From: a virus
Lineage: Duplodnaviria > Caudoviricetes
Virus record (IMG/VR): IMGVR_UViG_3300020044_002438
Coordinates: 1-53,037 of that record
DNA length: 53,037 nt
Strand: one strand, 5' to 3'
Made by a program: the position numbers and the translations under genes. A model generated the notes under the pieces. It made no database searches. It worked only from the letters and a program-made list of their open reading frames with translations, and was not told the DNA's origin. This document shows positions 1 through 53,037 of this stretch, in pieces (position 1 is the first letter of the stretch; every line of letters starts with the position of its first letter).

Positions 1-168
1 CCCGATGTTCAAGCGTGGGATAAGTTCATACATGATGCCGAGGAAGCAGGTCTTATGTGGGAGTTTGTTCGTGTAGGTGAGGAGAATGGCGACATAGAGA
101 GTGAAAGTGGTGGTGAGGATGTGCAGTATTTTTTATCAACAGACACTAACATTTATTGTGATTACTAA
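1..168 (+). CDS. 3' end of hypothetical phage protein (truncated by window start)
   Basis: Frame 1 is open from base 1 to TAA at 166-168 (PDVQAWDKF...WEFVRVGEENGDIE...YCDY); the stop overlaps the next gene's AAGGAG RBS. Confidence 0.65.
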   Translation, partial: PDVQAWDKFIHDAEEAGLMWEFVRVGEENGDIESESGGEDVQYFLSTDTNIYCDY

Positions 169-180
169 GGAGATATAGAG

Positions 181-1041
181 ATGGACAAAATTAACCTAAG
201 CAACCAAGCAATTCTAGTAGAGCTAAACATTCGTGTGCCTAGCTTTCGTAAACTGGATAAGAAAGTATCTAAAGAAGTAACGACTGCAAAGGGCGCAGAT
301 GATGGCGCGGGTAGGTTCAATAAGAGTTTACTTGCGGGTGTTGAGCAGTTAGAAAAGATACAGAAGTGGGTAGCGTCAGCGCGTGTTGAGTTCTACACAA
401 AGACATTGCCATGGTCTGATAGCGGTCAGCGTCTAGTAGATATCCGTAACTTCATAGCGGTAAAGGATTGGCTCAACGACATGACGACCGAGTTCAATCA
501 GCTAGCCAATGACTTCGTTGCAATGTATCCCAACCTAGTATCAGCACAAGCCTTTAAGATGGGCACGATGTTTGACCGCACAGAATACCCCGATGTTAGC
601 GATATAGCTAGGCGGTTTGGCTTTACCTTTTTCTTTACACCCTTACCCGAGCGTGGTGATTTCCGCGTAGATGTAGGGCATGAGATAGCAGTAGAGTTAG
701 AGGCGGAGTATGAGCGTGTGTATGGTGAGCGCACAACCCAAGCGATGGAGGACTTATGGACTAGGTTGTATAAAGTAACTAAGCATATCAGCGACAGGTT
801 CAGCGATAACGACGAGGGCGGTAAGAAAGTTCTTAGAGACAGCGTGCTCGATAACGCGCTTGAGTTATGTAGCCTGCTTTCTGTTATGAACGTAACACAT
901 AACCAAGACCTTGACTGGGCGCGCAAAGAGTTAGAGGAAGCCTTACATGGTGTGGATATGCAAGATGTGCGTGAGAGTGATGGCGTGCGTAAGTCAGTTA
1001 AGGCTAAGGTAGATGAGTTAGCCGACAAGTTGGGTTGGTAA
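181..1041 (+). CDS. DUF3150-like phage protein
   Basis: 286 aa with AAGGAG RBS. Motifs RKLDKKVS, FNKSLL, TLPWSDSGQRL and F..TEYP are typical of the protein found with phage MoxR-AAA/VWA genes. Confidence 0.65.
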   Translation: MDKINLSNQAILVELNIRVPSFRKLDKKVSKEVTTAKGADDGAGRFNKSLLAGVEQLEKIQKWVASARVEFYTKTLPWSDSGQRLVDIRNFIAVKDWLNDMTTEFNQLANDFVAMYPNLVSAQAFKMGTMFDRTEYPDVSDIARRFGFTFFFTPLPERGDFRVDVGHEIAVELEAEYERVYGERTTQAMEDLWTRLYKVTKHISDRFSDNDEGGKKVLRDSVLDNALELCSLLSVMNVTHNQDLDWARKELEEALHGVDMQDVRESDGVRKSVKAKVDELADKLGW

Positions 1042-1079
1042 TCGGTTCTTATTTAAGAACTTTAATTAAGGAGATAGAG

Positions 1080-2312
1080 ATGGACTTAGTAAAACGTATT
1101 AAGAAACAAAACATATCCATTATGGGTAACAAAGCATGGATGGCATTAGGTGGTGTGATGTGCTTCGGTAAGTGGGAAGTATCAGAGACCATGCCGACAG
1201 CTTGCACCGATGGTAAAAATGTGTGGTATGGGCGTGAGTTCTGCGAGCCGTTATCCGACGAGGAGTTACGCTTTCTAATCTTACACGAGACAATGCACAA
1301 AGCAGCTATGCATATGTTTATATACAAACAGTTACACACGATAGATGGTCAGCGTGCTAATGCGGCGTGTGATTACTGGATTAACAATGAGTTAATCAAA
1401 CAAGATAATAAGACAGGTTTCATTAAGATGATTGAGGGCGGTCTATACAATCCCAAGTATGACAAGATGACTGTCGTCGATATATTCAAAGACCTCGAGC
1501 AGTATAAGCAACAACCTCAAGATAGCAAGGGCGACGATGCGGGTGAGGGTGAAAACAGTCAGAACCAGTGTCGCACCACGGGCAAAGACGCGCAAGGAAA
1601 TTCTATCACGGAGGGTTATAACCAAGGTGGTGGCATGGATGAGCACGACTGGGATAGTTTGTCAGACGACGACAAAGCCACGATAGAGAAAGACATCGAG
1701 ATAGCGATACGTCAAGGTAGACAGCTAGCGGGCAAGATGGATGGCGATAAACCACGCATGATAGATGGCTTGCTAGAGGGTAAGGTTGACTGGGCAAGTG
1801 AGTTAGCCGAGTTTGTTAAAGAACGTATGGCGGGGCGCGACGAGAGCAGTTGGTCTAAACTCAATCGCCGTATGTTTAACGTAGGTTATTTCCCCGGCTC
1901 AATATCAAATACCACAGGTAGGCTAGCGATTGCACCCGATACATCGGGGTCTATTTGGGGTGAGCAGTTGTCTAGGTTCATGGGCGAGATTAAGAAGTTA
2001 TGCGAGGAACTCAAGCCTGCAGGGGTAGATATCCTATGGTGGGATATGCAAGTATGTAGTGTGCAATCGTTCGAGCAAGACCAGTTAGATAATATAGAGA
2101 GTTACCTCAAGCCAGTAGGCGGTGGTGGCACAAGTCCACAATGTGTAGCGGATTGGTTGTCCTTAAATAAGAACCTCAACCATGAGTGCGTGGTGCTGTT
2201 ATCCGATGGTTATGTAGATAGCTTTCCAGTCTTTGAAATCCCCGCATTATGGGTTATGACTAGCAATGTGGTAGCCGAGCATGGTAAGACTGTAAGAATG
2301 GAGGATATTTAA
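1080..2312 (+). CDS. VWA-domain metallopeptidase (DUF2201-like)
   Basis: TACTDG, HExxH (HETMH) and ANAACDYWIN in the N-terminal half; MIDAS DTSGS...GGGT...LSDG in the C-terminal half. Start moved to ATG 1080, which follows AAGGAG. Confidence 0.85.
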   Translation: MDLVKRIKKQNISIMGNKAWMALGGVMCFGKWEVSETMPTACTDGKNVWYGREFCEPLSDEELRFLILHETMHKAAMHMFIYKQLHTIDGQRANAACDYWINNELIKQDNKTGFIKMIEGGLYNPKYDKMTVVDIFKDLEQYKQQPQDSKGDDAGEGENSQNQCRTTGKDAQGNSITEGYNQGGGMDEHDWDSLSDDDKATIEKDIEIAIRQGRQLAGKMDGDKPRMIDGLLEGKVDWASELAEFVKERMAGRDESSWSKLNRRMFNVGYFPGSISNTTGRLAIAPDTSGSIWGEQLSRFMGEIKKLCEELKPAGVDILWWDMQVCSVQSFEQDQLDNIESYLKPVGGGGTSPQCVADWLSLNKNLNHECVVLLSDGYVDSFPVFEIPALWVMTSNVVAEHGKTVRMEDI

Positions 2313-2313
2313 T

Positions 2314-2541
2314 ATGTATGTATCACCACACGGACTTGAAGGGCTACGCATATGGGCAATGTTATGGGGGCAAAATGTCGTCGATTTTTATGAACTACAA
2401 GAAGCTGAAATGCTTCGGTTCTTTGTCTTTAGTGAATATGAATCGTATGGGTATCTAAAGCGCGGGCATACCAAAGGTAAAAGTGTCAGTTCATTTATCC
2501 TAACCGATAAAGCATTAGAGTTAGTTAGGGAGACAGCATGA
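2314..2541 (+). CDS. hypothetical protein
   Basis: 75-aa ORF with GGAGG RBS, tightly packed with neighbours. Confidence 0.55.
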   Translation: MYVSPHGLEGLRIWAMLWGQNVVDFYELQEAEMLRFFVFSEYESYGYLKRGHTKGKSVSSFILTDKALELVRETA

Positions 2542-2684
2542 ACATAGAACCGAACCGACTGATTAAGTTACAGTTTGAGGGTATTAGTTATAAACGCATA
2601 GCGCGTAAGGCAGATAAGCCTACGCATTCAATCAAAGCATGGATTATGGGAGGGTATGGATATGACCGCAGAGTTAGCAGTTAA
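2538..2684 (+). CDS. small hypothetical protein (48 aa)
   Basis: ATGA overlap with the previous stop, GGGAG RBS; MNIEPNRLIKLQFEG... Confidence 0.4.
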   Translation: MNIEPNRLIKLQFEGISYKRIARKADKPTHSIKAWIMGGYGYDRRVSS

Positions 2685-3237
2685 ACCACCAAGCTATGAG
2701 GAATGGCTTGAGGACCAATGGCAAGATAGCGGATGGTGGGATTGGTTACTACAATCAGAGTGTGAGTATGCTACCAATGAATTAGGACTAGAGATTGACC
2801 CGAAGGAAGTTTACTTTGATTTATATCATAACGAATGTGCGGGCAATGGATATATCTCGGACTACCCTAAGTTTGTTAAGGCTCACTACGACCGATTGGC
2901 TAAGGTGTCATTTGTTTATACAGAGATGCTACGCGATGACATGATTAAGTTTAAGTGGACAACTACTCACAATAATAACTTATCAACAAGAGAGTATGAC
3001 ACGACTGGCTACTGGAATGATGACTATGAGTTTACTCAAGGGTTCTTTAAGGGAATGCAAGTAGGCCCCCTATATACCGCCGAGCCCGATGAGACGAACG
3101 AGGCATTTGAGGAGGAGTTACTAGATATCATCGCGGATTATTTTAATGACATATTGCGAGCGTTACAATCAGAGGACGAAGTTCGCACATCAACAGAGGA
3201 GTATGAGGAATGGATAAAGAATTGTTGGAATCCGTAA
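2656..3237 (+). CDS. acidic hypothetical protein
   Basis: 193 aa, very rich in D/E and aromatic residues; GGAGG RBS. Confidence 0.7.
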   Translation: MDMTAELAVKPPSYEEWLEDQWQDSGWWDWLLQSECEYATNELGLEIDPKEVYFDLYHNECAGNGYISDYPKFVKAHYDRLAKVSFVYTEMLRDDMIKFKWTTTHNNNLSTREYDTTGYWNDDYEFTQGFFKGMQVGPLYTAEPDETNEAFEEELLDIIADYFNDILRALQSEDEVRTSTEEYEEWIKNCWNP

Positions 3238-3428
3238 TGAAGTTAAGGGGGATTAGCATTGAAGTTACCCCGATTACTTACACCGATGATGATTTCTATA
3301 GAGACGCATGGACATTCGTTATTGAGGGCATACCCCCTTTGTATTCCGTGTCGCAGATACATCGCAGTGAATCATTAGCAAGAGAGCACGCAGAACATAT
3401 CGTTCAATCAATTATAAGAGGAGAGTAA
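3237..3428 (+). CDS. hypothetical protein
   Basis: TAATG coupling to the previous gene; MKLRGISIEV... Confidence 0.55.
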   Translation: MKLRGISIEVTPITYTDDDFYRDAWTFVIEGIPPLYSVSQIHRSESLAREHAEHIVQSIIRGE

Positions 3429-3429
3429 C

Positions 3430-4197
3430 ATGGCATATGGAAATTCATTTGATTTTAGCATTGAAAGTTTTGAGCAATTAGAAAGTATCTATAATAAGGT
3501 TAAGCCTATTAGGGAGAAAGAATATGGTGTTAGCCGTGACATTCGCCCAATCAACAGTCGTAACCAAAAGCATGTGCGAGTAGAAAAGATTGATGCCGAT
3601 ACATATGCTTGTGTGTTTTATTATACCCAATGCGTTATATATCATCGTAATGGTAAGTTAGAAGTTAAAACAGGTGGGTTCAATACGCAATCAACGACTG
3701 GGTTTATCAATGCGTGTATGCCTACTTTGTGGAGTGCTTTCAGACATCAATCAATGGTGCACCTACACGATAGACTTAGAACCATGTATTACATTGTAGG
3801 TGATAGCCCATTAATTATTAGTGATTACCGAGGAGCCCCTTACGAGATACTGAATGCAGTAATGCCAACTAAGCGTAGGGTTATGCGTGCGGAATCAAAG
3901 GCAAAGCGGGCTAAGTTCCAACCATTTCTTACCTTTGCTCGTGGGTTTATGGAAGTATTAGGTATGGAGGTCCCTAGAGATACCGAATTTGTATGGGGGG
4001 AGGGCAACCGACTACGCCATGAATTTTTTACTAACGCCGAAGCGTTCGCCGAGGACGATTACCTAAAACTATTATCCGCTTTTGTGCATCAGCGTTATCA
4101 TCCAAACACATACGCACAAATAAAAGCCGAGTTAAGTAAAGAGGGCACAGTCTACGAGCGAGTTGATTTATATATGGGGGCTATGCAATGTCGATAA
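3430..4197 (+). CDS. hypothetical phage protein
   Basis: 255-aa ORF with GAGGAG RBS. Confidence 0.75.
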   Translation: MAYGNSFDFSIESFEQLESIYNKVKPIREKEYGVSRDIRPINSRNQKHVRVEKIDADTYACVFYYTQCVIYHRNGKLEVKTGGFNTQSTTGFINACMPTLWSAFRHQSMVHLHDRLRTMYYIVGDSPLIISDYRGAPYEILNAVMPTKRRVMRAESKAKRAKFQPFLTFARGFMEVLGMEVPRDTEFVWGEGNRLRHEFFTNAEAFAEDDYLKLLSAFVHQRYHPNTYAQIKAELSKEGTVYERVDLYMGAMQCR

Positions 4198-4240
4198 ATG
4201 AGTGTAGTATGGTTAACCAACGTAACAAGGGGAGAATTAT

Positions 4241-4462
4241 GTGTATGAAATTCAACTGAACGCCGATAAGACAGTTAAGCTAAAAGAATTTAGCACTAAA
4301 TTCAAGGGGGCAAATTCGTCTACTACTATCTATGCAAGCGAGGCTAACATGCCCGACGACATCCTAACAAAACTATCAGCACTTAAGATGGTAACACCGC
4401 CCGATGGTTACGAGGATATAGGTCAGCGCGTAGATGATACAACCTTTTGGATATACGATTAA
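4241..4462 (+). CDS. hypothetical protein
   Basis: 73-aa ORF with GGGGAG RBS; ends IGQRVDDTTFWIYD. Confidence 0.6.
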   Translation: MYEIQLNADKTVKLKEFSTKFKGANSSTTIYASEANMPDDILTKLSALKMVTPPDGYEDIGQRVDDTTFWIYD

Positions 4463-4472
4463 GGAGAATGAT

Positions 4473-4721
4473 ATGGAAGTAACAGTAAAACTTAGTTGGG
4501 CGCGGGTGATGCTCATGCTGGTCTACCTTATAGGTATCGGTGTGTTTGCTTACTCACGCCAGTGGGCCCCCGCATTGTTAATGGTCTCGCTAGTGTATTG
4601 GACCAATGCGGCATGGTTTTATGAGGGGAGAGGTAAGCGCTTAGTGGCATTGCTATACGAAGCTAAGGAATTGCTAAACGCAAGACGAAAAGAACCAGTG
4701 TCAGAAAAGGAGAACGCGTAA
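4473..4721 (+). CDS. small membrane protein
   Basis: AAGGAG RBS before ATG 4473; two hydrophobic segments. Confidence 0.6.
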   Translation: MEVTVKLSWARVMLMLVYLIGIGVFAYSRQWAPALLMVSLVYWTNAAWFYEGRGKRLVALLYEAKELLNARRKEPVSEKENA

Positions 4722-4906
4722 TGTTTGACTTCATAGAAAAAATAATAGATGAATACGGGCATGGGTTGGTAATGAAAAGCATGTATGGCTTAAAGGTTGA
4801 ACCCGACCCCAACCGTGAGAAAAAGGTGCAGGCGGTGATTGACAGCATGGGCGACAAGTATCTGTTAGCAAAGCCGATAGAAAGGAAAACAGATGGAGGA
4901 CCTTAA
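4721..4906 (+). CDS. hypothetical protein
   Basis: TAATG coupling, AAGGAG RBS; ends MGDKYLLAKPIERK. Confidence 0.6.
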   Translation: MFDFIEKIIDEYGHGLVMKSMYGLKVEPDPNREKKVQAVIDSMGDKYLLAKPIERKTDGGP

Positions 4907-5069
4907 CGAGCGGGATTTGTTTGCTATGTTAGCTATGACAGGATTGATTGCAAATAATGGATTCTGCAAGGGGGTGGTGCCCATGTCATACGATATTGCA
5001 GATGCAATGATGAACGAAAAAAGAACACGTGATGCAGGCATTACTGCGTATGGGAGAAACGATGAGTAA
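4893..5069 (+). CDS. conserved small phage protein (RDxFA...ADAM family)
   Basis: 58 aa, not in the ORF track: MEDLNERDLFAMLAMTGLIA...SYDIADAMMNE; AAGGA RBS. Confidence 0.65.
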   Translation: MEDLNERDLFAMLAMTGLIANNGFCKGVVPMSYDIADAMMNEKRTRDAGITAYGRNDE

Positions 5070-5610
5070 ACGAGATAACGAAAGAGAAAAAGCGCGGTCG
5101 GCTATAAAGAAAGCCGAAAAGAAAGCCGAGATGGCCGCAATAGTAAAAGCAAACAAAGAGCGAATGGCTAGAAAGAAAGCCGAGATAGATGCTGAAGTAA
5201 ATGACAACAGAGAGCTAGTGTATAACTATGTTGCATCGCGTAAGGATGTAGTGGGTAAGACTTGCGTAGAGGAGCTGAAGTTCTTTGAGAAAGGTAAGCG
5301 ATACTTAGAGTGGCTGTCGTTAAATGGGTATCTATCCCGTATGTTGCGCGCAGTTAACAATGGAAAGCGTATGTATGTATACAACGCAATAACGCCGTAT
5401 GTTAAACCTGTAATAGTTGAAGTGCCACAAGAAACACAAGAAACACAAGAAACACAAAAAGATGCCAATGAAATTGTGTATGGTGTTGCTAGGGTTATTA
5501 GATTATTAGACCGCCCACAAATCCCACGAGATAAATCAGATAAAGTAAAGAAATCTGGTAGGGGTACTAGCAGTATGCAAAGTAGTATGAATATGTTTGG
5601 GAGTTGGTGA
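5062..5610 (+). CDS. hypothetical protein (basic coiled N-terminus, possible wHTH)
   Basis: GGGAG RBS before ATG 5062; contains a (QET)3 microrepeat. Confidence 0.65.
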   Translation: MSKRDNEREKARSAIKKAEKKAEMAAIVKANKERMARKKAEIDAEVNDNRELVYNYVASRKDVVGKTCVEELKFFEKGKRYLEWLSLNGYLSRMLRAVNNGKRMYVYNAITPYVKPVIVEVPQETQETQETQKDANEIVYGVARVIRLLDRPQIPRDKSDKVKKSGRGTSSMQSSMNMFGSW

Positions 5611-5694
5611 TGATGTTGGTGATTGAGTATATCCAATGTTATTGGCAAGCATTTGGGTTAGGTATGTTATGTATGTTTTTAATAGGAGAATGGA

Positions 5695-5937
5695 ATGAGC
5701 GACGGAATGACAGACATGTATGATGAAGAAAACGCACTAGCTAAACAGGTGGGTGGTAATCACTATGCGGAGATGGCAATACAGCCAGTAGAGTTTATAG
5801 TGGCTAATGACTTAGGGTTCTTAGAGGGCAACATCGTTAAGTATGTATGCCGACACCACGCCAAGAACGGAGCAGAGGACATTATGAAAGCAATACACTA
5901 CTGCGAACTGTTATTACAAACTAAATACGGTGACTGA
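5695..5937 (+). CDS. DUF3310 (SaV-like / putative nucleotide kinase) protein
   Basis: QVGGNHY...IQP...GFLEGNIVKYVCR...KNG.EDIMKAIHY signature. Confidence 0.85.
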   Translation: MSDGMTDMYDEENALAKQVGGNHYAEMAIQPVEFIVANDLGFLEGNIVKYVCRHHAKNGAEDIMKAIHYCELLLQTKYGD

Positions 5938-7069
5938 TATGAAGACGTGCAAGAAGTGTGGGGAAACTAAAGCGTTCGAGCTATTCAGTAAAGCGGCACG
6001 AGCAGCAGATGGATACAACCCTAGGTGTAAATCATGTGCTAGTGCTTATGCAAAAATATTGCGGGAGCGAGACCCCGAACTATATAGCGCCAAACAAAAA
6101 GTTAAATACGAAAAGTATAAAGATGCCATTAGTAAACGCGCTAAAGAGTATCGGGCATTACATGGAGCAGAAATAAATAAGCGCAAGCAAGAACGCATTA
6201 AACAACGACTTGCAACAGACCCCGAATTCAAAGCGCAACACAAGGCTAGGAAGAAAGCTCAATACGAACGTCGTAAAGATAGACAATTAGCTAGGGGGAA
6301 ACAACAACGCGCAGAACTTACTGATGCATACGTTAAATCATTGATGGGGATTGCACCTGATATATATGTTGCACCCGAAGAAATTGAATTGCGTAGACAA
6401 CAGGTGATTGCATTACGTCAATTAAAAGAAACTAATACTAACCCCTCAATATTAACAAAGGTTTGTATTGCATGTAATACAGAGCAACCAAAATCAGAAT
6501 TTTATAAATATGAAAACCATATCCATAGTAAATGTAAGGCATGTAGCATAGCTGGTTACTATAAGTATGTGGCAGAAAATACTGAAGCGGTTAAAGAATA
6601 TCGTAAGAAGTATTACCAAGCAAATAAAGAACGTCTCACTGCGTATATGCGGGAATATGTTAAAAATAATCCTGAAAAAGTTAAAGAGATGGGTAAGGCA
6701 TGGCGAGAAAATAATCCTGATAAAGTTTTACAAGCGCGTAAAAATTACGTAGAAAGAAACCGAGATAAAATATCTGAACGAAATAAACAACGATGGAAAA
6801 ACTTATGGCGGACTAACCCTGACCAAATACGAGCTAAGAAACGTGAGGATTATGTAAGACGAAGAGATTATATATTGGCGTACAATCGAAAGATTGCAAA
6901 ACAAGCAGTGGCAGAAATTTCAGATGCGTATGTTATACATCTATTATCTAATCACGTGCCCAAGGGAATGAATGTAGCCGACATCCCTGAAGCACTTATC
7001 GAAGCAAAACGGCTGCAACTAAAAATTAGGAGAATGACAAATGAAATCAGTAACAACACTAAGAAATGA
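5930..7069 (+). CDS. duplicated zinc-finger/helical-repeat protein (HNH-associated type, no catalytic HNH seen)
   Basis: Two CxxC...CKxC fingers, YYxxNKE/WRENNPDKV helical repeats, and two [LI]xDAYV..L...IE.[KR]R modules. Confidence 0.7.
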   Translation: MTDMKTCKKCGETKAFELFSKAARAADGYNPRCKSCASAYAKILRERDPELYSAKQKVKYEKYKDAISKRAKEYRALHGAEINKRKQERIKQRLATDPEFKAQHKARKKAQYERRKDRQLARGKQQRAELTDAYVKSLMGIAPDIYVAPEEIELRRQQVIALRQLKETNTNPSILTKVCIACNTEQPKSEFYKYENHIHSKCKACSIAGYYKYVAENTEAVKEYRKKYYQANKERLTAYMREYVKNNPEKVKEMGKAWRENNPDKVLQARKNYVERNRDKISERNKQRWKNLWRTNPDQIRAKKREDYVRRRDYILAYNRKIAKQAVAEISDAYVIHLLSNHVPKGMNVADIPEALIEAKRLQLKIRRMTNEISNNTKK

Positions 7070-7235
7070 ATTAGCAGATGTATTTGACCAACTCAATTCT
7101 GGTCTTATCAAACCTAAAGAAGCAGGCGAACTTGCTAACGTAGCAGGTAAGATGATTAACAGCGCAAAGGTTCAGCTTGAGTACTATGCCTTGCGTAAAG
7201 AAACCCCAACGATTGACTTTTTAAAAGGTGAATAA
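7041..7235 (+). CDS. conserved small helical phage protein
   Basis: AGGAG RBS; LRNEL..VFDQL...ANVAGKMINSAKVQLEY. Confidence 0.7.
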   Translation: MKSVTTLRNELADVFDQLNSGLIKPKEAGELANVAGKMINSAKVQLEYYALRKETPTIDFLKGE

Positions 7236-7236
7236 C

Positions 7237-7389
7237 ATGAAAAAATTATTAATAGGTATGGCATTATTAGGTATTTCATTAACAACGTATGCGGCATGCA
7301 CTACTCACACGGTTATGTCAGGTGGTAAGGTTGTGATGTGTACTACTTGTTGCGACAGCTTAGGTAACTGCAACACTACTTGTTTCTAG
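7237..7389 (+). CDS. secreted cysteine-rich mini-protein (50 aa)
   Basis: Not in the ORF track. MKKLLIGMALLGISLTTYA-ACTTHTVMSGGKVVMCTTCCDSLGNCNTTCF: Sec-type signal peptide plus 6 Cys; AAGGTG RBS. Confidence 0.75.
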   Translation: MKKLLIGMALLGISLTTYAACTTHTVMSGGKVVMCTTCCDSLGNCNTTCF

Positions 7390-7398
7390 GGGCGAGTA

Positions 7399-7533
7399 AT
7401 GTGGGTACTTCTTGACTTCGATGGCGAACCGATACGGTATTACAACTACCCTGCTACTGGAACGGTTGAAGTTGCGGTCAAGAAGTTATCGTATACGGAA
7501 ATAATAGAACAACTAGGAGAAGCGTTATTATGA
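7399..7533 (+). CDS. small hypothetical protein (44 aa)
   Basis: MWVLLDFDGEPIRYY...LGEALL; ATGA overlap with the next gene. Confidence 0.55.
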   Translation: MWVLLDFDGEPIRYYNYPATGTVEVAVKKLSYTEIIEQLGEALL

Positions 7534-7748
7534 AAACAATAATACATGTTAACCAACATGTAGTTAAATCTAACGCGAAAACAGGGGAAAGAAATCCTGT
7601 TCTTACAGTAAAAACATATAAGACGAATACTTATGCGCACGAGGTGGAGATTAAGGGCGACAGCAAAGTTATATACAGCCCCGATAAACCACTAAGCTGT
7701 GGCGCTAAGGTTTGGATTGAAACTGACGGAGAGGTAACAATAAAATGA
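7530..7748 (+). CDS. conserved hypothetical phage protein
   Basis: IHVNQH...PVLTVKTY...YSPDKPLSCGAKVWIET, a recurrent phage family. Confidence 0.75.
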   Translation: MKTIIHVNQHVVKSNAKTGERNPVLTVKTYKTNTYAHEVEIKGDSKVIYSPDKPLSCGAKVWIETDGEVTIK

Positions 7749-7942
7749 CACAAGGCGCAAAAGTACCACTAACAGACGCAGAATTACACAAGGTTTTATC
7801 AGCCATGCACCACGGATTAATAGCCATGCAAGATAGACTTGATGACCACGAGAAAGTGCTTGAAAAAGTAATGCTTGTATTGCAAGACCTTACAGCAGGG
7901 CAAGTACCAAATGGATTTAGACAACCTAAAAAAGGAAACTAG
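7745..7942 (+). CDS. hypothetical coiled-coil protein
   Basis: ATGA overlap, GAGGT RBS. Confidence 0.55.
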   Translation: MTQGAKVPLTDAELHKVLSAMHHGLIAMQDRLDDHEKVLEKVMLVLQDLTAGQVPNGFRQPKKGN

Positions 7943-7943
7943 T

Positions 7944-8120
7944 ATGAAAATTAAACGGACAATGCCTAAGTGGGTATGGTGGAAAGCAGGCGAGTGTGTG
8001 GTTGAAGTAATAAAGACAGGGCACTACCCGACATCCATCATTGGTAAACTACCTACTGGTAAGGAAACAGAGATAGACATTGACGAACTTGAATTACATA
8101 GCGAGGGGGTAGAGGTATGA
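7944..8120 (+). CDS. hypothetical protein
   Basis: AAGGA RBS before ATG 7944 (MKIKRTMPKWVWWK...). Confidence 0.55.
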   Translation: MKIKRTMPKWVWWKAGECVVEVIKTGHYPTSIIGKLPTGKETEIDIDELELHSEGVEV

Positions 8121-8359
8121 CTTGGAACTATCGCGTGGTTAGATTTACAGAGGAAGATGAATATTATGAAATCAAAGAAGTGTTTTATGATACCGAGAAT
8201 AATCCTGTAGGTTATAGCGATGCTATGTGCGGTAGCGATACTTATGAAGGTCTGTTTAAGTGTATGGGTATGATGCAATCAGCTCACGCAAAGCCAGTAA
8301 TAGACGAGGAAGAATTCTACCGAACAGATACTAAGAAGGAGAACGACGATGCCATGTAA
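8117..8359 (+). CDS. conserved hypothetical phage protein
   Basis: MTWNYRVV...EIKEVFYD...A..KPVI family motif. Confidence 0.75.
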   Translation: MTWNYRVVRFTEEDEYYEIKEVFYDTENNPVGYSDAMCGSDTYEGLFKCMGMMQSAHAKPVIDEEEFYRTDTKKENDDAM

Positions 8360-8570
8360 CCAAAACTGTAATCAAGGGCGCGACTGCGACTGCGGACGGG
8401 ATAGAAGCGTAGACAGAGCCACCGTAGTAATAGCCACCCTGCTGGTTATTTGTATTCTTTCCATTTGTTTGGGGTTATACAAACTTTATAATGGAAACAA
8501 GGGGCAAGACTGTCAGATAGAGGTGCAGTTCCAAGACAGCAAAGCTACATACATAGGGAAGACTGTATGA
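8349..8570 (+). CDS. small membrane protein with Cys-rich N-terminus
   Basis: MPCNQNCNQGRDCDC followed by one TM segment; AAGGAG RBS. Confidence 0.65.
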   Translation: MPCNQNCNQGRDCDCGRDRSVDRATVVIATLLVICILSICLGLYKLYNGNKGQDCQIEVQFQDSKATYIGKTV

Positions 8571-8803
8571 CTAAAGACGAAGCATTAAAGATGGCGATTG
8601 AAGCGTTGAGCCAAGATGAAGGATGGTTTGAGCCTGAAAAAGCAATCCAAGCCTGTAAAGAAGCATTAGAACAGCCTAAAGAGCCACAGTATTTGTATGT
8701 CTGTAAAAGTGAAGCTGGATATCTATCATCTTCACTAGAGCCGATTGTTAATACAGGATGGAAATACATAGGCAAAATTAAATTAGAGGTTGATAATGAC
8801 TGA
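8567..8803 (+). CDS. hypothetical phage protein
   Basis: MTKDEALKMAIEAL...AIQACKEALEQP leader common in Betaproteobacteria phages. Confidence 0.65.
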   Translation: MTKDEALKMAIEALSQDEGWFEPEKAIQACKEALEQPKEPQYLYVCKSEAGYLSSSLEPIVNTGWKYIGKIKLEVDND

Positions 8804-9039
8804 AGCCGAGATGGATGAACTGCGATTCTTGTTGATACTGAGTAAGATGAAAGAGAACGCGGATAAGTTGGCGGGTAAGTAACTATGCTGGAAACCGTTG
8901 GTGCAACTGGGTTTGAGGCACATTGCGAGAGCATTGTTTGCGGATGTTTTGGCGAATGTATATACATTGTGTATATAGCACTTTCCCGAGTTTAATTTTA
9001 TGCGTAAGTCTACACTTTTGGTTTAGTTTTGAACTAAAA

Positions 9040-9114
9040 CCTGTTACTTATAGGCAACATACTGCACAAATTGGGTAAACCCTGTTACTGATAGGCAACA
9101 TAACTCACAAATTG
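9040..9114. repeat. two ~34-bp direct repeats (period 41 bp), each with an 18-bp quasi-palindrome
   Basis: CCTGTTACTTATAGGCAACATACTGCACAAATTG at 9040 and CCTGTTACTGATAGGCAACATAACTCACAAATTG at 9081. Confidence 0.85.
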
Positions 9115-9133
9115 TAAACTCTAGGATACAGAT

Positions 9134-9304
9134 ATGAAAATAGAATTGATTGGCGACTTGATTGACCAACCCGACGGCAGTGCTTTAGCCCAACTGGATA
9201 TGGACGAGGAAGGCATGATGTACTTAATGCAACAAGGTTTTGAATACATAATACTAAAAGGTATCAAAGCTATTAAGGAGGAGCAACAAAATGGCATCAC
9301 GTAA
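9134..9304 (+). CDS. small hypothetical protein (56 aa)
   Basis: AGGA RBS; MKIELIGDLIDQPDGSALAQLDMDEEG... Confidence 0.6.
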   Translation: MKIELIGDLIDQPDGSALAQLDMDEEGMMYLMQQGFEYIILKGIKAIKEEQQNGIT

Positions 9305-9569
9305 TGATATAACGGGTGATATAATTAAAAGTCGAATCAGTAGTCAACAATTCGAGGACAACTTTGATTTAATTTTTAGGAAGAACGAACCCATGCAATT
9401 AGAACTAGATTTTGGCGACGACCCTTTATGCAAATTATGTGGTAAAACTTTAAAGGCTAAAGGAAATGAGTGTGCCTACACGGCATGCCCCCTTAACTGG
9501 GATGAGACAAGGCTCGACACCATTGGGCAGAACGGTAATGATGGGTTGCATTATGAGGAACAGAAGTAG
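9291..9569 (+). CDS. hypothetical phage protein
   Basis: ASRNDITGD.IKSR...FEDNFDLIF, a CxxC..C..C cluster, and an IGQNGNDGLHY tail; AAGGAGG RBS. Confidence 0.7.
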   Translation: MASRNDITGDIIKSRISSQQFEDNFDLIFRKNEPMQLELDFGDDPLCKLCGKTLKAKGNECAYTACPLNWDETRLDTIGQNGNDGLHYEEQK

Positions 9570-9764
9570 ATGAGTGATGATGCAGATTTAGCACAGGACC
9601 GTAGTGACCGAGAGGAAGCGCTACGTAAGAAATATAACCGCAAACCCGTATTAGAAGCTGATGTAACTGGGGAGTGCTTGAACTGCTATGAGCCCGTCGG
9701 GTTTGGCAGGCGTTGGTGCGATGCAGATTGCCGAGGAGACTGGGAGAAACGAAGGGGAAAATAA
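9570..9764 (+). CDS. TraR/DksA-like C4 zinc-finger protein
   Basis: N-terminal D-x-x-D-x-A motif (DDADLA) and CLNC...WCDADC. Confidence 0.7.
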   Translation: MSDDADLAQDRSDREEALRKKYNRKPVLEADVTGECLNCYEPVGFGRRWCDADCRGDWEKRRGK

Positions 9765-10300
9765 TGCGCTGTTGTACTACTTGCCACGAACAACAAGAGG
9801 ACGAAGCATTTTATGCCGATAACAAATCGGGGTGGAGCAAAATATGTAAGTCTTGCCGTAAGGTAGCCCACCAAAAACATTACAATAAGATTTACTATTC
9901 ACGCCGTAAGATAATCAAGAAGTTGTCTAAACAAGACGACGCCCAACACACACGCATACTGGAAAATAAGATAGAACAGTTGCGCCGTGAACACAAACAG
10001 TTTACTATATCAAACCGAGCCCGTATTAAGCAGATAACAGATATCATTAATACTGGCACATACGACCTTAGAAGTGTCAAGGCACTAGAGCGTCGCATGG
10101 ATAGACAACGAGAAGCCGACGCAATATTGAGCGGACAGATACAGTTAGCATCAGCAGGGATAACCCCTCAGCACATTAGTATTATATGGAGAATGAATCA
10201 TGGCAATGACGCCCGAAAAGAAAGTGAAAGACCAAATCAAGAAAATATTAGATGCGAATCAGATATATCACTTCTCACCGTTTATGGCGGGAATGGGTAG
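9764..10300 (+). CDS. zinc-finger hypothetical protein
   Basis: TAATG coupling at 9764; CTTC...CKSC; the 3' end overlaps the VRR-NUC gene by about 100 nt. Confidence 0.55.
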   Translation: MRCCTTCHEQQEDEAFYADNKSGWSKICKSCRKVAHQKHYNKIYYSRRKIIKKLSKQDDAQHTRILENKIEQLRREHKQFTISNRARIKQITDIINTGTYDLRSVKALERRMDRQREADAILSGQIQLASAGITPQHISIIWRMNHGNDARKESERPNQENIRCESDISLLTVYGGNG

Positions 10301-10499
10301 GTCAGGGGTTCCCGATATTATTGCCTGTTTTAAAGGGCACTTCTTAGCCATCGAAGCCAAGGCAGGCAACAACAAACCCACCGCACTACAAGAGCGCGAG
10401 CTAGCTAAAATAGAATCCTGCGGTGGACATGCTATGGTTATCAACGAGGACAATCTACCCGCACTGCAGTTCGTTATTAATCAAATATTAGGGGAATAG
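10200..10499 (+). CDS. VRR-NUC domain nuclease
   Basis: TPEKKVK...GVPDII...AIEAKA...PTALQ signature. Confidence 0.9.
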   Translation: MAMTPEKKVKDQIKKILDANQIYHFSPFMAGMGRSGVPDIIACFKGHFLAIEAKAGNNKPTALQERELAKIESCGGHAMVINEDNLPALQFVINQILGE

Positions 10500-10501
10500 T
10501 A

Positions 10502-12382
10502 ATGAACATCATTACACTAGACTTTGAAACCTTTTACGATAGGGCATTCAGTCTATCTAAAATAACGACCGAGGAATACATTAGGTCGCCCCTCTTTGAA
10601 ACCATAGGCGTAGCTGTCAAGGTTAATAACGGCCCTACCGAGTGGTGCACTGGTGATTTTAAAACAATCAAATCATTCTTAAAAAAGTATGACATCCCGA
10701 ACAATGCGGTGTGCGCACAGAACGCGCACTTTGATATGGCTATCCTTAACTGGATATACGACATACGACCTGCCAAAATACTAGATACCCTATCAATGGC
10801 TAATGTGTTGCATGGTATCAGTGAGTCCGTATCATTAAAGAACCTAGCCAAGCTGTATGGTATCGGCGAGAAAGGCACAGAAGTCCTTAACGCGCTAGGC
10901 AAACGCAGGCTGGATTTTACGCAGGACGAGATAAATGCTTACGGGGAATACTGCATCAACGATGTGGAGCTGACATACACCCTGCTTACCAAGATGATGC
11001 CGCAGTTCCCTAAGAAAGAATTAAAACTTATTGACTTGACGGTGCGGATGTTTACTGAGCCTGCGCTCAAGCTAGATAAGAAGTTATTAGAGAAAGCCCT
11101 GTATGAGATTGGCGTTGAGCGTCGTAGCCTTATGCTTAAACTAATGAATGAGCTTGGGGTAAAGACCGAGGAAACATTACAGAAGCAGCTCATGAGTAAT
11201 GAACAGTTTGCTAAACTACTTAAGGAGAACGGAGTTGAGCCACCACGGAAAATTAGCCCGACCACGGGTAAGGAAACCTACGCATTTGCAAAAACGGACG
11301 AGGAATTTACGATGCTTGAGGACCACCCGAACCCAATTATACAGGCTCTTTTCGCAGCTCGTATGGGGTTCAAGTCTACTATCGGTATCACTCGGTCCGA
11401 AGCGTTCTTATCTATTGCTGAAAGAGGGACCTTTCCGTTCCCGCTCAAGTATAGCGGGGCTTGTGTTACCCATCGGTGGTCGGGGTTCGACGTCAATCCG
11501 CAAAATCTATCGCGAATCGACCTCGACAAGCCCAAAGCCACAGATGCACTTCGTTACGCGTTACACGCCCCCAAGGGCTATAAGCTGGTTGTTGCCGATT
11601 TAAGTAATATCGAGCTACGCCTAGGACTATGGCTTGCAGGACAGGACGACAAGCTCGAGCTTATCCGTGAGGGTAAAGACTTGTACCGTGACTTTGCATC
11701 ACAAGCATATCAGATTCCATATGAATCTATTGGGAAGAAAGACCCGAAACGTTTCGTAGGCAAGTGCGCATCGCTATCATTGATTTATGGTACAGGTGCG
11801 GCTAAACTGCAGGGGACAATCCGCATTCAAAGTAAGGGTGCTCAAACAGTTACAGAGGGAGAAGCTAAAACGTTAACTACTATCTATCGCACTGGCTATG
11901 ACAAAGTCGTAGAAACTTGGGGGCAAGGAACCAGTGTCCTCGACGCGCTCCTCAAAAAACAATCAATGAGCTTTTGTAAAAACGGCGTGGTTCAAGTTAC
12001 CCCCGAGGGTTTGAAAAAACCAAACGGTCTTGTGCTGACCTACCCAAACCTAGTCAATGGAAAGAATAAAGAGACAGGCAAGAACGAATATACCTATGCG
12101 CAACGTAATGGGCGCGATAAAGTTTATGGGGCAAAGGTGTTTCAGAGGTGTACACAATCGCTTGCGCGTGATATTATGGCTGAGATTATTCTAGAGATAA
12201 GCAAGAAGTATCATGTTGTGGGGACAGTTCACGATGAGGTATTGCTACTTGTTGAAGAAAGTTGTGCAGAACAAGCACTTAAAGAATTACTAACCTTGAT
12301 GCGAACGCCGCCCGAATGGGCACCTGATTTACCGCTTGATGGCGAAGGGGGCGTAGCGGATAGCTACGGAGATGCTAAGTAA
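10502..12382 (+). CDS. polA: DNA polymerase family A with 3'-5' exonuclease
   Basis: ExoI LDFET, ExoII NAHFD, ExoIII YCIND; motif A DLSNIELR, motif B R..GK...LSLIYG, motif C VHDE. Confidence 0.95.
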   Translation: MNIITLDFETFYDRAFSLSKITTEEYIRSPLFETIGVAVKVNNGPTEWCTGDFKTIKSFLKKYDIPNNAVCAQNAHFDMAILNWIYDIRPAKILDTLSMANVLHGISESVSLKNLAKLYGIGEKGTEVLNALGKRRLDFTQDEINAYGEYCINDVELTYTLLTKMMPQFPKKELKLIDLTVRMFTEPALKLDKKLLEKALYEIGVERRSLMLKLMNELGVKTEETLQKQLMSNEQFAKLLKENGVEPPRKISPTTGKETYAFAKTDEEFTMLEDHPNPIIQALFAARMGFKSTIGITRSEAFLSIAERGTFPFPLKYSGACVTHRWSGFDVNPQNLSRIDLDKPKATDALRYALHAPKGYKLVVADLSNIELRLGLWLAGQDDKLELIREGKDLYRDFASQAYQIPYESIGKKDPKRFVGKCASLSLIYGTGAAKLQGTIRIQSKGAQTVTEGEAKTLTTIYRTGYDKVVETWGQGTSVLDALLKKQSMSFCKNGVVQVTPEGLKKPNGLVLTYPNLVNGKNKETGKNEYTYAQRNGRDKVYGAKVFQRCTQSLARDIMAEIILEISKKYHVVGTVHDEVLLLVEESCAEQALKELLTLMRTPPEWAPDLPLDGEGGVADSYGDAK

Positions 12383-13036
12383 ATGAGATTATCGTTCAGC
12401 GCAATGAAAGAGTTTGATAACTGCCCACGCAAGTATTATCAGGTTCGTATATTAAAATCGTACCCACACGAGGACTCTACTGCGACGCTGTACGGTAAAG
12501 AAGTTCACTTAGCCTGCGAGGAATACATCAGAGATGGTAAGGACTTGGGTGGTCACACGCGGTTCAAAGGTATACTGGATAAACTGAATGCCTACCCCGG
12601 CGAGAAGTATTGTGAGTTAGAGATGTCGATTGATTCAAATGGGCAATGCTTATCGTTTGATTCAGATGAGGGGACATTCCGTGGGGTTGCTGACTTAGTT
12701 ATTGTCAATGGTGAGACCGCTAGGGTTGTAGACTATAAGACTGGTAGCGCTAAGTACCCCGAGCCTAAGCAGTTAGAGTTGATGGCGCTAATGGTATTTG
12801 CTAAGTTCCCGACTGTCATGACAGTTAAGGGTGCTCTGTTATTTCTTTTACACGATGTAATGATTAAGCGTGAGTACGACCGCAAGGATTTTGCACATTT
12901 ACTCGAGCAATGGTTGGCGAAACGCGATAGTATTATGTTATGCGCGGATGTCGGTGTATGGAATCCTAACCCAACAGGATTGTGTAGCTGGTGTCCGCAT
13001 AAATCATGTGAATATTGGCGACCGAAAAGGAAATAA
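12383..13036 (+). CDS. PD-(D/E)XK exonuclease, Cas4/RecB-like
   Basis: SFS...CPR, G..VH, AD...VDYKTG and C-terminal CSWCP...C (four-Cys Fe-S ligand pattern). Confidence 0.88.
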   Translation: MRLSFSAMKEFDNCPRKYYQVRILKSYPHEDSTATLYGKEVHLACEEYIRDGKDLGGHTRFKGILDKLNAYPGEKYCELEMSIDSNGQCLSFDSDEGTFRGVADLVIVNGETARVVDYKTGSAKYPEPKQLELMALMVFAKFPTVMTVKGALLFLLHDVMIKREYDRKDFAHLLEQWLAKRDSIMLCADVGVWNPNPTGLCSWCPHKSCEYWRPKRK

Positions 13037-13038
13037 CT

Positions 13039-13323
13039 ATGCCCCGCAAAAAAGGACCCCTTCCACCCGAATACTGGAAAAAACAATACGAGATGCAAAA
13101 GGCTCGTGGCGAAACGAAAGACCAATTAGAAAGACAAAAGGCACGACGTGAATACGATAAAAAAGGTATTGACCGTGCAGGTAAGCATATTGACCACATA
13201 AAACCAATACGTGCTGGTGGTACAACGACATCGGGTAACTTACGATTGCGAGACCCAAGCGCTAACGAGGCAGACAATAAACATGGAACTGGTAGAAAAC
13301 CGCGCAGTAAAGCTAAAAACTAG
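13039..13323 (+). CDS. HNH endonuclease
   Basis: IDHIKPIRAGG...NLRL...AN motif; AAGGA RBS before ATG 13039. Confidence 0.8.
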   Translation: MPRKKGPLPPEYWKKQYEMQKARGETKDQLERQKARREYDKKGIDRAGKHIDHIKPIRAGGTTTSGNLRLRDPSANEADNKHGTGRKPRSKAKN

Positions 13324-14842
13324 ATTAACCAGCAACATACTAAACAAAATCCCTAAGAGCAAGCTCGTAGGGAGAATAGCAAATACCGACATCGATGAGG
13401 TGTTGGTTTATTGGGGGCGCGATGAAGTTCGTGCCCTTCATTCCCTTGGGTTTAAATCTGTACCCCCAGCCCCTATGCGGTATACTTGGACTGGCATGTA
13501 CAAACCAATGTCGCATCAGACAACCACCGCTGAATTCCTATCTACCTACGACCGATGCTTCCTATTATCTGAACAGGGCACTGGGAAGACTTGCTCTGCG
13601 GCTTGGGCGGCAGACTACCTTATGCAGTTAGGAGAAGTCAAGCGCGTGCTTGTTGTATGCCCGATTTCTATTATGCATGCCGCATGGAAGGACGATTTAT
13701 TCCGTTCAGTAATGCACCGCAAGGTAGGTATTGCCCACGGCACCAAAGAACAACGCAAGCGAGTTATTCAATCAGATACAGAGTTCGTGATAATTAACTA
13801 TGACGGCATTGAGATTGTTATGGATGACATCATAGCAGGTGGGTTTGATTTAATTATCGTAGACGAAGCCAACAACCTCAAGTCCACATCAACCCGTAGG
13901 TGGAAAGCCTTTAACAAAATCATGGCTGCAGCTAAACCAAGACTATGGATGATGACAGGTACACCAGCGGCACAATCACCCGAGGATGCATATGGGTTGG
14001 CTAAGTTAGTATGCCCCGACCGTGTACCGAAATACTTTACTCAATGGCGCGACATGGTTATGCAAAGACTAACCCAGTTTAAATGGGTACCCCGCCCACA
14101 AGCTAAGGACATCGTATTCAACGCATTACAACCAGCGATTCGATTCACTAAAGAGCAATGCTTAGACTTACCTGAGATGGTATTCACCCGTCGTGATGTA
14201 GAGCTAACCCCGCAACAACTTACCTACTACCGACAGATGAAGAAAGACATGTTGATGTCCGCTTCAGGAGAAGAAGTTAGCGCAGTCCACGCGGCGGCTA
14301 ACCTTAATAAGTTATTACAAATATCATGTGGCGCAGTCTATTCAGATACTGGAGAAGTGCTACGGTTCGATGCATCTAATCGACTAAATGTTATGGATGA
14401 AATCATTGACGAGTCTGATAAAAAGACTATTATATTTGCCCCATTCAGACATGTAATTGAATTGATTAAGGACCATCTAGCCGCACGAGGTATTCAGACT
14501 TCATTTATCCATGGCGATGTAAGTCCATCAAAACGGGGTGACATTATTAATGATTTCCAAAATAGCCCCGACACACGAGTTATTGTTATTCAACCACAAG
14601 CGGCATCTCACGGGATTACCTTGACGGCGGCATCATCTGTTATTTGGTTTGGGCCAACCTCAAGTGTAGAAACGTTTCTACAAGCTAACTCTCGTGCTCA
14701 CCGTAATGGTCAGGATACGAAAGTAACAATCTTTATGATTCAAGGTAGTCCAGCAGAGGAGAAAATGTATGACATGTTGAACAAACGAATTGAAAGTCAC
14801 GAGGGGCTAATTAACCTTTACAAGGAAGTATTACAGATGTAA
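13283..14842 (+). CDS. SNF2-family helicase
   Basis: QGTGKT Walker A, DEAN, MTGTP, HGITLT and QANSRAHRNGQ motifs. Confidence 0.93.
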   Translation: MELVENRAVKLKTRLTSNILNKIPKSKLVGRIANTDIDEVLVYWGRDEVRALHSLGFKSVPPAPMRYTWTGMYKPMSHQTTTAEFLSTYDRCFLLSEQGTGKTCSAAWAADYLMQLGEVKRVLVVCPISIMHAAWKDDLFRSVMHRKVGIAHGTKEQRKRVIQSDTEFVIINYDGIEIVMDDIIAGGFDLIIVDEANNLKSTSTRRWKAFNKIMAAAKPRLWMMTGTPAAQSPEDAYGLAKLVCPDRVPKYFTQWRDMVMQRLTQFKWVPRPQAKDIVFNALQPAIRFTKEQCLDLPEMVFTRRDVELTPQQLTYYRQMKKDMLMSASGEEVSAVHAAANLNKLLQISCGAVYSDTGEVLRFDASNRLNVMDEIIDESDKKTIIFAPFRHVIELIKDHLAARGIQTSFIHGDVSPSKRGDIINDFQNSPDTRVIVIQPQAASHGITLTAASSVIWFGPTSSVETFLQANSRAHRNGQDTKVTIFMIQGSPAEEKMYDMLNKRIESHEGLINLYKEVLQM

Positions 14843-14866
14843 GTACACGAATATACTTAAGAACGC

Positions 14867-14895
14867 TTGACAGGGATTTAAAATACATATAAGAT
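14867..14895 (+). promoter_or_regulatory. sigma70-type promoter
   Basis: TTGACA-N17-TAAGAT in the intergenic gap upstream of 14927. Confidence 0.75.
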
Positions 14896-14926
14896 TATAC
14901 CCTGCTTAACACGAAAGGAGAATTCG

Positions 14927-15322
14927 ATGAGCGAAATCACAGCAGAAAAGTTAGCTTCAGTCTATTCAAAGATTAAGGCTAAACGGTCAGAACTATCACA
15001 ACAAGATTCTAAGTTGAAAGAGCAAGAGGACTTAGTTGCCCATGAGCTATTGGAAATATGCAAGGCGCAAGGGTTAAACAGCCTGAAAACTAAACACGGT
15101 ACTGTATCACGGGTTGTTAGTGATAGGTATTGGGTTAATGACTGGCAACCATTTGCAGAGTATGTAAAAGAACATGATGCTCTGCATTTACTTCAACGTC
15201 GGGTATCTGATTCAGCTATGAAAGAATGGCTAGCAGACCACCCAACCGATTACCCGCCTGCACTTAATTGTGATAGGGCATATTCAATTAGATTTACTAA
15301 ACCAAGAAAGGAGCTGGAATGA
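14927..15322 (+). CDS. conserved replication-module protein (coiled coil, Gam-like position)
   Basis: AAGGAG RBS; KTKHGTV...DW..F...LLQRRVS pattern, found next to SSB genes in polA phages. Confidence 0.75.
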   Translation: MSEITAEKLASVYSKIKAKRSELSQQDSKLKEQEDLVAHELLEICKAQGLNSLKTKHGTVSRVVSDRYWVNDWQPFAEYVKEHDALHLLQRRVSDSAMKEWLADHPTDYPPALNCDRAYSIRFTKPRKELE

Positions 15323-15579
15323 GTGACGAAATTCTAACGGCGCAAGGTGCCGCACAGTTTTTAAAAATCTCAACTAAGTTGTTATATAAACTTATTAATA
15401 CAGGTGAAATCCCTGCTAAGAAAATCGGGAATGGTTTCCGTATTCGTAAAGCGGCATTAGAGACATACATGAACAATAGCTTTGATGTGCTAGATTTTAG
15501 TATGAATAACGAATTTCCCACCGAAGCATTAATTGATATCCAAGACTTTGCACATACAGAAGGAGAAACAAATGAGTAA
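15319..15579 (+). CDS. excisionase-like HTH_17 DNA-binding protein
   Basis: ILT..AA.FLKIS..LYKLI..GEIPAKKIG..FRI. Confidence 0.85.
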   Translation: MSDEILTAQGAAQFLKISTKLLYKLINTGEIPAKKIGNGFRIRKAALETYMNNSFDVLDFSMNNEFPTEALIDIQDFAHTEGETNE

Positions 15580-16495
15580 CATGGCGATATTCCAAGGGGG
15601 CAACTTACCATCATACTTAAAAGGTATTGAGCTAGATGCAACCACCAAGAACCTAGCAGGTAACAGCGGTAGCGGTAGCAAACGTATTTCAATCAAAGGC
15701 GGCGTGTTCCGCATGTTGGTTAATGGCGAAGAGCTAATGGTTAACGAAGAGCGTGCTATGAATGTAGTTATCGTAGCATCATCACCACTAGGCCGTACAT
15801 ACTATGAAGGCTCGTATGATTCAGAAGCCGCGCCAAAAGGTCCTGCATGCTGGTCAGCTGATGGCGTTAAACCAAACTCGGATGTATTCGACCCTCAAGC
15901 TAATACTTGTATGTCATGCGAGAAGAACATTAAAGGTTCAGGCCAAGGCGAGAGTCGTGCGTGTCGTTATACCCAACGTCTTGCAGTTATCCTAGAAGGC
16001 GATTTAAGCGGTGATGTATATCAACTGTCATTACCATCAACATCCATCTTTGGTAAAGGCGTAGACGGTCAAAAACTACCTATGCAAGCATATGCCCAAT
16101 CTATCGGCGCATTGAAAATGCCAATCAGTGCAGTAGTTACCGAGATGCGTTTCGATACAGCATCAGCTACACCTAAGTTAGTATTCCGTGGCATTCGCCC
16201 ATTAGAAGAAGCCGAGTATAACGTCAGTGTTGCACAAGGTAAATCTGATTCAGCATTGCGCGCTATTACTATGACAGTTTCACAAACAGACGGCGTGAAA
16301 GATAAGCAAGCAGCTGCGCCAGTAGCACAACAAGTAATCGCACCACCAGTAGCTAAGAAAGCAGAACCTAAAGCAGCACCTGAAATCCACGAAGAAGATT
16401 CAGTAGTTGCCGAGCCTATCAAGGTTGAGAAGGAAACCCCACCGTTAGTAGAGAAAACAGAACTTGCTTCTCTAATTGACGAATGGGACGAATAG
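15572..16495 (+). CDS. putative single-stranded DNA-binding protein
   Basis: RISIKGGVFR, P.CWS.DG, C..C..N..GS..G.SRAC; acidic aromatic tail (IDEWDE); AAGGAG RBS. Confidence 0.75.
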   Translation: MSNMAIFQGGNLPSYLKGIELDATTKNLAGNSGSGSKRISIKGGVFRMLVNGEELMVNEERAMNVVIVASSPLGRTYYEGSYDSEAAPKGPACWSADGVKPNSDVFDPQANTCMSCEKNIKGSGQGESRACRYTQRLAVILEGDLSGDVYQLSLPSTSIFGKGVDGQKLPMQAYAQSIGALKMPISAVVTEMRFDTASATPKLVFRGIRPLEEAEYNVSVAQGKSDSALRAITMTVSQTDGVKDKQAAAPVAQQVIAPPVAKKAEPKAAPEIHEEDSVVAEPIKVEKETPPLVEKTELASLIDEWDE

Positions 16496-16519
16496 GGTCA
16501 GAATAGAATCCTTCTGTTG

Positions 16520-16552
16520 AGAGTACGTTGGCTAACCCCAGCGTACTCTTTT
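16520..16552 (+). terminator. intrinsic terminator after the SSB-like gene
   Basis: Stem AGAGTACGTTGG/CCAGCGTACTCT followed by TTT. Confidence 0.7.
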
Positions 16553-16571
16553 GTATCGAATCGGGGCGAGA

Positions 16572-19466
16572 ATGAACGCATTAGACTTTATTGATGCCGT
16601 TGTGCCTAGTGGGGGAACCTACTGCATTATCGGCGTCAATCCAACGAAAAAGGAACCCAATCAAAGATTCGCAGACAACTTAGCTGATGTTAAGAAGATA
16701 ATAGAAACAATAGACCAATCTTCTACCAACACCTATTTTGCATTAAGCTCATTCAAGGATAACAGCTCAAGAAAAAAAACCAATGTCAAAGAGATTAAAT
16801 CTTTTTTCCTAGACATTGATATAAGTGCTGACCCTGAAAAGCTTGCTACAAAACAAGCCTATGCTAATAAAGCAGACGCCCTAAGCATTGTTCGTAAATT
16901 TATTGATGACACAGGATTACCATTGCCTGCTGTCGTGGATTCCGGTGGTGGGTGGCATTTGTATTGGATTTTAGATACAGCTATCACTCCTGAAAAATGG
17001 CAACCAATAGCAGACTTATTTAAACAGCTGTGCTTAAAATCGGGGTTACATATTGACCCACGAGTGCCAGCGGATAGCGCGCGCGTGTTACGCGTTGTCG
17101 GTACGAACAACACCAAATACGGTGTTGAGGCTAAGTTCCTTAAGGGCATTGAAATCCCTAGGCCTATTGCCTTAACCCAGTTTGAATCTCCCGTGCGCGC
17201 GAGTTGTGCAGAGCGTGGGATTAGTGAAGTTATCGCTAGACCAAAAATCAAATTCGAGATGGACGCCACAACTGCCCATCTAGCTGGCAATAAAGCCAAG
17301 AAATTCTCAACCATTGCGATTAAAAGTCTCAAGGGTGAGGGCTGCATGCAAATCAAAAGCATGCTAGAAAAGCCTAACTCAGTTCACTACGACTTGTGGT
17401 GCGCGGGTTTATCAATAGCGAATGTATGTGATGATGGCGATGTTGCTATCCACAAATTATCAAAGGGGCATGATGGCTACACTTTTGAAGCAACCGAAGA
17501 CAAGGCTCTTGAGTTTAACAACGGTCCGCGAACATGCGGGTGGTTTCAAGATAATTTTCCTCATGGATGTACCGGCTGCAAACATGCAGGTCAAATCGCC
17601 ACCCCTGTTAAATTAGGTGAATATGTTGCTGAATCAACTGCCGAAGAAATCATTCTCCCTAATCAGGTAGCTGCACCAGCAGTGGTGCCCGAGAGCACGT
17701 CTGCTATATCTAACTTAGTCACCGACGAAGCGCCGAAGGCATACAAGATACCTAAACTACCATTTCCATATTTCCGTGGACTAGAGGGCGGTATCTATAA
17801 GAAAGTAAAGGGCGAGGACGGAGAATCTGAAGACGATGTAGTTTACCTCAATGACTTGTTTGTTACTAAGCGGGTTAAGGATGTGAACGAGGGTGAGGTC
17901 TTAATACTAAACCTTATCATGCCACAGGACGGGTTAATTGAGTTTGCTATCCCATTAAAGAGTATAGCGTCGATTGATAAATTACGTGATGCGCTAGCCT
18001 TTCATGGGGTAGCCGTTACTTACAGGAAACAAATGGAGTCTATCTTGGCTTATATAGTTACAGCTAACAACGAACTACAACGGTTCACAAAAATAGAAAT
18101 GTCTCGCCCTAATTTCGGGTGGCATGATAACGCATCAGTATTTGTTCTTGGTAAACGTGAGATTACACCTAAGGGTACAAACTATAGCGCGCCATCAACA
18201 AAAACAGCATCACTAGCTGGGTACATGGAACCTACTGGGAACTATGAGGAATGGAAAATTGTGCGTGATGTGCTAGGTCGTAAAGGCTGGGAATACCATC
18301 AGCTAGGAGCATTGATTGCGTTTGGTGCGCCACTTATGGAGTTCACGTCTGAGTCAGGTATGATGTTTAACTTCGTGAGCGAGAACGCTGGTACAGGTAA
18401 GACGCTAGTACAACACTTCATCAACTCTGTGTACGGTAATTCTAAATACATGATGATGCGTAGGAGCGATACATTAAACTCACGTTACGACCGACTAGGG
18501 GTGCACTGCAATCTACCGCTTTGCTTTGACGAGCTGACCAACCTAACAGCACCGGAGACATCAGAACTGTCATACAGTATATCTGAGGGCCGCGCCAAGA
18601 ATCGTTTAGAGGCCAGCGCTAACAAAGAGCGCGTTAATACTGCATGGTGGAAAACACTTGTAGCTGTATCATCTAATGCATCTATGGTAGATAAACTAAC
18701 AACAACTAAATCAATGGCTGACGGTGAGCTGCATCGGGTTATGGAGTTTCCGTTTGAGAAGCCTGAAGAGCTAGACCCTGACTTCGCACAAAACCTAGTC
18801 ACGATACTAATGCAAAACTATGGGCATGCAGGCGATATCTATATGAAGGCAGTTGTTAAAGATATCGTAGGGACAAAAACGCTACAAACTAAAGTGCGTA
18901 AAATCCTTAACCGTGAGCTAGGTTCTTTATCAAGTGAACGGGTGTGGGTATCAGGCTTTTGTAGCATGATTGCTGGCGGGTACATCGCTAAGTCATTAGG
19001 TGTTATCGACTGGGATATTGATGCCTTGTTTAAGTTATCTATGGAAATTATCCGTGACAAGCGTGGTGAGGCGGCGGCTGAGAAGGTTAGCTTCAATACT
19101 GTCATCGGTGAATTCTTATCAGAGAACAAAGGCGCAATCCTTCAAATCAATGGCAATGCAGACGCCCGTAGTGGTATTGAGCAAGCACCTATCTTTAACC
19201 CGAACATCAGGATTGTGGGCAGGTATGAGCCCGATAAGATGCAGTTGTTCTTACTACAAAGTACCTTTAAAGAGTTCTGCGTCAAACGTCAAATACCGTA
19301 CAACTCGGCTATTACTGGCGTTACTGACGGCATGAAGTTCTTAGGTAAAAAGAATGTACGTATTATGAAAGGCACAGGTATCGACGCACCATCAGTTCCG
19401 GTGTTGTGGTATCAAGGCAATCTTGGATTAACAGTTACGGAGGCAGACCATGAACATAGTACTTAG
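16572..19466 (+). CDS. primase-helicase (RepB/AEP-like primase, Zn-binding region, DUF927 helicase)
   Basis: FFLDID, SGGGWHLYW and D.ARVLRV primase motifs; C...C..C.H; GTGKT Walker A and FDE Walker B. Confidence 0.88.
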   Translation: MNALDFIDAVVPSGGTYCIIGVNPTKKEPNQRFADNLADVKKIIETIDQSSTNTYFALSSFKDNSSRKKTNVKEIKSFFLDIDISADPEKLATKQAYANKADALSIVRKFIDDTGLPLPAVVDSGGGWHLYWILDTAITPEKWQPIADLFKQLCLKSGLHIDPRVPADSARVLRVVGTNNTKYGVEAKFLKGIEIPRPIALTQFESPVRASCAERGISEVIARPKIKFEMDATTAHLAGNKAKKFSTIAIKSLKGEGCMQIKSMLEKPNSVHYDLWCAGLSIANVCDDGDVAIHKLSKGHDGYTFEATEDKALEFNNGPRTCGWFQDNFPHGCTGCKHAGQIATPVKLGEYVAESTAEEIILPNQVAAPAVVPESTSAISNLVTDEAPKAYKIPKLPFPYFRGLEGGIYKKVKGEDGESEDDVVYLNDLFVTKRVKDVNEGEVLILNLIMPQDGLIEFAIPLKSIASIDKLRDALAFHGVAVTYRKQMESILAYIVTANNELQRFTKIEMSRPNFGWHDNASVFVLGKREITPKGTNYSAPSTKTASLAGYMEPTGNYEEWKIVRDVLGRKGWEYHQLGALIAFGAPLMEFTSESGMMFNFVSENAGTGKTLVQHFINSVYGNSKYMMMRRSDTLNSRYDRLGVHCNLPLCFDELTNLTAPETSELSYSISEGRAKNRLEASANKERVNTAWWKTLVAVSSNASMVDKLTTTKSMADGELHRVMEFPFEKPEELDPDFAQNLVTILMQNYGHAGDIYMKAVVKDIVGTKTLQTKVRKILNRELGSLSSERVWVSGFCSMIAGGYIAKSLGVIDWDIDALFKLSMEIIRDKRGEAAAEKVSFNTVIGEFLSENKGAILQINGNADARSGIEQAPIFNPNIRIVGRYEPDKMQLFLLQSTFKEFCVKRQIPYNSAITGVTDGMKFLGKKNVRIMKGTGIDAPSVPVLWYQGNLGLTVTEADHEHST

Positions 19467-19893
19467 AGAGACAGGCGATAGTTTTGGGTATACTGACCCA
19501 GACTTTATGTCTAAAATTAATGACGAATATACAAAACGAATGGTTGCTAAGTTATTGGGAGAAGATATAGAAGTAGCATACTCTTGGCCAATAATGCGAC
19601 GTAATGATGAAGACGGGGATTCTAACCACAGGCTTACCATGATACATGGGTTCATGATGGGGGAGCTAAACTTAGATTATAAGGAGGTAAGGGCTAGTCC
19701 ACTATTAGGAATGTATGACCATAAAGGGCTATTAACCTCAGTTTGGCAAGGACCTATCGACTTAAAATATGTTGCTGCTATCCATCACGGATGGGAAAGG
19801 TGGTATGAGGATGCGCATTATGTAGTCAGTTTTGGTGGACTTGATGAACTTGATTCGGAAACGTTTGTAGTCGGATATGAAACAGCCGATTGA
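19450..19893 (+). CDS. hypothetical protein
   Basis: 147-aa ORF with GGAGG RBS, overlapping both neighbours. Confidence 0.6.
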   Translation: MNIVLRETGDSFGYTDPDFMSKINDEYTKRMVAKLLGEDIEVAYSWPIMRRNDEDGDSNHRLTMIHGFMMGELNLDYKEVRASPLLGMYDHKGLLTSVWQGPIDLKYVAAIHHGWERWYEDAHYVVSFGGLDELDSETFVVGYETAD

Positions 19894-20065
19894 GTTACCT
19901 ATAAGTAGCATGATGGTGGGGGATAGTTTCTTTGTCCCCTGTGTTGATGAGACGGAAGTTAAAAACGAGGCTAGAAAGATTGCGCGCCAGTATAAATATA
20001 GGTTGCGCATGGAAAGCGTAGTTTATAATACATTATTTGGTGTTAGGGTATGGCGGATTGAATAA
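19877..20065 (+). CDS. small conserved phage protein (putative DNA-binding)
   Basis: M.VGDSFFVP...GVRVWRI family motif. Confidence 0.75.
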   Translation: MKQPIELPISSMMVGDSFFVPCVDETEVKNEARKIARQYKYRLRMESVVYNTLFGVRVWRIE

Positions 20066-20070
20066 CACAG

Positions 20071-20079
20071 TGCTATAAT
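20071..20079 (+). promoter_or_regulatory. extended -10 promoter
   Basis: TGcTATAAT right after the last early gene, with no credible ORF downstream. Confidence 0.6.
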
Positions 20080-20085
20080 TCTCCT

Positions 20086-20154
20086 GCACTTAAAACGTGC
20101 TCATTCTCCGTGTAGTGATTAAAGTCCCCGGCCTCCCCCGCTGGGGATTTTTTT
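20086..20154 (+). ncRNA. candidate ~70-nt small RNA
   Basis: Lies between the extended -10 and the terminator; 5' hairpin GCAC/GTGC, single-stranded UCAUUCUCC, C-rich terminator loop. Confidence 0.5.
20121..20154. terminator. intrinsic terminator, probably bidirectional, at the early/late convergence
   Basis: Stem TCCCCGGC/GCTGGGGA, T7 tail on +, AAAG on the other side. Confidence 0.85.
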
Positions 20155-23100
20155 ATTCCTCTTCTAACTGGTCTTTCATTTTAACAATACGCTTACCAAT
20201 CAAGTTTCTTTCTCTTTCAGCAATCTTATCTAACGCTTCACGTTTCTCTGCGCCAGTCAGTGTGCTAGTTGGGCTCATGACACGATGCTTAGCTTTACGG
20301 GTAATCTCAAGCTGGTTGTTGATTGCATTAAGTTGTGGAACAAGGCGCAGTTCAGCCGCATGCTCTTTTTGGTACTCTCTTGCTCTTTCATAATCCCCTT
20401 CACTACGGTATTTTAATAGTGCTTGATGGATTGGCATTACTTTGTTACGCAAGTCATAGTAGTCATTTTTACGTTGGCTACCTTCAGTATCATAGAACGC
20501 CGCACCAACCTCAGGGATTTGGCTTAGTTTAACATCGGGGCGCTCTTCACCTGATACGCTACCTGCAATCCAGTTAGTTAAGAACACCGCATCTTGACCC
20601 ACAGTACCGAATGTACCGCGAAGTACGTTATCAATCTTAATTGGGCTGATTGAATCACCAAACATATCCATACCTAGGTCACTTATAAACTTAGCGGCTT
20701 CAGATGATTGCCCTTCAACATACTGCTCATTAGCTGGCAAGTTTTGTAGGGTAGGGCTTACCAACGCGCGGTCATTAAAGAACGAGTAATTAGTTATGTT
20801 CTCTAGCATAGGAGTCACGATTGTAGGCATCATGTCTGTTGGAGTGATGAGCATGTTACGCAACCCAGCACCAATTGCTTTACGCGCTTTAGCACCATCC
20901 TCAAACTCTTGGTCTGTTAACAATCTATAGGTATGCTCAGACGCTGCTTTAAGTGCAAGGTACTCAGGTGCGACAGGTATTTTTAATGGGATACCACCAG
21001 CATCGATTAGGAAGTTACGATTGCGGACTTCATCATTTGCATTTTCATAATCTTCATCACCGCTACGTGTCATCGCATATACAGCGGTCAATGTGGCAAA
21101 CTTACCTACCTTCATTGCAAGCATTTTACGGGCTTGTTCTTTTGTAATTCCTGGGATGTTACCCTTTAATGCATCTACTAAACGCCAGTCAGATTGAATA
21201 CGTGCGTTAATAAACGGTACTGAAGACATCATCATACGAGCAAACGCAGAAGTACCTTTGTGGTTAAAGTTAATCATCATCTGTGCACGAAGCGCCGCTT
21301 CTTTTCTAAGCACATCCATATCAGTGCGACCTTCTTTTACCCCTTGCGCAATCACTGAATCATACACAGTAGCACGAGCTGACAAGTCACTGTTTCGGGC
21401 TATACGCTCACCGCGCTCAAGTACAGACTCTGCCTTACCTAGCCATGTATCGTTATGGGTGCCCATCAAATGCTGAATCATGCGGTCAAAACCTTCTTGG
21501 ATATCCACTTGACCAACAATACCATGACGACCTAACTCTTTAGCTTTCTCAGAATCATTTAATAAGTTCTTACCCTGATGGCTGATAGAGGATGCCAATG
21601 TTTTTGCAAAGCTATGTTCACCACCTGACTGCATCCATGTACGCTCAGCATCGGCCCACATCTGACGGTATGCAAATGATGGAGTAATAGTAACCCCGCG
21701 ACGTAATGTGCCGGTAACGGCACGAGCTAAGTTCAGCGCGCCACTTTGGAATATTGGGGCAGAGATAAATACCGCCGCATCGTTAGGGTTATCTACTTGG
21801 AAGCGCTCAATCACACCATCTTTAAGGACTGAGAATACGTTCTTACCATTAGCTTGCCCGCCTTTAACCCAACGACCAAGGCCCACTTCACTAAACTCTT
21901 CAGCTAAGCGCAATGCGGTATGGTTGCGCATCATACGTTGACCTAACCACATTTGATTCTTAACGATGTTTTCCATTGGGTCGCCGACATCAAAGTCTTC
22001 TGTTTTAAATCCCAATTTCTGTTCACGTACAGCGGCAGTTAAGTTGTTCATGAATACCGCGTCCATACCCTCACTGTCTGTGATACGATATAAAGGTAAG
22101 TATTCTGCACGGTCTAACCACTCATCTGCTTGCTTTTCAGTTTTTAATCCTGACTTAATAAGTGTGTCGCGGTTGTTTTTACGAATCACGTTGTACATGT
22201 CACGCCACTCTTTAAACTCTGCTGCATACTCTTTCTGAAGTTCTTTACCCCATTTGTATGACGCGTCAGTAAACTCGGCTGGTGTTTTAATGTTCTTATC
22301 TTTAAGTTCTTTATAGCGGTCAGCGTAGGCCATAGTCTTTTTAGCCTGCTCAATCATGCCAGCGGACATACCTTTAGATTTCATGGCTTCATCGATAGCT
22401 TTCCATTTACCGGCTAGCTGAGGGATATTGTTAACTTTGTCGATACCTACATCAAAGAACCCTTTATTATCAATACGAACATAACCTTCTTTCATTGCCT
22501 GAATGATAAAGTTCATCGAGTTTAAAGTATGCTGCATTAACATCGTGCCGCGAATCTTGTTCGTAGTCTTGGTGTAGAAACTTTCAGGGCCGTAGTATGC
22601 ATTGGCCTTGCGGTGCGCTGAGAACAAAGGACCAACCATCTTGTTACCGATAGTATCCAACATCCCACGCAACTTACCCGTGTCTGCATTAGCATAGTTC
22701 TTCATAGCCTGAGCAAAGGTTTCTTTTGGTGGGGTCTTGAATACAGTGTACCCTTTAGCCTTCATGGCGGCTTCTTCACCTGCGGATAACTTGGACTGAG
22801 AATCAAACTGCTGGTTACGTGGACCCATCTCACCTTCACGACCCATTTCTAATCGGGCTGCGCCATGCACTACATCAACTAAATCTTGTGCACTAAAGTC
22901 TTTAATATTCAGGTGGAGTTTCTCTAGCGCTTTGTTGATAGAGTTCCATAAGTTTGTAATCCAAGTCTTAGTTAGTTTGGATGGTTCTTCAGTTTTACCG
23001 CCCGGAATAATCTTATGCTCATTAATAGCAATCTCAGAGAAGTAGGCAATCAGTTCTTTATTAGCCTTTTCGCCCTCCATACCCTCAATGCGTTTTAAAG

Positions 23101-26100
23101 CTTTCTTAGCAATGATGACATCTAACTTCCCGCCTTGCCCATTAGCCATATCACGAACACGGTTTGATAGCATGGTTACACGGTCTTTTCCTATTAAGTT
23201 ATCAAGACCTTTATGCTCGCCAATCTCATGTAAGATAACCCCTAGCTCATTTCCTTTAGGGATGTTTTTTGTAAAGAAATATACTGACCCATCACGACCA
23301 AAGTACAGGGCCTTACTCTTATCAAATTCAGCTTTAGTTTTTTCAGGTAGGTCTGTATCAGCAATAGTTTCCGAAATACGCACTGCGCCATTCTTAAGCG
23401 CGCGAGCCAACCATACTGGGTTAAACCAATCTTTAATTGTTTGCTCCATTGCATCAACGGTCGTAGGCTCTTTAGCTTCTTTAGGTGCGCGCTCGCCTTT
23501 ACGTTTGCCCTTTGATTCAAGGATATCCTTACCCATCAGTCTTTCGCCGTAGGTTACATCCGTATCCCCTGCTTTTATCGCGGCTTCCAATAATTCTTTA
23601 TTTGCTTTTTGGGTTTCTTCTATTTTTGCATCAAGTTGTTTAACTAAGTCTTCCGTTTTTGCCTTGTATATAGGAGCTGATTTTTTAGTTTCACCTTTAA
23701 TAAAATCATTGGCTTCTTTTACACGAGCCTGTACGTTAGCTTCCCAATCGTTAAAGTTTCTAGCGTCAGGTTTGGCTTGGTTTAATTCTGCTAATGTATC
23801 GCGCAATTCTTCAGGAAGCTCAATTTTATTTTTAGCCATTGTTCGGGCAACTTCAAAAATAGCGTTCTTGCGCGCAGTGATAGTTTCTTTTAGTGTAGCT
23901 TTTTCTGCAGCCACATTTCCTTTATCTCGTCCTGCGTTTCTAACAGGTACTCCAGCAACATCTCCCAATGCTCCTGCTCCAGCTCTTCCAGTTTTGGGGG
24001 TAACGGCAGCTGGTTGTCTTGCAGGCACTTCCATGCTTGGCTCACTTCTTGGTCGCTCAGCGACACCACCGACTGGTCCACTTTCATCACTACGCACGGC
24101 TTTGGTTGAGGGTTTTCCTGAGATTGGGGTAAAGAGATTTCCTTGTCCTGGGATTTCATTTACTACTCCTTCGCCTGCTTGTTCTTTAGATAAAACCGCT
24201 GGGACAAACTGTTCTTGGCTCGCTGCAGCTTCTTCATTTGCTTTAAGTATTTCTTCAGCTTTTGGTTTTTGGCGTTCCAAATAGAACTTATCAGCTTCAA
24301 GTTGTTGCTGTTCTGTTTTATATCTCGCTTCTTCAGCAAGCTGCTGCGCTCTAAAATCTTCTCGATTGACGCCTTCAGGTAGTGTAGTTTCCAACTGCGT
24401 CATTTTTTGTTCAGCGGTAAGTTCAGGCTCTGCGGGGATTTCTTTAGTTCTTGCAGCTTCTTGGCGTGCTTGGTCTTCTAAGTATGCTTTACGTAACTCA
24501 GGTGTTTTCAATGAAGCTAGCTTGATTCGTTGCTCATTTTCAGCAATTTGTGCTTTGGTTATCGCCGCTTCTTCCGCATGTTTTCTATCAAGTACACGAT
24601 TAAAATCAGCTTCATCAGCAATGCGCTGAACACGTTTAGCCTCGCTTACAGTCGTAGGATGGTTTGCAATAGCATCATCAAGTAGTGTTGCCATGTGGTC
24701 AAGTTTATTGATGTCACGTTTAGGCGTGGTGCTATCTGCGGCTTTCTCATCCACTGTCTGACGCATTGCTTGTAATTCTTCGAGCGGTACTTCTAACAAC
24801 TTAGATGTAGTAGGTACACCAATCTCACGCAAGTCTTCAAGAGCTTCAATCTGCCCTACGTATTTTTGTTGTTCTTCATTTAGTTTGTTATAGGAAGTGT
24901 CTTTTTGTTTGAACTTCTGCATGTACTGTTGGAGTTGTGGGCGTAATGCTTGCTTCTCTTCTTCAGTATAGTTCTTGTTGGCTTTTAAATCTTTAAGGAA
25001 TGCTTTAGTCCCTTCAAGCGTATTTAATGCTTGAATATCAGGATGGTCTTCGATTGATTTGCCGATGCGTTCAGCTAACCCAGTTTCTTTTAATATGCTG
25101 GCAGTCTGTGCTTTTCTTGCGCCGAGTTCTTCATAGACTTTTGCATAGGTCGTATCCAACTGGCGCAACCCTTCTAGGTCAGCAGCTCGTTGTTCTGCTA
25201 TATCAATCGCATCTTGTTCTTGGCGCAGTTGTGCCGCACGCTGCTCGGCTGCGGTAGTTAGTTTTCCTTCTGCTACCCCACGGTCTGAACCATGCATAGC
25301 TGCAAAGAACGGTGATAATAGCCCTGCTGTTTTTGCTGCCTCACCTACTTCACCTAGGCTCATCATGTCTTGGCCAGCTTGCGCACGGCGGATAGACTCA
25401 GTACCGACCATCATGCCAGTACCAGCAGCCGTATTAGCGGCCATAGCTCTTAGATATTGTGGGAGTTTGCCAGCTAGCTGGGCTGCGGCTTCTTCGCGTG
25501 TAAGTTCACCAGAAAGAACTTTTGGAACTAGTGTCTTTTCTGCAACGGGCGCTAATTGTGGAACTAACTTATTAATGTATTTCGTGCCGGGGAATCCAAA
25601 GCCAACGAGCGCAGCTTCAGGAATTGTTGCAAGTGCAGCGGCAGTTAGATTGATTGCTTCATTGGGATGTGCTTGTTCTTGGGCTTGGATGTTGTACCCC
25701 ATTTCAGCAGGGGCTGCGACAGCAGATGTTGTAGCTGCGCCCATTAAAGCTTTTCTTGCGGCATTAGCTGCAGTAGCAGCGGCCAGTTGTTCGCCAGTTA
25801 ATCCTGCTAATGCAACGCCACCAAGAGCTTCAGGGGCTAACATACCAGCAGCAATAGGCGCACCATATCCACCAACGATACCACCACCCGGCTCAGCTAT
25901 GTTTTTGCGTAACCACTTACCAGCGGTTGACATCATGCCTTGGGCATTAGCTACATCTTCTTCGGTTGTTGGCTCAAACTCGGTTTGGGCTTTTAACTCA
26001 TTCTCTTTAGCCCATTGTTTGAGCTTATCGCTACCAGTTACTTCACCAATAGCACGTTCAGCTGCGCCTAATGAACCATGAAACCCTGCCTTAGTAGCAG

Positions 26101-26257
26101 CAACAAAACCTGTTTTCTTCTCATGTTCTTTCTGTGCTGCAGCTTGTTCCGCTTGGCGATAGGTAATAGCATCAATTACTTGCTCGCGTGATGCCCCTTC
26201 AGGACCGTCAATAGAGTATGTTTTTCCATCAGGCCCCGCAATAGAATATGTTGGCAT
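20153..26257 (-). CDS. large internal virion/ejection protein (polyvalent: zincin-like HExxH region, LPD38-like C-terminus)
   Basis: 2034 aa; N-terminal GPDGKTYSIDGPEGA, ILHEIGEH, and a C-terminal region with VPFINARIQ, P.LENITNYSFF..R and SPIKIDN..RG.FG. Confidence 0.8.
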   Translation of the reverse strand: MPTYSIAGPDGKTYSIDGPEGASREQVIDAITYRQAEQAAAQKEHEKKTGFVAATKAGFHGSLGAAERAIGEVTGSDKLKQWAKENELKAQTEFEPTTEEDVANAQGMMSTAGKWLRKNIAEPGGGIVGGYGAPIAAGMLAPEALGGVALAGLTGEQLAAATAANAARKALMGAATTSAVAAPAEMGYNIQAQEQAHPNEAINLTAAALATIPEAALVGFGFPGTKYINKLVPQLAPVAEKTLVPKVLSGELTREEAAAQLAGKLPQYLRAMAANTAAGTGMMVGTESIRRAQAGQDMMSLGEVGEAAKTAGLLSPFFAAMHGSDRGVAEGKLTTAAEQRAAQLRQEQDAIDIAEQRAADLEGLRQLDTTYAKVYEELGARKAQTASILKETGLAERIGKSIEDHPDIQALNTLEGTKAFLKDLKANKNYTEEEKQALRPQLQQYMQKFKQKDTSYNKLNEEQQKYVGQIEALEDLREIGVPTTSKLLEVPLEELQAMRQTVDEKAADSTTPKRDINKLDHMATLLDDAIANHPTTVSEAKRVQRIADEADFNRVLDRKHAEEAAITKAQIAENEQRIKLASLKTPELRKAYLEDQARQEAARTKEIPAEPELTAEQKMTQLETTLPEGVNREDFRAQQLAEEARYKTEQQQLEADKFYLERQKPKAEEILKANEEAAASQEQFVPAVLSKEQAGEGVVNEIPGQGNLFTPISGKPSTKAVRSDESGPVGGVAERPRSEPSMEVPARQPAAVTPKTGRAGAGALGDVAGVPVRNAGRDKGNVAAEKATLKETITARKNAIFEVARTMAKNKIELPEELRDTLAELNQAKPDARNFNDWEANVQARVKEANDFIKGETKKSAPIYKAKTEDLVKQLDAKIEETQKANKELLEAAIKAGDTDVTYGERLMGKDILESKGKRKGERAPKEAKEPTTVDAMEQTIKDWFNPVWLARALKNGAVRISETIADTDLPEKTKAEFDKSKALYFGRDGSVYFFTKNIPKGNELGVILHEIGEHKGLDNLIGKDRVTMLSNRVRDMANGQGGKLDVIIAKKALKRIEGMEGEKANKELIAYFSEIAINEHKIIPGGKTEEPSKLTKTWITNLWNSINKALEKLHLNIKDFSAQDLVDVVHGAARLEMGREGEMGPRNQQFDSQSKLSAGEEAAMKAKGYTVFKTPPKETFAQAMKNYANADTGKLRGMLDTIGNKMVGPLFSAHRKANAYYGPESFYTKTTNKIRGTMLMQHTLNSMNFIIQAMKEGYVRIDNKGFFDVGIDKVNNIPQLAGKWKAIDEAMKSKGMSAGMIEQAKKTMAYADRYKELKDKNIKTPAEFTDASYKWGKELQKEYAAEFKEWRDMYNVIRKNNRDTLIKSGLKTEKQADEWLDRAEYLPLYRITDSEGMDAVFMNNLTAAVREQKLGFKTEDFDVGDPMENIVKNQMWLGQRMMRNHTALRLAEEFSEVGLGRWVKGGQANGKNVFSVLKDGVIERFQVDNPNDAAVFISAPIFQSGALNLARAVTGTLRRGVTITPSFAYRQMWADAERTWMQSGGEHSFAKTLASSISHQGKNLLNDSEKAKELGRHGIVGQVDIQEGFDRMIQHLMGTHNDTWLGKAESVLERGERIARNSDLSARATVYDSVIAQGVKEGRTDMDVLRKEAALRAQMMINFNHKGTSAFARMMMSSVPFINARIQSDWRLVDALKGNIPGITKEQARKMLAMKVGKFATLTAVYAMTRSGDEDYENANDEVRNRNFLIDAGGIPLKIPVAPEYLALKAASEHTYRLLTDQEFEDGAKARKAIGAGLRNMLITPTDMMPTIVTPMLENITNYSFFNDRALVSPTLQNLPANEQYVEGQSSEAAKFISDLGMDMFGDSISPIKIDNVLRGTFGTVGQDAVFLTNWIAGSVSGEERPDVKLSQIPEVGAAFYDTEGSQRKNDYYDLRNKVMPIHQALLKYRSEGDYERAREYQKEHAAELRLVPQLNAINNQLEITRKAKHRVMSPTSTLTGAEKREALDKIAERERNLIGKRIVKMKDQLEEE

Positions 26258-26281
26258 TACACTTCCTTATTTATTTTGTAC

Positions 26282-28762
26282 TTACTTTAGCGGGCCCCAT
26301 TGAGCATACTTACTGCTAGCACCCGATGGAGCAGCCCCTCTACCCAATGTTTCGCGTTGTGCTGGTGTTAATGCCGCATCCGCTGCTGCCGTTGCTTTTT
26401 CATCTGCAGTTTCAGGGTCAATCGCTGAGTATTTACCTAGAGCACTATTATACACATCTTTCCAAATCGCTTGTGCTTTCAACGCATTTTGCTCGGTTTT
26501 ATCTGCTGTTGCCCTTATTCCCGCTGCTTTAACTTGAGCTGCATCACCCATTGCCTGACGTTTTTCAGCACTCTTATTAGACATTTCTTCGCGTTTAAGT
26601 GAAGTAGCATTTTGAGAAGCTTGGGCAGCTAAGTCCATCCATTTACCGCCCCATGTTTGTGAGGCTTTAGCTAGTGCTTCTTTCTCTTTAGCTGCTTCTT
26701 CCCAGTTGCCCGCTTTCTCTAATCGCGTTGCATGGTCTAAACCATAGATAATTTTATCTAATTCAGCAGCAGCTTTTTTCTGGTCGGCTTTATCAGCAAT
26801 TAGATTAGGTATAGTTTTCTTAGCTGCTTCCATACCTGCAACCAAAGTAGGGCCAGGAGTTGACCCCCATACAGAGAAGAACTCAGCTAGGCGCATTTGT
26901 TGTAGGCGTTCGGCTTCTTCTTTAGCGTTAGCTTTTTGGTCCATAATTGTTTTGCGGTATTCTGCGCCAGCAGTATCAGGACCTAAGAATGCTTCTTTTT
27001 CACGTTGGCGTTTTTCTGCAAGTTGAGCTACTGTCTCACCTGTATCAGGATTTTTATTCATGTAGTCTTGAATAGACTTAGGTGCCCCTGCCAATATCCC
27101 TGCTGTGGTAGTTTGGTCTGGCGGCATTGTCGCTGATTGTGCAGGGGTTCTATTTTCTACAGGTACATCTGCTGCTGGTAACCCTTTATCTGCCGCTGGT
27201 TTTTCTGCGGCCATTCTAGCTTTTAACAACTGCGCTTGTTTATCTGCAACTACTGCAGGGTCTACATTTGGTGCATAAGGGCCATTTAATTGTGGCTGTG
27301 CTGCTGGTGCTGGTGTTTTATATCCTGCACCTGTAACTAACTTATCAGCAATGCCTTTTGCTACGCCCGCACCTTCTACAGCTCTTTCACCAAGCCGTTT
27401 ACCTTGACCAGTTATATATTTAATTGGGTCTAATTCGCTTGCGGCATAAACTACATCACCGAGAAAATTACCATAGTCAGGGTTCTCTTCTTCTACTTTA
27501 TCACCCGCTTTAAATGCAATGATGCCGCCGGGAGCAAAGCTTTTATCTTGTAATACTTCTTTAGCTATCTTACGAACAGTCGCACTTTGTGATGACTTAA
27601 TAACTTCTTGTAGTTTCTCTGGTGAGTAATCATACAAATCATTTTTAACTTCACCACCAACATCGTACGAAGCAATCCCGCCTTTAGCATATGATTTAAT
27701 CTCACCACCTTTAGCTTTAGTAACGCCTAGCGCGTTAGATAGTGACAAGCCTGTACCCAGTGCACCGATACCTTGGGTTAATGCATTAGGGGTCGCTTGG
27801 TAAGACTGAGTTGTAACCCCCTGCATAGGTAGACCGCGCAACATATTAGACATCATACCTAGTTGCATCATTGGGTATTGTTGAGCAGTAGCGTAGTCTT
27901 GGATAGACTGGTTAATCATGTTTTGTTGTTGCTGTTGTTGTTGGCCGCCGAACTGATTCTGCATCCCAATGATGTCTTTTTGTGCGCCTAGTTGTTGCCC
28001 ACCCAATGCGCCTAGCGTACCTGCAGCTTGACCAGCTTGACCCAAACCTTGCAATGCCGCTTGATTACCTTGTAGGCCTAAGTTAGCACCAAACTGTTGT
28101 TGCTGTTGGGCATTTTGGAATGCGTTGTTATACCCTTGAGAAATAGTAGAATCAATAGCACCTTGCATGTTCCGTAGATTTTCAGACGCCATTAGCGCTT
28201 CACGAGTACCACCAAACGCGCCAGCTTGAGTTGCTTGACCTTGTTGTTGAGTCCCAGTAATGCCATACTGACGACGCATAGCTTCAATTTGTGGTGCAAG
28301 AGAAGACTGTAGGTAAGGGTTCATGTATGCTTGAACCGCATTAGGATTGGTAGCCTGTTGTGCGAAGTTATTTCCAGTATTAGCTAGCTGCCCTGCCATA
28401 CCTAATGAACCTAATCCTGATGCGCCTGCTAAGTCTGTGGCACCTGCAAATTGGCCCGGAGTTTGTAAGTTCGCTGCACCTTGGAAAGATTGTTGTTGCA
28501 TGGGGGAGAAGCCAGCAACGTAGTCTTGAGCGTTTGTACTATATGGAGTATATGGTTGAAAACCAGTTATATTCCCGCTATTATCCATTTGGAATAATTG
28601 TTTTTGGGTAGCACCCAACATAGTCTCAACATATGGCTGAGCATATTCTGGTATATTAGTTGTGTACGTGGTACCCGTAGATGTAGTGCTGCCTCCGCCG
28701 CCTTTACCGTTGTACCCTGGATGTTTTAGAACACCAATACCAAATTTACTATTACCAAACAT
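26282..28762 (-). CDS. internal virion/DNA ejection protein
   Basis: Q/G/A-rich; YMNPY and GAFGG.R motifs typical of podoviral pilot/ejection proteins; several [YF]xxGG motifs. Confidence 0.75.
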   Translation of the reverse strand: MFGNSKFGIGVLKHPGYNGKGGGGSTTSTGTTYTTNIPEYAQPYVETMLGATQKQLFQMDNSGNITGFQPYTPYSTNAQDYVAGFSPMQQQSFQGAANLQTPGQFAGATDLAGASGLGSLGMAGQLANTGNNFAQQATNPNAVQAYMNPYLQSSLAPQIEAMRRQYGITGTQQQGQATQAGAFGGTREALMASENLRNMQGAIDSTISQGYNNAFQNAQQQQQFGANLGLQGNQAALQGLGQAGQAAGTLGALGGQQLGAQKDIIGMQNQFGGQQQQQQQNMINQSIQDYATAQQYPMMQLGMMSNMLRGLPMQGVTTQSYQATPNALTQGIGALGTGLSLSNALGVTKAKGGEIKSYAKGGIASYDVGGEVKNDLYDYSPEKLQEVIKSSQSATVRKIAKEVLQDKSFAPGGIIAFKAGDKVEEENPDYGNFLGDVVYAASELDPIKYITGQGKRLGERAVEGAGVAKGIADKLVTGAGYKTPAPAAQPQLNGPYAPNVDPAVVADKQAQLLKARMAAEKPAADKGLPAADVPVENRTPAQSATMPPDQTTTAGILAGAPKSIQDYMNKNPDTGETVAQLAEKRQREKEAFLGPDTAGAEYRKTIMDQKANAKEEAERLQQMRLAEFFSVWGSTPGPTLVAGMEAAKKTIPNLIADKADQKKAAAELDKIIYGLDHATRLEKAGNWEEAAKEKEALAKASQTWGGKWMDLAAQASQNATSLKREEMSNKSAEKRQAMGDAAQVKAAGIRATADKTEQNALKAQAIWKDVYNSALGKYSAIDPETADEKATAAADAALTPAQRETLGRGAAPSGASSKYAQWGPLK

Positions 28763-28764
28763 AA

Positions 28765-29181
28765 TTAGCTCTCCACAGGCAATTCATAAAACATGAATCG
28801 CGATTTAAATCCATCATTTTTAAATACTTTTTCCCAGCCTCTACGGCCATAACTTTCTATGATGTTACACCCATGGTCTTTTGCAAACCGTTGTAACATT
28901 TCCAGCATTTCTTTTTTCCATTTAGGCAGTTTTATCCCACCAGTAAAATGCATAACTAAGGCAGTCATTTGAGGGTACTGTACTATCTCAGTAACAACCA
29001 CGCCATATACAGCTAATCCCTCGTAGGCTATCCATAACTGCTGAGGGGCAATACACAGCTTTTCTTTTATATCCGCAACTGTAAACCTGCCATAAGTATA
29101 ATCAGCAGCGCCTTTTAGATATTGTTCCACTGAAGGCCAAACACTGTCGACATGCTCAACAGGTACAATCGAAATTTCCAT
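28765..29181 (-). CDS. GNAT-like (acetyltransferase-fold) virion-module protein
   Basis: QLWIA...VVTEIVQYP...GG...FAKDHGC..IESYGRRGW. Confidence 0.7.
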   Translation of the reverse strand: MEISIVPVEHVDSVWPSVEQYLKGAADYTYGRFTVADIKEKLCIAPQQLWIAYEGLAVYGVVVTEIVQYPQMTALVMHFTGGIKLPKWKKEMLEMLQRFAKDHGCNIIESYGRRGWEKVFKNDGFKSRFMFYELPVES

Positions 29182-29184
29182 AAT

Positions 29185-31110
29185 CTATTTAGGCATGAAT
29201 TTCTTAGGGTTAATTTGTTTACCTTGCGCTTTCCTGCCTGTACGTGCGGTGCGCACTTTGTCCATCATGCCGTGTAAGTGTTTAGCACCTGCTTCGGTAG
29301 ACCCATTACCTAAATGAGAAACTACATCTGCTGGAATTACAAATTCGCCATCAGCTAAACGGGCAGGTTGTTTATTCGCAATTGTAGCAGGAATATCGTC
29401 ACTCATACCATCACCAGGACCTCTAAGTAATCGAGCGTTACCACCTGCTGCATACCCACCTAGACTTGAATCGCTACCCATTATGCCACCTTGCGCTGCT
29501 TTTTTCATCATCGCGGGGGTTAGGTCTATCGCACCTAATGCTGGAGCTGTTGCCATAGCTTTTTGGGGAACGCTAGTTTTTTTATATAAATTATCTAGTT
29601 TACTTGCGGCTGTTTTATAGGGGTTATCAAATTGAAAGTCTTCGTCTCTTACGTTGTTAATACCTACATCAATGCCTGGGCCAGGGATACCACCGCCTTT
29701 ATAACCAGGAGCACTAGCTGCTGGTGCGGCTGGAGCCGCCATTGGGGCCGTTGGTGCTGCCATTGCTGGACCTGCTTCTGCTGGCGCCATTTGACTTAAA
29801 ATTGTAGGGGTTAAATTAGGTGCGTAAGTATCTAAAAGGTTTTGTGCTCCACCCCATTTAGCAGCAAAATTTAATATTGGTAGATTAGATGGAGGGCCCA
29901 CTGGTCCGGTTGTTTCTGGGATGTATTCAGCTTTATATGGGTTAGGTACTATATCAGGCGCACGAACAAAGTTAGCTAATGGGTCTCTAGTACCACCACC
30001 ACCGCCACCACCTTTACCGTACATAGCTCCCGTGCCAGTACCGGCATTACCGCCGCCTTTGCCTGTCATCCCCCCAGCAGCCATTTTAACAGGCTCACCA
30101 GAATAAGGATTAACCGCTGGCTCATAATCAGCACCTATTACTTCAGCACTTGCTGGCATTTGGCTTGGTGTAGCAAATTGAGTATTATCTTGTTGCGACA
30201 TAGGATACCCACCTTGAGCTAATGCAGCGATACCACCTTGCGCAAATGATTGCATTACTCCGCCTTCTTTAGCTGTTCGGTAAGACTGATATTGCGGTTT
30301 ATACACATTAGCTGTAGGGAAAGAACCTTGGAAGTTAGGTGATAACTTGTACTTGCTTAATGAGCTAGGTTTTTTCTCTGGCTCTTTATCACTAGGCTGC
30401 ATCAGTGCGTTTGCTGTAGTAGACGCTGCATATAAAGCAGTTAATGGGTTTTTCTCAGCCCAATCCATCACCTTACCAAACCCACGTTCTAACGCGCTAG
30501 GTGAAGTACCTACAGGGGCACCATTAATCCCACCAAGCCCTTCTGCTCCAGTTTGCATATTAAACGCGTCAGTTGGTAATGAAGTAAGTGAATATGGGCT
30601 AGCTGTTCCGGTTGTTGCAGGAGTTAGATTAATCCCAGGACCTTGAATGCCACCCGGCATTCCAACATTTAGATTTGTAGCACCTTGTCCAAACCCTTGT
30701 GATGCGACTTGGTCTATTCCTTGTGGTGCCGCCGCTGGCATTGGAGCTGCTACTTGAGCCGGAGCTGCCGCTACTTCTGGAACTGCTGGCGCTGAAGGTA
30801 ATGCTATTGGACCGCCTGATGGACCCATTAAAGACGCACCCGCATCTGTCATAGTGTTTCCAGCTATGTTAGCTAGGTTAGCCCCTTGTATACCCCCCGC
30901 AGTTGTTGATGCCGCTGTTGGAGCAGAGGTAAGCGCTGCACCTGCTTGTTGGGCTAGTGTTTGTTGTGTCGCCGCCGCTGGTAACCCACTAGTCGCCGCT
31001 GCCGCTGCTGTCGAAGCTCCCCCCGCTGCCGCTGCCATTGCCGCTGCTGTTGCCGCCGCTTCCGCCGCTGCTATTTGCCCCATTACTACTGCTGATGTTG
31101 CGAAAGTCAT
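29185..31110 (-). CDS. internal virion protein with multiple xAxGG motifs
   Basis: Ala-rich N-terminus; C-terminal GPGDGMSDDIPA...ARLADGEFVIPADVV domain. Confidence 0.8.
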   Translation of the reverse strand: MTFATSAVVMGQIAAAEAAATAAAMAAAAGGASTAAAAATSGLPAAATQQTLAQQAGAALTSAPTAASTTAGGIQGANLANIAGNTMTDAGASLMGPSGGPIALPSAPAVPEVAAAPAQVAAPMPAAAPQGIDQVASQGFGQGATNLNVGMPGGIQGPGINLTPATTGTASPYSLTSLPTDAFNMQTGAEGLGGINGAPVGTSPSALERGFGKVMDWAEKNPLTALYAASTTANALMQPSDKEPEKKPSSLSKYKLSPNFQGSFPTANVYKPQYQSYRTAKEGGVMQSFAQGGIAALAQGGYPMSQQDNTQFATPSQMPASAEVIGADYEPAVNPYSGEPVKMAAGGMTGKGGGNAGTGTGAMYGKGGGGGGGTRDPLANFVRAPDIVPNPYKAEYIPETTGPVGPPSNLPILNFAAKWGGAQNLLDTYAPNLTPTILSQMAPAEAGPAMAAPTAPMAAPAAPAASAPGYKGGGIPGPGIDVGINNVRDEDFQFDNPYKTAASKLDNLYKKTSVPQKAMATAPALGAIDLTPAMMKKAAQGGIMGSDSSLGGYAAGGNARLLRGPGDGMSDDIPATIANKQPARLADGEFVIPADVVSHLGNGSTEAGAKHLHGMMDKVRTARTGRKAQGKQINPKKFMPK

Positions 31111-31111
31111 A

Positions 31112-31600
31112 TTATTTACCCTCAATCTGAGTTGCTTTAAGGGCCACCGCCCAGTCTTTTAATTCATTCCCGACACCATAAGGTGAAGAATCGTCATTTT
31201 CAACTAACTCGTCTTCAGCTTCAGCCACATCGGTCTTATCTGTTTTTAACGCAGTGAACCCTATAGTCTCGGTAACAGCTAACACTACATTCTTTGTACC
31301 GGCTTTAGTAGGAATTACATCACCAGCAAATATCTTCCGCATGCCATTTTCAGTCCATACTATAGCTTCGCCTTGAGCGCATATGAATAAATGGTCTGTC
31401 TTATGCACCCTTCCAATAAGTAGTACGCCTGCGGGTAACGTCATCTTCCTACCGTACATCCCGCCAGAGAAATAATGCTCTGTTTTAAAGCTCATTGCAA
31501 TAGGCATCTTAGCCATTTCGGCCTGCAACTTGTCAATCTGTACTCGACTTGGAACTTCTTTAGCTGATATCTTAGATAACTCTGTAGGCTCTAGTTGCAT
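31112..31600 (-). CDS. cupin-fold protein
   Basis: EHYFSGGMYGR...PAG..LIGRVHKTDH...G...AGTK pattern. Confidence 0.7.
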   Translation of the reverse strand: MQLEPTELSKISAKEVPSRVQIDKLQAEMAKMPIAMSFKTEHYFSGGMYGRKMTLPAGVLLIGRVHKTDHLFICAQGEAIVWTENGMRKIFAGDVIPTKAGTKNVVLAVTETIGFTALKTDKTDVAEAEDELVENDDSSPYGVGNELKDWAVALKATQIEGK

Positions 31601-31642
31601 TCGCTTTTAAACCTTTGTTTAGTTTACTGAATAATATCACTA

Positions 31643-32299
31643 TTATAGCGCTGAGACAAATGTCATTGTCGCCACAACCGATGCAGTTGAAGGTTTAGTT
31701 GGCAAAATGGATGCGATATAAGTAGGGATGGTTACGTTTGCGTTTGTGGTAGACCAGTATATTTGTACTCCGTCACCAGCGTTCATAGATAAAAAGTAGT
31801 TCCAACCTTTAATGTCGTGTGATGGGTCTCCTACACCTTTTCTTGCTGGCATACCAACTTTTCCTGTAGAACCAATAATATCTACACCATTTTGCTTAAG
31901 CCAAATAAATACATCTTGTGGGGCATTATCTGCGTTTTCTAACTGAACGCTAAATTGCATGTTATAAATACCGGGGTTTTCTACAACCATGTTAGAAGAA
32001 CCGTTTAAAGATACTCCATTAGCAAAATCAGTATTAGTCATTGTTACCAAAGTGGCCGTATTAGCTGTTGTGGATTGGCTTGTAAAACTAGAAAACGCCC
32101 CGTATGGAAACTCTAAAAAACTACCTCCGCTACCCCCTGATATACCTTGTAAAAAGTTATCAACCTGTCCAAAATAAATACGTAACGCATTAGATAGTTG
32201 GTCTACGTACTGTTGAGTATACTCAACCGGCGCAATAGGTAAGTTAGGTGCCTTTGAAGGGCGTAACGGTAATGATTTTAACGGGGTGTTATATGCCAT
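31643..32299 (-). CDS. tail-associated protein with C1q/BclA-like C-terminal domain
   Basis: APNLP.AP.EY...LRIYF N-terminus; GIYNMQFSVQL...IWLKQNG...AGD.VQIYW. Confidence 0.7.
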   Translation of the reverse strand: MAYNTPLKSLPLRPSKAPNLPIAPVEYTQQYVDQLSNALRIYFGQVDNFLQGISGGSGGSFLEFPYGAFSSFTSQSTTANTATLVTMTNTDFANGVSLNGSSNMVVENPGIYNMQFSVQLENADNAPQDVFIWLKQNGVDIIGSTGKVGMPARKGVGDPSHDIKGWNYFLSMNAGDGVQIYWSTTNANVTIPTYIASILPTKPSTASVVATMTFVSAL

Positions 32300-34539
32300 T
32301 ACCTACGTCCATCTGGTCTAATATCAATACGAGGCATACCAAGCTGCCAAGCCACACCTATTCCATCGGACTCAATTCTAAATGCCAACTGACGCCCGCG
32401 AAGCCTTGTGTATACTTGTCCTGTAAACTCTTGAATATTAAATACCTGACCAGTACCGTAATTGTCCGCGCTTTTTACTGATGGGTTATTAGCCGCGCCG
32501 TATGGTGTACCTGAGTTCTGACGAGGTTTAACAGTCATAGTTACAGATGGGCCATTTACATTAGACCCGTTAAAGTTTACATCTGGCAGTATACGCCACA
32601 CAAACCCGAAGTTATGCCCGTCACCAATATCAAAGTCAGAAGACTGCACGTACGCAGCAATAGGTAAGGTAGTCTCGCCGGCATTATCATCAACTGAAGA
32701 CTCATGGTATAAAATACGGTTGTTATAATCCGCTGCCATTGGGTACTGACGAATGCCTGAATCTAGCCAAGCACTGCGCGCCATAGAGCCATAGTACCAA
32801 ACACGGTCAACATAGTTATATATTATATACTTATCAATTGTAGTCCCGTTGCTTGAGTTACTTACATAGAACCACCAAACCTCGTTGTACCCTTCATTAC
32901 CGCCAGCAAATACTTGGAATGCTTGGTCTTTATTTATGTCGTTAAAAACATACTGACGCAATGCGCACGGTAAGGTCTCCACACGACCAGAATACATATA
33001 GAACTTGTCACCGCCCATCCAGTAGGTTACGTTGTTTACTGTTATCATAGCGTTAGGAGACATGATAGAAATATTATCCATCAAGATATTAAACCCCCAC
33101 ACATATGGAGCGCCTAGATACTGCATTGAATATAGTGCGGAATCAGTCCAGATTAGAATCTCTTGGCGCGTAGCTCTAGCCCCCACAATAAAAGACCCAT
33201 TAGTTAGTAAAAACTCACCTGACTGGTTTGTAATAGCTGGAACCCATTCATATGGATTAATCTGGTCTGACCATCTAACAAGCATTGGGTTGAATGGGGT
33301 ATTAGGTGTGCCGGATATATAAGAGTTAGCACCCATAGCAATTACGAATTTTTGAATAGCAGAAGCTACAACTTGGTTAGTTGTATGCGGAACGTAAGTA
33401 CCCGAGAATCCCGCAGCGGTTGAAAGCGTATTTAACGACGCCGCTCTTGTTTGTACACCTAAAGAATCTTTCCAATAGTATATCCCGCCGCCACGAGGAG
33501 CAATTATAAGGTCTTGTCCAAAGTTATCATTAGACCATAAGCGTAGTTGAGTGCCGATACCGACAGTATATGATGAGCCCCAACTCCGTGTGCCTGATTG
33601 AGGGATTACAACAATGTTTGTCCCGCCGCCAGTGCCTGTTGATGTCGCTTGAAGAATTGTACCTGCATCACTATTATTTGGAAGCAGGCCTGGGGTTTTA
33701 ACTGAGTACGTGTTAGCTGACAGATAAGTAATAGCAAATGTATTGTTTAACCCATTCGTAGGGATGCCATTAGTTGCAGTTGCACCTGTAATAACTACAT
33801 AGTTACCTGTAACCAAACCATGAGCTGTCTGAGTTACTACAACAGTGCCACTATTAATTGTAGTAGCCAATGGGTTTGCGCCAAGTGAAACAGGTATGAA
33901 TGGTGACCACGGCCCTGCACCCCAACCGTTACCAGTTGTGTATACGTTTAACCCGCTAGGAACTTCGTAAGACGCAACAGTAGCTGCACCGCCAGTACCT
34001 ACATCTGATGCATTAGCTAGTACAGGTAGACCGGATGTAGCGTTTCTTGCTGAGATTGTATAGGTAGAAGCAGAAGGTACACTAAGTACTATGTATTCTT
34101 GATTTAATACCCCTGCAGTTATGTTTCCTCCTAATGAGGCTGCTGCACTAAACACAACATAGTCCCCAACAGAAGGCGTATATGTGCCATCAGTTACTGT
34201 AATTATACTTGACCCATTAGCTGCGGCAAAAGTAGTAGCGCCCGCTGCGCTAATAGTACTAAATGGAGTTACGTCGTTGTATTGACCCCCGCGCTCGATA
34301 TAGTACTTAATATTAGTACCTATGCCTAAATAGTTTGAACCATCTAAATCAACCCAGTTCCATAAGGAACGCGCAACACCTAGGTAAGTATCATTCGATA
34401 ACCGAGACCAGCCACCAATCTTTTCAGGGAACCCAGAACGAAAACGAATTTTGTCGCCGTCGTACCAACCGCCTTCGTTGGCATAGTCTGTACCTTCACG
34501 GTTAAGCCCCGGTCTAAATTCTAGTTTCTGTAATGGCAT
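32299..34539 (-). CDS. tail nozzle / DNA stabilization protein (P22 gp10 / tail tubular B-like)
   Basis: GGWYDGDKIRFRSGFPEKIGGW, DNFGQDL, VRWSDQ, EVWWFY and C-terminal RIDIRPDGRR; two inserted small beta domains. Confidence 0.8.
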   Translation of the reverse strand: MPLQKLEFRPGLNREGTDYANEGGWYDGDKIRFRSGFPEKIGGWSRLSNDTYLGVARSLWNWVDLDGSNYLGIGTNIKYYIERGGQYNDVTPFSTISAAGATTFAAANGSSIITVTDGTYTPSVGDYVVFSAAASLGGNITAGVLNQEYIVLSVPSASTYTISARNATSGLPVLANASDVGTGGAATVASYEVPSGLNVYTTGNGWGAGPWSPFIPVSLGANPLATTINSGTVVVTQTAHGLVTGNYVVITGATATNGIPTNGLNNTFAITYLSANTYSVKTPGLLPNNSDAGTILQATSTGTGGGTNIVVIPQSGTRSWGSSYTVGIGTQLRLWSNDNFGQDLIIAPRGGGIYYWKDSLGVQTRAASLNTLSTAAGFSGTYVPHTTNQVVASAIQKFVIAMGANSYISGTPNTPFNPMLVRWSDQINPYEWVPAITNQSGEFLLTNGSFIVGARATRQEILIWTDSALYSMQYLGAPYVWGFNILMDNISIMSPNAMITVNNVTYWMGGDKFYMYSGRVETLPCALRQYVFNDINKDQAFQVFAGGNEGYNEVWWFYVSNSSNGTTIDKYIIYNYVDRVWYYGSMARSAWLDSGIRQYPMAADYNNRILYHESSVDDNAGETTLPIAAYVQSSDFDIGDGHNFGFVWRILPDVNFNGSNVNGPSVTMTVKPRQNSGTPYGAANNPSVKSADNYGTGQVFNIQEFTGQVYTRLRGRQLAFRIESDGIGVAWQLGMPRIDIRPDGRR

Positions 34540-34540
34540 G

Positions 34541-34735
34541 CTATTGGTATCCCTGCTCTAATGACAATATGTATTCTCCGAGCGCTTTAGTGTTTGCTCG
34601 GTCTAAGCACATACCGCCATCACTTTGTTTTTGTATTTTCAGTGTTGGTTTGGTCGGTTTTATTAGAGTCGTCTGTGCGCACCCCGTTACTAAAGTGAGT
34701 GTCAAACCAATCAGCAGGGTTTTTTTCAAGTGCAT
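34541..34735 (-). CDS. o-spanin (Rz1-like lipoprotein)
   Basis: Signal peptide with lipobox LVTG-C; overlaps 34620-34829 in another frame; downstream of endolysin and holin. Confidence 0.75.
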   Translation of the reverse strand: MHLKKTLLIGLTLTLVTGCAQTTLIKPTKPTLKIQKQSDGGMCLDRANTKALGEYILSLEQGYQ

Positions 34736-34829
34736 CTCTAGCCTTTTGCGCTTTTTTGTGTTCTTGATGGGCTATCCACTTATCTAATAAAGCAAGTAGC
34801 TTGTCAAGTACAGCAATTAATTTAGTCAT
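34620..34829 (-). CDS. i-spanin (Rz-like)
   Basis: Hydrophobic/amphipathic N-terminus; overlaps the lipoprotein gene in Rz/Rz1 arrangement. Confidence 0.6.
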   Translation of the reverse strand: MTKLIAVLDKLLALLDKWIAHQEHKKAQKARDALEKNPADWFDTHFSNGVRTDDSNKTDQTNTENTKTK

Positions 34830-34996
34830 TTCTTATCGGCAGTGAGCACACCAATAGCACCAATAACTGCTAAGCCTAAAGCAATAATCGCTTCACCTTG
34901 TTCTGGTGAGATACCTACGCCTACCGCAGTTAATAATGCTACTAAACCACGCCATGTTGACGCTTCTTTACCACGTGATATTAAATATTCTTTCAT
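34826..34996 (-). CDS. holin (56 aa, 2 TM)
   Basis: Not in the ORF track. MKEYLISRGKEASTWRGLVALLTAVGVGISPEQGEAIIALGLAVIGAIGVLTADKK; E.STWRG motif; lies between endolysin and spanins. Confidence 0.8.
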   Translation of the reverse strand: MKEYLISRGKEASTWRGLVALLTAVGVGISPEQGEAIIALGLAVIGAIGVLTADKK

Positions 34997-34997
34997 A

Positions 34998-35435
34998 TTA
35001 AAGTCCTTTTGTGTATTTAACCTTACCGTTTTTAAAATGTGCTGTTAGCACTTCCCTTCTATTGCGTGGGTCTACGCTTAGGTGAATCCAAGTCCCTTCG
35101 TAGATGAGCTGGTCGAATTTAATTGGTGACTCAGCAATCTTATTAGCTACTTCTTTCGGTGTGCCAAACTTCGGACAAGTGAAATCAACGGCATAACCCA
35201 GTACGTGCGCAGATAAATCACCACTTCCAATAGCACGATTAAGAGCAAGGCTGCGGTAACCACTAGATATACGAATGGAATTATTGCCCAAAAGGCTACG
35301 AACTTGCTCCAACGTAGCAGCCAGCATACGAAGTTTTTCCGTAACGACCGGTGGTGGGGTGTTATCAATCCCTTTGCGCAGCGCTGTCTCTGATGCGGTA
35401 AATTCATCTAGGCTAAAGTGTTCCGATAGTTTCAT
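34998..35435 (-). CDS. endolysin, peptidase M15A
   Basis: LSEHFSLDEF, ISSGYRS..LN..IG...SAH..G.AVD, FDQLIYE..WIHLS. Confidence 0.92.
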   Translation of the reverse strand: MKLSEHFSLDEFTASETALRKGIDNTPPPVVTEKLRMLAATLEQVRSLLGNNSIRISSGYRSLALNRAIGSGDLSAHVLGYAVDFTCPKFGTPKEVANKIAESPIKFDQLIYEGTWIHLSVDPRNRREVLTAHFKNGKVKYTKGL

Positions 35436-35436
35436 T

Positions 35437-35781
35437 TTACCCTACCCATTTTGCCTCTGGAACTACTGGCCAATTTACTCTGCCACCTACTGGGTTAATA
35501 AAAATTCGTCTAACTTCGCTACGATAAGCAATAAACTCATCTTTGTTTGATAGATACGGTGGATTAGCAGGGTCTGCTACGTCTTCCTCTAACACCCACT
35601 TTGTTTGATATAGTAGGAACTCAGCTTGATTTTTATTTGACTCAGCAGGCATATTATCCGCAATGATGTCATCTGCTTCCTGTTGAGTTACAGATACATA
35701 ATCTTCTGGGATTAAATGGTCTTGAGACCCGTCTTCCTCATACGCATAAATTTGGTTTGTTGGTGTTTTAAATAGTTTCAT
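35437..35781 (-). CDS. tail fibre assembly chaperone-like protein
   Basis: YAYEEDGSQD, L..T.W...DV, F.AYR..VR and WP..P..W motifs. Confidence 0.75.
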   Translation of the reverse strand: MKLFKTPTNQIYAYEEDGSQDHLIPEDYVSVTQQEADDIIADNMPAESNKNQAEFLLYQTKWVLEEDVADPANPPYLSNKDEFIAYRSEVRRIFINPVGGRVNWPVVPEAKWVG

Positions 35782-35791
35782 ATTATTATTC

Positions 35792-36124
35792 CTATGTTCT
35801 TAATTCAGCCCAATTAGATACTACTCCTGTACCGCTAGAAACAATGTATGTAGCCCCATTAGGTACTATGGCTCCTAAAAAATTAGTTGCGTTATTAATT
35901 CCACTTCGTGCAGCAACTACCCCAGATACTGTAATAGTTGAGTCGCCCTGAATTCTTACCCCAATTTGAATAGACCGACCAGTAGTATTAGTATAAGTAC
36001 CACTATTTACCCGTGCAGGGCTTGTAAATGCTTGCCACGTTTGCCCTGAACCTATCATAGCCGCAGCGGAAGTTTGAATTGTTGCGTCGGGGAATTCTAC
36101 CCCTGTAGTTACTAATTTTGTCAT
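35792..36124 (-). CDS. stand-alone tail-fibre tip domain protein (paralogue 4)
   Basis: G.GQTWQ...R...TYTNTTGRSI...IVPNGATY...WAELR. Confidence 0.75.
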   Translation of the reverse strand: MTKLVTTGVEFPDATIQTSAAAMIGSGQTWQAFTSPARVNSGTYTNTTGRSIQIGVRIQGDSTITVSGVVAARSGINNATNFLGAIVPNGATYIVSSGTGVVSNWAELRT

Positions 36125-36128
36125 TTCT

Positions 36129-36452
36129 TTACCCTCTTAATTCACGCCAATTAGATGCAGAGCCAGTCATAGAATATAATCCGTTATTTGGAATAATTGC
36201 ATTAAGATGATTAGTTGCATCCCCTACTCCGCTCCGCGCCGCTATAACCCCACCAACAGTAATGTACCCGTCTCCTATGGTTGTTATAGCCACTGATATA
36301 GACTTTCCTGATGAGTTTGTATAATTAGTTCCAGCTTGCCGTGTAGGACTTGTAAATGCTTGCCAAGTTTGACCTTGCCCAATATCTGTTACTAAAGTAG
36401 TTTGTATTGTCGCATCGGGGAACTGCACCCCTGTAGTTACTAATTTTGTCAT
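36129..36452 (-). CDS. stand-alone tail-fibre tip domain protein (paralogue 3)
   Basis: GQGQTWQ...YTNSSGKSI...IIPN...WRELR. Confidence 0.75.
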   Translation of the reverse strand: MTKLVTTGVQFPDATIQTTLVTDIGQGQTWQAFTSPTRQAGTNYTNSSGKSISVAITTIGDGYITVGGVIAARSGVGDATNHLNAIIPNNGLYSMTGSASNWRELRG

Positions 36453-36464
36453 TTACTTATCCTA

Positions 36465-37358
36465 TTATGGCGTTGTATTTGAAACAATATCACTTAGCGC
36501 TGTAAATATACCCGCTGAAGTCATGGACGCTACGTTTACCCCATTATAGTTAAAGTTTAGCTTTGTTCCACTAGGTGTTATGCTCCAACCCCCTGTGTTA
36601 GCTATAGACCCTGCGGCTAGCCCTGAAGCTGTTCCCGTGCAATTTGTTAGTACCCCTGATGCTGGGGTACCTAATGCTGGAGTAACTAGAGTAGGACTTG
36701 TGGCTAATACATTATTACCTGTACCTGTATTTGCAACAGAAACAAGTACTTTAGAAGCATTGGTGGCCACTGCACTGGATGCAGTAAGTGCGTTAAGTGT
36801 GGGGGTGGCGTTTACTGTTAGCGTATCTCCTACTGCATCACCTAAAGTTGTATTACCTGAAGTTGTTAAATCAGTAGCGGTTATCGCGCCTGCAGCAAAT
36901 CCACCTGACCCGTCACGTAATACTAATGTATTAGCAGTTGCTGAGGAAGAATACTGGAGAGTAACAAAATAGAACTCAGTACCATCGCAGTATACAAGCG
37001 AAGTCGTACCATTAGCAATACTAACCCCAGTACTTGATGGGGTCTTAATTATTATTGCGAATCCGCCTGATGTATTATTCCTAACTACGTATAGCTTATT
37101 TACCGCTGGGGCTATGATGTTTCTGATAGCTGAGTTTGTTCCGCCCACTACAAGCACTGCATTACGCGCTTGGTCCGAAGTACCGTTTAAACTAGTTAAC
37201 GTAACATTGGCGTTAGCCATTGTAATAGACTGAACGCCGGTAATAGCCTGCTCAAGTAGCGTACCTAGGTTTGTATTCGTAGTAGTGCCCCACGTACCTG
37301 ACTGGTCGCCGTTACCGATAAGCTCTAATTTAAGACTGGTTGAATAGGTGCTTGCCAT
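36465..37358 (-). CDS. tail fibre protein
   Basis: MASTYS...LELIGNGDQSGTWG..TNTNL attachment motif; SPTLVTPALGTPASG fibre repeat. Confidence 0.8.
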   Translation of the reverse strand: MASTYSTSLKLELIGNGDQSGTWGTTTNTNLGTLLEQAITGVQSITMANANVTLTSLNGTSDQARNAVLVVGGTNSAIRNIIAPAVNKLYVVRNNTSGGFAIIIKTPSSTGVSIANGTTSLVYCDGTEFYFVTLQYSSSATANTLVLRDGSGGFAAGAITATDLTTSGNTTLGDAVGDTLTVNATPTLNALTASSAVATNASKVLVSVANTGTGNNVLATSPTLVTPALGTPASGVLTNCTGTASGLAAGSIANTGGWSITPSGTKLNFNYNGVNVASMTSAGIFTALSDIVSNTTP

Positions 37359-37390
37359 AATTTATTCCTTATAATTGAATGTATTGTACA

Positions 37391-39220
37391 TTAATATTGT
37401 TCACTGTCAACGTCAACCCAATCAGGTGGCTGGTCATTATCTACATCTGTCCAAGTACTCGTTTGCGTATTATTTACTGGGGTCCACTCTGAACTCTGAG
37501 TATTATTAACTACCGCCCAAGTATTTGCTTGAGCATTATCTACGTCTGTCCAAGTACTTGTTTGAGTATTTGCTACCGGTACCCATCCTGGAGTTTGTGA
37601 TTCATTTATTGGTGTCCAAGTTCCTGCCTGAGTATTGTCTACCGGATTCCAAGCGCTAGTCTGTGCATTGTTTATTGGCGTCCATGTTGAGTCTTGTGTA
37701 TTATTAATTGCCAACCAAGCGCTTACTTGAGCATTATCTATTTGCCCCCAATTAGCCGCGTTCTCAGCAATTATCTTAACCCATCCTGATGTAGCTGTTG
37801 GGTCTAATAATGTGAAGTTTTCAATTAGCGCTACCGCAAACTGTGCTTGTATTGATAATGCATCCGCACTTGAGAAATTTTCTACGATACTTAACAAGGA
37901 CTGCATGCTTATTGTGCTTGCATCAGCTATCGTAATGTTTTCAGTTATCGCCGAAACAAACCCAGCCCCGATAGTTCTTATATCATTAAGCGTAGTGGCT
38001 TCTGATACTGCTTGTACAAACTGCGCTGTGATAGATTCTAAGTCATCCACCGTTATTGGTTCTGTTCTAGTAACACCAAATTGTGCGTTAATAACCTCTA
38101 CGTCGTCTATCGTTATTGGTTCGATACGCGATTGCAGAAATGCAGATTGTTGAGTGCTGCTATCTGCCAGTGTAATTGGTTCGATACGTGTTTGTAGAAA
38201 CGCCGACTGCTGACTGCTGCTATCTTCTAATGTAATCGGTTCTGTTCTAGACACACCGAACTGCGCGGTAATGGCTTCTAAATCATCTACTATAATCGGT
38301 TCTGTCCTAGTAACACCAAACTGGGCGGTAATGGCTTCTAAATCATCTACTATAATTGGTTCTGTTCGTGTTTGTAAAAATGCAGATTGTTGCGTACTAC
38401 TATCTGCCAATGTAATTGGTTCAGTGCGAGTCTGTAAAAATGCTGATTGTTGAGTACTACTGTCCGCAACTGTTATTGGTTCAGCCCTAGTAACACCGAA
38501 CTGAGCAGTAATAGCTTCTACATCGTCTATTATAATTGGCTCATCAAGCGATTGTAAAAATGTAGATTGCTGTGTGCTACTATCGGCTAATGTAATTGGT
38601 TCAGTAAGTGACTGTAAAAATGCGGATTGCTGTGTGCTACTATCGGCTAATGTAATTGGTTCGGTTCTAGTAACACCAAACTGGGCAGTAATAGCCTCTA
38701 GGTCATCTATTATAATTGGCTCAGCAAGTGATTGTAAAAATGACGACTGCTGAGTACTACTATCTGCCAACGTAATTGGTTCTGTTCTAGTAACCCCAAA
38801 CTGGGCATTGATAACAGGGATGTCAGCTAGTGTAAATGGTTCGGCTCTAGTCTGTAATGCAGCAAAATACGGGACTAGTATTTCTGCTACTGTAATTGGT
38901 TCAGTTATAGTAACACCAAATTGGGCAGTGATAGCAATAGTATCTGCTACGCTTACAGGCTCAGTTCGGCTTTGTAAGAACGTGGATAGTTGAGTACTTA
39001 AGTCACCTACCCCAAAGTTTTCTGTTAACCCAAAGATAAATAACCCAGCTTGAGAGTTGTTATCAGTTACCGTTATGTTTTCAGCTATTACTGGGGCGTA
39101 TGCGTAAGTCTGGGTGCTACTGTCTGCTAGCGATATCCCTTCAGTCATTGTCAGAAAAGAAGGCGGGTTGCCTGCTAAACTAGCAAAGGGAGTCTGAGCA
39201 AACGCAGAGGTACCAAACAT
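37391..39220 (-). CDS. repeat protein (20-aa and 11-aa periods), tail-fibre region
   Basis: MFG.SAFAQTPFASL N-terminus; about 22 repeats of 20 aa, then about 12 Trp-anchored repeats of 11 aa. Confidence 0.85.
   Translation of the reverse strand: MFGTSAFAQTPFASLAGNPPSFLTMTEGISLADSSTQTYAYAPVIAENITVTDNNSQAGLFIFGLTENFGVGDLSTQLSTFLQSRTEPVSVADTIAITAQFGVTITEPITVAEILVPYFAALQTRAEPFTLADIPVINAQFGVTRTEPITLADSSTQQSSFLQSLAEPIIIDDLEAITAQFGVTRTEPITLADSSTQQSAFLQSLTEPITLADSSTQQSTFLQSLDEPIIIDDVEAITAQFGVTRAEPITVADSSTQQSAFLQTRTEPITLADSSTQQSAFLQTRTEPIIVDDLEAITAQFGVTRTEPIIVDDLEAITAQFGVSRTEPITLEDSSSQQSAFLQTRIEPITLADSSTQQSAFLQSRIEPITIDDVEVINAQFGVTRTEPITVDDLESITAQFVQAVSEATTLNDIRTIGAGFVSAITENITIADASTISMQSLLSIVENFSSADALSIQAQFAVALIENFTLLDPTATSGWVKIIAENAANWGQIDNAQVSAWLAINNTQDSTWTPINNAQTSAWNPVDNTQAGTWTPINESQTPGWVPVANTQTSTWTDVDNAQANTWAVVNNTQSSEWTPVNNTQTSTWTDVDNDQPPDWVDVDSEQY
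37410..37790 (-). repeat. 33-bp tandem coding repeats (Trp every 11 aa)
   Basis: Units of the form NNTQTSTWTDV. Confidence 0.85.
37790..39145 (-). repeat. 60-bp tandem coding repeats
   Basis: Repeats stack vertically in the 60-nt lines (e.g. 38281/38341, 38581/38641); two unit types, TEPITLADSSTQQSAFLQTR and TEPIIVDDLEAITAQFGVTR. Confidence 0.9.
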
Positions 39221-39444
39221 TACTCAGCCTTAAGCGCCTTTAGCTCATCTAGTGTTTCTGCTGTTTCTGCAAGTTTAGTAATGTCACGCAAGCGTTGTTT
39301 CTCCGCCACGATAGCAGAGGTATCGGCACCTGATTCTAATGCACGTTGAAATGCCACATCTTGTTCTTGCAGTAGCGGTGTTCGTTCAGCGCGTAACCGT
39401 GCCTTAGTAATCTCTTTAGCTTTATCAAAGTTAATAATAATCAC
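39220..39444 (-). CDS. tail fibre assembly chaperone-like protein (C-terminal half type)
   Basis: GTG start overlapping the upstream TGA; KAKEI...R.ER.PLL...DVAFQRALE...EKQRLRDIT. Confidence 0.75.
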   Translation of the reverse strand: MIIINFDKAKEITKARLRAERTPLLQEQDVAFQRALESGADTSAIVAEKQRLRDITKLAETAETLDELKALKAE

Positions 39445-39635
39445 GCTGCATACTCCCACGCATCTCTAAATGTTCTGTCTGACGGAATATCTGAAGCATC
39501 CACAATCTTAAACTCCGCCCCAGCAGGCACATCTTTCTCTGCTAGTTCTCCAATGGTATGCGATGCTAACCACTCAGCAGTTGGGATTATTATTGCCACA
39601 CCCCCGTTATCTGTTTTGTATATAATTCTTTGCAT
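39441..39635 (-). CDS. tail fibre assembly chaperone-like protein (N-terminal half type)
   Basis: RIIY...GGVAIIIP...KDVP.G...IPSDRTFRDAW. Confidence 0.75.
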   Translation of the reverse strand: MQRIIYKTDNGGVAIIIPTAEWLASHTIGELAEKDVPAGAEFKIVDASDIPSDRTFRDAWEYAA

Positions 39636-39638
39636 ACT

Positions 39639-39974
39639 TTACCCTCTTAATTCTGACCAGCGACTAATTGAGCCAGCCGCACTATATGTTGAGCCATTTG
39701 GTACAATAGCGCCTAAATAATTATTTGCATCGTTTACACCACTAGTAGCGGCTACAACCCCACCTACTGTAATACTTGACCCAGTAATAACTTGTATACT
39801 TATCGAAATAGATTCACCTGTAGAATTAGTATATGTAGTACTAGCTGCTCTAATTCCAGTAAAATCTTGCCAAGTTTGCCCTTCACCAATTGCATTTAAG
39901 GCTATTGTAACGGTTGGGGCGCTAGTAGCCTGTGCTGTAACTGTATTTGCGGTTCCATTTACTACAACTGGCAT
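39639..39974 (-). CDS. stand-alone tail-fibre tip domain protein (paralogue 2)
   Basis: GEGQTWQD...TYTNSTGESI...IVPNGSTY...WSELR. Confidence 0.75.
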   Translation of the reverse strand: MPVVVNGTANTVTAQATSAPTVTIALNAIGEGQTWQDFTGIRAASTTYTNSTGESISISIQVITGSSITVGGVVAATSGVNDANNYLGAIVPNGSTYSAAGSISRWSELRG

Positions 39975-39984
39975 GATTTATCCT

Positions 39985-40320
39985 TTATCTTAATTCTGAC
40001 CAGCGTTGGTTTGGTCCAGTTGATAAAACATATGTAGACCCATTTGGCACAATAGCCCCAATAAAATTGGATGCGTTATTAATACCACTAGTAGCGGCTA
40101 CAACCCCCCCAACTTGAAGCACGGAACTACCTTGAACTTGGATACTAACCTGAATAGATTTACCAGTAGAATTTGTATATGTAGTACCAGCTACTCTACT
40201 TCCTGTTACAACCTGCCAAGTTTGACTTTCACCAATTGGGTTTGCGGCTGTTGTAGCAGTTATGGCGCTAGTAGCCGCTGCCGTGATTGTATTTGTGCTT
40301 CCGTTTATATCTACTGGCAT
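39985..40320 (-). CDS. stand-alone tail-fibre tip domain protein (paralogue 1)
   Basis: GESQTWQ.VTGSR..GTTYTNSTGKSI...IVPNGSTY...WSELR. Confidence 0.75.
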   Translation of the reverse strand: MPVDINGSTNTITAAATSAITATTAANPIGESQTWQVVTGSRVAGTTYTNSTGKSIQVSIQVQGSSVLQVGGVVAATSGINNASNFIGAIVPNGSTYVLSTGPNQRWSELR

Positions 40321-40328
40321 GGCTTATC

Positions 40329-40913
40329 CTATTCGTACAAAATGTTTACTGTGCCGGCGTCAAATGTACCTGTACCAGTTAATGTTGTGATACGAACCAT
40401 GTCTAATGACCCACCAAGCGTTACTGTTCCGCCAAACCACTCTGTTCTTATGACAATTGGAATGCCTAGAATTGAAGTACCTTGCCATATATTTGAACCA
40501 AGAGTTGTAAAAACCGCAGCACCCGACCTTAACCAAGTTGCAGCGCCATCAGTATTCCCAGATTGAAATCCAGTAGTTGCCGAAGCTGCACCAGCACCAG
40601 TACCTTGAATTGCTGTTCCACTTGATGAATAACCTGTTGTAGTCGGAACTCCGCCAGTACCAAGTTGAATTAAAATTGGGCTTGTTCCGTTTGTACTCAC
40701 TCCACTAAACATTACAGTTATTCTATTAACCCAGCTAGGGATACCAGTAAAATCTATTGAGGTACCACTTGTAGCTGCTACGGCTGTACCCCTTACGATA
40801 GGCGCTAATGTACCTGTTGCCGCCACTAATGTTTGTGTTGATGACCCTGCAACGGTTGGTGCGGATAGTGTAATTGAACCACTTGTATCACCTGAAATTA
40901 TTACTGAAGCCAT
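40329..40913 (-). CDS. tail fibre-associated protein
   Basis: GDTSGSITLSAP.VAG N-terminus; SGTSIDFTGIPSWV.RITV...FDAG.VNILYE domain common in aquatic phage fibre clusters. Confidence 0.75.
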   Translation of the reverse strand: MASVIISGDTSGSITLSAPTVAGSSTQTLVAATGTLAPIVRGTAVAATSGTSIDFTGIPSWVNRITVMFSGVSTNGTSPILIQLGTGGVPTTTGYSSSGTAIQGTGAGAASATTGFQSGNTDGAATWLRSGAAVFTTLGSNIWQGTSILGIPIVIRTEWFGGTVTLGGSLDMVRITTLTGTGTFDAGTVNILYE

Positions 40914-40922
40914 GATTTATCC

Positions 40923-41342
40923 TTATCTGAAAACTGCAACATTGTATATTGTAGGGTCTACTGGTGATGCTGTATTTCCAGTTAAAAACCTAACAGTAGT
41001 TGTTGTTGGTGCAATACTATTATGTATATTAGAAAATATATATGTACCGCCTGATACAAATCTAACAGTAGACAATGCTGAATAATTAGCATCTGGCATT
41101 GCATTTGTCATGTTTACTGTATAATCACCTACACCGTTATCTGTAATAGAAGTTACATTAAAACTTGCGCTAATTGCTACCGTGCCCGAACCATTAAAGT
41201 TTACCCATGCACGGCAGAATGTTCCAATAGCAACACCATTGACATCCGCAATTGTAGGCGGCGTTAATGTCAAACCATTCTCAATCACTAGCTGACTTGT
41301 TGATGCTGCTTCTAATCTATCTGCTATTATCGTTCCTGCCAT
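40923..41342 (-). CDS. tail fibre-associated protein
   Basis: CRAWVNFNG...SFNV.SITDNGVGDYTVN...DANY...AVFR domain. Confidence 0.75.
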   Translation of the reverse strand: MAGTIIADRLEAASTSQLVIENGLTLTPPTIADVNGVAIGTFCRAWVNFNGSGTVAISASFNVTSITDNGVGDYTVNMTNAMPDANYSALSTVRFVSGGTYIFSNIHNSIAPTTTTVRFLTGNTASPVDPTIYNVAVFR

Positions 41343-41351
41343 GATTAATCC

Positions 41352-43169
41352 TTACAAAATAACCCAGCGTGAGCCGCTAGAAACTGTCACTATTACGCCA
41401 CTATTTATTGTTATCGTACCTACTGAATGTGCGCCTGTTGAAGCAGGTATTGTATATGATGCTGAAATTGTAAGCCCGTTTAGAATAAAGCCAGATGTAG
41501 CATTAAGTATTGTCCCTGTTACTGTAGTTGTAGCAGCAATAGAGCCTGGGGCGATAAAGGTACTTGGAGTGCTTAATGTAACCGCGCCTGTAGAAGCGGA
41601 TGCTGTAATTTGGTTGGCTGTACCGGCAATACTTGTAACACCCGCTGAACCCCAAATTGGCGCTGCGCCCGTCTGAGCTAAAAGAACTTGACCTGTTGTA
41701 CCAGCAGCGGTTGATGCGTATGCTGTTCCTGTACCTACAATTACGCCGCCTAAAGTAGGTGTGGCCGTGCCGTTTGTACCACCGTTAGCGATAGGTAGTG
41801 TACCAGTTACATGAGTTGTTAAACCAATTTTACCCCAAGAAGAAGCAGTGGTTAGACCACCAGAAATCAAGGCATTACCCGTAGCTACCGCAGCTAGTTT
41901 AGTTAGCGTGTTGGTTGCGCCGCCCTGTAGTAAATCACCTACAGCATATGTAGATTGGCCTGTACCGCCATTAGCGCCTATTAAAGTACCTGCTACTGTC
42001 ACTGCGCCTGTTGTTGCAGAGTTTGGCGTTAGGCCTGTTGTGCCAAATGTGATTGATGTAACTGCGGCTGTAGTTGGAATTGCTCCCCAAGAAGGGGCGC
42101 CACTTGTTGTAGCTACAAGAACTTGACCTGTAGTCCCCGCCGCTGTAATACCCGCCGCTGATGTGCCGTTTCCAAAAACTACACCATTTAATGTAAGCGT
42201 AGTTGCACCTGTACCTCCGGCTGCAACGGGAAGTGTACCTGCAGTTAATGCTGAAGCTGATGTTGAATATAACGCGTTGTTTGCTGCGCCAAACGTAGTT
42301 AAGTTTGTGCCCCCGTAACCTGTATTGATTGTGCCGCCTTGCCAAGTACCACCAGAAATTACAGTGGACCCAAGAGCTAGGGCGTTAGTACCCCAAGTAA
42401 CGTTCTCAGGTAAGTATCCGTGCACATCCCAAGTACCAGCAACGGTACCATTAGATAACAACACAAGCTCAATCGCGCCGCCAGAAGTAATGGTAGTAAT
42501 CGTAGCTAAGGCGCTATCTTGAATTGTCAATAAGCCCGATGAGTTATTGTTAAACTCAAACGCCACCCCTGTTGTTAGGGTAGTCGCGTCAGGCATCCTA
42601 TAGGTTTGAGTGGTTGAACCGTTTAGTGTTTGGGAGTATGTAGACGCAGCAGTTAGAATAGTAGTGCCCGCTGCCGCTGTAGTAGCTGTGTTAGATTGGT
42701 TAAGCCGGTTGATAGCTACGTTTTGATTAGCGTCACGCAACATTACTGAGTTGGCGCCAGAAGACGTAGTAACGCCTGTACCGCCATACGCAACACCTAC
42801 GGTTGAGCCTTGCCAAACACCTGAAGCAATCGTACCTAGTGGGCTTACGTTACCTAGTTCATCTTCGTATATTGATTTTGATGACGGGTAAGTAACAAAT
42901 ATGTTAATGGCACCTGAGAAAGTAACCGCAGTGTTTGAATTGCTTGAAGATAGAATTGTGGTACGCGTAAGCGTAGGGCCTGTAGTTGAATACGTGCCAA
43001 CACCTACTTCCCAGTTACCTGAGCCATCAAAGGAACCATAGTATGTAGTATTGCCGTTACCTACAACAGCAAACGATTGAAACCCTGCAACAGAACCACT
43101 TAGGGTAAAGCTAACTGTAGTATTAGCCGTACCCGTCTGCTGTACGCGGTCATTTAACGCCAAGGGCAT
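41352..43169 (-). CDS. tail fibre protein
   Basis: DRV...WEVGVGTY...LTR N-terminus; many GTLPVAxGGTG fibre repeats; C-terminal ITINSGV.VTV.SGSRWVIL. Confidence 0.85.
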   Translation of the reverse strand: MPLALNDRVQQTGTANTTVSFTLSGSVAGFQSFAVVGNGNTTYYGSFDGSGNWEVGVGTYSTTGPTLTRTTILSSSNSNTAVTFSGAINIFVTYPSSKSIYEDELGNVSPLGTIASGVWQGSTVGVAYGGTGVTTSSGANSVMLRDANQNVAINRLNQSNTATTAAAGTTILTAASTYSQTLNGSTTQTYRMPDATTLTTGVAFEFNNNSSGLLTIQDSALATITTITSGGAIELVLLSNGTVAGTWDVHGYLPENVTWGTNALALGSTVISGGTWQGGTINTGYGGTNLTTFGAANNALYSTSASALTAGTLPVAAGGTGATTLTLNGVVFGNGTSAAGITAAGTTGQVLVATTSGAPSWGAIPTTAAVTSITFGTTGLTPNSATTGAVTVAGTLIGANGGTGQSTYAVGDLLQGGATNTLTKLAAVATGNALISGGLTTASSWGKIGLTTHVTGTLPIANGGTNGTATPTLGGVIVGTGTAYASTAAGTTGQVLLAQTGAAPIWGSAGVTSIAGTANQITASASTGAVTLSTPSTFIAPGSIAATTTVTGTILNATSGFILNGLTISASYTIPASTGAHSVGTITINSGVIVTVSSGSRWVIL

Positions 43170-43179
43170 TTAGAGCCCC

Positions 43180-43788
43180 TTAGCTTGTTGCGGTTGTGCT
43201 GTATGTAACCGCTACTGTATCACCAACTGTAGTAATTTTAGCTGTTGAGAACGCGCCTGCGCTGTAAAGGGACCCGCCTGTGTTTGATGGCGTGGGTGAT
43301 GCACCTGCACCTGTCACTAGGAAACACCCGCCAACTGTACCCCCAGCACCTGTAATAGTGTAAGTAATCGCTGCAGCTGCACATGTTGTAACGTTTGATG
43401 GTGTGGTACCGGATGAAGTTGGGACTCCAAACACTGCTGTGCCTCGAACGTTTGAACCGCCAACGGTATAGTTAGTAAACTCGGTCCAACCTGCATGACT
43501 TAATTGTGTATCTGAAGCTGCAAATGTCGGGCTAGCACCGTTGATAAGCCCTAAGTATGGGCCTAATGTAGTATATGTACCTGATGTACGAAGTAAAGTA
43601 GTAAACATAAGTTGTTTACCTTCAGCATTAACTAGGTTTGGGAAAGTCTCTTCCCATTTTAAGTTACCGTCTTTATCATGGCATACAACATGATAGTGTC
43701 CCTCAACGCCTACTGTTTCTTCAGTTACTCCTGAAGTGCCTAATGTAGCCTGGATTATATCTCCAAAGCCTTGTTGTTCTCTAACCAT
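43180..43788 (-). CDS. virion structural protein (fibre/collar subunit-like)
   Basis: G.YHV.C.DKDGNLKWEE..PNLV...G; C-terminal GDTVAVTY beta-sandwich. Confidence 0.7.
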   Translation of the reverse strand: MVREQQGFGDIIQATLGTSGVTEETVGVEGHYHVVCHDKDGNLKWEETFPNLVNAEGKQLMFTTLLRTSGTYTTLGPYLGLINGASPTFAASDTQLSHAGWTEFTNYTVGGSNVRGTAVFGVPTSSGTTPSNVTTCAAAAITYTITGAGGTVGGCFLVTGAGASPTPSNTGGSLYSAGAFSTAKITTVGDTVAVTYSTTATS

Positions 43789-43797
43789 AATAAACTC

Positions 43798-44220
43798 CTA
43801 AGATAATCTAATAATTGCCGATGTCGACGTTGATGCAGGGAACGTTACAGTAAAAGAATTCGTTGCGGTTTTATCTGCTCCAAAATCCAATATAGCCACG
43901 GCAGCGTTTGTCGTACTATTATATATCAATGCCCCACGAGTAGTAAACGTGGCTGGCGCCCAAGTAACATTGGCAAACGATATATATGCTACCCCATTAT
44001 CACTTGTTGGAACCGTTGGCGCTAAAACCCTACCACCTGCTGTATACCCCGTCCCAGTAATTTCCCCACTAGTTGTATAAACTAATGTGTCTGCGTTCAG
44101 TGTTGCTGTTGAATCATACAGGGCTATCTTGTATACGTAGGAAGAACCAGTGTTAAAGTTCTCTGTGCCCTTTAACAAGTTAGTTTTAAATACAGTTGTC
44201 TGTCCTTGTTCTATAGCCAT
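43798..44220 (-). CDS. virion structural protein (fibre subunit-like)
   Basis: FK..LL.G..NF...KIALY...E..GTGYTAGG...RGALIYN...LDFG.DKT...FTV.FP family. Confidence 0.75.
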   Translation of the reverse strand: MAIEQGQTTVFKTNLLKGTENFNTGSSYVYKIALYDSTATLNADTLVYTTSGEITGTGYTAGGRVLAPTVPTSDNGVAYISFANVTWAPATFTTRGALIYNSTTNAAVAILDFGADKTATNSFTVTFPASTSTSAIIRLS

Positions 44221-45137
44221 TATGTAGTCACTCTTAATTTAGTCTGGCCGTCTCGGTATGCATCACCACGTTCTAATCCATCGCCTAAGCGTTTTAATTG
44301 ACCTAAAGCATCTTGGAACATCTTCTCATAATAAGTGACCATATCTTGTTCACCTTTCATAAAAATTATCGCTTCTCGCATGGCACCGTAGAACAACACA
44401 GGGTCATAATTATCGCCAAGCCAACTAGTACCGGTAGTGTTATCTACAGTAGATACTGGAATTGAAAACCCTGTGCCCGAACCACCAATATTAGTATTAG
44501 CCGTAGTTAATACATCTCCAACAACATAAAGTGACCCGCCTGTTGATAATGTAACTGTAGCAATGCCACCGCTTGCTATCCTAATTGTAGCGTACGCGGA
44601 ACTACCTGACCCACCGGTTAATGGGACATTATAGTAAGTCCCGTTAGTATATCCTGAACCAGGGGTAATTGTACCTAAAGCAGTTATAACGCCTTGCACG
44701 ATTGATATCGGATAGTAAAAGTAATGAAGCTCCATGCCATATGCATAGTCAGGTGAAGGCCCTACAATTAAAGCTAGTTCATTTATATCGTTTACTCGAG
44801 GCCCAAAAACTGAGTAATACTTAGGTGTCCCGCTCAATGCAGGGTTTGGGTAGGACTCACGAATAAAGTTAACGTCTTTATTTAAAAGATAAGTATATTT
44901 GCCTGTTGCATCAATAACCGCTAGAGAAAAGTTAGCTAACCAATCATCAGGAAGCGACACATATTTGTTACCCAAAGTCATAGTACCCGTCACATTTTTA
45001 CGTAGTGAGGGTAGTTGAACAGTATTAAATATCCGTCTTTCCGCTTCTTTAACAAAAGTAGGGATGTTCTCTACGAATAGAGACTCCGTGTTTTCTGCGT
45101 AAGATTGGATTGCTTGGCTAAGCTCTATATAGTTCAT
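44220..45137 (-). CDS. tail adaptor/tubular protein with inserted beta-rich domain
   Basis: MNY.EL...I..FV..AE.RI, KDVNFIRE.YP, G.PKYY, TSWLGDN...LFYG...EA..FMKGE. Confidence 0.75.
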   Translation of the reverse strand: MNYIELSQAIQSYAENTESLFVENIPTFVKEAERRIFNTVQLPSLRKNVTGTMTLGNKYVSLPDDWLANFSLAVIDATGKYTYLLNKDVNFIRESYPNPALSGTPKYYSVFGPRVNDINELALIVGPSPDYAYGMELHYFYYPISIVQGVITALGTITPGSGYTNGTYYNVPLTGGSGSSAYATIRIASGGIATVTLSTGGSLYVVGDVLTTANTNIGGSGTGFSIPVSTVDNTTGTSWLGDNYDPVLFYGAMREAIIFMKGEQDMVTYYEKMFQDALGQLKRLGDGLERGDAYRDGQTKLRVTT

Positions 45138-45146
45138 TGGCCTATA

Positions 45147-45419
45147 TTACCCCATTTTGCCGCTAGTTTTACGACCTTTAGTTGCGGCGCCATAACCACG
45201 CATCTCACCTGTACCATAAGGATTAATCCCTTTAACGTTGCCTTTGCTTGTATTACCTACAGCAATGTTAAGTTCCCCTATCCCATTACCTGGTTTAGAG
45301 ATAATGCTTTCTGGTTGGTTGTCTGTATTTGGTTGTGGCTGTTTATATACTCCGATATCACTATCGCTACCACCGGCGGGGTAGTTAAACCCTACCATAT
45401 CATCTGCTGATTTACCCAT
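45147..45419 (-). CDS. small virion-module protein
   Basis: Ends MRGYGAATKGRKTSGKMG; AAGGA RBS. Confidence 0.7.
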   Translation of the reverse strand: MGKSADDMVGFNYPAGGSDSDIGVYKQPQPNTDNQPESIISKPGNGIGELNIAVGNTSKGNVKGINPYGTGEMRGYGAATKGRKTSGKMG

Positions 45420-45428
45420 GATGCTTCC

Positions 45429-45614
45429 TTATTTTTGGTTGTTAGCGCGCGCTAGGTTACGGCCTACTTTGCGCATTTGTTCGCCTGTTACTGTAGTAGC
45501 GCCTTTTTTGCCTTTACCAGACTGGATACCTACATTAGGACCTGTATCGCCTAAGTTCTTACCTTTTGTCTTACCTGATTTTGTTACGCCATCGGCGCCT
45601 GATTTGTATGCCAT
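45429..45614 (-). CDS. small basic virion-module protein
   Basis: ADGV.K.GKTKG and GRNLARA.NQK motifs; AGGAG RBS. Confidence 0.7.
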   Translation of the reverse strand: MAYKSGADGVTKSGKTKGKNLGDTGPNVGIQSGKGKKGATTVTGEQMRKVGRNLARANNQK

Positions 45615-45624
45615 GATAAATCTC

Positions 45625-46014
45625 CTAAGTTGTTGTTACCGTTACTATACCTACTTGTCCTTGAGCAATCAAGCTATTAGGTGTTAACCCAGTATCATCC
45701 CCGCTTGCTCCGCCTACAGGTGCCCAACCCCACTGAAATACTCTACTACCACCCTCTGGATTACCGTCCGGACCTATACCTGATACTTTATAGCTTGTGT
45801 CTGGACGAGGTTCTCTAACAGCTTGAGGGTCATTAACTGGGTACATACCTAGTTGTAACTGCGGGTGGTCAGGGTCCCAACACTCAGGGCATACTTTAAT
45901 ACTTACTTGCTTTGTTTTAATCGTAAGCTTTTTAAGCTGTACTAATTTATAGCGCTGACCACAACGGTCGCACTCGGCAATACTGTGTTTACCACTAGCG
46001 TACTTACTAGGCAT
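45625..46014 (-). CDS. conserved head-tail region protein with Zn-finger
   Basis: YASGK..IAECDRCG...VCPECWDPDHPQL...DPQA...PRPD. Confidence 0.8.
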   Translation of the reverse strand: MPSKYASGKHSIAECDRCGQRYKLVQLKKLTIKTKQVSIKVCPECWDPDHPQLQLGMYPVNDPQAVREPRPDTSYKVSGIGPDGNPEGGSRVFQWGWAPVGGASGDDTGLTPNSLIAQGQVGIVTVTTT

Positions 46015-46016
46015 AA

Positions 46017-46742
46017 TTACCTCGTATAGGACATATTACGTGGAACAAACCGTATCGATGCCTTTTCTCTATCTTCATCTGCTGCTAGTTGGAACTGCTG
46101 TTCGTAGTCTGCTTTAAGCCCTGTTATACGCTCTAAAGGTACATTTGGCAATTTGATTGACAAATAGTAAGCTAGCCCTGCAACCATGCAGTTTAAGAAC
46201 CGGAACGGAATGTCTTGGGTGTTAATACCATCTCCAGCATCTTGAATACGACGTAAACGCCAGTAAACAAACGTGTATTGATTGCCTGGGTCATTAGGTG
46301 TCGGCCATACATTAATTTGAGGATAAGCTACCCCAGTTGGCTCTGTTGCGCCTGATTGACGATTAATCCATACTTGAATAGGACGGCCTGTAGTTAGCTT
46401 GTTAGGTATTGTAGAGTAGGTTGACTCAGAGATACGACTAATATTGATATCTGTTTGGTTTGACGCACTGCCCGCATTAGTACGGATAACTTGGTCAAGT
46501 AAGTCTATAGTATCCACAGGCAGGTCATATACCGCTTGGCCCGTCACCATAGGGATAGAACCTTCTTCAATCGTCCACAAGTTAATGCCGCGATTAGCCC
46601 ACTCAATAGTAAGTAGGTTCAAACTACGACGTGCTGTGCGCAAGTCATACCCTGTCCTTAACTCAGAGCCGCATCTCTCAAACGCTTCTTCTACTAAGTC
46701 GTTAAGGTCTAGATTAAATGATGAGGTACCTGTGGTTGCCAT
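46017..46742 (-). CDS. head-tail adaptor protein
   Basis: EEAFERCG...GYDLRTARRSLNLL..EWANRGINLWT...GLAYYL...A.DEDR. Confidence 0.8.
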   Translation of the reverse strand: MATTGTSSFNLDLNDLVEEAFERCGSELRTGYDLRTARRSLNLLTIEWANRGINLWTIEEGSIPMVTGQAVYDLPVDTIDLLDQVIRTNAGSASNQTDINISRISESTYSTIPNKLTTGRPIQVWINRQSGATEPTGVAYPQINVWPTPNDPGNQYTFVYWRLRRIQDAGDGINTQDIPFRFLNCMVAGLAYYLSIKLPNVPLERITGLKADYEQQFQLAADEDREKASIRFVPRNMSYTR

Positions 46743-46873
46743 TAATTATTCCATTCAAAAACTATCTCTACGATGCCTAAACTAAAGATGAGATAATGCT
46801 CATCCTCTATAAGCTCATATTGAATCCCTACAGTAAAGCCACAGATTAGACTGATATTGTAGAGATTCATCAT
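46742..46873 (-). CDS. small hypothetical protein (43 aa)
   Basis: MMNLYNISLICGFTVGIQYE...FEWNN; TAATG coupling to the adaptor gene; fills the gap exactly. Confidence 0.55.
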   Translation of the reverse strand: MMNLYNISLICGFTVGIQYELIEDEHYLIFSLGIVEIVFEWNN

Positions 46874-46874
46874 A

Positions 46875-47135
46875 TTACTTTTTAGCCGTTAATGCCGACT
46901 TTTTAAATGCAGTGGAAGTGGGTGCTCCTGAACTTCCAGGTTTACGCATCTTTTCGCCTGAGCCTTCTTCCATACGTTTACGTTTAGCATGGATATTCGC
47001 GTATAGGCCAGGGAAGTTTACCTTCCCACCTTTTTTAAACATCTCTACATCTTCAGGATTATCTTTACGTTTGATAATCTTTTTCTTAGGCATTTTAGAA
47101 GGGGCTATTGCCCCCATACCGCGAGACGCTCTCAT
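46875..47135 (-). CDS. small basic protein (fusion-like)
   Basis: MRASRGMGAI.PSKMP, then FKKGG, then GLYANIHAKRKR...MRKPG..GAPT...FKKSA.TAK. Confidence 0.75.
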   Translation of the reverse strand: MRASRGMGAIAPSKMPKKKIIKRKDNPEDVEMFKKGGKVNFPGLYANIHAKRKRMEEGSGEKMRKPGSSGAPTSTAFKKSALTAKK

Positions 47136-47136
47136 A

Positions 47137-47355
47137 CTACACCATTTTACCTTTTGTTTTGCCTTTAACACAGCAGCCGTCAGCACGGGAAGATACGGAA
47201 CCACCTTTAGCGTATTTCTTTGTCTTCTGATAATTTTCAGCAGCTTTTTGGTTTTTCATGTCTTGTAGTTTATCTTTAACATCCGATGGAATTTCTTCTG
47301 CCGGTTCTTTTACTACAGGAGCTACGACTACTGGTTTTACTTTATTGTCAGCCAT
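47137..47355 (-). CDS. small protein with YAKGG...RADG...GKTKG tail
   Basis: C-terminal motif shared with neighbouring genes. Confidence 0.75.
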   Translation of the reverse strand: MADNKVKPVVVAPVVKEPAEEIPSDVKDKLQDMKNQKAAENYQKTKKYAKGGSVSSRADGCCVKGKTKGKMV

Positions 47356-47357
47356 AA

Positions 47358-47831
47358 TTATGCCCTCGTTTTTCCACGTATTGCGCAGCCATCAGCACGT
47401 CGTGACGCTGATGAAACTGAACCGCCTTTTTTCATACCTAAAGGATTACTAGAACTAAATCTTGATTCTTCCTTCGGTGCGCGTTTCTCTTCTACTTCTA
47501 CTTCAGTACTCCTTTCTTCAATTGGTGCTGGAGTAGCTTTTTCTGCTTTTATTACACGACCCATGCTAGGACCTGACTCGCCACTAGCTGAACCATATGA
47601 GCCTTGAGATGTATCCATGTCAGGGGTAGTTGACTTAGGCATTTTGTATTCTGCTGCTTTGGCCTTAGCTTGTTTAGCGTCGTAAGCTTTTATTCGCGCT
47701 TCGTTATCTTTTTTCCATTGAGGCTTATTAGGCTCTTTAGGGTCATACTCAGCTACAGTTTTTTTAGCTTTCTGTACTGCATCATAATCTCTAATGCGTT
47801 TTAGATTTGCTTCTTTCCAGTCTTCAGCCAT
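47358..47831 (-). CDS. protein with MKKGG...RADG...GKT tail
   Basis: Internal duplicated WK..N..RI..YDA unit; shared C-terminal motif. Confidence 0.75.
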   Translation of the reverse strand: MAEDWKEANLKRIRDYDAVQKAKKTVAEYDPKEPNKPQWKKDNEARIKAYDAKQAKAKAAEYKMPKSTTPDMDTSQGSYGSASGESGPSMGRVIKAEKATPAPIEERSTEVEVEEKRAPKEESRFSSSNPLGMKKGGSVSSASRRADGCAIRGKTRA

Positions 47832-48025
47832 TATATTATCTTCCCTTTTGTTTTGCCTTTTTTCTCGATGCCGCCACCTTTAGCCATCTTAGTGCAGCCG
47901 CCTTTTCTAAGCGCAGCTAGGTCAGTTTTCTTGCCACCGTGCATTTGTTTATCATGCATGCCAATAGCTTTTTTAGCCATCTTTTTGTCTTGCGCCAAAT
48001 CCATTTTACTATTTTCTTTAGCCAT
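47831..48025 (-). CDS. small basic protein with KGG/GKTKG motifs
   Basis: QDKKM.KKA..MHD.QMH...MAKGGG...GKTKG; AAGGA RBS. Confidence 0.75.
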   Translation of the reverse strand: MAKENSKMDLAQDKKMAKKAIGMHDKQMHGGKKTDLAALRKGGCTKMAKGGGIEKKGKTKGKII

Positions 48026-48038
48026 AATAATTCCTTTA

Positions 48039-48422
48039 TTAACATTTCCAGCGTTTTAAAGATGCTGCTTTGCGTGTAGGCTTACCGTTCTCGTCTTTCA
48101 TTGGACCCGGCATACCTGACATCCGCGCACAGAAAGACTTCTTACGTGGACCGCCTTCAGGCTGTGGGGCTTTTAAGTTAGACCCTGTTGCTGCATTGTA
48201 TTTTGCGCGTCCTTTAGCAGTAAGTCCAGCACCTTGTGCTACGGGCAATTTCTCACCTCGACCTACCGCTAATGACGGACCGCCTTCTTTAAACTTCTTG
48301 CCTTTGTCAGCTGCATTAAACTCTTTGGCTACCTTAGTTGGTATTCCTACCTTCTTAGCAAATGCAGGATTATGCGCTGCCGCAGCCATTAAGTTACGTT
48401 GTGATTTACTCTTGCTTGGCAT
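48039..48422 (-). CDS. small basic virion-module protein (MPSKS..AHNP unit fused to a DUF6321-like unit)
   Basis: MPSKSKSQRNLMAAAAHNPAFAKKVGIP, then FKEGG, then GLTAKGR.KYN..TGSNLKAP...KSFCARM...L.RWKC. Confidence 0.75.
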   Translation of the reverse strand: MPSKSKSQRNLMAAAAHNPAFAKKVGIPTKVAKEFNAADKGKKFKEGGPSLAVGRGEKLPVAQGAGLTAKGRAKYNAATGSNLKAPQPEGGPRKKSFCARMSGMPGPMKDENGKPTRKAASLKRWKC

Positions 48423-48612
48423 TTCGTTTTTTCCATTTAGTAAGCCATCCTTGCACAGTCTTAGTTTCATAGATACGAATCAAAGACCATATAATAGATA
48501 GTGCTGCCGCAATAGACGGTAATACTTGTATAAGTGAACCCAAAGCAATTCCAATCGAAGTCCAATCAATCACATGCTTGGTATGCTCATTGATTTTGTC
48601 AAAAAATTCCAT
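48406..48612 (-). CDS. small membrane protein (holin-like)
   Basis: Hydrophobic core LPSIAAALSIIWSLIRIYET and a basic C-terminus. Confidence 0.7.
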   Translation of the reverse strand: MEFFDKINEHTKHVIDWTSIGIALGSLIQVLPSIAAALSIIWSLIRIYETKTVQGWLTKWKKRNAKQE

Positions 48613-48613
48613 G

Positions 48614-51226
48614 CTATGCCTGCGCCTCTTTCCAGCTTAAACGCGCCAAAATGGTTGGTGTCGCTGCCGTTACAACGTTGGTCGCACATACATACAGAAT
48701 ATCAGGTCCGTCTGGGTAAACACCGGCATAAGAGTTTGGCACTGTGTTAGTTGTACCGCCTCCTAATATTGAGTTACCTAAGTCACGCACTTGTGATAAG
48801 TCTAGTGTCGTCTGTCCGTTTGTATTTGTAAACGCTGCAGCCACTGATTCACCGCCTACTAAAGTACCTGTATTCAGCGTATTTACGGCAATTTGAGCTA
48901 GTGATGAAGAGTAAGCTAAAGAACCCGCTGATACAGGAGCGGTAAATTGTGACCATGTACCACCTGAAACGTAACCATTTAAGATTAAGTTAATTAACAC
49001 AGGGCCTGAAGTTACCACACCTAGTTCAATTAACTGCAACTGCATACGATTGATAATTTCTTTAAGGCCTAATACACCTGTGATACCATTATCAACTGAA
49101 GGCGCAATTCGAATCGCTATAATCGGAGTTACTTGAATTGTTGATGTAGCTAATGTTAACTGTGTGTTAGTACCAAAGTTAAAGATAAGTGATTTATCAT
49201 CATTGAACTGGCCATCCATAATTACAGATGAACCCCAATGAGACAAGGCACAAGCAGTATCATTATCAGTATGTTCAACAGTTATTGGAGCAGTTGCACT
49301 GTAAGTAAAGGTTGTTGCTGCCGAACCTCCAGCTACGCCCCTAGTTAAACCTGTAAATGATGTTGCTGTTTTGCCTGTGTAATTGATAATCTCAATAGCA
49401 CCTGTTTGGGTAGCTGTAATCAATCTAACTGCGCCAGTAGGTGGGAATAAAGAAGTATCGCCAACAGTCATCGAAGTTGTATTTGAAGACAGCAACGTTG
49501 AGCTTAATGTTGTAATAGGATTTAAACCACTTGACTCATAGTGCGCTGCCATATTACCTGTACGCATGTATGCTTCAAACTGCGCGTTATTATTGGTTTG
49601 TTGATACACATAAGTAATTTGGCCTTCAGCTGTCCTTAAGCCCCATCTAATAAACCCGGCACCGTACCATGAATAATCAATGTACCACATTTGCATTTTG
49701 GTTAAATCAAGCACATAACCTGAAGGGCCTGTACCATCTAACGGGTCTGACCATAGTGAACGAGGAGCTTTTACATCAATTGTTCTAGATACAACCGCAT
49801 TTGATATAGTTGAACCGCGATACTCTGGGCTAATAAACATACTTGTATCACTAGCAATAGTTAATACTTTATATGATTGTCCGCGAATTACAATAAAGTC
49901 ACCTGGAACTAACTGAGTACTAAACAATGTTCCTGTACCTGTAACGGCGCCAGAACCTTGTGTTACTGCCACATTCCCGTTGATTTGTGATGTACTGCTA
50001 CGCCATACCGCAAATAAATTTTGCCCGTCATACTCAAAGAATAAGCCATTTTGTTGGTCAAACATACCTAGTCTATTTTGTGCACCAAACCAATTTATTG
50101 GATTGACTCTGATATTTTGACCAGCCCCTGTTACTGTGCCTATAGCGGTTGGAACTGTATAAGTAAATGAATTTAATGTTGGAACAGATACAATTGAGTA
50201 TCGACCATTAAACGCGCCTGGGCTAGCACCTTGTACTTGAACTACTGTATTTATTGCTAAACTATGTGCATACCGAGTAGTTACTGTTACGGTAGAACCA
50301 ACGCAACTAATATTAGTTACAAACAATGATGGCTCTAAAGATGAGCCTGTAGAGAACTGAATACCTTTACCTGATTGGTAGCGGAAGTACCTACGTGTTT
50401 GTCTGATAAGTTGTTGGTTAGGTACTGCTGCACCTGCTGAGAAAGCTACACCGCCATCAAAAGCTCGTGGTTCTACGTAGCCGGCCGGACGTGCATATAA
50501 GAATGTATTACCTGCGGCGTTAGTTGGACTACCTGCTGCACCTGTTGATGTGTAGGTAAATGTATTAGCTGTAGGTACAGTAGCAACTATGAATGCACCC
50601 ATAACTGCAGTTGGAGCGCCGCCTAAACCTCTAACATAGATTAAACTACCTCTAGATAATCCGTGTGGACCTACTGTTGTTACTGTTACTGTATTAGTTG
50701 ATGTTACAAATGCGTTAGAGCCTACTTGTACACCTGCGTTTGAATAAAAATAACCTACATATACATACGTTGTAGTCGCACTGAATTTTTCCCCGGCAGA
50801 CGCTGCTGTTGTTGGGATTACGGTAAATAATGTACCCCCTGTAACGCCTGTATCTGTATACCACCATCCATTTGCGTTAGGGTCTGTAGCATTTTGAATA
50901 TAGATTGGTGTGCCCGCAGCGATGGTAATATTGGTTGCTACTGTAACTGTAAGCACGGTTGTGCCTGTAATGCTTGTTACATTTAATGGTTGTTGAGGTA
51001 TGTAATATACACTTTGCCTATTGTTTTGTAACGAGATAGATTCCCATTTAGTAGGCTGTGTACCATACTCAAAGTCTGTATCAATTAAAGCTTGCGGTTG
51101 TGAAACACGAAGTTTACCTACTGAGTCTTGCGTTTGTGGACCGGGAGTAGTGTAAACAGTGTTGTTTATCCCCGTCAAAGGCAAAGACTTGTTGGTAATT
51201 CCGTCTACTACTATCAATCCTGACAT
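48614..51226 (-). CDS. large beta-rich virion structural protein (head/tail fibre or spike)
   Basis: D.VGKLRVS.PQ.LIDTDFEYG, RQTRRYFRYQSGKG and DYSWYGAG motifs; repeated VTT...HGL small beta domains; AGGAG RBS. Confidence 0.75.
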   Translation of the reverse strand: MSGLIVVDGITNKSLPLTGINNTVYTTPGPQTQDSVGKLRVSQPQALIDTDFEYGTQPTKWESISLQNNRQSVYYIPQQPLNVTSITGTTVLTVTVATNITIAAGTPIYIQNATDPNANGWWYTDTGVTGGTLFTVIPTTAASAGEKFSATTTYVYVGYFYSNAGVQVGSNAFVTSTNTVTVTTVGPHGLSRGSLIYVRGLGGAPTAVMGAFIVATVPTANTFTYTSTGAAGSPTNAAGNTFLYARPAGYVEPRAFDGGVAFSAGAAVPNQQLIRQTRRYFRYQSGKGIQFSTGSSLEPSLFVTNISCVGSTVTVTTRYAHSLAINTVVQVQGASPGAFNGRYSIVSVPTLNSFTYTVPTAIGTVTGAGQNIRVNPINWFGAQNRLGMFDQQNGLFFEYDGQNLFAVWRSSTSQINGNVAVTQGSGAVTGTGTLFSTQLVPGDFIVIRGQSYKVLTIASDTSMFISPEYRGSTISNAVVSRTIDVKAPRSLWSDPLDGTGPSGYVLDLTKMQMWYIDYSWYGAGFIRWGLRTAEGQITYVYQQTNNNAQFEAYMRTGNMAAHYESSGLNPITTLSSTLLSSNTTSMTVGDTSLFPPTGAVRLITATQTGAIEIINYTGKTATSFTGLTRGVAGGSAATTFTYSATAPITVEHTDNDTACALSHWGSSVIMDGQFNDDKSLIFNFGTNTQLTLATSTIQVTPIIAIRIAPSVDNGITGVLGLKEIINRMQLQLIELGVVTSGPVLINLILNGYVSGGTWSQFTAPVSAGSLAYSSSLAQIAVNTLNTGTLVGGESVAAAFTNTNGQTTLDLSQVRDLGNSILGGGTTNTVPNSYAGVYPDGPDILYVCATNVVTAATPTILARLSWKEAQA

Positions 51227-51248
51227 AATTTTCTCCTAAATGTTAACT

Positions 51249-51267
51249 AAAAGGGGCCGAAACCCCT
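51249..51267 (-). terminator. intrinsic terminator
   Basis: On - strand: AGGGGT-TTCG-GCCCCT followed by TTT, just after the 51276 stop. Confidence 0.7.
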
Positions 51268-51275
51268 AGGATTAA

Positions 51276-51710
51276 TTATGCTGTGAATGCAGTAGGGTTA
51301 GCTGAGCCATCGTCGTTACGAACAGTGTATGCAACTGATAACGTACCAGCAGAAGCAGCGGTAGCCGTAAAGCTTAATACAGCATCTATAGGACCTATGT
51401 TTGCAAGTGTGCCAACGTTGGCAGCGGTAACGACAAGTGTGTTAAAACCCGCAGCGGTTGATAATGTACCAACTATAACGCCGCCAATAGTAACGTTAGG
51501 GGTACCTGCGGCACCTGTGGTCATCAAAGACTGTACAGCATGAATCAAAGCCCCTGCAGGAAGCATAACTGTAACAGCGGAACCAGCAACAAGTGTAACG
51601 TTCTGAGTAACCAGCGTAGCGCCCATATTACGCACTGTACCTGGTGTAGTGCCTGTAGTGTTTTTTACTGTACCCAATAACCATGGGCCTAAATGAGATG
51701 CGAATGACAT
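51276..51710 (-). CDS. capsid-associated (decoration-like) protein
   Basis: MSFASHLGPWLLGTVK...LPAGA.I; AAGGA RBS at 51718-51722; position just downstream of the capsid locus. Confidence 0.75.
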   Translation of the reverse strand: MSFASHLGPWLLGTVKNTTGTTPGTVRNMGATLVTQNVTLVAGSAVTVMLPAGALIHAVQSLMTTGAAGTPNVTIGGVIVGTLSTAAGFNTLVVTAANVGTLANIGPIDAVLSFTATAASAGTLSVAYTVRNDDGSANPTAFTA

Positions 51711-51722
51711 AATAGATTCCTT

Positions 51723-51796
51723 CATACAAAGTAAAGCTCAATAGTCTTGTATGCGTCTGCCGGGACAGTCTAAGGAGCCGGATTAATATTCCCGGT
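51723..51796 (-). ncRNA. structured 5' leader (two hairpins with loop-loop complementarity)
   Basis: Stems CCGGGA/UCCCGG and CAUACAA/UUGUAUG; loops GCUCcuUAG and CUAuuGAGC are complementary; RBS abuts the second stem. Confidence 0.65.
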
Positions 51797-51806
51797 TGAT
51801 ACAGAC

Positions 51807-51835
51807 TTTATACTATGTTATTGTTTTAGTGTCAA
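51807..51835 (-). promoter_or_regulatory. sigma70-type promoter
   Basis: On - strand TTGACA-N17-TATAAA; predicted TSS near 51800. Confidence 0.8.
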
Positions 51836-51853
51836 CTGATTAGTGGAGTATTC

Positions 51854-52225
51854 ATGCCATATAAAGACCCCGCAGTTCGCAAGGCAAAAGCAAAGTTATA
51901 CTCTAAGAAACATTATGAAGGCAACAAACCAGCTCAGATTGAACGGGTAAGGCTAGGTAAGATAAAGAAACGCGTCCAGTGGGAAGCCTATAAATCTACG
52001 CTTGCGTGTGCCAACTGTGGTGAGAACCATCCATCAGCATTAGATTTTCATCACGTGGTACCAGACCCTGCCAATAGAAAGATAAGTGAATTAATACAGA
52101 ACGGAGCTTATAAACTAGCCCGTGAAGAGATAGAAGCCAAATGCATAGTGCTATGCGCTAACTGTCACCGCAAACATCACCACGAAGAACGGCAATTAAA
52201 AGCAGGGCAAGTTGCAGAAAGGTAG
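51854..52225 (+). CDS. HNH endonuclease (Zn-binding), antisense to the late operon
   Basis: CANCG...LDFHH...KCIVLCANCHRKHH; GGAG RBS. Confidence 0.88.
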   Translation: MPYKDPAVRKAKAKLYSKKHYEGNKPAQIERVRLGKIKKRVQWEAYKSTLACANCGENHPSALDFHHVVPDPANRKISELIQNGAYKLAREEIEAKCIVLCANCHRKHHHEERQLKAGQVAER

Positions 52226-52312
52226 GCGTAGATTTAGTAGTTGTTACATGTAACGCAGAAAGCCGAAAAACTCGTTACTTACTACATCCTCTAGTGTCGG
52301 CTTAACCGCCTA
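52223..52312. ncRNA. candidate pseudoknotted structured RNA
   Basis: TAGGCG/CGCCTA, GATTTAGTAG/TTACTACATC (one mismatch) and GTAACG/CGTTAC stems; loop AAGCCGA complementary to TCGGCTT. Strand undetermined. Confidence 0.6.
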
Positions 52313-52334
52313 AGGTATATATACAAAGTATATA

Positions 52335-52406
52335 CTATTTGTTCATTACGTACATTGTAACTTCAAAGCCAAAACGCATTTCTGTAGCTGCTGGAGATGT
52401 CCACAT
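52335..52406 (-). CDS. pqqA: pyrroloquinoline quinone precursor peptide PqqA
   Basis: Not in the ORF track. MWTSPAATEMRFGFEVTMYVMNK with W..P...R.GFEVT.Y (the ExxxY core); AAAGGA RBS 8 nt upstream. Confidence 0.95.
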   Translation of the reverse strand: MWTSPAATEMRFGFEVTMYVMNK

Positions 52407-52495
52407 GATTATATTCCTTTAAAATTTGTACACGTCAGTGTGTACGTGTTCACATTCTGCTCTTTTCTATACACATCACAATACGGAAAACCATT

Positions 52496-52520
52496 AAAAA
52501 AGGCCCACCGAAGTGAGCCT
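52496..52520 (-). terminator. intrinsic terminator after the major capsid gene
   Basis: On - strand: AGGCTCAC-TTCG-GTGGGCCT followed by TTTTT. Confidence 0.85.
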
Positions 52521-52540
52521 CTTATCTTACCTAGTGTTTA

Positions 52541-52906
52541 TTAAGCACCAGCTGAACCGTACATACCTAATGGGTCAGACCAACCGAATGAATAACGCTC
52601 ACGTGATTTGTAGCGAACGTTACCTGTATCGAAGTCACCATCCATTGAGTTTTGCAATGGGGTACGAACAAAGTGTTTCATACCGTTTGGCACGTCAGTA
52701 GTTAAGAACCATGCATTTGTGTCAGTCAAGAAGTGATTGATTGTGTAACCTTCAGCTACAGAACCGTTGTTCTTGATTGCGTTGATGTCATTGTCGTTAG
52801 TACCAACACGAAGTTCAGTTTCCAACAAGCGAGTTGCAACGAATTGCAATGCTGGTGGAACAACCAATTTCTTCGGTTTAGCTGCAATCAATAGACCACG
52901 CTCATC
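52541..52906 (-). CDS. major capsid protein, C-terminal part only (5' end broken)
   Basis: DERGLLIAAKPKKLVVPPALQFVA...DNDINA...NHFLTD..AWF..TD.PNG.KHF.R...GDFDTGNVRYKSRERYSFGWSDP; capsid-like sequence stops upstream of 52906. Confidence 0.9.
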   Translation of the reverse strand, partial: DERGLLIAAKPKKLVVPPALQFVATRLLETELRVGTNDNDINAIKNNGSVAEGYTINHFLTDTNAWFLTTDVPNGMKHFVRTPLQNSMDGDFDTGNVRYKSRERYSFGWSDPLGMYGSAGA

Positions 52907-52916
52907 GCTATTACGT

Positions 52917-53037
52917 AGCAGGGCAAGTTGCAGAAAGGTAGGCGTAGATTTAGTAGTTGTTACATGTAACGCAGAAAGCCGAAAAACTCGTTACTTACTA
53001 CATCCTCTAGTGTCGGCTTAACCGCCTAAGGTATATA
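52917..53037 (+). repeat. exact 121-bp copy of 52201-52321 at the window end
   Basis: Base-by-base identity from AGCAGGGCAAG to TAAGGTATATA, offset 716. Confidence 0.95.

Follow-up and report, generated by a model that had tools for sequence, protein, structure and literature searches.

Comparison of related sequences identifies positions 52225–52310 of the window (the whole 53,037-nt stretch of phage DNA analysed here, IMG/VR record IMGVR_UViG_3300020044_002438) as a member of a strongly conserved family of structured RNAs found in many freshwater phage sequences. The covariation among its relatives indicates that the fold is real, with four short helices and a pseudoknot kept by compensatory changes. 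The explanation we favour, to which we give about an even chance of being right, is that this is an autonomous 86-nt small RNA (sRNA) module carried as an accessory gene, or "moron", by phages of freshwater methylotrophs, and that it is neither a cis-regulator of the neighbouring pqqA gene nor a partner of the neighbouring HNH nuclease.

The source record is a whole, linear, ~84% complete virus and is podovirus-like. Replication genes occupy the + strand from 1 to 19.9 kb and structural genes the − strand from 20 kb to the right end. Within the structural half, the − strand of 35846–40114 holds diverged tandem and dispersed repeats inside small tail-fibre-like genes, with units of 60–240 nt and spacings of 328 nt. 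Read along the − strand, the right end carries the C-terminal part of the capsid gene, a hairpin with a U-run, pqqA, an A+T-rich inverted repeat and the RNA element, beyond which lie the HNH gene on the + strand, a promoter-like site, a conserved leader and the next structural gene (Table 1). Equivalent hairpins follow the capsid stop codon in relatives, and in the window pqqA is a short cassette placed behind the terminator of the capsid gene, with 24 nt between its end and the RNA, which is on the same strand. The promoter-like site is absent from the list of a simple scan, whose rule demands a T at the end of the second hexamer.

Table 1. Features at the right end of the window and helices of the RNA element.
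Feature	Position	Strand	Basis and remarks
Major capsid gene, C-terminal part	52541..52906	−	Pfam Phage_capsid_4, profile positions 151–260 of 262; cut off at 52906
Terminator-like hairpin and U-run 3′ of capsid gene	52496..52519	−	Read directly; simple terminator scan did not list it
pqqA, 23 aa	52335..52406	−	Pfam PqqA (PF08042), 37.9 bits against a cut-off of 21.1; ORF list
A+T-rich inverted repeat, pqqA-RNA spacer	52313..52334		Read directly
RNA element copy 1, 86 nt, pseudoknotted	52225..52310	− (RNA reads 52310 to 52225)	Covariance-model match, 114.9 bits
P1	52307..52310 with 52225–52228	−	3 of 4 pairs covary in alignment A7 (GC/AU/UA/CG types)
Pseudoknot 5′ strand, AAGCCGA	52297..52303 with 52260–52266 in P4 loop	−	7 bp
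P2	52290..52293 with 52229–52232	−	Pair 18-82 of four types (UA, CG, AU, GC); pair 20-80 with one G-U
P3	52281..52285 with 52237–52241	−	5 of 5 pairs changed on both sides (A7)
P4	52273..52278 with 52250–52255	−	5 of 6 pairs changed on both sides; loop-closing pair often G-A
Small HNH endonuclease gene, convergent	51854..52225	+	Stop codon ends on the RNA's last base
Likely promoter of next structural genes, TTGACA-17 nt-TATAAA	51807..51835	−	Read directly
Chimeric contig end	52907..53037		10 unmatched nt (52907–16), then exact copy of 52201–52321

The leader downstream of this promoter is a separate observation. It spans ~75 nt (window ~51726–51800, − strand) upstream of a 149-aa gene (51725..51276), is conserved and strongly covarying, and was found in 58 of 79 capsid-relative loci before the gene that follows the capsid module. 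Its helices include a CYRGG/CCYRG pairing, a highly variable helix of 8 bp and another that stops 1–2 nt short of the Shine-Dalgarno sequence. The leader has no Rfam match at E up to 10, contigs from freshwater RNA libraries cover part of it (51741–51781) in three of four runs, and from its sequence it looks like an undescribed translational-control leader.

A second copy of the RNA (52941–53026) lies within an exact 121-nt repeat, in which 52201–52321 recurs as 52917–53037 at the very end of the record. Nine relatives match the window collinearly as far as 52906, beyond which they continue with capsid sequence, and capsid-like sequence also continues past 52906 in RNA-library contigs from all four runs. 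Because the window departs from both the relatives and the RNA-library contigs at this point, copy 2 is a chimeric or assembly join and not a second gene, and the capsid gene is truncated by the join.

An exact 32-mer of the element matched at least 100 stretches of viral contigs, in which the conserved block is bounded by the P1 stem and flanked by unrelated sequence. To offset the bias of this probe, we also used patterns that exclude the main type, and true members made up 12 of the 14 viral matches and 30 of the 31 metagenome matches. Covariance models added a copy in a bacterial chromosome and five copies among 112 phage pqqA loci. The resulting set comprises 150 copies and 42 distinct sequences, and alignment A7 holds 37 distinct sequences; closely related contigs account for many of the 150 copies, and the counts given here refer to copies and cannot be read as independent events. 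A length of 86 nt is shared by all 42 distinct sequences and by six copies found by covariance model alone, where no spacing was imposed, and one further copy (L099) carries a 1-nt insertion. A pattern forcing a base other than T at column 27 found no match in viral contigs.

We accept the fold because of covariation and not because of folding stability. In A7, standard pairs fill 97.9% of cells compared with 83.4% in shuffles, both-sided changes occur at 17 of the 26 base pairs, and pairing falls to 33–46% when the partners are slid by 1–3 columns. The minimum free energy is no better than chance on either strand, at −16.7 kcal/mol (z = 0.31) on the − strand and −17.4 kcal/mol (z = −0.37) on the + strand. 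The fourth pair of P1 also changes, in L287 and L312, and one of the four pairs of P2 covaries in A7. The P4 loop is 17 nt long (52256–52272) and holds the 3′ strand of the pseudoknot, which is fully paired in A7; across the 42 distinct sequences four of its seven pairs (9-50, 12-47, 13-46 and 14-45) change on both sides, and the exceptions are one U-G (pair 11-48) and one U-U mismatch.

These comparisons support most of a fold that had been proposed in a sequence-only reading of the window and redraw the rest. Of the 6-bp P1 proposed there, the inner four pairs (52225–28/52307–10) hold, with compensatory changes in relatives, but the outer two (52223–24/52311–12) occur in this window only. 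The helix proposed at 52250–55/52273–78, which is our P4, shows both-sided changes in relatives, and the 7-bp pseudoknot between 52260–66 and 52297–303 is present and covarying. A 10-bp helix at 52231–40/52279–88 can be drawn in the window but lies 3 nt off the conserved register, and relatives keep two short helices instead (52229–32/52290–93 and 52237–41/52281–85). A palindrome at 52243–54, suggested as an alternative partner for the third helix, is present, but columns 57–68 vary freely (e.g., in L203, L215 and L216); since the palindrome is not conserved the alternative pairing was dropped, and we regard it as a local accident.

Conservation is stronger outside the helices, with an entropy of 0.458 bits in unpaired columns and 0.650 bits in paired ones. 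The fixed length together with these conserved unpaired columns suggests a tight three-dimensional constraint, and typical base-pairing sRNAs are much less constrained in their fold.

The strand of the RNA was judged from non-Watson-Crick pairs. Of 39 such cells, 16 are G-U when read on the − strand and one when read on the + strand, and this balance indicates that the RNA runs with the capsid and pqqA genes and antisense to the HNH gene. Conservation following a reading frame, the outcome that the sequence-only reading had set against a folded RNA, was not found: 6 of the 42 distinct sequences have stop codons in the + strand peptide frame, variation shows no 3-base periodicity (entropies of 0.545, 0.608 and 0.569 at the three codon positions), and we rejected a coding origin. 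A tRNA or tmRNA was also rejected, as ARAGORN listed 0 such genes and no cloverleaf in the window. The same applies to an intrinsic (Rho-independent) terminator. Just 16 of 58 distinct downstream contexts have at least five T in the 8 nt past P1, the window itself has four, and the terminator scan lists none at the element, in keeping with the earlier remark that it is not a simple terminator. The exact length and the invariant loops also argue against a plain terminator.

The surroundings of the RNA vary considerably while its borders stay sharp at P1 and the flanks are unrelated. A pqqA gene lies within 300 nt of 97 of the 150 copies, upstream on the same strand in 93, downstream on the same strand in 3 and convergent in 1, leaving 53 copies without. 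Many of the copies directly 3′ of pqqA have no other terminator in between, and the pqqA-RNA spacer varies from 7 to 60 nt in 71 of 100 main-subfamily loci among the matches listed. Other copies follow a terminator that comes after pqqA (L214, L252) or follow canonical terminators more generally (L214, L215, L217, L232, L252), lie 4 nt past a tRNA-Met (L217) or 6 nt past ssb (L209 type), stand upstream of the pqqA promoter (L210 type) or converge with pqqA (L353). A −10-like box is found 5–13 nt upstream of the RNA in L208, L213, L216, L221 and L353. On the other side, a convergent ORF ends within ~14 nt of the RNA 3′ end in 90 of the 150 copies, encoding an HNH protein in 36, a hydrophobic membrane peptide of 33–37 aa in 42 and other products in 12, and in 60 copies there is none.

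Two further observations were made at these loci. The 33–37-aa peptide is the last gene of an opposing operon (L010 3280–3381, L004 4045–4155 and ~40 other loci), and its stop codon lies inside the RNA 3′ end in 42 of the 150 copies, an overlap of convergent genes that resembles type I toxin-antitoxin layouts. Additionally, another conserved non-coding stretch separates the capsid terminator from the RNA in the diverged contigs L215 and L219, ~90 nt before the latter.

This range of settings bears on the possibility that the element is a cis-acting 3′-end module closing the capsid/pqqA (or lysis/pqqA) transcription unit, where it would stop RNA polymerase or block 3′-to-5′ exonucleases, stabilise the pqqA message and insulate convergent genes. 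We consider this unlikely. In its favour, pqqA lies upstream on the same strand in 93 of the 150 copies and within 60 nt in 71 of the 100 listed main-subfamily loci. The element closes the transcription unit in most loci, frequently against the end of a convergent ORF, and in relatives that lack the HNH gene the TTGACA-17-TATAAA site of the next promoter begins ~9 nt past the RNA 3′ end. It also fits that there is often no other terminator after pqqA, that a U-run directly follows P1 in some subtypes (L215, L230, L252), and that a pqqA locus without the element (L142) has an ordinary terminator in its place. However, most downstream contexts fall short of the U-run, and the element is also found after canonical terminators, upstream of pqqA in three copies, inverted in L353 and with a −10-like box of its own. 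Furthermore, a terminator or exonuclease block needs neither an exact length nor many invariant unpaired bases.

The link between the RNA and pqqA is real but loose. When phage pqqA loci were gathered with a back-translated DNA pattern of the 23-aa PqqA, the RNA was present in 10–13 of 120 among the matches listed (5 of 112 loci new to the collection, and 5 to 8 of the 8 already in it), and because so few of the listed loci carry it, the RNA is not needed for pqqA. It is rare in loci selected independently of it, and of 80 close capsid relatives 1 carries it. Both the variety of contexts and the occurrence of three pqqA arrangements speak against control of that gene in cis, and a riboswitch or other cis-regulatory leader was rejected, with pqqA downstream on the same strand in 3 of 150 copies and a convergent ORF at the 3′ end in 90. 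As for pqqA itself, it is a widespread phage accessory gene, its back-translated pattern occurring in at least 120 viral stretches (including L257–L368), and freshwater RNA libraries contain pqqA-like contigs of very great depth, the summed word depth reaching 2610, a value that may include host copies.

A ligand-binding aptamer, acting as a riboswitch-like sensor or as a sponge and perhaps tied to PQQ or methanol metabolism, would suit the aptamer-like pattern of conservation. The variety of pqqA arrangements would in that case point to a link in trans rather than in cis, and relatives of Atu_At1, an RNA discussed below, precede stress-protein genes in the same orientation. We are nevertheless strongly doubtful of an aptamer. 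Most copies have no same-strand gene downstream, which makes classic riboswitch control unlikely, 53 of the 150 have no pqqA within 300 nt, and no result points to a ligand.

The HNH gene converges on the RNA. Its product matches PHROG HNH families at 1e-20 and 1.3e-19, scores 19.1 bits with Pfam HNH against a cut-off of 21.4, and contains a CxxC...CxxCH motif that was read directly from the ORF. As the sequence-only reading had observed, the element begins at the HNH stop codon (52223–25), of which it takes in the final base. In L059, L006, L077 and L050, which lack the HNH gene and are otherwise collinear, ~390 nt (~51829–52221) have no counterpart, and this insert lies exactly between the promoter-like site and the 3′ edge of the RNA. 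An HNH gene adjoins 36 of the 150 copies and is missing from the other 114. Three diverged kinds of HNH gene (the main type, that of L208, and that of L214, L217, L230 and L252) end exactly at the same RNA edge, and like HNH genes also follow capsid terminators where there is no element (L122, L123, L134). The insertion here, the diverged genes at one edge and the HNH genes without an element suggest the behaviour of a mobile endonuclease and not that of a partner, and from its sequence the gene looks like a free-standing mobile endonuclease that landed against a conserved sequence. Phages carry free-standing HNH homing endonucleases, and the gene here is likewise small, present or absent between collinear genomes and placed at the edge of a conserved sequence.

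These results leave little of the proposal that the RNA is a partner or guide of the small HNH nuclease, which had been put forward from the sequence. Adjacency in 36 of 150 copies is what speaks for it, and the gene is on the opposite strand, absent from most copies, an insertion in this genome and found elsewhere without the element; we hold such a role to be extremely improbable. The same findings do not support the wider suggestion of an undescribed system composed of HNH, RNA and pqqA. It is also possible that the element works at the level of DNA, as a recognition or homing site of the HNH enzyme or as a recombination site with a folding single strand. The shared edge at which the three kinds of HNH gene end would be expected of such a site, and the element is near-identical among contigs whose flanks are 75–90% alike, which could reflect co-conversion during homing. 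We give this a very slight chance, since compensatory changes in five helices fit a folded single strand and not the duplex target of a protein, 114 of the 150 copies have no HNH gene, and a role as a homing target would be compatible with an RNA function while leaving the fold unexplained.

Searches against Rfam 15 gave no match to the element at the gathering score, and together with the covariation this bears out the earlier suggestion of an unannotated structured non-coding RNA without an Rfam family at gathering level. When stretches of 126 and 136 nt were searched at E ≤ 10, the element matched no known Rfam ribozyme (hammerhead, twister, pistol, hatchet, HDV-like or others), which agrees with the failure of the sequence-only reading to match it to these classes. 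A literature search on pqqA in Methylophilales phages and on Atu_At1/RF02496 found no description of the phage RNA. An IMG/VR catalogue (PMC10690425) lists 8,495 candidate structured RNAs; its main text makes no mention of pqq, HNH or Methylo, and its supplementary tables may list the motif.

Wherever an Rfam match was listed, the best was RF02496 (Atu_At1), on the right strand and over the whole model, where the window scored 20.3 bits, L221 24.9 and L213 26.5, compared with a gathering score of 60 bits; four other family members had no Rfam match at E up to 10. The reverse search, with our model R3 against four Atu_At1 loci (L222–L225) and filters off, gave nothing significant for the whole RNA, the best on-target result being a local 11-bit match on a hairpin. 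Atu_At1 shares the order of parts with the phage RNA: P1 closes the structure, a 5′ strand with a terminal GAC complements the hairpin loop, an internal loop contains GGAUG, and the hairpin loop has the form UUUUUC-(pseudoknot)-UUUCU. The four Atu_At1 loci keep the loop pairing with different letters; three of them form all seven pairs and the fourth forms six of the seven. Unlike the phage RNA, Atu_At1 is ~22 nt longer and has an extra hairpin 3′ of the main one; this second hairpin is deleted in the cmscan alignments, and the phage family has 8 variable unpaired nt in its place. The Atu_At1 loci are G+C-rich and lie in 6–8 Mb genomes of the sampled phylum (Rhizobiales by the Rfam name) and not in phages. 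Since it has the extra hairpin and the whole RNA was not recognised, we do not treat Atu_At1 as the same family, and the sequence comparison leaves it as a possible distant relative or an RNA of like design.

The architecture of the phage RNA also invites comparison with the twister ribozyme. In both, short helices are stacked and the terminal loop folds back to pair with an internal strand close to P1, although the phage RNA has one 7-bp pseudoknot and twister two short ones. Twister, pistol and hatchet ribozymes are usually found in phage genomes, between genes and near mobile genes, and the phage RNA occurs in phage genomes, in varied intergenic contexts and beside mobile HNH genes. With its small size, fixed length, invariant unpaired bases and a pseudoknot from the loop to an internal strand, the element could be a self-cleaving ribozyme of a new class that trims phage transcripts. 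We judge this quite improbable, as no known Rfam ribozyme family matches at E up to 10 and no cleavage site can be inferred from the sequence. The published description of At1 from Agrobacterium tumefaciens (PMC3384568) is of a discrete sRNA of 113–115 nt detected by dRNA-seq and Northern blot and most abundant at high cell density, and if Atu_At1 is related its accumulation at full length also speaks against self-cleavage.

The RNA is rare in the bacterial genomes searched. An exact 20-mer gave 19 matches in species genomes, of which 17 are chance matches, most of them plainly inside coding sequence, and two are real and lie on MAG contigs. Model searches found the RNA in 2 of 151 genomes of the family of the Methylotenera MAG and in one of four genomes from a single genus; a third, weak genome match (G090) lies inside a coding ORF and was rejected. 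This rarity argues against a conserved host sRNA in the genomes searched. The one diverged copy in a bacterial chromosome (L205, G069:C135) sits between an aldolase-like gene and pyrG, in a gap of ~2 kb without a long ORF (~2970–4925 of L205). The RNA was not found in three other genomes of the same genus, and metagenome contigs L228 and L253 share upstream sequence with L205.

In a collection of cultured phages, 15 records matched the window, of which none cover the element and 10 match the pqqA part. Contigs from four freshwater RNA libraries, compared with window positions 51700–52916, cover pqqA and the capsid gene, and the RNA element is represented by one 141-nt contig at a depth of 2.5 in one run, from which neither strand nor ends can be read. 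We therefore take these contigs as neither for nor against expression of the RNA.

To return to the sRNA module that we favour, 52310 to 52225 on the − strand encodes the stack P1–P4, with the P4 loop pairing to the strand between P1 and P2. The element occupies variable slots that also hold pqqA, tRNAs and HNH genes, and its RNA would be made either as the tail of an upstream transcript, here that of capsid and pqqA, or from its own promoter. We infer that it accumulates as a discrete species and acts in trans, as a compact folded RNA that would bind a protein, a ligand or another RNA. That Atu_At1, the known RNA closest to it, is itself a discrete sRNA also favours this reading. Such a module would resemble sRNAs that are derived from 3′UTRs or stand alone, as some copies of the phage RNA end an mRNA while others have a promoter-like box of their own. 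It would also resemble phage morons, its place being a variable one beside accessory genes, with a terminator on one side and the next promoter on the other.

Few phage-borne RNAs have such comparative support, with five helices including a pseudoknot, a fixed length and invariant loops across 42 sequences, and conservation of this kind is typical of RNAs with a specific binding partner or a catalytic function. It is conceivable, though fairly improbable, that the RNA represents a new functional class in which the precise fold serves catalysis or recognition, either a new self-cleaving ribozyme or an aptamer for PQQ or a molecule of methanol oxidation, that is carried with pqqA to reprogramme the one-carbon energy metabolism of the host. 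The RNA may also provide a handle on Atu_At1, an sRNA validated in 2012, as the two may share a fold, and it is short enough for immediate bench work. The RNA travels with pqqA, an accessory gene for the cofactor of methanol dehydrogenase, and since the hosts are abundant freshwater methylotrophs, it may bear on how phages steer one-carbon metabolism.
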